Assembly (NCBI GenBank): GCA_026023565.1
Contig: JAPETS010000069.1
Location: 1-64,000 of the forward strand
From: Cirrosporium novae-zelandiae
Taxonomy: Eukaryota
Reading direction: 5' to 3'
Length of the DNA stretch: 64,000 nucleotides
This document shows, piece after piece, positions 1-64,000 of this stretch (position 1 is its first letter; the number at the start of each line of letters is the position of its first letter). The notes beneath the pieces are model-generated. The model saw nothing but the letters and a program-made list of their open reading frames with translations, did not search any database and was not told the origin of the DNA. The translations under genes and the position numbers were made by a program.

Positions 1-121
1 ATGCATCCAGGCCCTCGCCGTACTACTTCTGCACACGGCCTTTTTGTCCTACCAAATCTTTTCGCGGGTCACGTACTCGGCCTTTTTTTATTTTTCTAAA
101 TTTTTTTATCATTATCATTAT

Positions 122-374
122 TATTAGGGCAGCGCCACATTCAGGCTGTGTGATAGGATAACTATCTAAGTAGTGGGTAATTAACTAGAATACTATAGGG
201 TTCGTATTCGAGACGTCAGAATGATGATAGCTTTAGGAGTGCCCCCTGAGGTGGATGCAAAAGTTGAACGCTGCCCCCATAATACGTGGGGTAGCGTTCT
301 TCTTTATAGGATTACTCAGGCGCCAAGCGAGCGCTTCGTAAGCGCATAGACGTGATGCTTGGCATGCCCTAACA
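122..374 (-). mobile_element. LTR (253 bp), inverted copy of the LTR at 2266-2518
   Basis: The reverse complement begins TGTTAGGGCATGCCAAG and ends GGCGCTGCCCTAATA. It aligns end to end with 2266-2518, has the same length, and differs mostly by transitions. No TSD is visible. Confidence 0.9.
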
Positions 375-892
375 CAAACGCCATTCGAACGGTGTTATAA
401 ATTTAAACCGAGTTTACGTATAAATATCGATAGCGAAACCCTAGATAGGGAAACCCCGGCCGCAAAACATTTAGCGATCCATTCGTAGAACTTTTCCGAC
501 TAGTAAAACCAATAGGCCAAAATATTTATATATTGGAATTACCTCCTACTTATGGCCGAGTACACCGAACCTTCCATGTCTCATTGTTAGAACCATACAA
601 AAGAAAAAACGGTAAACCACCCCCAGACCCTATCCAGATAAATCATGAAGACGAATACGTCGTCGAGCAAGTATTAGGTGAACGTAACAAGCAAAGGGTA
701 CGAGAATTCCTCGTAAAATTAGAACGTTGGGAAGAAGAGTACAATAATTGGGAACTAAAAAATAATCTCGAGCATGCTCAAGAATATATTAAGGAATACA
801 GGGAAAGAAGCAAAGCTCAGAGAGTAATATTCCTAACTACTAAGCGGGCGAGCCGCAGGCGAGGCGCCCCAAAAGCGCAAGCCAATGTCTAA
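375..892 (+). pseudogene. Truncated C-terminus of Ty3/Gypsy integrase with chromodomain (chromovirus pol remnant)
   Basis: TPFERCYKFKP..., then IYILELPPTYGRVHRTFHVSLLEPY (GPY/F-module region) and the chromodomain EYVVEQVLGER...REFLVKLERWEEEYNNWE...NLEHA. It appears internally deleted and is cut at its 5' end by the inverted LTR. Confidence 0.88.
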
Positions 893-936
893 AAATACAA
901 ATTGGCATGATAGCCATAACCACCAAAGACCACAAT

Positions 937-1825
937 CTAATCAGAATCACTCATTGAAGTATTATCATCAGAACTAGAGGAAGCGTTACTAGTAGCTTCC
1001 CCGCCCTCGTCACGCAAGCGTCGGACTTCCTCAAGGGCCTCGTCAACAGCGACTCCATCTTCACTATCTTTCTCTCCAGAATCGTCATAACCTTTTTCAT
1101 CTTCTTGAGCGACGCCGGGCCAAGCAAAGGGCTCCAAATTGTTCTAGATAGGCGGTTAGCACGCGAAATATATGGAAAACTCGGACATACCACAAAGCAA
1201 TAGGCGTCAACGCCAGAACGAACGGCATAAGTTAAGGCACCAATAGTATTAAAAAGGTCGGAAGAATCGGAAAAGGCGGCGGAGCGACTAGCGAAAGCAC
1301 CAGAGCGTCGGCCGGATCGCATGGGAGAATCAATGGTGGCGGCGGCACTGGTTTTGGAGTTCTGCGTGCAATAATGGAGTGTAAGAGCATCCTCGATAAC
1401 TTGGGCACGCATCTTGGGCTCTTGATCGGCACGGTATGCAGCACTAGTCCAATGGAGATTCTCCACAGCGTTCCGAAGGTGGGGAGGGACCTGAACACGT
1501 GTTTAGCACGCGTCTAGCATAACAGCAACATGGGTATACTCACGGGAACACATGCATGGCGCATTTTTTGACATCTAACACACTTCTTCATACCAAACTG
1601 GATAACACATGTCGCAATACCTTCAGGATTTTTTATGTAACTTCTAACACATCGTTGACACCATTCTCTCCTGCGAACCTCAGTAGTTTTTGAGACTCAG
1701 TGTCCTGTATCTAGTAATTTTTTTGGCCTGTCAGGAGGTTTCCCTCCTGACCCACCAGAGACAGCACTACCACGACGGGAGGTCGCAGGTGCAACACCTG
1801 CGAGAAAACGAGAAGAAGCATTCAT
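937..1825 (-). pseudogene. Spliced antisense accessory gene inside the retrotransposon: variant Cys6 zinc cluster plus acidic C-terminus (~262 codons, one premature stop)
   Basis: Exons are 1825-1544, 1490-1191 and 1143-937. The phase-0 introns are 1543-1491 (GTGAGT..GCTAAAC..CAG) and 1190-1144 (GTATGT..GCTAAC..TAG). The motif is CQRC-x13-C-x8-CVRC-x6-C. There is one in-frame TGA at 1699-1697. Confidence 0.75.
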
Positions 1826-2250
1826 GATAACAATAAAAACAAATGATGTAAAGCGAACGAAGTATAGAAAGATAGTTGGTGAAAAGTAAACAAAATTATC
1901 AGAAAACAGATGAAATTAAGGTGGAAGAAAATATTTAAAGAAGAAAGTGAGAAAGAGAGAGATTTATAATCACAAGGACGTGTTGTCAATAAGCAAAATA
2001 TCTAACAACAACACTATTATCATCACTCTTAATTACGCGTTGCGCACGTTTAACACAATTATACTGTCAACAAATACTTCTACTACTGAAGTGTTTACCC
2101 CAAACAACACCGGGATTCAATAACACGTTGAGTTCCGCCTAGTAAGTCAGGGACTTGACTAGGTCCTCTCGTGCGAAGCACAGAGGTAGCTTGTCGTTAA
2201 CGCGATAATGGAGATGGCTATTGTCTATGAGGTTTGAGGCCAAACCTCCC

Positions 2251-2265
2251 AAGGAAGGGGGCAAT
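2251..2265 (+). other. Polypurine tract of the LTR retrotransposon
   Basis: AAGGAAGGGGGCAAT lies directly before the TG of the 3' LTR. Confidence 0.85.
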
Positions 2266-2518
2266 TGTTAGGGCATACCAAGTGTAGACATCTACGCGCC
2301 TGCGAGACGCTCGCTTAGCGCCTAAATAACCTTATAAGGAAGAACGCTGCCCCACGTCTCAAGGGGCAGCGTTCAACTTTTGCATCTACCTCAGGGGGCA
2401 CTCCTAAAGCTATCATCATTTTTGCGCCTCGAATGCGATCTCTATAGTATTCTAGTTAGTTAATCACTACTTAGATAGTTACCCTATCACACAGCCTGAA
2501 TTAGGCGCTGCCCTTACA
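2266..2518 (+). mobile_element. 3' LTR of the Ty3/Gypsy chromovirus (253 bp)
   Basis: TGTTAGGG...CCCTTACA termini form short inverted ends. It is preceded by the PPT and lies downstream of the integrase-chromodomain. Confidence 0.9.
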
Positions 2519-3007
2519 CATATGCTCTCAATATTAAAAAATCTCGAATAGAAAATGACTTAAGAGTATTCTGTTATTATTCACAACTTTGAACTCGACG
2601 ATATCTTTACTTAGAGGAACTGGCCATATAAAAATAACTGGACTGGTCCTTCTGCAAGTTCTGTTTTAGTAAATTTCTTTGGAAATCCTCCTCTCTTATT
2701 TTCCGCTGTTATATAAGTCGTGATTGCATCTAACGTGGTCTCCATCAATCTTCTTAGATTACGTCTTTTTTTGCAAATTCGAAGGGCTCCAAAAGTCAAA
2801 AAACGCCTCAAATATGCAAATACGAAACTCGCAACTCCGGTTCATAACGCGGCCTAAGTTAAGCTTAAGGCTTTCAACCTTCGGCTTAACTGGGTTTGTT
2901 TTTAGCGCTTCTAAGGCTAAAGTTATAAATATAAGTGTACTATATATTATACTTGCCTTTTTCTTCGTCTTTTTCTTATTTAAGAGGGATTCCAAAATAA
3001 AGTAGAA
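2519..3007 (+). mobile_element. Possible highly degenerate, AT-rich retroelement fragment
   Basis: A stop-interrupted frame near 2550-2630 reads ENDLRVFCYYSQL*TRRYLYLEELAI, with spacing like the Gypsy integrase E..LR.FC.Y.Q..W...L...E.A motif. The rest is uninterpretable. Confidence 0.3.
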
Positions 3008-3150
3008 TGTTACGACGCCTAGGATATGGGGCTCAGTGAGGCCCAATCTAGGGGTATAACTGGTGTGGATTCTATAACTAAGGAGGCTAGGTCTAAGGTG
3101 CAAGGTGAGGATCTATATACAGTGGGTCATGTGGCTTGGCATCCGTAACA
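3008..3150. mobile_element. Solo LTR (143 bp) with 5-bp target-site duplication
   Basis: TGTTACG...CGTAACA inverted termini, flanked by TAGAA at 3003-3007 and 3151-3155. Confidence 0.85.
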
Positions 3151-3253
3151 TAGAAGATGGAAATAAATATTTTATGTTGTTTGTTAGGGTTGCTATCTAT
3201 GGCTATGGTATGTTATACTATTTGCATTTACTGTGCCTTTCTTATTAGCTTAC

Positions 3254-5325
3254 TTAGTATGGCCTCAATCCGACTCTTTTTCCTTTGATCTACAATTCGT
3301 TAGAAACTATGTTAATACCTTCAAATATCTACGAAAACAGCAGCACTCACATCAAAAACCGCCCCAACCCCCTTAAAAGCCCCCTCCCCCAAAACTCCCA
3401 TCCCCATTCCCGCCCCTTCCTGGCCAAACCCCAGCTCCACGCCCACAACACCCCCAACGCAATACCCCCCCTGAAGATCCAATCGTCCAAGACTAAGCCC
3501 TCCGCCGAGGATATCAGATGCGGTACTCAGGATTGGCATTTGGAATGAGGCGAAGGAGGAGAGTTGGAGGGTTATGATTGGAGGGTTCAGGCAGGGGTAG
3601 GTGTAGAATTCGGGGTTGAAGTTGGTGGTGGTGAGGTTTAAAGGAAGGAAAAGACGTTTGGAACCTGGGATTGAGGCGTATAAAGTTTTTGCGTGAAAGG
3701 GGGGAAGGAGGACGGGGAAAGGGGTGTTTATCTGGAGGTGAGTTAGCTGGGTTGATTTGTTTTCATGTGGTATGGTGTGTCTATGGTTACGGTTATGGAT
3801 GAGGGAAATAGAGGGTGAGGGGTTTACTTACATCGAGAATAACAGGTATATTCCTTAAAACACTAGCGGCATTAACCTGTACCGATTGAAGGAGAATCTG
3901 CCACCATCCCTCGGCACCTAGAACAGGCGTGAAGTGCCATTTCCCGTTGGTTTGCCAATTACTATTGTGGTTACGGTTTTGACCAGGCTCGATATTCGAT
4001 ATTGGGTTTCGTTCGGTGATGGGTTTGATGTTAAGACGGGCGTTTATACCTGGAGTTGCGGCTGACTGTGCGACCGAGTCGGATTGAGGCTCCCCTGGAG
4101 GAGGGGATGCGACTATACCTATATCTGATTGTCCTGTTCTCGTCATGTTCACGTTCTTGTTCAGGTTTTCCACTTGCCTCAAACCCTTCATCGAGTCTTC
4201 GTCAGCTATCGATATCGTTTCATCCACCTTTCCGACTGAACCCTTCTTAGCCTCCCCTGCCTTTTCTAACTGCCATTCCACTTCTCTCATAACCCTCTCG
4301 ACCCCCATTTCTGCCGTCCCGCCCAAACTCAAAATTCCTGTTTCGCCATCGATCAGCATGATGCTCCATACTTCCCCTTTAATCAGCCCTTTGCTAACCA
4401 GCTGCTTCAGCAGTCCTATATTTGAATTTAAAGAAATCTGGTTGAGGGTGGGGGATGGCGCGAGGCCTAGAATGCTTCCTGGAGGGAGTAAGGTTTGGAG
4501 TGTAGATGGGTGAGCCCGACAATGTGGGAAGACGAGAGGGAAAGATATAGGGTGGGATTCTGGGTGTAGATGAGGGCGGAAGTGAAAGATCTCTGTTGGG
4601 AGGGTACAGTGGGAAAGAAGATATTGGTTTGAGGGTACTATAGAGAGAGATATGATTAGTACGAGTAGTCAAGTAGTGATATCTTGGTTCATCACGGGCT
4701 AAATCATTATAATTAGATAGATTGTGAAATCTAAATACCTCTCGACAAACTTCAACTTAGATTAGCAAAACGTACCATAGCTCTCACTCCTTATTTCCTT
4801 ATACCCTTTCTGCGTCCACCCTCTCGTGGCTGTCGTCCCCCACACAAACCATTCCGAACTCAAAAAGTCTACCTCAACTTCAACTTTCTGCTCCGGTTCT
4901 CCCATTCCCATTTCGATATACCACCTTCCTTCTTGTCCAATCCCTATATTCGACATACCCATCAGATCCAGGCCTCCATGCTTAGAATTTTGCAATTTTG
5001 TCTCTTTTGGTTTCCGAATAAGCCTATTGGATGATAGTTCGCGGGCCGTGTGATCAAAGCGAGAGACGGTTTGAGAGAGAAGGTAAATTAGATGAGTGAG
5101 GTTAGCGAGTTGGTTTGTGGGTCCCGAGGTTTGGGGGGATGGGTTGGTGATCAATGATCCACCACGGCGGCGGAGGGGATAGTGAAAGACTTGGAGGTTG
5201 AGCTGAATAGAGGCGTCAATTGGTGTTGGCAATGGGGTACTGAGAGTGGCGACATATAGGACCAGTAAGATGAGAATAGATAATGTACTATAATTCATGG
5301 GGAGAATTGGAAGTGTATGCCACAT
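3254..5325 (-). CDS. Secreted pepsin-fold (A1 aspartic peptidase-like) protein, probably catalytically atypical; multi-exon
   Basis: Hydrophobic signal peptide, WYIEMGMGEPEQKVEVEVDFLSSEWFV, ILGLAP, LSLGG, WWQILLQSVQVN, ILD|INTP, YPCLNPP, VLGEGAFKGVGAVFD. The last exon IKGKRVGLRPY* follows a GTGAGT..TAG intron. The start could instead be the ATG at 5298. Confidence 0.8.
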
Positions 5326-5802
5326 TGTAGATATCTCTATGTGGTGACCATATGATGAAACCCTTCTTTTCGATTAGATGTGTGGCGATCTAGGAGTTTG
5401 AGCTAAGGCGATAACTACGACAGTGAAGCTTTAGGTGACGATGTGTAACGAGGTGGAATAGTCCACTTGCCTGGATAGCCTGAGATTCCAAGATTGGAGA
5501 AACAACATAGAAGATATGGCTAGCTGCAGTGTTTTCTCTTATTGGATTACCTCGTTAGTATTCTTTTAATATCGGAATAAACTCTGAATCGGCTTGCATG
5601 CTGTATTTTCTTCTTCGTGATATGTATACATCTCATGAACAAATTCTCAAGAATTCTTCTAAAAAGCCATGTTTAGATATTTTCATCATCCGATAGCGCC
5701 TTACAAATGTTAATAGCAAAATTTGACCTACCATTCTATGCCATAGAAACCTAGCATGGCTAAAATCCATGGCATGCTATTTTTATCCTACCTTAATGCA
5801 CG

Positions 5803-8507
5803 TTAGCTTCTTAGAGTCGACATCAACGACATATTCTCCAGATCCTCTACTTCTGTCATCCTCAATGCCTCATCCACGCTCTTCACAAAATATCTCATAC
5901 CGCCACACTTCTCCACGATCCCGCTATTGACAAACCTCTGAAACACAGGAGTATTCTCCTTGGGCACTCTACAGAAGAAGACTCTCACGTTTCTCTCCAC
6001 ATAAGAATCCACAATTTCTTTCAGCACTTGCGTCCCCGAGCCGTCAAGGCTCGTCACGCCATGAACATCAAAGATAATGTTTCGATTGTGTTCTTCGGCT
6101 CGTAGTCGGGGGAGCGCAGGATGCGCAGTCGTGGTGCCGTACATCTCAAGCCTTCTCAAACGGCTTTTGAGATCACCCGTGTTGGCAAAGGTTAGCGGTT
6201 CTGGAATCTTGACGATAAGGCAGCCCTCAATAAACTCGATTTTATCCGGGTCATCTTCCGCATTTTGAAATTGGGTCGTGGTACCTGGAACTTTCCCTAG
6301 AATCTGAATGCGGGGCTTGGTAGAGTGCCGAATTACATTCAGGATGGAAAGGCCCATTCCGAGGGCGATACCGAAGGGTAGTGAGTAAAAGATTGTAGCT
6401 GCAAAAACAAGGAACATAAGGCCAAGATCTGACCAGCCGCCGATACGGATAAAGAACTTTATGTCGTGGGGGCATTCTTCGACGAGAGAGTATGCGACCA
6501 CCGATATCATAGCTGACAAGACAGATTTCTGGCAAAGATCAGCAACCACCGCAAACATGGGAGAAAAACTACTCACGGGGAGGTAGTAAAACGATGGCAG
6601 TAGGAACAAAACGCAAATTACAGATATCAAGCTCAAGAAGAGACTACTCATAGGTGTCTTTCCACCAGTAGAAGCATTGACTTTACTCCTGCCATATCCA
6701 CCAAACGCAGGCATGGCCATGAAGCACCCTCCAATGATATTGGCAGTACCAAGAGCCACGAGCTCACGATTGGGACTGAGGTTGACTCCCTGGATGCCAT
6801 CTCTACCATCAGCCCCGCCAAGGGCTTTAGCAGCCACAGAAGATTCGAAGAATCCGAGCAGGGCGATCAAAAAGGATGTTCCCATGGCCTCTCGCACATG
6901 CTTCATATGAGATGGGACAAATGGAAAGTGAAAGGTGAAAGTACCCCCACTTCCGGACCTTACATCCCCAAGAACATGCACACCCTTCTCATCCAGATTT
7001 AATTTCCAGGTTAGAATGGTCGAGAGCACAACCACTAAAAACCGATCCGGTATAAAAGCAACATTCGGAAACCTCGGCTGAAGCCGCTTCTTTAGTTCTC
7101 TGTATCAACCGGTCAGATGGTAAGCTTCAGGAACTCATCTTGCAGCTCAGTATCTTACCTGAAGAACATAATAATTGTAAAACTTCCAAATGCCATCCCA
7201 CATGTAAGCCCATGAGCATTGCCAACATTTCTTATCAAAAACATCAGTTTCTCCACCGTACTCCCATGGCTAACATCTTTCGCCAACCTGGAAAGCCCCA
7301 TCTCAGGGATAAGCTGGTCCACTAAAATTACAAAGCCAATGGCGCTGATAAAACCTCTGAGAAACGGTCGGCTAAGGACATTGTCCAGGAATCCTAGTCT
7401 AAAGAGTCCTGCTATAAATATAATACCCCCTGCCATTCCGGTAACCACACCAGCAATCCGTGCATGCAGAACCATATCTTCATCAGTAGGGTCGCTCTCA
7501 TGGATCACGGAGCCCGTGAGGAGAGAACCAGCTGCTTCTGGCCCAACAACCATCTGAGGACAGCTTCCAAGAAGGGCGTAAATAAAAGGATTGAAAACAA
7601 AAGCGTAGAGACCATTTATTGGTGGAACGTGTCCGAGGTTCGAGGCATAGGAGAGAGCCATTGGGATATAGAATGATGCCATAGTCAGAGCAGCGACGAG
7701 ATCGCCTTTGAGATAGGACCATTTATATTGCTGTATCCAATTGGCAAACGGAAAATAATACGACAAATACCTGTACAAGAAACTAGTTATTAGCAAAAAA
7801 GAGCATATGATATTGTAAATCTGTATTGCAATGGCTGGACTCGATGCAAAATCGGTAACTGTCTGTGGAATCACGTACATTCTTTTCGAAGTCTTCATTC
7901 CCGTCCTACGCAACAACAGTTGTCCTGGTGCAGCCTTCAAGGCATCTCTGCTACCTCCACCATTACTGTCGCCATCCAATAGCCCCTGGGTCTCGTCAGA
8001 AACACTCTCAACATCTCTGCCACCAATTGAACCATAATCAAATCGCGGAGTGAAGTCCCCCAAACTTAGAGGCGACTGAGGTCTTGGAGAAAACGTTCCA
8101 TGATTGCATATCTTATTCCCACATGCGTGCCCACGATCATAAGATTCTAACAGCTTTGTTCTCGCATCTACATCGACCTCTGTGTTAATTTCTCCTCCCG
8201 TGTTTGCATTTTCTCCTCCAACAGCTTCTACTCTGTCGGAACCCGGAGGATGTACACCGTCATCGTCGACTCTGCTGTTTAAACGTAGTGGAGACATTGG
8301 TTCAACTTCGAATTTGCTTCTTTCTCCGGATTCTATGGCATCATCGCCGTAGGACGAGGCTGGTGGTGTGTGTGACTTGCGCAGATGACTCGGATTTAGA
8401 GGCGCATGCTGATGTATGGAGGCTGACCTTCCGCCGGAAGTTTGCGAGTCAGATCGGAGACGGGAATGCCTGGAGGGAGATCTCGAAGGAGAAGAGGGCG
8501 ACGACAT
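5803..8507 (-). CDS. SLC26/SulP anion (sulfate) transporter with STAS domain; multi-exon
   Basis: GDLVAALTMASFYIPMALSYA, GLFRLGFL, NRELVALG..N, and STAS motifs EPLTFAN and IIFDVHGVTSLDGSG. Resembles yeast YPR003C-type transporters. Confidence 0.92.
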
Positions 8508-9396
8508 GATAAATTAATAAAGAGTCAATGGTCTGGCAGCAACATGCTGCGCAGGCTGACTATTATCGGCAGGGCATAACTACAAAAGCAAATCTTTACG
8601 CAAGGGCCGCCTCTTCGAAGTTTAATCATTTTTGAAAATTACCGAAAGGGTCATTAGCTGAAAGCTAGTCATAGGGTCCGAAACCGCAACGGCTATTCAC
8701 CACAGCAATAGGTACTAAAATTTTCTCAAGCCATCGTCTTACAGTAGACATCAACTACAAAAGTCATCTGCTCTATTATCCAAAATGTGGCGTCGCCCAT
8801 GGTGGGTAAGACAACTGAGGACCGAGCAGGCGTTTATCTTATATACTCATTACAGATGTACTACAATGTGTACCACAAGGCCATGTTCAAACTCCATTTC
8901 ATTCTTCAACTAGAACTGATCGATTTCCCTAGTGTAGTCTGGTATCATCAAGAAAGAAAAGAGAAGAAAGGCGCCAAACAAACATAGAAGGAGAGGAAAC
9001 TCTCCTGCATGAGCTCAAACCCAACTGTCTTTTACTTGGTCCTAGCCAGCACTAAGGTGCGGGTAGGGCAAGGAGAATAGGAAGGGTGAAGCACAAAGAG
9101 ACGCAGACACAAATGCAGACAAAGTGGTATATCGGTGGCTTTCGTTGACTTGCTTTGAACCCGTTAATAGCGCTCCATCACACGCTCACGCTTACCCACC
9201 CTGCAATCAAAACTGAAAAGATTCACATAACCTGCCCAAGACCAACAACAAACACAACATAAAACGCAGACCGAGTAAAGAAACAATGCTTTTCTCGAGT
9301 GTGCAAAACAGAAATGTAAACGATTTTCGAATTCGAGGGGTATCTTTTTCAGAAGTTCTCCATAAAAAGCCCAGTCATTTTTTTCCACTTTTTTTT

Positions 9397-12300
9397 TTAA
9401 CGAGGTGGCCCAATAGGGGCCGGGTATCCTGCAGTAGAAGAATGAGAAGTGCTGGGCCGTCCACTATCAAATGACCCCCGGATATCATGTTTCGGAGTCG
9501 TATCGCCAGGGATGCCAATAACGCTACCAGGCGCGGTGCTAAAAGGTGATTGTTTCATCATATCAAATCTCGATGTCATATTCATACTAGTCGTAGTAGT
9601 CGTAGACCAGCCGTTAGTTAGAGAATGGGCCTCTTCCTCAGGAAGGTTGACCCCGCTGTCGTTCCATGGGTTGCGATAGCCGCTTTCCCGCGATTCCATG
9701 GAGACAAGAGAAGCTTTGGATGCGTTGCTAGACGCTTGTTTGAAGAAGGAACCGGGAGATCCAGATTGTTTGGTCCGGCCATTGAGAAAAGAAGAAATTG
9801 AAGAAATGCTACCGGGTTTGCGGAGCTTGTCGAAGATGGAGCCGCGCTCGCTGGCGTCGTCGGCCCCAAAGGTTGATCGGGTAGGGGAATCGCCGGTTCC
9901 AACTGGGGGCTGAGAGTTTTGGAGGAGCTTGGAGTCAAAGAAGGGAAGAGATTCCTCGAAAGAGTCTGATTTTGGTCTTGGAATTGCACCCTTGACAGTT
10001 CCCGCATCAAGTCCATGGGTCACCAACTGAGCAACCAAGAAATCAATGGCATCTTTTAGACCACCTGCATTGTTTCTGGTATAGGCTAGAACAAGGCGAG
10101 TCTCCGATGGACTAGACACACCATTTTTGATTGTCTTGGGGTCATCCTTGAAGTGTAAATCGACCTCATGCTGTTGCCGGAGCTTCTTACGGACGTCATT
10201 TTCAAATTGTGCCGTGTGGAAGAAGTTTTCCAGGTCTGCAGAGACCTGCATCACCAGTTCATGGCTTTCCGGAACCATGCCCAAGAAAGCGTCGACTGCC
10301 TGAGGGACTTGGTATTCGGGGCCAGAGATGGTAACAACATCACTGGCTGTCTCCGTACTGGGGAAATCAATCTTGCAGTTCCACTTCTTTTCAAGGCCTT
10401 CGATCTCGTTCATTCGAGAAATGAGTTCACGATGGTAAAGCCGGTCAATGACAACCCGTTCAGAGACAAATTCAGCATCCTTTAAGATTACGGGAAAGTT
10501 AGTTTCATTCTTATCAAGTTGAAATCAGGCTCACGTACAGCTTTCTCAACCATGTCCATAATCTCCTGTTTGACAAAATCTAAACTCTGGGCATTTCTGG
10601 CAGGTGTTCGGCAGATAACATTGTCGACCTTAATGTCATCCTCTTCCTTACCAACTCCACCTCGATCCATGGCGTTGGAGAATTTGACAAATACAGAATA
10701 TTTTTTCATAATCTTCTGGATATGTTGACCGCCAATGCCAATAATGCGTTTGTGGTATTGGTCAGGAACATGGAAAGCAATTGAAGCGGGCATTTCCTGT
10801 TCAACAAGATCTAGGCCATTTTTTGCGGCATCATACTGCGCACCACACACGTCAATGTAAAAGTTGTATTCATTGAAGCCATCAAAGATGATTTGAACGT
10901 TAGCTAGGGGAGTTAGCAATGATGTAAAATCGTCATGTCATGGAGATCTACCTTGACCCATAATCTTGTTAATTTTGCCGTTCTTCTTCCCACTCACAAA
11001 TTCTTTGTGTTCATTCGCAAGCTCAATCTTAATACGAATCTGGTAATTTGCCCTCTTAACGAAGGGAATCTGGGAGATAACCATCATGGCAGCCTTTACG
11101 GCATCATCGGAGCCGCAGATTGAAAATGTAAGTTTATCGAACGTAACATCCGCGCCGGAATTTGCACATATATCTGCCAGCATAACCCTGGTATCACTTG
11201 GCGATGGGATGCGAACAGTATTGCCCAACGAAGGATCAGGGACCATGATCCACCAAGAAGCGCTGTAAAACTGACCAGCCTGTAATCATCAGTAACAACT
11301 TGACAATATTTGTACAATAAGTATCATACCAGTGCCATGATTTCTCGGACTGTCCGCTCGGTGTGAAGAACCTCGGTTGACTGAACCCGAACATATCCCC
11401 GTTGACTTCCAAGTGGAGGAAACAGCACATAAGATCCATTGGTTTCCATGACACGTCTCACCTTATCAAGTCGATCAAGCAAAATGCTATCAACTTTGCT
11501 AGCTGACACGATCACATCCTTTGTAAAAATCTTGATACTCTTGGTCAACTCGTAAAGTTTCTGTTTTGCCCTATTAATGCTGTCCTGGTCTGGACCAGTA
11601 AAGAAGACCTCGTCTTCATTTCTACGGTGAGCACCCGGTGGGGTATAGCCAAAAACGTTGAGAAAGGGAGGGGGGAAATAGATGGCCGTGTTGGTTTGGG
11701 ATTCAATGAGCTTGATATTCCGTCGAGTGCGGCCACAGACCAGAGACTGCATGGTACGCTCGAGCTTCATCGCATCCACCGCACGTTTAAGCTGTGATGA
11801 ATTAGCAAAGAAATGTATATGGATTCAATTCCAACACCCACAATTTGGTCAATCATGATCAGCACTCGCGTCTTTGCATGCTCGGTGCTCTCCAAATCAC
11901 CATAAATGGCCACTCGTAGCCGTTGATCAAGCCCATCCACAAGGTTTCCGTTCATGCTGGGAGCTTCTGGATCAACCGACTTTGGACCAAGTAGAAATAT
12001 GTCGGTGCCAGTATATTCAGCCAAGGTATCTAGATGCGCCAACACGCTAGTTCGAACACCATTTGAAGAGACGTCAATAACCAGATTTGCGTCAATGTCA
12101 ACAACGGCACATTGCTATGATTTGATTAGCTCCACCAACGAACCAATTACGTTGCAGATGCACAAACCATGGATATAGGGGTCTCGTTCAGAATCTTAGC
12201 CCTTATTCTTGGTACCGCCTCGGCATCTCCCGAGATGCAGACATTCGTCACCAAGCCCGAACGTCGCTGTAATGCGATTGAGGCCTTGGGTTCCGAACAG

Positions 12301-12698
12301 GTGACATTGGCCTCGAGTCTACCTTCTATTCCAATCCCTTTGCAAAGTCCTCTTAAGTTTTCAACATTGCTAACGTGAACAGGTAGTTTATGGATGGGGG
12401 TTCCTTCCGGCGTGCCCTCGGGAAATGTCCACCTCTGGAGAGCTCCGGGACTGGAATGTAAGACGTCCTCTGCATCAGGGCCGGCAAGGCTGGTATTTAG
12501 TGGAACATTGAAGGATAGGTGGAGGGTTGTATCGATTGGGGTGAGAGGTGCCATGGGTGACGAAAGCATAGTACGCTTTACGGGTGAGGCCATGGGAGGC
12601 ATTGTGTCTATATGATTTTGCCTGCCCATGCCAAAGGTGGGCGTCATCTTCTCCCAACCATGACGAGCCTGGCCGGTGAAGTGGGTGAATTTCTGCAT
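9397..12698 (-). CDS. Multi-KH-domain RNA-binding protein (Mug60/Khd4/YLL032C-like); multi-exon
   Basis: Repeated KH GxxG loops (LVCGRTRRNIKLIE, FVSGKKNGKINKIM, RIIGIGGQHIQKIM) are spread over ORFs 12147-12704, 11767-12045, 11324-11779, 10938-11246, 10488-10919 and 9397-10413. The tail is Ser-rich. Confidence 0.85.
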
Positions 12699-12865
12699 AG
12701 CCACGCCCTCGTGGACACACCTTCTACGGCATGCACGAAGGAGGAAAAGAACCGAAGTAGCAAGGGGAAAGAGAAGAAAGATAGAGAATAGGTCAAAGAA
12801 AAGAAAGTGTTTTTAGAGGTGTTGTAATAAGTGTTGGGTGAATACAGCTCGATCGGTGGAAGAGG

Positions 12866-12950
12866 AAGTAGGAGGTAGGAGGTAGGAGGTAGAAGGTAGG
12901 AGGTAGAGGTTAGAGGTTGGAAGTTGAGGGTTGGAGGTAGTAGGAGGTTC
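12866..12950. repeat. (GGAGGTA)n-like minisatellite
   Basis: AGTAGGAGGTAGGAGGTAGGAGGTAGAAGGTAGGAGGTAGAGGTTAGAGGTT... Confidence 0.8.
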
Positions 12951-13122
12951 GTTGGTTAGATGTGTGTAGTTGGTGGTAATGGTAGGTGGTAGGTAGTAGG
13001 TTATGTGTTAGTGGTGGAGAAGACAGGCGTCTTGTTATCGAGTAGTAATCGAGCACAGAGGTTGAAAGTATCAGGTTCGGCCAAGAAAGAGTGAGAGGAG
13101 CGACGGAAAGAGAAAGAATAGC

Positions 13123-13176
13123 GACACCATTGACACCTTGGACACCTTAGACACCTTAGACACCTGAGATGCCCTG
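13123..13176. repeat. 9-bp tandem repeat (GACACCTTA), ~5-6 copies
   Basis: GACACC starts at 13123, 13132, 13141, 13150 and 13159, with a degenerate copy at 13168. Confidence 0.85.
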
Positions 13177-15237
13177 AACGGCTCTTTTTGGTTGGACGAG
13201 TAAGCGAACGCTCTGGAATGATGTTTAGGTGTTGACTCGAGTTTGGTGTGTCCTGGTCTTTCCTGGTCCTTTTTTCCCTGGTCTTTTAGGTCTTTTAGTC
13301 GGTCGGTCCAAGTTATAAAAGGCCAAAGTGTCTAATCCCGAAGAAAATATACTCCACCAGCCTTAAAGCCAAGTAAATGGTTAATAAGGAAGTTGGGAAC
13401 ATGGTTCCTCCTCTACTTAGCTTGATTCCTGACAATGGAACAAAGCGCTGTAATTAATTATATTATTGGGGGGGGGGGGCACTGCAAAAGCTCTCCAACT
13501 ACCTAGGTATGCACACCTACGTATGACACCTGTTACAGAAAAAAACAATACAAAAAGTACAAATACAAAATTACTACATACCAGTTAATTAGTAGTAGTA
13601 GTAGATGACTGTTGATTTTACAAGTCATGGCCGTGATAGCTGCTGCCCAATGTTGCACGAGATCAACTTTTTTACTCTTTCTTGTGTGTGCTGTATCCGG
13701 TGTACTGCTGCTGTACTGACTGTATTGCGTACCGATGTACCTATGTACCGATGTACCTAGGTACCTTGGTGTAAGCACCACCGTCCATGCAGAAAAGAGA
13801 TCGTCGTCTCCTTATCATGGCACCATGGCACGACCATCAGCCACGGCCAAGGTATAATTCGAACCTCTTGACCCAATCATCTACAAGTATAAACAACAAA
13901 CCTCCAAAATAAAATAAAAACCACACACAGCACCACAAGCGATACTCTCCCCCCTTTGAGACTTTTCAATCCCCAACATTATCTGATTAGTTCATGTAGC
14001 TCCCTAGGTATATGTATCGTCATCAAAAAAGAACATTTCTCGAAAGCATCCGACGGGGACACACATCCGGGGCTGGATCCACGGCGGACAGTTTAGACCA
14101 CGGATGATCCGGCTTCCCCCCCCCCCCCCCATCAAAAGACCAAGGGGACCAAAATCCAAAAAATCCAAAAATCCAAAAAAAAAATCCAAAAAGAAAAAAA
14201 CCAAAAAAATCAAACCAAACAAATAAAATTCTCCCCTCTCTCCGCTTCCCTCATCAGATCGATGACGGACTCCTTGTAATGCAATCGAAACCTAAAAGAG
14301 GTCTCATTGATCCAATTCTCCTTGGAGGTTGAATCTGTGAAAAGCAAAATGGACCGACTCGACCGTACGCACTGGTACTGACTGACACGCCGCAAAAATC
14401 CAAAGTCCAAAGCGCTGAGACAAATCAGGCAAATCGAGCTCGGTCTTCGTCCTTTTTTTTTTTCCTTTTCGGCCCCAAGCCTTCGGGGCGTTCAAGCCTC
14501 CCCCAAAAAAGCCTTGTTGTTAATCCCCCCCAGTACCGCCTGCATGTAAGCACCACTGCCGTAACTTGCCTCGTCCTACACCTACGCACAACAACACATT
14601 AAAGAAGCCAGATCGTTTGACATGTCTCTTGGGTCAAGCAAGACTTGAGACTCGAGACTCGGTAGATAATAATAAATAAATAAACAATTCACAATCAAAT
14701 GCTCAGATCCTTCATTCCTCTACCCATTTCCATCTCTCCCCCGTGCCACTGGATTAAGTCATCAGTCCTCACCAACAGCAAAAGAACCTTGGAGATAAAA
14801 AAATCAAGGCCAGACCACATCCTAACCCATTCATCTTATTTCCTACACAGTACGCATACATATGCAATATGCTGACACCCACCACCAACCTCTAATTTTA
14901 GAAAGCCCTACAGGCTATACTATACAACTATATACAACAGGTTCGATTCTCCAGATAGACAATTCTTGTTTGGACTAGTTAACCACCTAGGTAGTTAACT
15001 ATTCAACTTCCAGTTATCTCGAGTCGTCTCTTATTAATGCAAATCATTAAACTAAGTAGCCCGGTACACTCTGGTAAACCGTGCTGAGTGTGAAATGATT
15101 TCTAGTTGAAAAGCAACTAGCTTTCCGGATCAAATGGTTAATCGCACATGCGACGAATTTTCAAGCCACCCCTGGCAGAAAGGAATATACAGAATTGAAA
15201 AAAAAAATCCTGTCCCTTGACTCCACAAATACTACGC

Positions 15238-17865
15238 CTAATACCTTTGCACAGTTCGTCCATGTCCATTTCCACTCCCGTTTCGAACCTCCGTTACCGC
15301 AGGGCCCCCAATCTCATCCCCTTCCATATATACATCATCCCGTCGTTGTTGGGGGGCCGCATACTCATACCTCGCTGATCTTTCTGGAGCTACGTATTCC
15401 CTTGCCCTGGGAACTATGTCATCTGGGCGAGTGCTATACTCACGTACGTCATGTGTAGCAACCGCTCTCCTCGGTGGGGGCATTGATGGAGGCTCTGGGC
15501 GAACACTGGTATATCGTTGAAGTCTTTCTGGTGGTATCTCATATCGGACGTTACTTGCTGGATGAACACTCTGCATCCGAAGGGGAGGAGCTTCTTCGAA
15601 ATAAGTAGCTTGACGTGGAGGGTAATCTTGAACTGCTACAGATGCATGACGAATAACTCTAGGAGCTAGATCATCATCGGCGTAATCATAAGATCGTGGA
15701 TAATCATAAGCTAATCGAGGTTGCTGGGGACCCTGGGGCTGCTCGGTGTAACGGCGTTCATAGGCCCGCGGAGGAGGCATCTCGTGCACATATGCTCTAT
15801 TGTCTAGGGACTCTACAACAACTGAAGGTGCACGTTGCCGGGATGGTTGAGCTAAAGACGGCTGGTAGTAGGGATTAACACTGCCCGACCGCTCCGGTGG
15901 GGCCACGGATGCGCGAATTCTTGTTATTGGAGAAGCTTCGTAGTACCTATTCCCATATTCATCGACTACAATACGTCGAGGGGGTGGAGCCATGATTCGA
16001 GGTGCAGCTTCCAGATCCACGTATGGAGAAGATGGCCTATCAATTGGGATGTATTGTCGGTGTGAAGGTTCTCTGTAAATTATGGGTGATCCGACTCGAG
16101 GTTCACGCTCTATGTAAGTCCCAGATGTCCGTCGAATAGGATTCGCTTCAACCGGGGAGGCCTCATTCGCATATAAAATTTCGGGACGACGAGCGTATTG
16201 CAGGCTCGCAACTCTTCGAAGGTCAGGCTCTTCTCGGACCGGCGGCCTTCTGAAGCCAGCCTGAGAGGAGGAACGTACAATGACTGGCGTTTGCGGGTTA
16301 TCGACATCGTAAACCAATGGAGTACGAGGCTCTTCACGGCTTCGATCATATCCATATGCTGTCCCTCTAGGTGAAACCAACTCAGTGTAATTCTCCCTTG
16401 CACCTTGAACGGGACGCTTGGGTGGAAGATTGGATAACCTTGAGAATGGAGGGGGGGAGACAGGTTCCTCTTTAATCACTGGCTCCTGCTGCTCCATTGG
16501 TTCCGCACCCCTTCTCTTGTTGAAATTCGGACTATCCTCACGCTCGTCCCGTCTCCGCTTTCGCGGCACATTAAGAGGCTGGACCGCATTCGCATTTGGT
16601 CGTCTAGACTGTTGATCCCGGAATGACCCATTTCGGTTCTGCAGCTGATGTTGTTGTTTTGTGAGCAAGGATCCTTTAGCAACGACAAGCGGAGAAACAC
16701 GAGAAGGCTGTGGTGCGATGGGAGAGGTAATATGATTCCTTACCACAGTAACCTCCGGGGAAGGTTGTCTACGCTTATTATTGCGATCATATGGACCCGA
16801 GCGTCTTTTCTTGGGCTGATTTCTTATTGGGCCATGGCTGTTCCCAGGATTATAGGTAGTCACAGGTAGCGGTCCGCCTTCAATGAGTATTGGCTCATCT
16901 GGCTCTGGTGGCGAATATTCTGGTTCCTCCTCATGAGACTCTTCTCTATAGTATCTTGAACCTGGCATTTGTGTTGTCGTAGGCCTCCGATTCGGACCTG
17001 CATACGGTTCCTTGTCAAGAGATTCAACCGAGGATTCTTGCACTTCACCTTCTTCGATATTATCATTGGAATCTTCTTGAGCAGGAGCATCGGGTCGAGG
17101 TCCTGCAGCAGAATCAGCATCAACACCGTTGGCCTCCGCCGACCGCGAACCTCGACCTTCCGAATCCTTTCCACGGGTGCTAGAATCAGGTGCTTTACTT
17201 GAATACAGATCACTTTCATCAAATGAATCGCTTGCTTCAGCTGCATCGTTAGCGCGTTGATCCTCAGTTGAAACAATGGGCTTCACGAGCTGCAGAGCTT
17301 TAGCTAATATATCAGGCACGTCGAGATTATTAGCGGCAGTTTGCGCATTTTCAGCTACTGAGATCATCTTGTAGGATTTTTTTCTCTGTTCACGTTCATC
17401 ACGATACTTGGTTTCAATACGCTGACGTTCCAATGTAATCTCGGCTTCGGAATCGGTGGGATCAGGTTGTCTATTTTGGGACATAAAAGCAAGACCTGGA
17501 AGGGCAAGTTTGAGAGTGGTGGTGGATTGCGCGATAGAAGTAGAAGGCATCTGGACGGAGTGGAACTGCTGGTTACTCGAGACATTGTTACCATTTTGAG
17601 GCTGTAGTGAAGTCAGCTTTGGTGGCAATGTCTTTGCCGGCTCGGTCGCGGACAACTTCGAAATTGTAGGGGCAAAGGGTAAGACCTGGGGAGTGTTCGT
17701 GGAATTTCGTAAAGCATTGTCAGGGACTTTCAGACGCGGATGTGCGCCAGTAAATACTTGACCATGAAGACGTAAGATTTTCTCGTACTCGACAATCTCC
17801 TTCGACTCTTCATGGGTCAAGGAGTGGTCATTGATTGTGGGAGGAACAGTCGCAGCTGCAGCCAT
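15238..17865 (-). CDS. Hypothetical, largely disordered Pro/Arg/Ser/Tyr-rich protein (875 aa)
   Basis: Uninterrupted 875-codon ORF with an N-terminal helical segment (EIVEYEKILRLHGQVFTGAHPRLKVP), basic NLS-like stretches (RKRRR) and an IKEE SUMO-type motif. Confidence 0.85.
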   Translation of the reverse strand: MAAAATVPPTINDHSLTHEESKEIVEYEKILRLHGQVFTGAHPRLKVPDNALRNSTNTPQVLPFAPTISKLSATEPAKTLPPKLTSLQPQNGNNVSSNQQFHSVQMPSTSIAQSTTTLKLALPGLAFMSQNRQPDPTDSEAEITLERQRIETKYRDEREQRKKSYKMISVAENAQTAANNLDVPDILAKALQLVKPIVSTEDQRANDAAEASDSFDESDLYSSKAPDSSTRGKDSEGRGSRSAEANGVDADSAAGPRPDAPAQEDSNDNIEEGEVQESSVESLDKEPYAGPNRRPTTTQMPGSRYYREESHEEEPEYSPPEPDEPILIEGGPLPVTTYNPGNSHGPIRNQPKKRRSGPYDRNNKRRQPSPEVTVVRNHITSPIAPQPSRVSPLVVAKGSLLTKQQHQLQNRNGSFRDQQSRRPNANAVQPLNVPRKRRRDEREDSPNFNKRRGAEPMEQQEPVIKEEPVSPPPFSRLSNLPPKRPVQGARENYTELVSPRGTAYGYDRSREEPRTPLVYDVDNPQTPVIVRSSSQAGFRRPPVREEPDLRRVASLQYARRPEILYANEASPVEANPIRRTSGTYIEREPRVGSPIIYREPSHRQYIPIDRPSSPYVDLEAAPRIMAPPPRRIVVDEYGNRYYEASPITRIRASVAPPERSGSVNPYYQPSLAQPSRQRAPSVVVESLDNRAYVHEMPPPRAYERRYTEQPQGPQQPRLAYDYPRSYDYADDDLAPRVIRHASVAVQDYPPRQATYFEEAPPLRMQSVHPASNVRYEIPPERLQRYTSVRPEPPSMPPPRRAVATHDVREYSTRPDDIVPRAREYVAPERSARYEYAAPQQRRDDVYMEGDEIGGPAVTEVRNGSGNGHGRTVQRY

Positions 17866-18532
17866 CCTCGGAAAGTATAGCGTACACTAAATAGAAAGAT
17901 CAATCGAAAAGGAAGAACAATGCCTAAATCATGTCCAACAATGTACTAAATATGTGTATTCTTCGATGGCGTACAAAAGAATAGAGATCCCGAAGATAGT
18001 TTTTGTTGTGGTGGGATTTTGTTTTCCTGCTGGGTGTTGATCAGGAGGAATTTGAAGGTGTAAAAGTAGGACGGAAGGAGAGCAGAAGCTTGAAATCCAG
18101 ACATTTTTTCCCTTGGGGCTGGCACGGGCTGGGGTCAGGGCTCAAGCGGTGGCCCCTCGGCCGGCAGAGGGAGCAGAAAGAGCAGAGAGAGCTTGGACTT
18201 TGATAACACCCACGATTACTCGAGTCAAAAACAGCTGAGACTCTAGTAACACTTTAAAAGTAATTAGATCAATCACATGATGTGACTGGTTCAAATATCC
18301 CAATCTGTATCAACCATGATGCTACCGAGTACAAAAACGCCCTGATAAACGCCCTAAGAGCACTTTCCAGTCATTTCTCTCTCATCACCAGATGACAATG
18401 TTTATATCTTCAACCAAGAGCAGCTTTATTAAAGAAACATATCAAGCATTTAAAGCCTGGCTAGATCTTTAGCCTCTTCTTCTGCGTTTTCATTCTGTCT
18501 TCAACTTCAAAATCATCATCAAAACTCCCAAA

Positions 18533-19474
18533 ATGTCTTCAGAAAAGTCTGAAGATCCATGCCTTTCTTCCGACATGTCTGACAATAGAGCGATTTTCTA
18601 CTTTGATATTGACAATTGTGTAAGCTTCTGCTTAACATGGGGTATTGTGCAGGAATCCTGAAGCTGACAGACACTTTTCAAAAGCTTTACCCGAAAAGTA
18701 AGCATTCACTTTTGCTCCGAGATAACTGTTTATGTTCCCGTGCTCACTTGTTTTCTCTTGTGCCTAGGCAAACAGGTATTCAAACTTATGCAAGACCTGA
18801 TCGATTCATACTTCCGCCGCCACCTGGGACTGAGTGAAGCAGATTCGAAAATGCTACATAATAAGTATTACAAAGACTATGGGCTCGCTATAGAAGGCTT
18901 GGCACGTCATCACAAGGTGGATCCGTTAGCATATAACCGGGAGGTGGATGATGCCCTACCACTGGACGGTATCATATTCCCGGATCCTCAACTCAGACAG
19001 TTGCTTCTCGACATGGACAAGAAAAAAGTGAAATTATGGCTATTCACAAATGCCCATATCACACATGCAACAAGGGTGGTTAGGCTGCTAGGAGTAGAGG
19101 ATCTATTTGATGGCCTGACATACTGCGACTACGGAGCCAAATCAATGCTTTGCAAGCCACATGTGAAAATGTTTGAAAAGGCGGAACAGGAAGCGAGTGC
19201 TCGGTCCATCAAAGATTGCTACTTCGTAGGTGAGTAGATTCTTTTGCTCCATTACCGAGTTGGATTTATACCAATATACCTCGTCCTAGATGACTCGCAT
19301 CTCAATTGCCGCCACGCACAAGCTCGAGGTTGGACGGCTATCCATTTGGTGGAACCAGGTGATCCAGAACCAGAAGTCCGAGCATCGAAATACCAAATAC
19401 GTCGCCTTGAAGAACTAAGAGACATATTCCCTCAATTCTTTAAGCAAAAAAAGGAAATGAATGGGTACGCATAA
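18533..19474 (+). CDS. SDT1: Pyrimidine 5'-nucleotidase, HAD family (Sdt1/Phm8-like); 4 exons
   Basis: HAD motif I FDIDNC|LYP is assembled across a 13-nt micro-exon (18685-18697). Also YYKDYGLAIEGL, WLFTNA, CKP and YFV|DDS..N. Confidence 0.88.
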
Positions 19475-19715
19475 CAGGATAGATTTCACAATAGACTAGA
19501 CTATCTACTCGATAAATTATAAAAGCCATTGGAAATAATTTCATGCGTTTTTCGAGAACATGGATCAATTTCGTCTCTTGTCATCTTGTCGGTAGATGTT
19601 GGCTAGATTAAGTCTTGATCTTATAGCTTTATCTCTAAGGTGGGCGGACGAACTAGATAGATGGATAAATTGGTAAAAATCATTTTCCTTGTCTGTAGGA
19701 ATTCTCACATATCAA

Positions 19716-19905
19716 TGAGTCAGTCACTTGAACAAAATAAACTTCAAAATAAATCAAGGAACACCGACTAGCCCCCTCTTGGCCTCCTCCCCTCCACGCC
19801 CTTTGATGACATCTACTACCTATCTTCCACCTTTATTTTTATTTTTGATATAATCATACCCGCGAGCCTATCGGGGGGTTATCGCTATCTCTGGATTCTG
19901 AGTCA
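19716..19905. promoter_or_regulatory. Two TGAGTCA (Gcn4/CpcA, AP-1-type) sites upstream of the egt2-like gene
   Basis: Exact TGAGTCA at 19716-19722 and 19899-19905. Confidence 0.45.
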
Positions 19906-20149
19906 CCTTGCTTTTCTAGCTAGCCATTCGTATAAATCTTTGCGGTTTCTTGTTTGTCGTTCTTTTATTTTTTGATTTGATCGCAATTGCCTTTCGTGTT
20001 TTGAGTGTTAAGATACTTGATCGTATGTTCCAAAAGCATTTCCATCGAATTTTTTTATTAGCCTCTTATCTAGCTATATTATTTACTGAGCAAGACACAG
20101 CAAGGACAACATATATTCTTGAAGACGAAGAAGAAAATTTGTGAACAAA

Positions 20150-21635
20150 ATGACGCAAACTACTCTCCCTAACTGTACGGTGGATGAAGATGTCGATGGG
20201 GAATCGTCCTCGTCGTCTAAAAAGGTTCCCTATGGCCATGAACTTCGCAAATACTTCCTGTTCGATCCTAAATATCTGAATCTCAATCACGGTATGTTTA
20301 CCACAATATATTCGATATTCCGCCCACTCCGCTCTGTACCTCCCTCCTCCCTCCCCAGAACAGCCTTCAAACTAACTCTCCTCTCTAGGCTCCTTCGGCA
20401 CCTACCCGACCCCCGTCCGCTCCGCTCTAACCCACTATCACACCCTAAACGAACAGCGCCCAGACAAATTTCTCCGCTATTCCTACCCCCCCCTCCTACA
20501 CCAATGCCGAATGCAACTCTCTACACTCGTCCACTCCCCCCTCTCCTCCCTAGTTCTCATCACCAACGCCACCACGGGCATCAACACCGTTCTCCGCAAC
20601 TTGCACTTCCTGCCCAACGATGTCATAATCTACTTTAGCTTCGCCTATGGCGCAGTCGAAAAAACAATAAAATACATTACTGAATCAACCCCTGCAGCCG
20701 CCACCCGAATCGAAGTCGACTTCCCAATTGAAGGCGCCGACCTAATCGCGAAATTCCAAAAAACAATCCACGCCCTAAGATCATCCGGCAAGAACCCCCG
20801 CATCGCGATTTTCGACACTATAGTTTCGCAACCGGGAGTACGCCTCCCCTTTGAATCCCTCATCCAAGCTTGCAAGGACGAAAAAATCCTCTCCTGCGTC
20901 GACGGCGCTCACGGCGTGGGGCATATCCCCCTGAACCTTTCGATCCTAGACCCGGATTTCTTCACCTCTAATTGTCACAAATGGCTTTTCACACCGAGAC
21001 CCGTAGCACTACTATACGTGCCCCCCCGGAATCAAGCATTACTGAGAAGCACCCTACCCACAAGCCATGGATTCGTACCTGAGGGCGAGGAAGAAATTGC
21101 CAATCCCTTGCCAACAGACACTTCGGAATCACAATTCGAACTTAATTTTGGATATGTAGGCACGCTGGACGTGGCACCCTACCTCACCATCCCCGCGGCC
21201 ATAACCTTCATCGACGATATCCTCGGCGGCCAGGACGCAGCGCAAAAATACTGTCGCGATCTAGCAGCCAAAGCGGGCCAAATCCTAGCTCATAGATTCG
21301 GCACCACAATCCTCGACAACACAACCCACACGCACACAAAGTGTTTCTTTTCCAACGTAAAATTACCCCTAGAGTTAGGTAAAAAACCCAATAATGAAGG
21401 GGAGAGCGAGGAGATTGAATTAAAAAGAGAGCATGCAGCATTAGTTGGACAGTGGATTGGGAAAGTGTTGGTGGAGGAGTTTGATACTTTTGTGGCGACG
21501 TGCTTTCACACAGATGCGTGGTGGGTAAGGCTTAGCGGGATGGTCTATCTAGAGGAGGGGGACTTTGAGTGGGTTGGGGGGGTGTTGGAGGGGGTTTGTG
21601 AGAGGGTTAGGAAAGGTGAGTTTTTGGGGAAGTGA
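20150..21635 (+). CDS. egt2: PLP-dependent class V aminotransferase-fold C-S lyase, hercynylcysteine sulfoxide lyase (Egt2)-like
   Basis: YLNLNHG|SFGTYP spans an intron (about 20292-20388). Also NATTGINTVLRN, VDGAHGVG, the PLP lysine in FFTSNCHKW, and STLPTSHG. Confidence 0.8.
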
Positions 21636-22037
21636 GGGGACGGCGGGGGGACTCAGGGTGATGGATATTTTTAGATGTTTAGATTTTGGTTTAGGGTTAC
21701 CGTTACCGTACTATCTTATCTATTAATCATAACTACAATTAGGTTAATTATCGATCTATATCCCCAACTCTAATATCCGGCAATGATCGGGTACATGTAA
21801 TTAATCGCGGATATCTACCTACCTCATGTCCTTCTTTAGTAAATTAAATATATATATATATATATACACCTATAACGGACAGAGATATAAATAGGAAATA
21901 TTGGAATGTGGGCGGGAAAAAAAATATTTACCTATATATCTAGATATTTATTATTCTTTTATGCTAATTAGAAGAAAAAAAAAGCCTTTAGATGTTTGCT
22001 TATTAGACTAGGTAATTATAATTAAGTTAAACAAAGT

Positions 22038-22188
22038 TGTTACGGTTCCCCATTAGGTTAGGTCATTAGGGCACACGCCCGAGGCTCACCTTATAAGGTG
22101 AGCCTCCACCCTAGTCTAGCATCATCAACCAATACACATATCACCAAGTTAGATCTAGTCATTCACCAATGACCTAGGTCCCCTGACA
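22038..22188. mobile_element. Solo LTR-like element (151 bp)
   Basis: TGTTACGG...CCCTGACA termini. The flanks AAAGT and AAGGT form a 5-bp TSD with one transition. The element is GC-richer than its AT-rich surroundings. Confidence 0.65.
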
Positions 22189-22503
22189 AAGGTACAGTAA
22201 ATAATTAACGCGAATCTCGCCAAGAAAAAACAAAACCAAACGAAATATGAAAATAAAAATAAAAATAGGCAAGGTAAAACACACACACACACACACACAG
22301 CCCTCTCTTGAGAGCAATCTCACCCACCCACCCATTCCTTCCTTCCATCCTTCTTTCCTTTCTTTCCAGCGGCACACACAACTATCTTCCATGTCATATC
22401 CACAAAAAAAACCAAACCAAACCAAACGGGAACAAATAAGGCACGCCTTTTTTTTAAATATATTTTTTTCAAACACGCTCCGATAAAAACAAAACCTGCT
22501 TTT

Positions 22504-22565
22504 GTATATATATATGTCTCTCTCTCTATCTATATATATAGAGAGAGAGAGAGAGAGAAAGAGAC
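22504..22565. repeat. Compound (TA)n/(TC)n/(TA)n/(GA)n microsatellite forming an imperfect palindrome
   Basis: GTCTCTCTCTCTATC-TATATATATA-GAGAGAGAGAGAGAGAGAAAGAGAC. Confidence 0.85.
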
Positions 22566-23365
22566 TTTGGTAAGTGGGGTGGGTGGGGCATATATATATT
22601 TTCGAAATAGGTTCCTTGGTAGAAATTTTCTATGGGGGGGGTTGGTTTCTGTGCTTGTTTGATACCTTTTTTTTGGAGGCGTTTAGGGGAAGTTTGGGGG
22701 GGAATATGTGTTGTGTATGTGTATAGATGTGTGTCATGTATGATAAAGGTGGATAAGAATTCTATCTATACTTTTGCCTACCTACCTAACCCCCATTTAC
22801 CTAGGTTGGCTGGCTGGCTGGCTGGTTCATGGATTGCCATAGAATTTTTACTTGTTTTGCTTTTAGATCGGAATTCTGCGTATTGTAACCTTTGTAAGTA
22901 TGCCGAATTCTCAGTAAACCTCCTTCCTGCGAGAGTAGGGTTTGGTAATTACTTTTTTTTGGAGAGGGGGGAGTGGAGATATTATTTTTGTTTTTAGTAG
23001 GTCTTTGTAGGAGGTATGACGAATGTGGGTGATGGATAGATAGGGGAGAGAGGGAATGGAAGCAGGTATCTCGCATACAGTACAAGACCCAAATAAAAAA
23101 ACTTTGCGGGTAGACCCGGGGAAAGGAGAGGTCTTTGGGCCTGATTTTGTTAAAACATGTCCACCATGTGTTCGTGTTATATTTCCAATTGAAAATAATG
23201 AAAACTCCAAACCTGGACGAACAGGGCCTAATAATGGCCTTGATATCAGAAGGGATATTACATGACGCGGACAAACAAGCGATAAGCACCAACTAGAAAA
23301 AGGTCCCCAACCTCTAGTCTTTTTGTGAGCTCTTTTTGTCATTCATCCCTTCAATGGCAACAGCC

Positions 23366-25140
23366 CTAATAATCATAATGTTGAAAGAGTGCTGAAATAC
23401 TCTCTCCATGATGATTCCTCCGAATAGCCTCTGCTAACAGATTGCTTAAATCAAGCACCACCAACTTACTCGAACGTCTCAGGTTTCCCTCGCTAATCGG
23501 AAATGAATTCGTCACCACTACCTTGTCTATGCAATCACATTTCTCCATTTCATCGAGACAGTCCCCCCCAAATAGACCGTGGGTTGCCATGCAATAGATC
23601 GCTTTGGCGCCTCCGCGTTTACGAACTGTTTCTGCCGCAGCTATCCAAGAACCGGACTTGTCAATCATGTCGTCGACGATAAAGACGGTGCGATCGCGGA
23701 CGTCGCCTACTAGGGTGATGGTGTGTTCAAACACAGGGTTCTTAAAACCTTCTTCCTCGTCCTCTGAAGTGGCAGCCACAGCATCAAATGTACCACCGAG
23801 AGCATGATCACCGGTGGTGCGAAGCGAGGACACGGTCGATAGAAAGGAGGACGCCATGGGATCGTTCGCAGGGCTGTCGGATCGCTCAGAGGTGCGGTTG
23901 TTACTGGTGGGAGGAAGAGTAGCAGTTGAGTTTGTTAGAGCAGAAAGGGCAGGGGATGGGTGGTCGTCATCGACAATGTGACCATGAATAAAACGACCAG
24001 TCACTTGGCGAGGAGGCTGTTCATCCATGGATTCATCTCCCGAGGCCTCGTCCTCAGAGGATCGGTAGGCTATTGGAGTGCTTGGTGCAGTTTGGGCTCT
24101 TTGAAGGCGGGTACGTGGAGACGACGGAGTTCGTGGTCTTTCCGGGAGTTTTGACGCAGCACCACCAACATTGTTACTCTCACCATCAATTAGACGGTGA
24201 GGTAGCTGACTTCGAGGGCTCCCATTGACAGCACGGGTTCGCTGCCGAGGGGAACGGGATCTAGTAAAATGGTTCTCTTCAGCTATTCCGTCTATTTGAA
24301 TATCCACTTTTCCTTTCACTTCTATTTCCCCATAAAGAACACTACCATTTAGTAGCAGGCTATTATCGGCCATAGGATTGGGATAAGGCTTCTTTCGGTG
24401 GGCTGTGACCATTCCAAATTTGAGTTTCAAGGCGTCGGCGAGGGATGTGACACGTTTTGTTCCGCCGGCATTTTTACTAACAACCATAGCGTCTTTCCAG
24501 TTTGATACATGTGTACGGATCCATCGAGCGATAAGAGGTTCAGCGATCAAGTTGTCGACGGGTTGACCGAAAAAACCTTGCATTTGGGATGCCTGTAGAA
24601 ATCAGAAACTGTGATTGAGAGGGCGGAGTTTACATACATGTAGATCGACGGTAATGATATGAGAAACCCCAGCTACACCCAGCAGGTTCGCCAACATTCG
24701 TGCAGTGATTGCCCCCCGGTGGCTCTTTTTCTTCGACTGCCTTGAGTAGGGAAAATACCTACAACACAACATCAGCCGACGTCTTTCACGACAGTATCAG
24801 GGTACAAGACGTACGGCATGACAGCTATATGCAATCAGCCAACTGCTCGGCTGTAAAGCACACTGCTCATAGTTAACTAACCAGTAACTGATTTGGCCGA
24901 ACCGCCTTTGCAAGCATTTATCATGATGAGAAGCTCCATGACGCTATCATTAACATTTCTGCTGCCACTCTGAACGATAAAAACATCTTGGTCCCTAACA
25001 GAAGTGCCGATATCGACGCTCGTCTCACCGTTGCTGAATTTCTTGAGGACGCATTTGGCGGGAGTATTTCCTAGTCTTTCACATATGGCTTCTGTCAGAG
25101 CGGGATGGGAGGTGCCCGAGAAGATCTTAACCCTTCTCAT
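23366..25140 (-). CDS. PRS1: Ribose-phosphate pyrophosphokinase, Prs1-type with long non-homologous insert; multi-exon
   Basis: [36 protein letters not shown] (via a 10-nt micro-exon at 24815-24824), [32 protein letters not shown]. Confidence 0.93.
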
Positions 25141-25756
25141 GGTTGGAGGATGGTAACTTGAAAGTGTTAGGAAGTCAGAAATAAAACGAGGGCCATCTGT
25201 TGCACAAATGCAAGAAGAATCAAAGTTTTTGCTCGCAACAATTGCACTTTGACTTTGGTCGCTTGACGAACCGGCACCTATCCTATCTGATCCTTGTTCT
25301 TTGACCAAACCATTTCCCCACCATGCTTTCTCACCAGCCTTACAACGTCCCTCCATGATATTCGCTATCCTGTGTTTTTACGTTTTTACGTTTTTACCAT
25401 CTTCATATACAATGGGGAACTTTTCTTCTCTTTATTGCCGAGCCTGCATTTCGTCATCAGACCATCATGGCCTGTTGTTACCCACAAGTGCGGGAGCTTG
25501 CGGGACCTCTCTATTGGTGTCGCACATTTTGATTCCAGAAACAAAGAAACTTGTCCATGTGTCTATGCCATCAATTCCATATACTAAGCTGTTAATAATC
25601 TTTTGAGCCTAAGAAATTCACTTGCTTCCATGCAAAATTACCAGGAGACCATTCGTCATCCAGCATGAACAACCAAAGAACCATACTCAACGCCTTACAA
25701 TGCCGCAAGAAAAGAAAAGAAAAGAAAAATCCCTGATATTAAATATATAACAAGCT

Positions 25757-28700
25757 TCACATGTTCGCTAGCTCCGCATCAATCTGTCGATCCAAGAATA
25801 CCCTCCTCTCGCCCGTCAGTTCCGTCTGTAATCTCTGCTCCACCAATGCGCGAACTACAACTGGTAGTCAGTAAATTGCCCCCAAGAGGACCGAGAGGGA
25901 AATATGTATGCACTTACCTTGCTTCTTGGTAACCGTATCCAAATCAACTTCAGAAAGACATGTTTGAATAGCTTCGATAATGGAAGCATCATCCGGGCCA
26001 TTAGCAATCCGCGAAAAGTCGACGGTACTGACGGGTCGGCTGTTAAAGCCCATGGCACTCCTAGTATTGCGGAGTGGGGGGGAGGGCATACCCATGAGGT
26101 TATCGGTGCTACGAGCGCCTGGTGGCATGCTAGCACGATTTTGTTGATAGGGATTGTCTGTAAAGCGGCCACTCATGTTGCCCATTGACATTTGGCGTTC
26201 TTGGCCGGGTGGATAGTCTGCGTACCGGGTCAAGTTGGACATGGTTGACTGTCGGTTTTGTACACCACCGAATGGAGCCGGCGACCGAGGAGGGATGTAA
26301 GGGGCCCGTTGGCCAGGGAACCCGGTCAAGATGGTGGACGCCGGTTTCACGGACGAGTACATGGAGCGAACATCATCCATTTCATATTCTTCGAATCCAT
26401 CTTGATACGGCTTTTCGCCACCGACAAAAGCACGTCGTCCAGGAAGGTTATTAGCAGCAGCATAATCGTCCCACCTTTGCAATGGAATGCTACGGGGATC
26501 AAAGCCTTCGTCCTGGAGGGCGATAATTTGCTTGTTACCTTTTTCGCCAATGACAATACGGGTGTTACCCCACGAAAAGTTGTCCTGATTCCAGAAAGCG
26601 TATACAGGAAGTAGAAGGTTGAAAATGGGAAATGCCATGATGTAGATGATCATCCATCCAATGTGCTGCCATTGTCGTCTGAGAAGGAAAATGAGAGCTT
26701 GCAATCCATATACAGCTGCAATCATGATAATGGAGATCAATGGGAATTGGCCAGTGTTAGTGGCGACCTTGTAAATGAGATAAGTGATGTATGCACATGT
26801 TGCTGGAAGAATGAGGGTGCCGAAAAGATCAATGAACACAACAAATCGCATGCTAAAACAGCAGAAACCACACATATCTTTAATCAGCATCAACTCCGCA
26901 AGGTTATGGATAGTCGAATTGATCCAACGACGTCTCTGGGAAAGCAGGATGCTCCAGGTCTCGGGTGCGGCGGTAAGCGCGTAAGCATCTGGAATGAACT
27001 TGAACGACATAGTTGGAAAGTGCTTGGTCATGATAGTCGTCAGAAATCGGTCTTCACCCAGAGATAAAAGGTTCTTTTTATGAAGTGTATCCACATCACA
27101 GTCGGAATATTCAAAGATGACTTTTTCGGAAATGATCAAGGGCTTCCCTTTATCGGCAGTTCGCAGACGATACATACAAAAGCTGGTGACGTTAGCTAAA
27201 TACCAAATATTGATGGATTGCCTTACCATCCGGGCAAACAGGTCACGCTGCCGAAAAGTGACTCGAAAGCTTTGGCCAAATGATGGGATATATAATATTC
27301 ATAAACCTGAATCATGGTCCACCAACTCCGCTCTTCATTTTCTAGACTAGTCTCACCGCAGATACCGGCAATCTTTGCATTATTAGTACAAGCGGCAACG
27401 AGACGATTGAGAGCATCCTCCTTGACACTGGTGTCAGCGTCAACCATGAATACATATTCATAAAGTTCAGGGTCAACACCAATGATATTGTTAATTTGGT
27501 GAAACATCTCCAGCTCCAAAGGCGACATTGGAGCTCGGTGGTGGACGCGATTGAGGAAGCTCATCAGCAAGATCTGAGAGTCTCGCTTGCCTCTATTTCC
27601 AGGCTTGGATTTCGTTTGCTCAGACTCTTTTCCGACTTTGACAACGACAAGGTACGGTACAACATTGCCTTCGTATTCGTAGAGACCAGAATAGACTTTG
27701 CCATAATTTAGTTGTTCGTTGCCTTGACCAACTGACTTGAATGGCAGTGCAGGAGGGTCGATTTTAGGATCGACGCCGAGAATATCGAGAACAATCTTTG
27801 GCGTTGGTCTGTCGTTGCCACCTCCAACAATCATACCGTCGCAGATGACACAGATAAGTTTTCTTTTGTTATCATACTGGAGCGCGGTAAGGGAGTCGAG
27901 GCCTTTCCGTAAATGATCTTCTCCCTCGGTGTATGCAGGGACCTGGCAAATAACGAATCTATCCTGGGGGGTCGGGCGCGGCTTGGAACCAAATTGAAGG
28001 GCAGACAAGAATTTGATCAAGATAACCGCGCACAGAATGATGGTGAAAGCCAACAGCAGGTAGTTGTTGAACTGACATTTAATGGAGTCTCGAAAGTCGA
28101 CCCTGCCCACGTAAAAAGCATTCTCCATGCAGTTCAGGGCGTTGGTAAAATTGGCAGTTTTCTTCCATTTGGATGTGACATCCTCACCAGGATTGTTTTT
28201 GATCACCTCTGAAACATCGTCGGGAAGCCATGAATATGAGGACAGGTCATCCTCCAAGTCCAGGGTGTAATAGTAGTCCGTTAGATCATAAATTTTATCG
28301 TCGATAATTACCCAATCATGATAGCCTGCTTGACCCTGCTTATAAACATAACTTTTAGTCCATACCAAGTCACCTTTGTGGTATTGTTTGATCTTTGGTA
28401 AGAATCTCTTCGTGTACCAATGTGTCTCCGCTAGTTTGCTGGTAGTATCTGTTGCATAATATCCAGATACATGCTCAGCGTTTGAATACGTAAGGGTCTT
28501 ATTCGATTCAAGTTCCATTGTTTTAGAAGTAACAAGACCAGGGCAGGCAATAATAAGTGGTGGTGGGAAATATCCATCCATGTTCTCACCCATAAAAGGT
28601 GACATGTTAGATGTCGTTGTATCGATGTCTGTATCACTGTGTTGCAACTTCCAGAATTTCGTTATATCGTAGACCTTGCCATGAATACTGACGTAAAAAT

Positions 28701-31193
28701 CATTGGTTCCTTGATGCTCCGAAACCTCTTTGTTGTTCCAAGCCTTGTCGGAGTCGGGACAAAGAAGATTACCAAATTCGATAATATAAAAAACGATAGT
28801 GGCGTTGAGGAGGAAGATGAGCATCATGAGCGCTAACTTTTCTCTCCATGCTTGACGAACATCAGGCCGCTTCATACGGCCAATATGACGAAGCAGAAAT
28901 GATGGAATCCACCAGGTGCAAGCCCAAGTGAACGCAACCCAGGCTTTCCTCCCTTTCGTAATGGGTTTTTCGGTCACTGACTTTGGGTCACCCATCTCTG
29001 GGTCTAGTTCACCATAGTAGGTCACTCCATGGGTGTCGTCTCCTTTGGGTCCAAGTCCGTAATCACCACCAGCAGCAGTGTTGATTGTGCGGGCCACAGT
29101 TGGAGCGACGGAGCGGGCACCACCCATGGCACTTCTCGCCGCTGTAGCGGAGCTTTGCTGCCGGTTTAGAAGATTGTCGGTACTCTCTCCAGGAATCATT
29201 CCCTCACCCATTGGAGGGAAGAAACCACTGCCATTTCCAGGAGTTTGTGCAGAGTAACCGCTATTGTATCCACCCATGCCAGAACCATCGTTGAAAGGAT
29301 TCATTGACTTGACATCCAGCATAGTTTCCGCCTCCCACCAAGCATTCTCGCGCATCCAGATGCGCTCCTCGCCAATGACAACCTCTCCATTACTCCAGCC
29401 GCGCTCGAGGATCCAATTTTCCACGCCATCCTTCCCTTCACTACAACCAAGGACCGAGTATCGAGAACAAAACTCCTCTACATCGAAATCGGCAGTGAAA
29501 TCCATATGCCTATTACGACGGTTTGCCCACTCAGGCAGTCTCCAAGCACGTAATTGACGCGAGACGGTTCCGGCAGACCATGCATATGTTTGTGATGCCA
29601 GAGTAGCAAGAGTGGCGGGAGCGTCATCAGTCGGGTGGACATCCAGATGATACCACACTCTGGTACTGGCTAAAAGCGCAGGAAGGTCGAACCGCCCATG
29701 TTTTCCGATACTGATGCCATCTCCTTCGATTGGATACAGAATCTTCTTCACGAAGCCATCATCCTCCACTTCAACTCCCACCTTTTCAAGGATGCTCTGT
29801 CGACGATCATGCTCATAGTCGCGCTCATTACTCATGGGCCCGCTTGAAATGCCGAGATCTGCAGCAACTCCGTAAACGGCACTATTCATCTCTTTTATAA
29901 CAGATGCACCGGCTGATACGATTTCAACACCATCCCGCTTCATCTCGGCATTAATGCCAGTGGTGTCGTCAAATACACCTCGTAGCCCAACGGCTCTTCC
30001 GAGCTCTTGATTCGGAACGTCGACGACTGTCAGGCTAACAATATCGGCATCGTTTCCTTCCAACCCAGGAGAATGGGGACCAGAACTTCCACTGCTACCA
30101 GCATCTTTCGTTGGCTTAAGTTCAGCAGCAATAGCTGCATTGGCCTTTGATATAACCCAATCGACAACCGCCTCGTAGATACTGGCTATCAAAATCCCTC
30201 GTTCATCGGTAGTACATTTCTTTACTAGAACTTCCGGGTCGACCCCCAATAAGCCGCCCACATCCTCACAGATATCATCCAGGACTTCTTCGTCAATCAT
30301 GAACCCTAGCATGTCGCCGAGTTTCAGGAGACCAGCCAGCGTTGAAATCAAGTCTCGATGTGTAGCACCTTTTATGCCTATGGCTTTCAGAGCAGATCGG
30401 AAATCCTCGGCGGCGGCGGTATCATCGGCAGCTGGCAGGTATGTTGGAGGCTCAAAAGTACTAGTTCGGTTGAGTAAAGCATAGGATGATGCAGATTTCA
30501 ATCCTAAAAACTCTCTTTCAGCAGGAGTTGAAGCTGAAGTAAGAAGATAGTAAAACACGTCAAATGCTCGGTACCCAGGTTCTGCAGGAACACCCAACAG
30601 ACCAGCAGTTGTGTCAAGCCCAGAACTTGAAAGGGCTAATGACACCCCGTTAAGTTCTCCAGTAAGTGTAAGAGTAAATGAAACGGCTAAGGCGGAGTGC
30701 CGAGATGCTGAAGGATTATAAGGTGTGACACATTTTAGGAAAGGCGAAATGGCAGCAACAGCAGTATGATAGATAGACGGAATTGCAAGGGGAAGTGATT
30801 GGATAAAGGGCGTTAAAAGTGATGGTGTGCCCTGGTGCAAAGACCTATGGGTTGCAATCAGTAAAGTAGTCTTAACGGTCTTTCCTTGGATTCTTACCCT
30901 AAAACTATACATCCATCCTCTGCTCTCCTCCTCGCATGTTCCCAAGCCTTTCGGGCTAACTCAGGATCAACAGTGCCACCGATGCTCCCATCCTCTCTTA
31001 CAGTTGTCGCTGTCAACCATGTGTTGACAGTTAGACTTGTACTTGAATCAAGCTGATATGGGACTCCTGAGGTGTATGCTGTATGAAGGTTGTTAAGGAT
31101 AGTTGTGGTTGACACCTGCGTTGCCTGTTGTGGTGCCACTCGCGCAGCAGAAACATTGGAGAAGCTTGACAGTCTGTTTTGGTTAGCAGCCAT
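25757..31193 (-). CDS. csmB: Class VII chitin synthase with short myosin-motor-like domain, cytochrome-b5-like domain and DEK-C (CsmB/ChsVII-type)
   Basis: [43 protein letters not shown] and a C-terminal [15 protein letters not shown]. The N-terminal motor-like region has no P-loop. Confidence 0.93.
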
Positions 31194-33617
31194 GGCTTCA
31201 GAGGTTTATCAGATCCAAAGGGAAACGAATTCCCAATTGTATCAGGGCTAAAAGCCACTCGTCGAGTCCTTCAAGGACAAATACCCTCGACCATAAACCG
31301 TGAGAAATTTATTTTAACAGCAATAAAAATCAAAGAGGAGTGGTCTGTTTCTTGTATTAGGGGAGTTTAACTCGCTGGCGTACTCGGGGCTCTCGCGTTC
31401 CTTTGGGATTGTCGGGAAAACAACAAACGGGTGGTTGGTTGGGTGCAAAACGAAAGTAAGTGTTAGGAACGAACGTGGATTAGCGAGACAGAACGAATGT
31501 TGCTTAGATAAAGTATGGGGGTTTTTATTTTTTTATTTTTTGTTCTTTTTGTTCTTTTTGAATATAGAAATTCCAACAATGTTCAAATGATGAACAAGAT
31601 AACTCCAGATTACACTGGAGACAGGAGCAAAAAGAGGCTTCAATTCCAAATAGAGTCCAGAAAGTCAATGTGTGGCACTCGGATGGTCAGTAACCTTTTT
31701 TAGCTTTAAGACCTTTAGCAAGTTTAGCTTCAGGGAATGGTCCTGAATTCTCCTAAGGCGTTTAGTATAGTTAGGGGGCCATTGCTTGCTGCTTGAAAGT
31801 ACCTAGGTAGTCAACACTCGACTCGAATATTTGCGAATACAAAACAATCATGTCCCTGCTACGCCTGCACCAAAAAAAAAAGGTATTTGGAAAAATTGAT
31901 TGCCCAGACATTTATCATTTCACAATTATTTAAAATAATTACATTATTTTGTGAGCAAAAATGGTGAGAAGCAATTGTGTGAGTGCTTCGTGTCTAGTCA
32001 AAAGCGGCATCATCTCTTGAGTCTTAAAGTTATATTTAGACGAGATGTGTTGGATCTTCGAGATCGGTTTTGTCTTTCGTGCCTCTTTGGTTGGCGAAGA
32101 ATTCAAGGAACTTTGGGGAAGCCATCAATACAAAACAACTGGACTGGTTCCAGAATTCAAGTCTCACCCATACCAAATGTTCACATTAGTAAATTACAGT
32201 TTTTTATTATTATTTAAATACTGTGGTACACAAGTACGCGTCCACCACCATCTTCAATTGATGATTCCACTTCTGATGACTATATCTTTTCCCCTTGAAG
32301 TTTCATTATGCATTATCGTCATCATTCATCATAGTAATTAACCATGAACTGGCTTTTAACCTCCCTTTTAACTTCGACCTCTCTTTCTATGCTTGTTTGG
32401 TAGAGTTATTTATGATTACCACCATCCATCCGATCTGCAGTGGAGAATTAACCAAGAAGATCTGTTGGTTGGTGGGGTTTAAGGGTTTTTTTTTAACAAC
32501 TGTATCTCTACCTTCGAATGTACTGTGGTCCCGTGCATGTGGGCAATATTTCATTTCTTTTATATTTTTACTGATTTTATATCATGTTTCTGTTCTTGTG
32601 GAATTAATTCTCGACTTGATTACTTTTTTTTTGGATGGTTTGGGGAATTCTATCTCTAGAAAGCAATAGCTTCCACCCATGCAGTGTTGACCTATGGAAT
32701 CGAATGTTTTGGAATCGGGATCAGGTTATGCCTGCATCGGTCCACCAGATTACCAAACTACAGGGAGTAGACGGGCAGTGAAGAGAAGACGACGGCCAGT
32801 GGCAGGATAAGTGGGGTGTGATATATTCGTATTCCTAAGATAATTATAAATTACAGTAAGGAATGTACAGCGTACAGACACAGTAGATACGAGTATACTT
32901 TGTAAATTACCTATGTAATCCAGGAATGATTGGATACTTTGGATACATACTTCCAGGGAATTAATTAACCAGTTAGTGGCGATCATGAGCCCTGTGGTCC
33001 AAAGGCCAAAGGGCCCTGAAAGGGGTTTTGCTAAGAATAGTTGGTAGTGTGGGTGTGAACAGGGTGTGAACAGCATAACTGCATTAATCCAAGGATCAAA
33101 GTCAACAATGGTCGGTCCACGATCTTACTTTCTAGTTGGATATCCCCCCCCCCGGTCTATTCCTCAACGGATGGAACAAATAACTTTGGGTTAGTTACAG
33201 TATTCATCTAACCCAACTACTCTCTCTCACATCCTCTCTGTGTTTCTATATGAATTCCTTACAAACGTACTAACACAGAGTTGTCGACATCTTTTTACAT
33301 TCGCTTCTCTTCATATAATCCGTCTCTCGTTTTGCGGCATTGACCCGTGTCTGCTGCTGTCGGTTGTTCTCGCGTTGCCTCCGGTGTTTTGATTCAAAAC
33401 GCCACAATTTGCTGCAATATTGAAAGCATTCCATTATTCCCTCCGCCATTTTAGCTAACTCTTTCACTTCAACAAATACTCTGAAACGCACACAAATAAA
33501 CCATCATATCAAACCAAGATCCTCTTGTTTACACACATCGCAAAGCCCTGGTCTCATTTTATCTTGCTTTGAGGCGAGGCCTCCTCATAGGCCATATACT
33601 CCGCTAATTCGCTGGTC

Positions 33618-36600
33618 ATGGCCCTTAACTCCTTGACTGGGACCACTGGAGCCCATTCTCAGCCGTCATTACCTGCCTTGCCTGCTCATTTACAGTCGGA
33701 TACACATCTTACAGCACATTTAGCAAGTCGGTCAGTATCAATTTTCGTATGCCATAGTCACATTGAGCTTAACTAACGTGGCACAGTTTCCATGTCTCTC
33801 TACCAACAGCGCGCCTCTCATCACAAGGCTTCATATCATTAAATACATATACAGCGCCCACCAAAGGCCCAAACGGTGGAAAAGAGGGGAGTGCTGCAGG
33901 AGAGGCGGAAGATCTCGCAACTCGGGCATTGGCCAGACTTGGATGCCGAGGAGAAAATCAGGCTGTATTGTTTTTGTATGCCTATACTTATTTCTCTACT
34001 TTAACGTTGCATAGGGCGTCAGGACTAACCAAGATCTCATAGGGGAGAATCTGGATCTGGAAAAACGACTATTCGGTCTCATCTTCTATCTTCTCTACTT
34101 GCAGCTTCTGCTACACCGTTGTCTACAAAGCTTTCTCTTGCTGCCTTTCTTTTTGATACCTTAACGACCACTAAATCTGTTACCACCCCAACCGCTTCAA
34201 AGGCGGGGTTATTTTACGAGCTTCAGTATGATTCCGCATCGTCTACCCATCCCACGCTTATAGGAGGTAAAATACTGGATCACAGATTGGAGAGGAGTAG
34301 AATTGCCTCAGTGCCAACTGGCGAACGAAGTTTTCACGTGTTGTATTATCTACTGGCCGGAACAAGTCCACAGGAAAGATCACACTTGGGTCTGGATAGT
34401 TTGAAATCCACCGGAGGAGATGGTGCTGGAAATCGATCATCTGGAACACTTGGCCACAAGCGATGGAGGTACCTTGGCCATCCAACACAATTAAAAGTCG
34501 GAATCAACGATTCTGAAGGATTTCAGCATTTCAAGACGGCACTAAGAAAGCTCGAATTTCCAAGGGGTGAAATTGCAGAAATTTGTCAACTCTTGGCTAG
34601 TATTCTTCATATTGGGCAGTTAGAGTTTACCTCTGGTCAATCAACCACACCCTCAGGTGATGATAGCGGTGGTTATTCCCACGAGGGGGGTGAAACAGTC
34701 ACCGTGGTAAAGAATAAAGAGGTTTTAAGTATTGTCGCTGCATTTTTAGGGCTTAGTATCTATGCACTTGAAACAAGCCTTGGATACAAGACCAAAACCA
34801 TACATCGGGAGAGGGTTACTATCATGTTAGACCCCAAGGGTGCCCGTAATAACGCGGATGAGCTTGCACGCACTCTCTACTCTCTTCTGGTTGCATACGT
34901 GATCGAGAACATTAACCAAAGGGTTTGTGCTGCTGAAGATGCTGTGGCCAACACTATCTCTATCATAGATTTCCCTGGATTTTCCCAAATGTCATCTACA
35001 GGATCGGTGCTCGACCAACTACTCAACAATGCCGCTACCGAAACACTCTACCATTTCTGCCTTCAAACCTTCTTCGAACGATCGGCTGAGATGTTGGACA
35101 CCGAAGAGGTCAGTGTGCCAGCTACTAGTTACTTCGACAATTCCGATGCTGTCAAAGGTCTGCTCAAACATGGAAACGGCCTCTTAACAATCCTAGATGA
35201 CCAAACCCGTCGAGGAAAGTCAGATATGCAATTCCTTGAGAGCATAAGAAAACGTTTCGATGGGAAGAACCCTGCCATTGCAGCTGGAAGCGCTACTACC
35301 ATCATACCCGGTAGTAACTTTGCTACACATAATGCCGCCGCATCTTTCACGATCAAACATTTTGCCGGAGAAGTCGAGTATCCCATTGCTGGCCTTGTTG
35401 AAGAGAATGGAGAAATTATATCAGGAGATCTGATGAATTTAATTCGTTCTACCAAGAGTGACTTCGTGCGGGATCTATTTGGACAGGAAGCACTGAATGC
35501 AGTCAGGCATCCCCGAGAGAAGTCTGCCATTATCCAAGCCCAGGTAAGCTCGAAGCCATCGCGGATGCCAAGTATGGCAAAGAGAAAAGGAGAGCGGCCT
35601 GCCCGATTCCAGTCACACGCCGAGAGCGAGACACAGTCGATGATTGAAGAAGATGATGATGAAACCGGCCACCGCCGTCATCGGAAACACAAGGACGGGA
35701 GGACAATGTTGATGGGACCTGACCAAGGTGCTGCTGGTCAGTTTCTTTCATCGTTGGATAACATCACAAGATCCATCGCCATCCAGAACACCAACTCATA
35801 TTTCGTCTTTTGCCTAAAGCCAAATGATAGGCGGATCGCAAACCAATTCGATAGCAAATGCGTTCGGACCCAGATGCAAACATTTGGTCTAGCAGAAATC
35901 AGCCAACGCCTCCGAAATGCCGACTTTAGCGTTTTCTTGCCCTTTGGAGAATTCCTCGGTTTAGCTGAGCCCGAGAACATGATTGTTGGTAGTGAACGAG
36001 AACAAGCAGAAGCTATCCTTGATGAAAAAGGGTGGCCTGGCAATGAAGCAAGGGCAGGAAGCACCGGTGTATTTCTTAGCGAAAGATGCTGGGCTGAGTT
36101 GGCCAAGCCAGAGGAAAAAGGGTTTGGAGGTGTAAAATATTACGCTGGTGGAGGGGATGATGAACCTAGAGACGGACTTACCCCTGGGGATGCCAGCAGG
36201 GGTGGCTATTCAGACTCCAAAGTTCGACTTCTGTCACCAAATGATGCCTCTCCTAATACTGGTGCATACGTATACGGAGACGACACCAAAGGTGGTTATT
36301 TTGGTGGTCGCGAGTTGGACTCTCGGTCAGAGGCTGGAGCTTCAGCCTTTAACTCCGGTGATATGTTCCGCAATCTCGAGACTAGGGAACAAATGGCGGA
36401 AAAGGGCAATGAGAAGAAGATGGAGGAAGTCGATGACGTCAAAGAAAGTGGAGCCCGGAAACGATGGCTTGCTATCGTCTGGATTATGACTTGGTGCATT
36501 CCGGACTTCATGATCAAAGTAATTGGTCGCATGAAACGACCAGACATCAGATCAGCCTGGCGAGAAAAGCTTGCCATCAACATGCTGATCTGGGGTGCCT

Positions 36601-39429
36601 GTGGATTTGCCATCTTCTTTATTGTCGTATTTCCCGACTTGATTTGTCCCACCCAGCATGTCTACTCCGCCGCGGAACTATCTTCATACAACGGAAAAAA
36701 TGACAAAAAGGCGTATATCGCCATCCGAGGCGTTGTGTTCAACCTGGATTCTTTCGCACCTACACACTACCCTGACATTGTTACGCAAAAGTCCATATTG
36801 AAATATGCCGGAGAGGATGCAACTGCGTTATTTCCTGTTCAGGTTTCTGCTTTGTGTCAAGGCAAAGATGGGAAAGTTGACCCTACGGTATTACTCGATT
36901 ACAGTCCCACAAATTCTTCCGGATCAGCCACAGCAGCTTCGAGTACAGATACCGTTGCTTCTTATCATGATTTTAGGTACTTCAGAAATGACTCTCGTCC
37001 AGATTGGTTCATGGAGCAGATGATCATGCTGAAGCACAATTACAAAAAGGGTAACATCGGGTATACTGCAAAGTACGTCAAAAAAATGGCCACTGCGGAT
37101 AGTGATCCATACTCTTGGGCAATTTTAAACGGGAAGATCTACGACTTCACCGACTATATCAAGGGTGGCCGTCGCACCAAAGCTCCTGTAGGCAAGTCTG
37201 TTCCTAGCGATGTGGATACGGACTTCATGAATTCCCTCGTGGTAAACCTTTTCCAACAACGAGCCGGCCAGGACGTTGGCAAATACTGGAAGGATCTCGG
37301 CATGACCTCAGCAATGAAAAACCGGATGCAGCTCTGCTTGGATAATCTTTTCTATGTTGGCGACGTCGATACCCGAAGTTCTACTCAATGTTTGTTTGCT
37401 CGTTATATTTTGCTAGCCATATCTATTCTTTTGGTCTCCGTTACTGGCTTCAAGTTCTTTGCTGCTTTGCAATTCGGTCAGAAAAATGTACCAGAACATC
37501 TGGACAAATTTATCATCTGTCAAGTTCCAGCATATACCGAGGACGAAGACTCTCTTCGACGTGCCATCGATTCCATCTCCCGTATGAGATATGATGACAA
37601 ACGCAAACTCCTAATTGTTGTCTGCGACGGTATGATTATTGGTCAAGGCAACGACAGGCCTACACCCAGAATTGTCTTGGACATTTTGGGTGTCTCTGAA
37701 ACCGTTGATCCTGAACCTTTGAGTTTTGAATCTCTTGGAGAAGGGTTAAAGCAGCATAATATGGGCAAAGTTTACTCCGGGTTGTATGAGGTCCAAGGCC
37801 ACATCGTTCCGTTTCTGGTGATTGTCAAAATTGGAAAACCATCGGAAGTGTCCAGACCTGGAAATCGTGGTAAGCGTGACTCGCAGATGGTTCTCATGCG
37901 ATTCTTGAATCGCGTTCATTACAATGCACCTATGAGCCCGCTAGAACTGGAGATGCACCACCAAATTCGGAATATTATTGGCGTTAACCCTACCTTCTAT
38001 GAGTTTATGCTTCAAATAGACGCAGATACCGTGGTGGCACCTGATTCTGCAAGTCGTTTCGTTGCTACATTTTTGCGTGACACCCGTCTAATCGGTGTTT
38101 GCGGAGAAACTGCACTATCAAATGCCAAATCTTCTTTCATCACCATGATGCAAGTCTACGAATACTACATATCACATAACCTAACCAAGGCTTTCGAAAG
38201 TTTGTTCGGCTCCGTTACTTGCCTACCTGGATGCTTCACCATGTACCGTATCCGTACGGCTGAAACCGGTAAACCCCTTTTCGTCAGCACGGAAATTATC
38301 GAAGGCTATTCAATCAATCGCGTTGACACACTTCACATGAAAAACTTGCTCCACCTTGGAGAAGATCGGTATCTCACCACGCTTCTATTGAAATGGCACT
38401 CGAAGTACAAGACAAAGTATATTTTTAATGCTCATGCCTGGACTATCGCCCCTGAAAGCTGGGCCGTCTTTCTGTCACAACGTCGACGATGGATCAACTC
38501 TACCGTCCATAATCTTGCGGAACTTATTCCTTTAAGTCAACTTTGCGGTTTCTGTTGTTTTTCAATGAGATTCGTTGTCATGATTGATTTGTTCAGTACA
38601 ATTATCCAGCCTGTTACAGTCGGTTATCTTGCGTATCTGATCGCCCTTCTCATAATAAAACCAAGTTCCGTTCCCACCATATCAATTATTCTTCTCGCCG
38701 CTATTTATGGGTTACAAGCAATCACTTTTATTTTGCGGAGAAAATGGGAAATGGTGGGATGGATGATCATGTATATCCTTGCTATGCCAATCTTCTCGCT
38801 AGCCCTTCCACTCTATGCGTTTTGGCACATGGATGATTTCTCCTGGGGTAACACTCGTGTTGTCACTGGTGAAAAGGGCCGTAAGGTTCTCATCTCTGAC
38901 GAAGGGAAATTTGATCCTGCTTCCATACCCAAGAAGAAGTGGGAGGAATATCAATCCGAACTCTGGGAAGCTCAAACCCGGGATGACCATTCCGAAGTAT
39001 CTGGCTACTCTTACGGCACTAAGTCTTTTGCCGGCATGGGGGCTCAATCTGAATACGGCTACCCTCCATCACGTCCCATGTCCCAGATGGATATGCCCCA
39101 CTATGGATCAAGAATGTCGCTTGCGGCATCGGATGCACTTGGCCGGGCACCTTCGGGTGCCGGTGGCGAGATGGAGATGGCAGAAGTCCCAGTGAATATG
39201 CCAAATGACGATGCCATATTAGCAGAGATTAGAGATATTTTGAGGACAGCAGACCTCATGACGGTCACTAAGAAGAGCATCAAGATGGAACTGGAGGCCC
39301 GGTTTGGAGTTCCAATGGAGTCGAGGAAGGCATATATTGGTTCTGGTAAGTCAATCAAAATCAACCAAGACAAATTCAAGCTAATTCAAATGTGCAGCCA
39401 CGGAAGCTATATTATCAGGGCAATTGTAA
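33618..39429 (+). CDS. csmA: Class V chitin synthase with myosin motor domain (CsmA/ChsV-type)
   Basis: Begins MALNSL...[16 protein letters not shown]-loop [49 protein letters not shown] domain; ends [10 protein letters not shown] after the last intron. Confidence 0.95.
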
Positions 39430-40667
39430 TTGTGGTCAGAGCAACAATAACAACAAGCAATCTTAATAATTCAAATGTATTTACCCGTCAAGCTCGAAGG
39501 GAAAGTGAAATAAGGTGGAAGAAGGAGAAGGAAGAAATCTTTTTTGGGATGTTATTTTTGCATTGAATCGGCGTTTTTTTCTCTTTTTTCATGGACCAAG
39601 GCAAGCGACGAAGACGATTAAAGTTTCAAAGCAATCAACCAGCTGTGATAATATAAAACTGAAAGTGAATTAAACTATAACTGTTGATTGATTGCTTCAT
39701 GGATTAGGCCGGTGCCAACTAACTAAATTATGTAACCAAAGGGTTGTTTTGTTTTCTTACTTATTTTCGTGTACTGTTGTTATAGGCATGGTTATATTTT
39801 TATATTCCAACATGCTTATAGCACAACCCAAATTATATATCCTAACACTAACACAAAGTTAATTATCCCTTTAACCTCAAAGTTCCATCACAATACCCCA
39901 CGTCTTTTTTTTATAGGTAATTGTCACGAATAAGCGGCCCAGGGGAGAGAGAGGCGCGAGGCATAGGAGAGAAAAAAAATACACCTTTATAAAAAAATTA
40001 ACCTGAACTTAGGTGCTATATAGTCCGTAAAACCGTTCAGCCTTGTTGGAGGGGCGTATTGAGGGGCACGCTGAGAGGGCGCATTAGCTAGATTATCTCT
40101 AGAAAATCAAGGAATTTACTTCACACTACTCCACATAATATTTTGACTGGTTCTCATTGCTTTTAGTCACCCTTGCTCTTCTTGGTTTCAGTCGAGGTAC
40201 TACCACAGTAGGTAGATGTCAATGAGGCATTTGGGGTGGTTTCTTTTGTTTGATCTGTTTGCATTTTTAAAAACACCTAGAGAAAATAATCAACAGTCAA
40301 CAATATTTTTCGACCATACAATTAAACATTTGTAGTCATCATCTCTGGCTATTAGTTTGATATTTATCTTTTTTTCGTTATGGACAAAGGCTTTTGTTGG
40401 CGCTGGGTACGCCTAGGCATTGGTTGCTGCAGAAGGGTTGTTGCGCCTCTGCGGGAAACCCCTCAGTCAAATTATTGAGAATTCTGTCGCCCCGCGAGCG
40501 CATTCCAAGAGTGACTCGAGAAACATGGCTGACCAAGCATGCTAAGAACCTGTAAGCAGTCTTGCGTAATGAGACAATCTTCACATTCTAGGCTATTAAA
40601 AGCAGGCTGAGAGTCCTATCATTACATATGGCATAGTGAAAATTATTCAAATTGGCCTAATTTACAT

Positions 40668-42249
40668 ATGATCAGTCGTGCACTTAAAAGAGGGTACAGT
40701 ATCATGGCTTCAGCAAAAAAGTACGATTGTGTCATTATTGGTTCCGGTCAAGGAGGAACTCCTCTGGCTGGTGCATTTGCCAAAGCTGGCCAGAAAACAG
40801 CATTGATTGAACGCTCACATATTGGTGGCTGTTGTGTCAACGAAGGATGTACCCCAACAAAAACGATGATAGCAAGTGGGCGGGTGGCCTATCTGACACG
40901 TCGAAGAGCTGATTATGGTGTTCATACGCCTGAAGATAACAACAAGGGAAGGATCTTGGTGGATATGAAGAAAGTTCGCCAGCGGAAAAGAGATATTGTT
41001 GATATATGGAGAGGAGGTGGAGAGGCCCGCACCCGGAGTGCCGGAGTCGATGTTCTAATGGGCGATGCTCGTTTCGACGACCCCAAAACTTTGACTATTA
41101 AATTGAATGATGGGTCTGAGATGACAGTCAGTGCTGACAAGATATTTATCAATGCTGGGGTCAGTCGTCTAGTTCTTCGCCTGATGATGTCTGTTACGCA
41201 ATAATGGCAGGAGACGCAAACTATCGTTTCAAGATCAGTTATTGATACATAGACTGACACTTGTAGTTCAGGAACGGCCTGCAAAACCGAAACTTGAAGG
41301 GGTGGACACAATACCAGCGGATCTCATACTTGACTCCACATCCATTCAGGAAGTCGGTGAGGTTCCGCAACAGTTAATTATCTTAGGAGGTGGCTATGTT
41401 GGTCTTGAGTTTGGCCAATTATTCCGCCGTCTAGGTTCCAATGTCACGATTATTCAACGAGGACCTCAGCTACTTCCAAGGGAAGACCCTGACATTGCGG
41501 AAGAAATGCTCAAGATTCTTCGTGAAGATGGCATTATGGTTCATTTGTCAACGGTAGCGACTCATGTATCTAGTCCCTCAGCGGGTACCATTTCCCTTAC
41601 TATATCCTCGTCTTCGGATAGCCATCCCCAGACCGTGATTGGGACACATCTACTCAGTGCTGCTGGCCGTGTTCCCAACACCGATACTCTTAATCTCTCT
41701 GTTGCAGGTGTTGAGGTTTCTCCTCGAGGTTACGTTGTGACAAACCCCCAGCTCGAAACAAATGTACCACATATTTATGCGATGGGCGATGTCAAGGGTC
41801 CACCTGCATTCACCCATATTTCATACGACGACTTCCGGATTCTACGTGACAACCTTATTGACCGTAAGTCATCCCTTCATACAGTCTCTCACCGCATGAT
41901 CCCTTATGTGGTATACACCGATCCACAACTCGGCCATGTCGGTGTCCATGAGGGCGAAGTCCGGAAGCTGTTCCCCGATCGCCAGATAAAGGTTGCGAAG
42001 ATGCCAATGGCATACGTGGCGAGGGCCGTAGAAACGGACGAGCCAAGAGGTTTGATGAAAGCAATAGTAGATGCGGACTCAGGACTAATACTAGGTTTTA
42101 CATGTCTTGGCCTAGAAGGAGGAGAAATAATGAGTATCATGCAGACTGCAATGATGGGAGGACTAAGATACGAAAGGTTGCAAGATGCGATTTGGGCCCA
42201 TCCTACCCTTGCGGAGAGCTTGAACAATCTGTGGGGATATCTAGAGTAG
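40668..42249 (+). CDS. FAD-dependent pyridine nucleotide-disulfide oxidoreductase (MerA/LPD/RclA-like, bacterial-looking); one intron
   Basis: IIGSGQGG (FAD), redox-active GGCCVNEGCTPTK, GGGYVGLE, IYAMGDV, C-terminal HPTLAE. Intron at about 41160-41271 (GTCAGT..CTGAC..CAG). Confidence 0.9.
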
Positions 42250-42502
42250 CTCTAGATATCAAGTGCGGCAGACAATAACTTGTTTCTTGAGGCTTGCAAC
42301 ATCAGCTTCAAGCATGCACGAAAATGTGCTTACACTCAAAAGTCATTCTAGTTAAAATTTACGAGCTCCGAGGTTTTTAGGAGTGTTGCAAAATTTGAGC
42401 ATCTCTGCATTGGGACTACCATTGGACATTTCCTTGATATATGACTAATGATAGTAAAGTATTTTTCTCGGGTCATGAGTCTACCTAATCTCGATCCATT
42501 GT

Positions 42503-43543
42503 CTATTCATCAATCCCAAACTTCGCTATATTTGCTTCTGCGCTCTGCTTTGCAAGCTCTTTGACCTTGTCTTCACCAGCCTCGTCGAAGATATCAAAGC
42601 CCCAGTGTCCTGGGAAATTGAACCGTTTATTTCTCTCAAGGTTGCTCAGTTCTATGAACACATTTTGGGGCAGTTCCTGCGCCTTAAGGTTGCTTTCAAT
42701 CCTACTAGGGGTAACACTCTTGGGCAAGACTACGGTGCCTCTTTGGATGGCCCAGGAAACCAAGAGTTGCCCACCATCTAGCTCAGTCTTATTCGCAAGT
42801 TTTTTGACAAGTTGATCATCAACAGCACGAGGCTCATTGGTCAGGTTATTTCCTAGTGGCGAATATGCCTCCACCAATATTCCTTTGGACTTGCAAAACT
42901 CAGTCAACTTTGGTTGTTGGAAATATGGGTGGGCTTCGATTTGGTTTACTGCTGGGACGACAGAAGTCTTGGAGATCAGGTCTTGTAGGCGCCGTTCGTT
43001 GAAGTTAGAAACACCAATTGCTCGTACTTTTCCCGTATCTAGAAGCTTCTCCATCGCTTTGTATGTTTCGGCCGGATCAATATCTGCCAGGATAAAAAGG
43101 CCATCTTTACCAATTGGCTGGTTTTTATCACTGGGTTTAAACGCTCTAATAATAGGTCAAGGTCAGAGAAGGCTGCAGTAAGAAAGCCAGACAGAGGAGC
43201 TCACATACAGTGGCCAATGCATCAAATAGAGGTCAAGATAATCGACCCCAAGATCCTTTAGGGTCTTGTCCAAGGCCTTCTCAACATCCTCTGGGGCATG
43301 TTTTGAATTCCAAAGTTTGCTGGTTAGGAATAAATCTTCTCGCTTGACGCCACTGTTCTGGATACCTTTTCCCACCTCCTTTTCATTTTGATAGATTGCG
43401 GCGCAATCAATGTGTCGATAACCGGTCTTCAGGGCTATTTCTACAGCCCTCTCGACTTCATGAGGCGCTGATTGCCATGTTCCAAACCCGACAACAGGGA
43501 TCTTTGCTCCAGTATTCAACGTGAAATGAGTAGGAAGTGGCAT
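42503..43543 (-). CDS. Aldo-keto reductase (NADPH aldehyde reductase type); one intron
   Basis: [15 protein letters not shown], catalytic tetrad in [11 protein letters not shown] / TSKLW / [24 protein letters not shown]. Confidence 0.93.
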
Positions 43544-43741
43544 GATAATTGATGAGGACGTCGTTGTAACGTTGGATGTCAAAGGGGAGGCCCTAATGAA
43601 TATAAAGGCCCATGTTGTTCCACAGCCAGTGGCTCACCTGCAAGTTACTCGTTACCCATCAGTCTTATCGATTGCACCACTACCCCTCAGCATGAGGGGA
43701 TGGCTTTTTGTGGAGACCATTTTGTTTCAACACAACAAAAT

Positions 43742-44023
43742 CGGAAAGGAAAGGAATTAGAGTATGAAACAACTTGAAAATTGATATTAGTCTGAAGGCC
43801 TACAGCGCTATTCTGTAAATATTAATTATCCAGCGTGGCTGAATTAAATTGCCACTGTCGGCGATGGTTGAGAAGTTCTTCAAGTATATCCCGGGTGCGT
43901 GCCCGGTATGTTCCGGAAAACCCCAACTAAAACCCCAGGCTAGCCCGGAAACCTTATTGCTAACCCCGCATTGCTGGCGAAAATCTACAAAATCCGATTT
44001 TTACCCATAGCTTGAACGGAAAT
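43742..44023. promoter_or_regulatory. Divergent AKR/TF promoter with four CGGAAA sites and two CreA-type SYGGRG sites
   Basis: CGGAAA at 43742, 43914, 43946 and 44017. CCCCAG at 43933 and CCCCGC at 43964. Confidence 0.5.
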
Positions 44024-44066
44024 GCATGCCATTGAGCCTTTCCTTTCAATTTGACATTTTTTGACC

Positions 44067-46509
44067 ATGAATCCGAGTCGGTCTATATCCCCTGGGAGTA
44101 TCTCAACTAGATCGTCGCCTGCTCACACTCCGTTGGCGGCTAGTCATAAGAGGAAAACTTCTAGGGCTACTGATTCAGGAGGTGAACGCAAGAAAACCAC
44201 TAGAGCATGTGACTGTTGTAAGACGTACGCCTTGACAATTGATGAAAATATTAGTTACACATAACAGACTGACTTCACTACCATTCAAGTAAAAAGGTCC
44301 GATGCTCTGGGACAAGGCCTTGTTTGCGATGTACTCGTTTGAAAGTGCCTTGTGAGTATCGTGCATCTTATTCCAGGGGACAACCTCCAGCCCCATTGCC
44401 AGCTTCAGCTATCTTGTCATCTCATGAGAACACTGAACATTGTGAATCATATCTTGAGATTACCCAAAGAAACCTTACCAGCGAGATGGGCGTTCATATA
44501 GTTCGGGATGAGTCAATTCTTCCTCCAGATTTGACCCCATCTACAAACGAGCCGGAACCTGGCGCAACTGATCTTGAGGGGCATTATCTGGGGCCTGGGT
44601 CTGGTATCAGTTTCTTGAACCGTGCTTGGCAACGTCTTAATCAGAACAGCACAACAAGTGTTCCTTATAATTTACGCAATGAGATTCCTCGAAACGCCGC
44701 TATTTTTACTTTCGGTGATAGACCGTTTGTGGATTTCCATGAGGCATGTATTAAACTGCCTTCGAGAAAGCGTGCGGATGAGCTTATTGTTATATTTTTT
44801 GATTTTGCCCTTGCCACCTACCGCTTCTTGCACTTTGGAACTATACAATCATGGCTTTCTGAGCTTTATGAGAGAGAACAGTCCCAATGGAAGAAGATGT
44901 CAGCGAAGGCTGCAGCAATTTTCATGGTTTTTGCTATGGCGCTCTTGCATGAAGAACAGCAAGCGCCAAGAGATGCGGCCAATCCGGAGGCTGATAAAAG
45001 GTAAATCTGCTTCCTTTGAGGCCCTGCAGTAGAAAAGGGTTGCATTGTTTCAAACATTCAAAGGAAGGCGTTGCTAATTGCTGAAGCGAAATCTGGTACT
45101 ACTTTGCCAAGAGAATGCTCTCTGTCGAATCAGGTCCTCCAAAATTAGAATCTGTTCAAGCCAGGTTCGTTCAATGTCTCTTTCTTCTGGCTTCTTCTCG
45201 AGCAAATCAATGTTGGTATACGTTTGGAACTACAGTTCACCTTTCTATGGCATTGGGTCTCCACCGACGAAGGAGTGCTGTTACTAGTAAAGGGTTAAGA
45301 CAAGATGGTGGATATATCCGAAATGAGTGTCGTAAGCGAGTTTTTTGGAACTTGTATACACTAGATAAGTACTTGAGTGTCATGCTAGGACGTCCAAGAC
45401 ACTTCCACGACGAAGATATCGACCAGGACTACCCAGACGAGATCAATGACGAGGATATGACACCTGACGGGCCGGCAGAGGAGAGAGGCCGTTCTGATTG
45501 TGTAATGACCGCTACTGTCAGTCATGCTAGGCTTAGCAGGATACTTGGCGAAATATCTCGACAAGTATACAGCATTCGACCTATTCCTGAGTGTGCACGT
45601 TTGGAGATTGCTGAACGACTCACACATGAACTAAAAGAATGGAGAGCCAGTCTGCCTCCCCTCCTAAGCAGTATACGACCCTCCAGTCTCATACGCCCTT
45701 TTCGGCGCCAGAACACTGTGCTAAAGTTGCTCTATGCTCATGCGATAATCCATGCAAACCGTCCGTTTCTCTTAAGCAAGTGTTCCGATGGTATAAATTT
45801 TTCTTCAAATGTGGAGATTGACAGAAAAATTGAAGAGCATATTCGGACCTGTGTCGAGGCGGCAAAGACAGTCGTGGATACAGTGAACCATCTTGCTGAA
45901 TTATTCAACCAAACACAATTATTCGAGGCTTTCTGGTTCACTCACTATGCAGCATTTTGTGCAGTAGTTGTTTTGTACGTTTACATAATTCAACAGTATC
46001 GAAATAAAAAAGCCCAACAGGACCCATCAACTTGCCAGAATCTTCTCTTCTTGTCAGAACGCTGCCAGCGCACTCTTGCTGTTGCGACAAAGAGAAACTG
46101 TCCTAGTTGGCGGTATAGTATTATTCTTGAAGAGCTTCGCTTGGATGTTCACCGTCAAATTGATCGCCTGTTGCCTCAATTCCAGCTAGATTCAACTCGG
46201 AAGGAGAGGGTTCCCCCTGGCCCTGAAACCAATATCTTCAATGCTACGCCGCGAACTCCACTTTCTCCATTTTCACAAGACCACACCCAAGCATTGGGCC
46301 ATACTACATATAGACCCACCAACATCAACAGTCATTCCGCTGTAATGCCGGACATTCCAAATTCTAATACACTAGATATGGTAGACCCTTCAACCGAGTC
46401 ACTGGTTGATCAAGTTGTTACACCAGAATTGTTCGAGAATTGGGAGCTGATGGATTGGGCACAGCTTGATTCTTTCATATTTGAAACAGATCTAGCAACG
46501 TATTTATAG
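44067..46509 (+). CDS. Zn(II)2Cys6 transcription factor with fungal-specific TF domain; multi-exon
   Basis: RACDCCK|KKVRCSGTRPCLRCTRLKVPC across an intron. HYLGPGSGISFL, ALGLHR, RKRVFWNLYTLDKYLSVMLGRP, acidic C-terminal tail. Confidence 0.93.
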
Positions 46510-46833
46510 ATTATTCATCTATTTCAAGAAATATTCATGTGTATAGGACGGAGTGCAGTGATCAACAAAATGATGTGGGTTGGTGCTATGTTAGTGTAGC
46601 ATATCTACTCGCAACCATTATCATTGGGCTATTTCAATGTCTTCGGGACTTATTTAATTGTCCTAATCCGAGCCAGTTAAGAACATATTTTCTAATGGTG
46701 AACCGGCGCTCGCTATTGACATTATGGGGAGCACGCTATATATCTAAATTATATACCACGCTTAGGGACATGGAACTCACCCTACATATAATAATTACAG
46801 AAATGAAGCACGTTTCACGCGACTAATGGGGAA

Positions 46834-47169
46834 CGGAAAACATAGATACAACTAAGTAAAATAAGTAATACAACACAGCTTTTATGACATGGTCTAAGAG
46901 AAGTATTCCAGCTTTGACGTTGACTATGGAAATGCATTTTCAAAGTGGGAGATGCGATTGTGTTTATTTACAAACACTTTTCCACCAAGGAAGCATTTCC
47001 GGTGCTGAAGAATTTCCACTTGCGTATTTCCGGTCTATGTGAAGTGAAAACCTAGTGAAAGAGTGCCAAACAACGTTTACCCGACTGTTTGCCGAGGGAA
47101 TTTGTCAGTTATACCTTTTAAGGTGTTGTGATGCTGATCAGTCTAGATATTTGCAAAATCGCTCGGAAA
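46834..47169. promoter_or_regulatory. Promoter of the NRPS-like gene with four CGGAAA/TTTCCG sites
   Basis: CGGAAA at 46834 and 47164. TTTCCG at 46996 and 47027, both within ATTTCCGGT. Confidence 0.5.
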
Positions 47170-47375
47170 TGACATGCGTATCCATGTTGCTATGCTACAT
47201 ACTAAGTACTGGGTTTTGATGGATTTTCATAGATATTTAAACATAACGTGAAGGTAACTGCATGAATATTCTTCTTATTATCTCTATCTTAACCTTTGAC
47301 TAAGAAGCTTTATCAATTATTTGTTAAATATTTCTCAAGTTGTTAAGGATTGCCAAAATATCGTCATTATTCAAA

Positions 47376-50300
47376 ATGTTATCCGTCATCCCTCCTCCTA
47401 CTGAACAACCACATACACATTTCGTGCCTGAAGTACCAGTGAACCCAGTCCCAATACCAAAGGTCACTCAGCCAAATCCACAGCCTTTAACGGTTGAGGA
47501 ACTCATACAAGACCGCTTAAACCTTGACATCCAACCTGTCATTTCATACCCATCATCCGGTATTGAATACGTTGATTGCCCTATAAATCAACTCGATACT
47601 TTCGCTTTCCGGGTAGCCAAGAAGTACGCTCAATATATTCCTCCAAGATGCTCTTCGTCCGAAAAACCAGTCGTGATAGCATTGCTTGGCCCTTCCACTC
47701 TCGATTACCTCGTTACGATGCTAGCGCTTGCGAAACTTGGTCATACCGTGCTTTATTTGTCGACGAGGATATCCAAGGAGGCACATGAGAATCTGCTACA
47801 GTTAACGGGCTCCAGCAACATTTTCATTCATCCCTCTTTTCGAAAGCTGGCAACTTCTCTTCAAAAGGATCTTCCAGAATTGGAAGTCTACGAGATTGCT
47901 GAACAGAATTCATACCATTATGATATTGGGCAGATCCTTTCGGACACAAGACTAACAAAGGGACTGGATCCCGAGCAGGAAACTGGGAATGTTGCATATA
48001 TAATTCATTCGAGCGGTTCAACCGGGCTTCCAAAACCCGTCTTTTTGACGCACAGAGCTGTGATTAATAATTATAGCCAGAATGTCAATATGCGGGGATT
48101 TATCACATTGCCATTATATCACGGACACGGAATTTGCAGCTTGTTTCGAACGGTTTATTCTTGCAAGTCACTACATCTCTATAACGCTAGCTTGCCCCTT
48201 ACAAAGCAATATCTGGTCGACACTATGCGTGCACATGATTTTGAAGTCTTTTATGGAGTTCCATATGCTCTCAAATTACTCGCGGAGAGCGAGGAGGGCA
48301 TTGAATTATTAGCCAAGTTTAAGATTGTGATGTTTGGAGGTTCTCCTTGCCCAGATTCTTTAGGGAATAAATTAGTTGCCCGGGGCGTGAACTTGGTCAG
48401 CCACTATGGAACGTATGTGTTTCTTTCTATAACCTGAAAGCTTAACTGTCTATATGCTGACAAGCATTATAGAACCGAGACTGGACAGCTCATGACGTCG
48501 TTTCGACCACCGGGAGACGAGCAATGGGACTGGGTTCGCCCAAACCCTCGGGTAAAACCGTATCTCCGTTTCGAAGAAAGAGGAGATGGTTTATATGAAC
48601 TTATCAACCTTGATGGATGGCCATCTAAGGTGACCATGAATAGACCGGATGGCTCCTATGCCACCAAGGATCTCTTCAAGAAGCACCCGACCATTGAGGC
48701 ATATAAGTATTACGCACGCCTGGATGATACAATCGTACTTGTTAATGGAGAGAAGGCGATTCCTCTGCAGATGGAGGGAGCTATTAGAAACAATGGACTT
48801 GTCGCCGAAGCAGTGGTTTTTGGTAGTGGGAAGGCTAGTTTGGGGTTGATGCTTATTCCGTCACAAGATGCTGAAGGTCTGTCCAAAGTCGAGATCCTTA
48901 ACGCTGTATGGCCTTCGGTGGAAATAGCAAACGAGGCTATGCCTGCATACGCAAAAATTTCAAGGGACATGATAATTTGCCTGCCAGTCGGAACAAAATA
49001 TCCAGTCACTGACAAAGGAACTGTCATCCGACAAGCCTTCTACTGTCACTTTGAGCAGGAGATTGAATGCTCATACGAGGAAAAGGACGAAGGGGACTTG
49101 GATCTATCCGAACTAGAACTACGAGATTTCATCAGAACCCAGATGCAGGAGATTATTCCACTGGACGACCCTTCTCAGCTGACGGATGATACCGATTTCT
49201 TCAGCCTGGGAATGGATTCCCTCCAATCTACCCGATTACGTGCGGTGCTTTTCAAGAACCTTGATTTGAAGGGGCAGAAGTTGGGATTGAATGTCGTGTT
49301 TGATTACCCTACTATCCGTCTCTTGGCAAAAAATATCGATTCTATTCGCGCAGGAGTCACTACGGAAAGAGAGTCGGTCGAGGACGAGATGAGAGCTCTT
49401 ATTGAAAAATACAGCAGTTTCAAGAAACATATTCCGGGCCTGGAAGGTCCAGAAGGACAATACATTGTAAACCCCCCTTACATACTTAGACAATCCCCCT
49501 AAACAAGCCACGACTAACAACCCCCTCTCCAGCTCGTCACTGGTGCCACTGGCTCCCTCGGCGCCCACACCATCGCCCACCTCGCAACCATCCCTTCAGT
49601 AAAAGAAATATACTGTCCCATCCGGGCCACCACCCCCAGCGCTGCTCAAGCTCGCCTCCACGCCTCCCTAAGAACGCGCAACCTAATCCTTTCCCCAACC
49701 TCACTCTCAAAACTCCACCCATTTCCCGCAGCTCTCACCTCGCCAACCCTCAGCCTCCCCCCAGAAACCCACACCCACCTAACAACACACCTAACTCATA
49801 TCCTCCACCTTGCCTGGTCCGTAAACTTCAACCTGCATCTCCTATCATTTTCTGACTGCCTCCTCACAACCCAAAACCTCATCGGCCTCTGCCTGTCCTC
49901 CCGGCGCCCTGCCCCGGCGACCTTCACGTTCTGCTCCTCAACCAGCACATCCACCCGCACACCGCCAGACGCCATCATCACAGAAGCCCTCCCGACCTCC
50001 TTCACCCACGCCCAAAAAATGGGCTACGCGCAAAGCAAACTCGTTGCCGAAAATATCTGCCACCGCGCAGCAACCCAGAATCCGAATTTACCTATCAATG
50101 TCGCCCGCGTGGGGCAGATCATCGGGGATACCAAGTCCGGGATCTGGAATCCGAGGGAATCGATACCCATGATGCTGCAGACCGCAAGAACCATTCACGC
50201 GCTGCCGAAACTAGATGAGGAGATTAGATGGTTGCCTGTTGATATTGTCGCAAAAGGACTTGTAGAAATCAGCCTTAATGGGCCTCCTCCTAGCTCCGAT

Positions 50301-50798
50301 AATGCTACCACCACCACCATTCCAGAGCCAAACCTCCCCAACACCTTCAACATCCTAAACCCTCACCCCCTCCACTGGACCCGCGACCTCCTCCCCCTCT
50401 TACGAACCACAACGCCAAGCCTCCCCGCCTTCGAAAAAGTAAGCACGATGGAATGGCTTGAGAGATTGAGGGGTTCGGATCCGGATCCGGAACGGAACCC
50501 CCCGGTTAGGTTGTTGAAGTTTTTTGAGGGGAGGTATGGGGGTGAGTGGGTTGGTGGTGAAGGTGAGGGTGGGTGCATGGATGATGATGGAGAGGTGGGA
50601 GGAAAGATGGGGATAATAAAAGTATTCAATAAATGGGAAACCCGCAAAGCGCAAGCGTGGAGCGAGGCACTGAGGGAAGTCGCAATGGTGGAAGGGGGGG
50701 TTGTTGGGAGTGCTGTTTTGGGGAGGATTGTTGGGTATTTGATTGGGGTTTGGGATGCAGAAGAGGAGGAGAAGATGAGGAAGAAGGAGATATCATAA
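47376..50798 (+). CDS. NRPS-like adenylate-forming reductase (A-T-R carboxylic acid reductase type); 3 exons
   Basis: A domain: HSSGSTGLPKP, HYG|TETG, YATKDLF, RLDD, TDKGT. T domain: FFSLGMDSL. R domain: LVTGATGSLG, HLAWSVNF, YAQSK, RVGQIIG. Introns at about 48412-48471 and 49468-49532. Confidence 0.92.
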
Positions 50799-51391
50799 AT
50801 GCCTTTATTATCGTCTCTTTTTAGGAGTGGGGGGTATATATAAATATATAGGAAAGTAGTTGAATGTGTAATTTATGTGATTCTCTTTTTTTAATTTTTG
50901 GGCTTGAGATCTATCTGGGTTGGATGGTATGGTATGACATTATGGTATTCTATTCTATTAGAGTTGATTATAGACAAGAATGGGGATTTGGGTGGTGATG
51001 AGGAGAGGGGAGGAGGGTTATTCTTCATTTAGTATATTTTTTTCAAGGTTGAGTTCAAGTACCTAAGTATGTAGTTGATGTCACCATCATTTCTAATCTT
51101 ACATATAACAGTCTCCCTCTCCCCCCCAGCCTCTCTCTCGAAATTAACTGCATCTAACACTCCGCTATTTTAGATCATGCTCGGGTCATAAAAGTCATGA
51201 GAGATACTGTATCTCTCTTGTCGTGGCGAGGGATATGTCTGAGGTGGGTATTGAGCCTTTTTTTTTACTTTTTCGGAAGAGAAATTGATTTTTGTAGAGA
51301 GTTGTGTTTGAAGATGAGTCTTTGGCTTTTTTTGGTCTCAAGTCTCATGTGTATCTGGAGCGTGGTTGGGAATTTTTGTCTCCTTGTGGCT

Positions 51392-52161
51392 TCAGGCTTG
51401 ATCTTGAGCGGGGACGAGGTCCTGTTCCGTAGGGGGGAAAAATTTCCTGTGTTCGCGATTAGCATATTAATTCACATAGCCAATAACACGGGCGTAAAAA
51501 CGAAACCCAAGTATATATAAGATACTCACGGTAAAACCTCAACATAAGCCCTCTCATCCTTTTCTAGAAAGCAACAAAACACGACCCTCTCCACTTCTCC
51601 CCCTTTGTCCCCCTCCAAAAATTTCCTCACCTCCCCCACGGCCTCTGTTGCTGCCTCCTCACTCGGATATCCATAAACCCCCGTACTGACCGCACTAAAT
51701 GCCACACTCTTACACCCGTTCTCGGCAGCTACCTCTAGACTCCTCCGATAACATCCCCTCAACAACTCCCCCGGATCTTCATACCGAGAGTAAACGGGAC
51801 CAACAGTATGGATCACCTTTGTGCAGGGTAGATTGTAGGCACCTGTGATTTTGGCGTGGCCCGTCTCGCAGCCGTCCAGCGTACGGCATTCGGAGAGGAG
51901 GGAGGGGCCGGCGGCTGAATGGATGGCGCCGTCGACGCCGCCACCGCCTAGGAGGCTGCTATTGGCTGCATTTACGATAGCATCTAGGGAGAGGCGCGTT
52001 ATGTCGGTGCGGATTAGGGAGATTTTGCTGTTGAGGGTTTGGGAGGATGCAGGGGTTGGATATGAGGTCTGGGTGGGGTGGAGGTGTTTGAGCTTGTAGA
52101 GCTGCGAGAGGGTCGGGATTTCGCTGAGGGCGATTGCAGGCATTTTACTGAAGAATGGCAT
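51392..52161 (-). CDS. MacroD-type macrodomain protein (ADP-ribose / O-acetyl-ADP-ribose hydrolase)
   Basis: [40 protein letters not shown]. The short last exon ([10 protein letters not shown]...*) follows a GTGAGT intron. Confidence 0.9.
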
Positions 52162-52645
52162 TGTAGAGCTTGATTGTGGGAAGGATTTAGAGTAGATATA
52201 TGGATGTAGATATGGATGTGGATGTTTTAGAGCCTAGTCTATCTATACCACCCACACTCGTAGCAAGTAAAAGTGATGACATGGATGGTTTGGCCATAGC
52301 TTCTTTTAGGCCTGAGGCATTAGCACCCCGCCGCGGGGTTCTTCATGTGATTTTCGGTACCCCTTTTTCCTAAACAATCCGCCCCGATGCCCTAAGGATT
52401 CCTATTCTGTTATTTTATTGTCCCACCTTTCATTCTAACCTTTGTATGGAAAACAAAGACGTCAATAAAAGTAGAACTGCAAAGATCGCATTCTACGGAT
52501 ATAGAAGAATTGGTATCTGCTACTCGCTCATACAACTAGAAATGCCCATCTTGGTCCTGACTAGTCATCCAGTCCCTCAAAGATTCAACTCCTCCATAAC
52601 TTCATTCATCAAGCCGTTAATTGAACCCTCCCAGAAATATCAAAT

Positions 52646-54632
52646 TTAAGCTGCTTTGCCAGTATCCTCTTTAAGACTAACAATTCTGTTCAAAACAATT
52701 TTCCCGTCCTTGGTATCTGAATCCATGGCGAAATATGCAACACGCATGCCCTGGAAGCGAACTGTCTCGACCCCTGCTGTCTTTTTGTCTGTTTCGCCCG
52801 CGGCTTCTGGCCATGGTGCGCGGTCTCTAACTTCCCCTAGGCCAGTTTCAACCATTGCGTTTGGATATATTTCCTCGCTTGTTGGATTGACGTCGTTCAA
52901 GAACCCTCCCTCTACAGAATCCGGATTATCGGACTTGAAAAGGGAATTGAATACTCGAACTTCAGTTCGCATCGGGGACCCATGCTTTGGCGAATCTGCA
53001 ACCCACTGGATATAAGTCTTGGGCTTTTTGAACTTTTCACCCTCTGCCGGCTTTTCATAAGTGGCATACACCTCGGTGACAAGACCGGTGCTTTCATCCT
53101 TCTTGAACGACTCCGCTTTTATTGGGAAAGGAACCTTCAACAGACCAACTGATTTACCAGGTGCCATTCGGAAAAAGTCCTTGCTATCAACCTCTCGGAA
53201 ATCACACCGGTCAATGTAGACCTTCTTGGTAAATGGCACAGTGTGGGCACCCATCGCTGGGTCTTTAGGTGCGAATGGAAGTTCAATTTCCTCAATGTGG
53301 TCATCGGGAAGATTGGTGATTATGACGGGTATCGGATCCATGAGAAGCATAAGTCGAGGGACAGTTTGTTCTAGATACCGTCTGACTGCCTGCTCAAAAC
53401 GGGCAAGTTGGATGCTGGAATTGGTAGTTGAAACCCCAAGTTCACTAACAAAGGCGAGGATAGCACCAGGTGGGACTCCTCTTCTCCGCAATGCAATGAG
53501 AGTGTATAATCTAGGGTCATCCCAACCTCGAACGATACCCTTCTCAACCAAAGCTAGAATTTTCCGTTTCGAAAGAACCGTTCCTGTGATGTTCAATCTA
53601 CCGTATTCCCGTTGCATTGGCTTATACAACTCTAAGGCATCGCAAAGCCATTCGTAAGATACCCTCGAATTTATAAATTCGGTGGTACAAAGACTGTGGG
53701 TGATGTTCTCGAAGCTATCGCATAAGCAGTGCGTGAAATCATATGTTGGATAAATCCGCCATTTATCTCCTGTTCGATGGTGTTCTCTCTCAACCACCCG
53801 ATAGGCCGTGAGATCCCACATTTGAGGATTACCATCTGTGAGATCCTGTTTCATACGAAGCGATGCTTCTTGAGCTTTATACTTTCCATCTCTCATTCCC
53901 CGAAATTCGGCGAGAGACTCCTCAATTGGTCGCTCTCTATGTTCGCAGGCATAACGTTCGCCCTTTTCACCCTTGTCGCCTCCTCGCTGTTTGTTGATTT
54001 CCGCTTCTGTAAAATTGTAATCAGTATGTTATCCGGAACAATCATTTCGAGAACATACTTGAGCAGTGGCAGACATATCCTTTTCCACGTTTGATTAGGT
54101 CCTCAGCTAAGTCGTATAGTCTTTGGAAATGATCACTAGAGTATGTAATCTTATAAGGATGGAAACCAAGCCATTCTATCATTTCGAGAATTGAGGTGAA
54201 ATAGATTTCATCCTCCTTTTCGGGATTTGTGTCATCATATCTCAAGTAGCACTTCCCTCCATGAAACTTAGCAAACCCGAAATTTATAGCGATTGCTTTG
54301 CTATGACCAATATGTAGGAAGCCATTAGGCTCAGGGGGAAATCGAGTCATGACACTGTCAGTTGGTCGTTCCCCATAGACATGCTTCAAGAAGCCTTCTT
54401 TGAAGATGGCCTGAGCATCTATGGGAGCTACTGGCATGTTTGGAGCTTTGGGTTGTTTGGGTTGTTTTGGTGGTGGTGCAGCCTTTGGTTCTTTGGGCTT
54501 TTTCGGTGCTTTCTGTTTCTTTTCCTTTGGAGGTTTGACAGCTTCCTTGACATCCTTGGCCGTCTCCTTGAGTCTTTCAGTCAGTGGTGGATGCTCTTCG
54601 GACTGTGTGGGGCTAGCTCCGGTGTCAGCCAT
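52646..54632 (-). CDS. GLN4: Glutaminyl-tRNA synthetase
   Basis: [55 protein letters not shown], anticodon-binding domain ending [10 protein letters not shown]. One intron at about 54009-54058. Confidence 0.96.
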
Positions 54633-54735
54633 TTTGTGATTCAGATCCTTGGAAGAATTAAATCGATCGTCGATGTTGTAGTTTGAGGTGGGGTGAGGGG
54701 TTGTCATATTTATCAAAACAAATCATCTTGATTCT

Positions 54736-54771
54736 TGAGTCAGAGCCGATAAGGGCAGATCCAATCACGTG
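54736..54771. promoter_or_regulatory. Gcn4/CpcA site and CACGTG box in the GLN4/SPF1 bidirectional promoter
   Basis: TGAGTCA at 54736-54742, about 100 bp upstream of the GlnRS ATG. CCAATCACGTG at 54761-54771. Confidence 0.55.
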
Positions 54772-55050
54772 GAAGTCCCAAAGAAGGAATTCTTGGCTAA
54801 CCCCGGAAAAAGCTGGTTCCGCGGCGGAAACTAAAAGTTGAGCCCCTGCGGTAATCCCAAGCCCCGATTTGAAGATTGAAAAAGAAGCCACATCAACATC
54901 GCCTCAGTGTCAGACGGAGATCAGAATTAAATTTTTTCAAAACTAACACCAACAAATATTCAAATCCGTTAGGCATTTCCTGGATCGCTTTCTATGGGCG
55001 CGACCAAAACTTATCTTGTTCGAGCGTCGTTTCCTTAAATCTTGCGCGCA

Positions 55051-58000
55051 ATGTATGATAAGACCCCACGTCTAAGTTCCTACACTGCTAATGATAAATT
55101 GATAGGGCGCGACTGGTTGATAATGACCAGATTCGGTCTGCTTCTCTTCACAACCCCCTCCCTCTCACTTTCCATGCCTATGTCTGGCCTTTTATGATAG
55201 CATGGCCTATTTTCCTTGCCATATATCTCTCACCCGATCTTTACACAAAGTATATTGGAGGACAGGAATGGACTTTTGTTTGGACCGGATCCATCTTCAC
55301 CATACAAGCCTTAGTCTGGCTTACCACACAGTGGAGCGTCAATCTTAATACATTGTTCACGGGAACCAAGTCAAGAAGTGTTCAGGATGCAAAACTTATC
55401 AAGGTTATCCCAATCGAAAACGCAGGGGCAGCCCAGATTGTTCCTCTGGATCGCGAAAAGGTAATTTAGCCTTGCCTTCTCATAAAATATGTGTTAAATT
55501 GACGTCTGTTAGGTTGATGGTCAAGAAGTTATTTCTTTTTTCTTTCAAAAAAGACGGTTTATCTACGATATTGAGAAACATGCCTTTGCACCTCGTTACT
55601 TTGCTTTAGATATAGAACCTAAACCTTTCCTTCGAACCTTCCAACAATCCTATGGACTAACATCGAAGGCCGAGAGTGATCGTGTACACCATCACTATGG
55701 GAATAACGCGTTTGACATACCCATTCCTACATTCTTAGAATTATGGAAGGAGCATGCAGTTGCCCCATTTTTCGTTTTTCAGATATTCTGTGTCGGCCTT
55801 TGGCTCCTGGACGAATACTGGTACTATTCTCTATTTACTTTATTTATGTTGGTAGCCTTTGAGAGTACTGTAGTATGGCAAAGGCAAAGGACCTTGACCG
55901 AGTTTCGTGGAATGAGCGTTAAACCATACGATATATGGGTTTATCGTGAAAGCAACTGGGTACAAGTCAAAAGCGATCAGCTTCTTCCTGGAGACCTTGC
56001 CTCCGTTACTCGAACAAAAGAAGATAGTGGGGTTGCCTGTGATATGCTTCTAATTGAAGGATCCGCTATTGTTAATGAAGCCATGCTTTCCGGTGAAAGC
56101 ACGCCGTTGCTTAAAGAATCCATTCAATTACGTCCAGGCGATGATCGCATTGAACCCGAAGGTTTAGATAAAAATTCTTTCGTCCATGGAGGTACTAAGA
56201 TTCTCCAGGTTACTCATGCATCCAGCACGGAAGAAGCCCCTGAGACTGTGCCGGTACTTGCGTCTGGCGTACCTCCACCTCCGGATAAAGGCGCAGTAGC
56301 TGTTGTTGTCAAAACAGGATTCGAGACAAGCCAGGGTAGTCTTGTTCGCACTATGCTATATTCTACCGAAAGAGTGTCCGCAAATAATGCCGAGGCACTC
56401 CTCTTCATTTTGTTTTTGCTCGTTTTCGCCGTGGCCGCTTCCTGGTATGTCTGGCAAGAAGGTGTGGCAAAAGACAGGAAACGGTCAAAGCTTCTTCTGG
56501 ATTGTGTCCTCATTGTCACAAGTGTGGTTCCTCCAGAATTACCAATGGAACTTAGCCTAGCCGTCAATACCAGTCTTGCTGCACTGAGTAAATATGCAAT
56601 TTTTTGTACCGAACCCTTCCGGATTCCTTTTGCTGGTCGTGTCGATATAGCATGTTTTGATAAAACGGGAACTTTAACAGGGGAGGATCTTGTGGTTGAC
56701 GGTATCGCTGGACTTGCGCTAGGCACAAACAAATCTGTCGCAACGGAAAAGGACGGGGCTCAGACTAGCCTTACGCCGGTGACAGAGGTTGGCCATGAAA
56801 CTACTTTGGTTCTTGCTACCGCACACGCTCTCGTCAAACTAGATGAGGGCGAGATTGTTGGAGATCCAATGGAAAAAGCCACGCTAACCGCTTTGGGGTG
56901 GTCATTGGGAGCAAAAGACACCCTGCACAGTCAACATGGAGGTCAGAAGGGCGCCTATCAATCATCACCTACCGACAGTGTTCATATCAGAAGAAGGTTC
57001 CAATTCTCCTCGGCTCTTAAACGCCAGAGTTCGGTTGCAACGATCCTCACCACTGACCGCCACTCCTCTAAGAAGACAAAAGCAACCTTTGTAGGTGTCA
57101 AGGGAGCTCCTGAGACTATTGGTACAATGCTGAGTACTGTTCCACCGAAGTATGAGGAAACGTTCAAATATTTCACCAGAAATGGAGGAAGAGTTTTAGC
57201 CTTGGCGTACAAATTTCTCACGCATGATGCTGAGCTCGGACAATCCCGTATCAATAACTTGACTCGTGAGGATGTTGAGTCCGATTTGACTTTCGCTGGT
57301 TTCCTGGTCCTTCAATGTCCACTCAAAGATGATGCACATACGGCTGTTCGCATGCTCAACGAGAGTAGTCACCGTGTTATCATGATTACTGGAGATAATC
57401 CCTTGACTGCTATCCATGTAGCTCGCCAAGTTGAAATCGTGGATCGTGAGGTTCTCATTTTGGATGCCCCGGAGAATGATAAATCCGGAGAAAAGTTGGT
57501 TTGGAGGAGCGTTGACGACAAAACGAACATTGCAGTGGATGCTACTAAACCCATTGATCCTGAAGTTCTCAATAATAAGGATTTGTGTGTCACAGGATAT
57601 GCGCTCGCAAAGTTCAAGAACGAAACTGCCTGGTATTCACTATTACGGCACGCGTGGGTCTACGCAAGAGTTTCGCCAAAGCAGAAAGAAGATATCCTTC
57701 TTGGAATGAAGGATATGGGCTACACTACCCTAATGTGCGGAGATGGAACCAACGATGTTGGTGCCCTCAAACAAGCTCATGTAGGCGTTGCACTACTTAA
57801 TGGAACCCAAGAAGACTTAAATAAGATTGCTGAACATTTCCGAACTACGAAGATGAAGGAGATTTATGAAAAGCAAATTGAGCTCATGAAGAGATTTAAT
57901 CAACCTTCTCCTCCGGTCCCTGTCCAGATAGCCCATTTGTATCCTCCTGGTCCTTCTAACCCTCATTACGAAAAGGCCATGCTTCGGGAAGCTGATAAAA

Positions 58001-59157
58001 AGGGGAAGCTAGGACTGACCAATGGTACAGCAATTCAAAATGGAAACAATCAATTGACACCTGCCCAACTACAACAACAGCAAGCTGCTCAAGCTGCCAT
58101 GACTCCAGCACAACAACGCCAGGCGCAAGCCTCCAAGGCTGCTGCTGGATTTGCCGATAAAATCCAAGCATTTTCGTTGGAACAAGAACTTGATGATAGT
58201 GAACCACCCCAGATCAAATTGGGAGATGCCTCGGCAGCAGCACCATTCACCAGCAAGCTACAAAATGTTGTTGCTATTCCTAACATTATTCGTCAAGGTC
58301 GATGCACCCTTGTTGCCACAATCCAAATGTACAAAATTCTTGCTTTAAATTGTCTTATCAGCGCGTATAGTTTGAGTGTCCTTTATCTAGAAGGGATCAA
58401 ATTCGGAGATGGCCAGGTAACTATTAGTGGTATGCTAATGAGCGTTTGCTTCTTGTCAATATCAAGAGCAAAGGTATGTGCTGATCTTTCTCTCCGGTTA
58501 AACACTTGCTAATCAATCCATAGCCTGTTGAGGGATTGTCCAAAGAAAGACCTCAACCGAACATTTTCAACTTTTACATTATCGGTTCAATCCTGGGTCA
58601 ATTCGCCATTCACATCATTACACTCATCTACATTTCCGATTATGTTTATAAGACAGAGCCGTATGTAAATGAATCGACCGGTACTAGTACTTGAAGCTAA
58701 CTTCTTGGGTAGATTGAAAGATGATGTCGATCTTGAGGGCGAATTCGAACCGTCGCTTCTTAACAGTGCAATCTATCTGTTACAATTAATCCAACAGATC
58801 TCAACCTTTGCAATCAATTACCAGGGCCGTCCTTTCCGCGAATCCATCCGCGAAAACCGGGGCATGTACTGGGGCCTAGTTCTTGTTGCTGGCGTATCTT
58901 TCTCATGCTCGACTGAGTTCATCCCAGAATTAAACGAGAAGCTCCGACTTGTGCCTTTCACCGACGCATTCAAATTTACCATTACAACGGTGATGGTTCT
59001 TGATTACGTAGGCTGCTATGTGATTGAGAAAGTGTTGAAGCGGCTGTTCAGCGACTACAGGCCAAAGGACATTGCAATCAGGAGGCCAGACCAGCTTAAA
59101 CGAGAGCAAGAGCGATTAGCCAAAGTGAAGTGGGAGGCAGAACATGCGGCCGAATAG
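55051..59157 (+). CDS. SPF1: P5A-type ATPase (ER transmembrane-helix dislocase); multi-exon
   Basis: LSGES, VVPPELPMEL, CFDKTGTLT, FQFSSALKRQ, KGAPE, MITGDN, CGDGTNDVGALK. The start codon is split AT|G by intron 55053-55105. Confidence 0.95.
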
Positions 59158-59535
59158 AATTCCTTGGATCGAAGTAGATATAGATGTCTTGGGGCCTTTG
59201 TTCTATTCCTCCTTTTTCCGGATTGAAGAACGAACCCTTGATTTAAATACAGTAAAGGTAGTCTAATGAATGATATAAATATTTTTCCATTTTTGGACTA
59301 GTGGTATGCAACTAGGTAATTAATCCAAACACGGTTAGGCGTATACATTCTGGCACAACACGCTAAACCATCGTGTTTACATTGCGCCGCCGCCCCGCGA
59401 ATGTAAACTCTCCCCATTCATATCCATATCCTATATCATACTTCCCGAGTGCTATAACAAAAGTCCAACTGAGCTATATAATCCCATCAGGATAATCGCA
59501 TTCATTACGCGACCCCGATTTTCAAACTTTATATC

Positions 59536-60762
59536 ATGTCCTCCGGATTACCATGGCTGCAAAGGCAGCGAAAGAGTGAACTTCTCGTTCGCACCCATGC
59601 CACTCTACTTTACACAGACAGTCATCGCTAACAATGTGACTAGGATTTCGCGAAAGAATGTGGCCTTGGAAATCTGAGCCATCAGCGTAAGGAAGAAGTT
59701 GCCGCAATACTCGATGAAGAACTAGCTAGAGACCCAAACTCAATGGGAAGAAGCATTGAAGCTTTAATACCCTATTACGAATATCTCTCTGCGCCTGCAG
59801 GTTCACCTAGGAAAAGAGGACCGCGGAGGCAATCTACCATTAATGGCTCAAGTCCTGCACCTGCGCCTACAAGGAGGATTGGTACACGAAAGTCGCTGAG
59901 AGTCATGAAAGAGGAAACCCCCCCGTAAGCTGACACCGTGACTCCTAATGCGAAACAAAGAAGCCCACAGTGGAATACATCAACTCATATGTTCTCTCCT
60001 AGTCCCAGTGACTCTAGCGCTGAAAGCAGCAATGAAGAAATGGCAAAGTCCCCCTCAACCGCCAAACACGCCTTCGAAGCTGTCAAGTCCACCGCCGTAG
60101 AAACATACCAATACGTCCCCTCAGTCTCAACATACCAACGCGCCTCCTCCAACATTCCACCATCCCCCGCCGTCGTCACTGACGCAATTGAAGTCCAAAC
60201 CCGAGACGTCGCATGTCGACTCGACGAGCTCCTAAAAGCATCCCACATTGAAGAATACATACGTGCGACGCGGGACTTCCTAAGCCACGCAACAACGGTA
60301 GAGGGTCTCGGCCTCCTGATGGAACTATACGCGCTACACAAAGAAATCATACCCTATACGCCCTTCACGCACGAAATACCAGGCCTCAGTCGCCAGATCA
60401 CTGTTCCGATTCCAGATCTCTTCATCCTGCTCTCCACCGCCTTTTGGTCTCCTTTTTCCCTCTGGCTTTCTACCTCTCTGTTTCTCCCCCTCTTTTCCGC
60501 CTACTTTATAAACCTGAAGCACACCTCCTCCAATTCTTCTTCATCGTCATCGTCGTCATCATCAAAGTTCGACCCCCTCATCTTCAACGTCTCGAAACTC
60601 CTTCTGAGCTGGCTCGTCTACGCCCAAGGCTGGCAAATGGGTGGGTGGGTCGCGCCTCAGAGTATCGAGCGCGTGGATTCCAGTGTCGGGTATGTGGGTA
60701 TTTGCGTTGGGGCTGGGGTGGGTGCGCTTTTGAGCTTTTGGGAGGTTGCGGTGGGAGCTTAG
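59536..60762 (+). CDS. Gtt3-like nuclear-envelope/ER membrane protein; multi-exon
   Basis: N-terminal WLQRQRKSELL|DFAKECGL helical motif, SP-rich linker, and C-terminal TM segments FWSPFSLWLSTSLFLPLFSAYFINL and DPLIFNVSKLLLSWLVY. The family assignment is from recall. Confidence 0.6.
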
Positions 60763-61591
60763 ATTTATTATGATGATTATTATGAGGAAGAGGAGGGGGG
60801 GAGGGGTTTGTTTGCTACTCAGATATTGAATTGGATGCAGCCTTTTTTGTTTGATTCGCTCGTTTATTTCCTTGTTTGTTTACTTGGTCTTGGGTTGGGT
60901 GTTTAGAATGGATGAATGGACGGAGGTGTGTCGGTGGGCGGATTTAACCTATTTCTTCTCATCACACCTCGATTCACTCTGGTCTGGTTCTGGTTCTGGT
61001 TCTGGTTCTCGGGGGGCTAGCTGGAGCTTTTTTTGAAAAAAAAATAACCCCCCCCCCCCAATCTATGATCTTGGATCTGGCGTCATGAAATTTTATATCA
61101 ACTTAGCCGAGCTTACTTGTTTGTTTGTTTATGTATGGCGATGGCATTATCACAGATAGGAATAGGAATAGGGAATAGGGATGAGATGTTTGCATGATGA
61201 GGATGTGGATGTGGTATGAGGAATGGTATTTTTTTTCTTCACATGTTTTATGCAGATGTGGGGTTTTTTTCAGGGGGGGGGAGGGGGATAGTGGGTCTAT
61301 AACAGCCTGATTTAATTTTTGATCTAAACAAACCTCCTCCGCCCCAAGGTAAGAAAATAGATGCATCTAATATTCCATTACGAAGTAAGATAAAGAAAAG
61401 AAAAAAATGACCAAGGAGGGAAAATGACAAGGAATGTAGTTGTTTACTAAAGGGAAAGAATTGTTAGGATGAATAAGTTTTGTATAAGGGGTATATATAT
61501 AAATATATATAATTTCTTTACTTGGACATCTATGTGCAAATAACGTATGTAAGGGTGGTATGTGATATGTAATATATATAAAACATTATTC

Positions 61592-64000
61592 CTATCCTCC
61601 AGCAGCGGGACTAGGCGGTACGCTCCCCCCAGCCGTCCAATTCCCAGCCGTCTCCCCCAGCACAAACTCCATCGTCCCGCCGTGCTCAAACACGTCCCCC
61701 CAGGAAACCCACGCTCGATCCCAGCTCTTCTTATTCACCTTCAACTCCTGCACGTAATAATTAGTCGCGGGATCCCCGCCGCCGCCCTCGGCGGTGATGT
61801 TAAGATATTTCCCCTCCTGGCCAAGATTGATAGAGAGAGATTCGAACCAGGGAGAGCCAATCAGGAAGATTGTCTGGGACGTGAGAGGGTACAGGCCGAG
61901 CATGTTCCAGAGGAGCCAGGATTGCATTGCGCCGGCGTCGGAGTTCCCGGGGAGGCCGGAGGGCGTGGGGCTGTAGTAGGAGGTTGCGATTTTGCGGGCA
62001 TGGTGGACGGCGAGATCGTAGCGGTTGGAGAAGATGAAGAGGTAAGGGGATGTGAAGGAAGGTTCGTTGCCCGGGTTGAAGATTGTGTAGTTGAAGGTGG
62101 AGGAGCCGGAGGGGTTTAGGTTTGGGACGAAGAGGGTGAGGAGTTTGGACGTGAAGGTTGCGGGGCCGCCCGAGAGTGCTATTAGCGTTGATATGTCGTG
62201 GTGTGGGGAGAAGGAGTATTCCCACGGCAGTGCTTCGTAGTAGGCTGAGGACCAGTAGCAATCTCCGCAGGAGAGTGGGTCTTGGGATATGTCAAAGGTG
62301 CCGTTGGCGTAGCGCGGGACGAGGAAGCCTGAGAAGTTTAGAGATGTGGTCATGGGGTTCCAGTGGTTGCGCCAGTTGCGGGAGCGGTTTAGGTATTTGG
62401 TTGCGTCGGTGGATTTGTTGAGGCCGGAGGCTACTTGGAAGAGCGCGAAGTCGTTCAGGGCGTATTCGGCAGCGCGGGAAACGGAACGAGAATAGCTTGG
62501 GGTGATGTAACCGTATTTTAGCCAGTCTGGAAGTGCGCCGCGGCCCTCTTTGGTGCTGGAGTCTGGAGCCATGGGGTCGGGGGGGTTAGTGTTTTTGGGT
62601 GTCACTTCGGCGTCTTTGACCATGGCTGCGTAGCCGTCTTCCCAATTCACAGCACCGCGAACGCCCTTGATGTAAGCGTCCGCGAGGACATTGTCGCCGT
62701 TCGATCCGCCTTGGGTGCGGCCGTTGTAGAGGGAGGATCGGGCATCTGGGAGATAGCCTTCGTGGCGCCAGATGTCGATGAGGGAACGTATTTGCTCTTC
62801 GTAAGCAGTGGGTTGGAGGATCTGCCATAAGGGAGTGGTGCAACGGAAGAGGTCCCAGAACGTGAAGATGTCGTCGTAGTAAGGTTCAGAGGACGACCAG
62901 AGGGGGTTTTCGCCTGTTTTGTTGGTGGGAATGATAAACATGCCGTAGAGACTCGTGTACAGAAGCTGGAGATTTGTCACGTTTGTTTCGGTTGTTGTGA
63001 CTTTACTTAGGACGTTCTCGTTCCATATTTGCTTTGTTTCGCTGACGAGAGTACTTAATGACGAATTTGCGATTTCGGTATCGATGTAGTGGCAGGCCTT
63101 AGCAGAAGACATAAATGAAACCCCGACGCGCGAGGTTAGTGATTGTGTAGAGAACGAATAAACGGCTCCAACTTTTATGCTTTGCGAAGAGGAGAAGCTT
63201 GAATTGGTAGCGCCGTATGAAGACAATGCCTCACCAGTCCCCGAAAATACTTTTATACTAGAGGCTGGTTTGTCAAATCTTCCGCAGAAATAGATTGTCC
63301 AATCAGGAGCTACACGTAATTCAAGTCAGTTGGGTTTACTTTCAAATATATCGAAAGAAGGATTTACCTCTGTTCCATCCATTGTTATAAGTTCCACTGC
63401 CCTCATAGTGGTCATCAGAAGCGATTGTTATGTTTCCTCCTACAAGCAAAGAATGTCTAGCGTTAGCTTTTAAGCATCTATGAGAATCAGTTGGGATCAT
63501 ACCGGTATAATTCTGACCCAGACCTTGTCCTCTGAAACTTGGTAGAACATGACTAATATCAACTAATACATTGGAGGTAGTTCCACTTGGAAAGGAATAT
63601 TCAAACAAGGCAGAATGATCGCTAGCGGCAAGCTCTATCCCTACTCCCGAACTGAGCCGTAACTTATAGTAGCCAACTTTTGCTTCATCGGCTTCAGCAC
63701 GAGGTATTCCAGAAATGGTCAAGGGATTGCTAATATTTCCAATAAGGGGCAACTGGGAGACTACCCCATACTTTGGAGCACCTCCAGTTCCAGATTCATG
63801 CGTGAGAGAGACTCCCGTCACATTTCCAGTAGGGAGATAACCGGAATAAGCATCTGAACCGGTATAAAGATCAGGGCCAAGCTTTACAACACCATAAGGT
63901 CTAGTTACTCCAGGGAACATGTTCCCAGAGCCTTTTGTGCCAACACTGTAGTACCCATATCAGCTTCAAGAAAAATACGGTCGTTCAAAGGACTAGTCTG
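61592..64000 (-). CDS. GH92 alpha-1,2-mannosidase (5' end lies beyond the window); multi-exon
   Basis: GNMFPGV..PYGVVKLGPD, HESGTGGAPKYG, WDLFR, GRTQGGSN, YYEALPWEYSF, NPGNEPSF, LPGNSDAGAMQSW. Confidence 0.93.

Follow-up and report, generated by a model that had tools for sequence, protein, structure and literature searches.

Positions 937-1825 of the window (the whole stretch of DNA analysed, 64,000 nucleotides of Cirrosporium novae-zelandiae, a Xylobotryomycete ascomycete) carry on the minus strand a three-exon unit, for which the best explanation, held with middling confidence, is a decayed antisense accessory gene (aORF-3R) of a Ty3/Gypsy chromovirus of this fungus. The coding statistics support a unit that is gene-like, more than chance, and by its position and orientation the candidate belongs to the known positional class of antisense aORFs.

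The chromovirus stump and its LTRs

The remains of the carrier element on either side of the unit are the following (window coordinates).

122 to 374, minus strand: inverted LTR of the same family as the 3' LTR, recognised by self-BLAST (126-374 against 2514-2266, 85.6% identity) and by its terminal motifs
375 to 892, plus strand: integrase C-terminal remnant of a Ty3/Gypsy chromovirus, with an open frame at 449-892 and the stop at 892
2251 to 2264, plus strand: PPT AAGGAAGGGGGCAA, one base before the LTR
2266 to 2518, plus strand: 3' LTR of 253 bp with the ends TGTTAGGG...CCCTTACA, member of a multi-copy LTR family

The open frame at 449-892 matched in Pfam the SH3_Tf2-1 domain (E 2.2e-9, profile positions 21-64 of 64) and the Chromo domain (E 2.1e-8), and the frame of the remnant is broken just before 449, by stops or a frame change, within about 170 codons. 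The carrier has the parts by which a chromovirus is recognised, namely a chromodomain at the integrase C-terminus, followed by a PPT and by an LTR that begins with TG and ends with CA. The further parts of a complete element (5' LTR, PBS, gag, protease, RT/RNase H and integrase core) are absent within the window, where the internal sequence ends at 375, and bases 1-121 contain no integrase-like frame. The inverted LTR adjoins the integrase remnant with its outer 5' end (TGTTAGGG) and truncates it at 374/375. Read on its own strand, this LTR is neither preceded by a PPT nor followed by a PBS-like TGG, and it is probably a solo LTR. The carrier is a dead stump of a Ty3/Gypsy chromovirus, cut at 374/375. 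An earlier sequence-only reading of this DNA had described the gene as carried inside a Gypsy retrotransposon, which is an overstatement for a locus that retains only the last 1.9 kb of internal sequence.

Within the stump, the antisense gene (937-1825, minus strand) lies between the stop at 892 and the PPT at 2251 and LTR at 2266, which is the position of an aORF-3R. It is arranged tail to tail with pol, leaving 44 nt between the two stop codons, and together with its upstream region it fills the entire 1.36-kb spacer from pol to the PPT. For a host gene to lie here between unrelated fragments, one break is needed within 893-936 and another within 1826-2250. In composition, the gene body resembles host DNA more closely than the element flanks do, with a GC of 0.49 against 0.41 and 0.38 in the flanks and a TpA/ApT ratio of 0.80 against 1.2 and 1.12 (0.74 in the rest of the window), both measures being noisy on such short stretches.

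Other copies were sought at a likeness of at least 80% in the contigs of a public DNA run, X1 (36 million letters, with 94% of the sampled words of 400-2600); such contigs show presence, not absence. Only one X1 contig covers 401-1900, that of the locus itself (1,720 bases, spanning 345-2064, without differences), and the collection of further copies that the sequence-only reading had proposed as a check came back empty at this likeness. The depth of the locus contig (357.9) matches that of the unique host flank (352.8). Both LTRs draw many of the 120 X1 contigs matched, and a variant at 2482 is common to as many as 14 of them. At 374, six contigs depart from the window sequence, and at 2518 ten do so; the flanks into which they lead disagree (agreement 0.53 and 0.45, respectively), which fits many solo LTRs. 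On the X1 evidence, which is good and not conclusive, both the antisense gene and the internal fragment seem to be present once. Two further runs of the same study, X2 and X3, gave no contig on 1-3000 at 80% likeness, which is a weak result for contigs that show presence, not absence.

Exon structure and coding statistics of the antisense unit

The unit is composed of the following features, given in the order of transcription.

1826 to 1968, minus strand: promoter-like region, with TATAAA at 1968-1963 followed by a tract at 1962-1826 that is 77% pyrimidine
1544 to 1825, minus strand: exon 1, starting with ATG at 1825-1823 and, by translation, ending in ...RHACVP at 1544
1491 to 1543, minus strand: intron 1, 53 nt, phase 0, GTGAGT...GCTAAAC...CAG; the same junction is in the public protein model P0003 (CVP joined to VPPH)
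1191 to 1490, minus strand: exon 2, 100 codons, equal to P0003 residues 8-107 at 100% identity
1144 to 1190, minus strand: intron 2, 47 nt, phase 0, GTATGT...GCTAAC...TAG; the same junction is in P0003 (YCFV joined to NNLEP)
937 to 1143, minus strand: exon 3, acidic Ser-rich tail of 68 codons (1143-940) with TAG at 939-937; part of P0003

Every coordinate of this three-exon model was verified by re-reading the minus strand and translating the exons over 1-3000, and the ATG at 1825, the TGA at 1699, the 53-nt and 47-nt phase-0 GT-AG introns and the acidic last exon were all found where the sequence-only reading had placed them. Exon 1 consists of 42 basic Ser/Gly-rich codons, a TGA, and then 51 codons with six Cys. 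The TGA, at 1699-1697, is the single in-frame stop of the exon and precedes the Cys module. Restorative A-to-I editing of this TGA, of the kind described in fungi (PMC10776026), was set aside; UGA does not occur in the text of that article. Translation gave the Cys spacing C-x2-C-x13-C-x8-C-x2-C-x6-C, including the first loop of 13 residues noticed before, in a segment that is basic (pI 9.9). Exon 2 probably has a helical beginning followed by a Ser/Ala-rich stretch, and in exon 3 D and E make up 21 of the 68 residues, for a pI of 4.05. With the TGA counted as one codon, the whole product comes to 262 codons (42 + 1 + 51 + 100 + 68). The promoter-like stretch that had been described upstream also took shape, as the TATAAA and the 77% pyrimidine tract behind it, and judging from its sequence the region 1826-1968 is a putative promoter of the antisense gene.

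The gene had been called hidden, which is only partly the case, as the public model P0003 already covers its last 175 codons and both introns. This hypothetical protein of C. novae-zelandiae (175 aa) is the sole match to exon 2 among 5.8 billion clustered proteins and is 100% identical to it. It starts at the Met of "MRHACVP" (window 1564), runs to the stop at 937 and uses both proposed junctions exactly, CVP to VPPH and YCFV to NNLEP. The model P0003 supports the junctions, but it may rest on the same sequence signals, so that its support is not fully independent. The 87 codons upstream, those of five of the six Cys among them, are missing from it, since the TGA stands in the way. Upstream of the Met of P0003, the frame has 44 open codons, the TGA, and then 42 more back to the ATG (86 of the 87 open), and with the positive codon score of these 42 this favours a longer ancestral frame. 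In the present copy, the 175-residue C-terminal part is at most what could be made.

Each of the six unspliced frames of 940-1825 has 8-18 stops, and the antisense frame is therefore open only when spliced. Its codon usage was scored with a table compiled from the 11,118 codons of 19 other long open frames of the window, most of them with ordinary host domains. The antisense frame was the best of the six in all four segments, with these scores:

1825-1700: 0.17 bits per codon
1696-1544 (Cys segment): -0.056 bits per codon, the best of six but marginal
exon 2: 0.241 bits per codon
exon 3: 0.377 bits per codon
host in frame: 0.166 +/- 0.068; host out of frame: -0.38 +/- 0.23

The spliced path was also compared with chance. 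The longest stop-free path through 893-2260 with at most two phase-0 introns was computed for the native sequence and for 200 dinucleotide shuffles, under a strict intron rule (GTRNGT, CTRA branch motif, YAG, 40-100 nt) and a lenient one (GT..AG). The strict path is 230 codons long, against 87 +/- 21 in the shuffles (maximum 182), and the lenient path is 275, against 139 +/- 32 (maximum 255); none of the 200 shuffles reached the native value under either rule. The plus strand of the same region gave paths of 93 (strict) and 182 (lenient). As a native control, the path was measured in 78 same-size windows without any ORF of 150 codons on that strand, and it stayed at or below 146 codons in all of them, compared with 230 for the candidate. 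This comparison is circular in part and carries little weight, the candidate region having a 183-codon unspliced frame of its own. The donors GTGAGT and GTATGT, a CTAAC branch site, YAG acceptors and intron lengths of 47-53 nt are canonical for Pezizomycotina.

The six-Cys module and the search for relatives

The sequence-only reading had likened the Cys module to a GAL4-type Zn2Cys6 cluster, and this part of it did not hold. Proteins of the Zn2Cys6 family bind two zinc ions and CGG-type DNA sites, and the spacing of their Cys is C-x2-C-x6-C-x5-12-C-x2-C-x6-8-C. The candidate resembles this family in having six Cys in a basic segment and in its stretch C-x8-C-x2-C-x6-C, which is within the family range, but its first loop has 13 residues instead of 6, more than twice the length and outside the family. 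Zn_clus (PF00172) gave no match at E<=10 to the 51 aa of exon 1, to the 94-aa read-through with X at the stop or to the 60-aa open frame, and no Pfam family at all was matched at E<=1 or E<=10 by any exon or by P0003. A positive control was provided by a true Zn2Cys6 factor within the window, which has Fungal_trans at 45085-46506 and a zinc cluster split by an intron. The fragment of this control at 44273-45004, with Cys 3-6 only, matches PF00172 with 26.3 bits (E 8.2e-6), and because a fragment with four Cys scores above the gathering score of 21 bits, the Pfam library is sensitive enough for this purpose. DUF3716 (PF12511), with an Atlas feature score of 0.77, too low for a lead of weight, and borne by 28% of the members of one cluster, was also rejected, having no Pfam match at E<=10. 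The candidate is not a recognisable GAL4-type Zn2Cys6 protein, and the Zn2Cys6-activator idea, though attractive, fails testing; that the six-Cys module may bind metal is a conjecture.

Relatives of the protein were sought with exon 2 alone in an exhaustive profile-free search, and with exon 1 in a less sensitive word-indexed search. Against 1.84 billion cluster representatives, exon 2 found itself and two low-complexity proteins, P0004 (E 2e-5) and P0005 (E 9e-5), each of which is internally repetitive and was matched over four stretches; they are not relatives. Exon 1 read through the stop with X had no match among longer or similar-length proteins in the 5.8 billion clustered proteins. A JGI metagenome contig (L001) matched over 26 residues at 58%, seeded by the peptide pattern TIDSPMRS and lying in a Ser/Ala-rich stretch; it is regarded as a chance match, and it does not extend, as the other segments have E >=1.4 and nothing matches exon 1. 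The GTDB genome contigs searched with P0003 yielded no relative, nor did IMG/VR searched with the integrase remnant, and megablast against plasmids, a poor collection for a fungal element, returned nothing. The PDB sequence search with exon 1 returned RNF4 alone (E 0.13), which was rejected, no stretch having passed by itself.

Structure-based searches were similarly unproductive. The best ESM Atlas feature scores were 0.89 for exon 1 and 0.76 for P0003, none reaching 0.9, and these are leads only, none of them confirmed. Structural matches in the Atlas had TM <=0.38, on a model with a mean pLDDT of 0.49. Single-sequence AlphaFold2 gave a mean pLDDT of 53.7 for the Cys segment of exon 1 and 43.8 for P0003, too poor for a fold search, and the predicted structure is largely disordered.

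Competing explanations and comparison with known systems

Other explanations stay alive, partly because no second copy or relative was found and because the gene body is host-like in composition. The unit could be host-derived, either captured into one element copy or a lineage-specific gene amid retrotransposon debris, and never a regular part of the element. An origin of this kind would agree with the single copy of the antisense gene in X1 while the LTRs are multi-copy, with GC and dinucleotide indices near the host background and unlike the element flanks, and with the rearrangement of the locus marked by the inverted LTR at 122-374. It is nevertheless considered improbable, given that neither a parent nor a paralogue turned up (no second X1 contig at a likeness of at least 80%), that the sole protein match in any organism is the locus's own model P0003, and that transduced sequences are usually sense-oriented (PMC7264820). 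Furthermore, a capture derived from mRNA would be intronless, and a host gene placed here by chance would require two breakpoints in the narrow gaps beside it.

Little probability is likewise given to a domesticated or new host gene, in which the relic spacer would give a 175-residue protein (Met 1564 to stop 937) and the Cys region would be its 5' leader. The frame above the Met is open and coding-like over 86 of 87 codons, which a leader need not be, the predicted structure is mostly disordered, no orthologue was found in other species (clustered proteins, JGI, GTDB), and no contig came from two other runs of the same study, the last being weak evidence. On the other side stand a stop-free 175-codon model with canonical introns and the best codon scores of the unit in exon 2 (0.241) and exon 3 (0.377), compared with a host mean of 0.166; in addition, this is the sole internal element fragment matched in X1, where the other LTR copies have unlike flanks, and this could reflect selective retention. 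It is also unlikely that there is no gene, only chance frames and splice-like motifs in a retrotransposon spacer that both an ab initio gene finder and the earlier reader took for a gene. None of the 200 shuffles matched the spliced path under the strict or the lenient rule, the antisense frame is the best of six in 4/4 segments, both introns have strong donors, a branch motif and the modal fungal length, and the TATA box and the pyrimidine tract are as far upstream as would be expected. The absence of a gene would accommodate the lack of a homologue or Pfam family in the searches, of an ESM Atlas score of at least 0.9 and of confident structure, together with the in-frame stop, the marginal codon score of the Cys segment and the chance that P0003 stems from the same sequence signals.

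Under the favoured explanation of a decayed accessory gene, the gene would have been part of an active element, occupying the 1.36 kb that separate the pol stop from the PPT, and would probably have been transcribed towards pol from its own promoter of a TATA box and a pyrimidine tract. Antisense splice signals are unseen in the sense RNA of an element, so such introns can survive reverse transcription. The two introns here would be spliceosomal on the antisense strand only, and the sense genomic RNA would keep them through reverse transcription. The 262-residue protein would have a basic Ser/Gly-rich N-terminus, the six-Cys module, a partly helical Ser/Ala-rich middle and the acidic tail; by analogy with other antisense accessory proteins, a nuclear regulatory role for the element is suggested, and the antisense RNA might by itself have a dampening effect on the element. 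The element would then have died and the antisense gene decayed along with it. The one stop in 262 codons is comparable to the one frame break in about 170 codons of the integrase, which fits joint decay since the death of the element.

A bolder version is proposed here only tentatively and is rather doubtful: one lineage of chromoviruses in fungi would have had a spliced antisense gene under its own promoter. The product, with a novel six-Cys metal-binding module and an acidic tail, would have acted in the nucleus to regulate the element or host silencing, much like HBZ or Grande gene23, and this locus would be the last trace of the gene in the genome. Antisense extra genes of LTR retrotransposons are known and poorly understood. 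If true, fungi would have a second example, with introns and a promoter of its own, and such genes would not be peculiar to a single family. The locus would also illustrate from nature how antisense introns come through reverse transcription in fungi, and would point to a new small zinc-module family in unsampled relatives. As material the locus is weak, being one decayed copy with no relatives found; its practical value is as a flag for intact relatives of the element in other Xylobotryomycetes and allied fungi.

Antisense extra ORFs between pol and the 3' LTR have been reported in Boty, Grande, RIRE2 and Retand, and it is the presence of an aORF in most copies of an element family that separates it from a one-off capture (PMC7264820). 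In Grande, the antisense gene (gene23) is driven by a promoter of its own upstream, and its product is nuclear (PMC7264820). An own promoter and a nuclear product are described for some aORFs, and for plant antisense ORFs a regulatory, possibly DNA-binding role has been proposed and is unproven (PMC7264820; PMC11963269). Like maize Grande gene23 and the ORFs of rice RIRE2 and Silene Retand, the candidate is antisense in a long spacer between pol and the 3' LTR. The plant aORF-3R genes belong to non-chromovirus lineages with spacers of 2.9-6.6 kb and are conserved in most copies and across species (PMC7264820), whereas the candidate belongs to a fungal chromovirus with a 1.36-kb spacer, has two introns, and its relatives were not found. 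The TRP28 domain (PF04195), given for ORFs of Retand elements (PMC11963269), has no Pfam match in the candidate.

In the open-access literature searched, fungal antisense genes of LTR retrotransposons come down to essentially one case, brtn. This gene was reportedly described by Zhao et al. in 2011, in Virology 417:248, as an antisense additional gene of Boty/BcGypsy1 in Botrytis cinerea and Sclerotinia. The candidate is like brtn in being an extra gene of a fungal Ty3/Gypsy element, antisense to gag-pol and between pol and the 3' LTR. The two are likened by description; brtn occurs in several element subfamilies and copies (PMC8365987), whereas the candidate is known from one locus. In a word search of the open-access literature, no antisense accessory gene with introns came to light for any chromovirus of fungi. 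Among animal retroviruses, HBZ of HTLV-1 is a bZIP nuclear regulator made from a spliced antisense transcript that starts from the 3' LTR. It is named as a retroviral antisense gene in PMC11963269. Unlike HBZ, the candidate has its putative promoter inside the internal region and has no bZIP or other recognised domain; like HBZ, it lies antisense at the 3' end of an element that replicates by reverse transcription, and it is spliced in the predicted model.

Left edge of the window and the LTR family

The 253-bp LTR family, represented in the window by an inverted copy (122-374, -) and by a direct copy, the 3' LTR (2266-2518, +), was multi-copy in X1, the public DNA run whose contigs were compared with the window. 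In this run, the other copies end at both LTR boundaries, with mutually discordant flanks beyond them, and these flanks showed no PBS-like or PPT-like continuation in common; therefore, solo LTRs seem to be the main form in which the family persists. X1 contigs were more numerous over the 5' part of the inverted copy than over the corresponding part of the direct one, and the inverted copy thus looks nearer to the bulk of the family. To its left lies the following stretch:

1-100 (and 83-131), left of the inverted LTR: AT-rich stretch, characterized by X1 word depth

The summed word depth in X1 was ~55,700 over positions 1-100, compared with ~355 for unique sequence, and positions 83-131 were passed over as repeats in the comparison. 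This AT-rich stretch is part of a repeat that is either very abundant or simple.

Metagenome likeness to exon 2

The JGI metagenome contig L001 (139-216) has the octapeptide TIDSPMRS, in Ser-rich surroundings, in common with exon 2 of the antisense gene; beyond this, no likeness between L001 and the protein was found. The likeness is probably due to chance. L001 is the only outside sequence that touches the protein of the antisense gene at all.

Host genes in the window

A genuine host Zn2Cys6 transcription factor, whose zinc cluster is interrupted by an intron between the second and third Cys, served as the positive control for Pfam Zn_clus. The host genes include:

25871-30960, -: chitin synthase gene with myosin-motor, cytochrome b5, and DEK_C domains
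34029-39563, +: chitin synthase gene with myosin-motor, cytochrome b5, and DEK_C domains
44055-46509, +: host Zn2Cys6 transcription factor with Fungal_trans domain (E 3.6e-34)
47328-50795, +: three consecutive open frames with AMP-binding; AMP-binding_C_3 plus PP-binding; and NAD_binding_4

The three open frames look like a single intron-split gene, encoding a putative NRPS-like carboxylate or aminoadipate reductase. The two chitin synthase genes are divergently oriented and form the head-to-head arrangement characteristic of filamentous ascomycetes.
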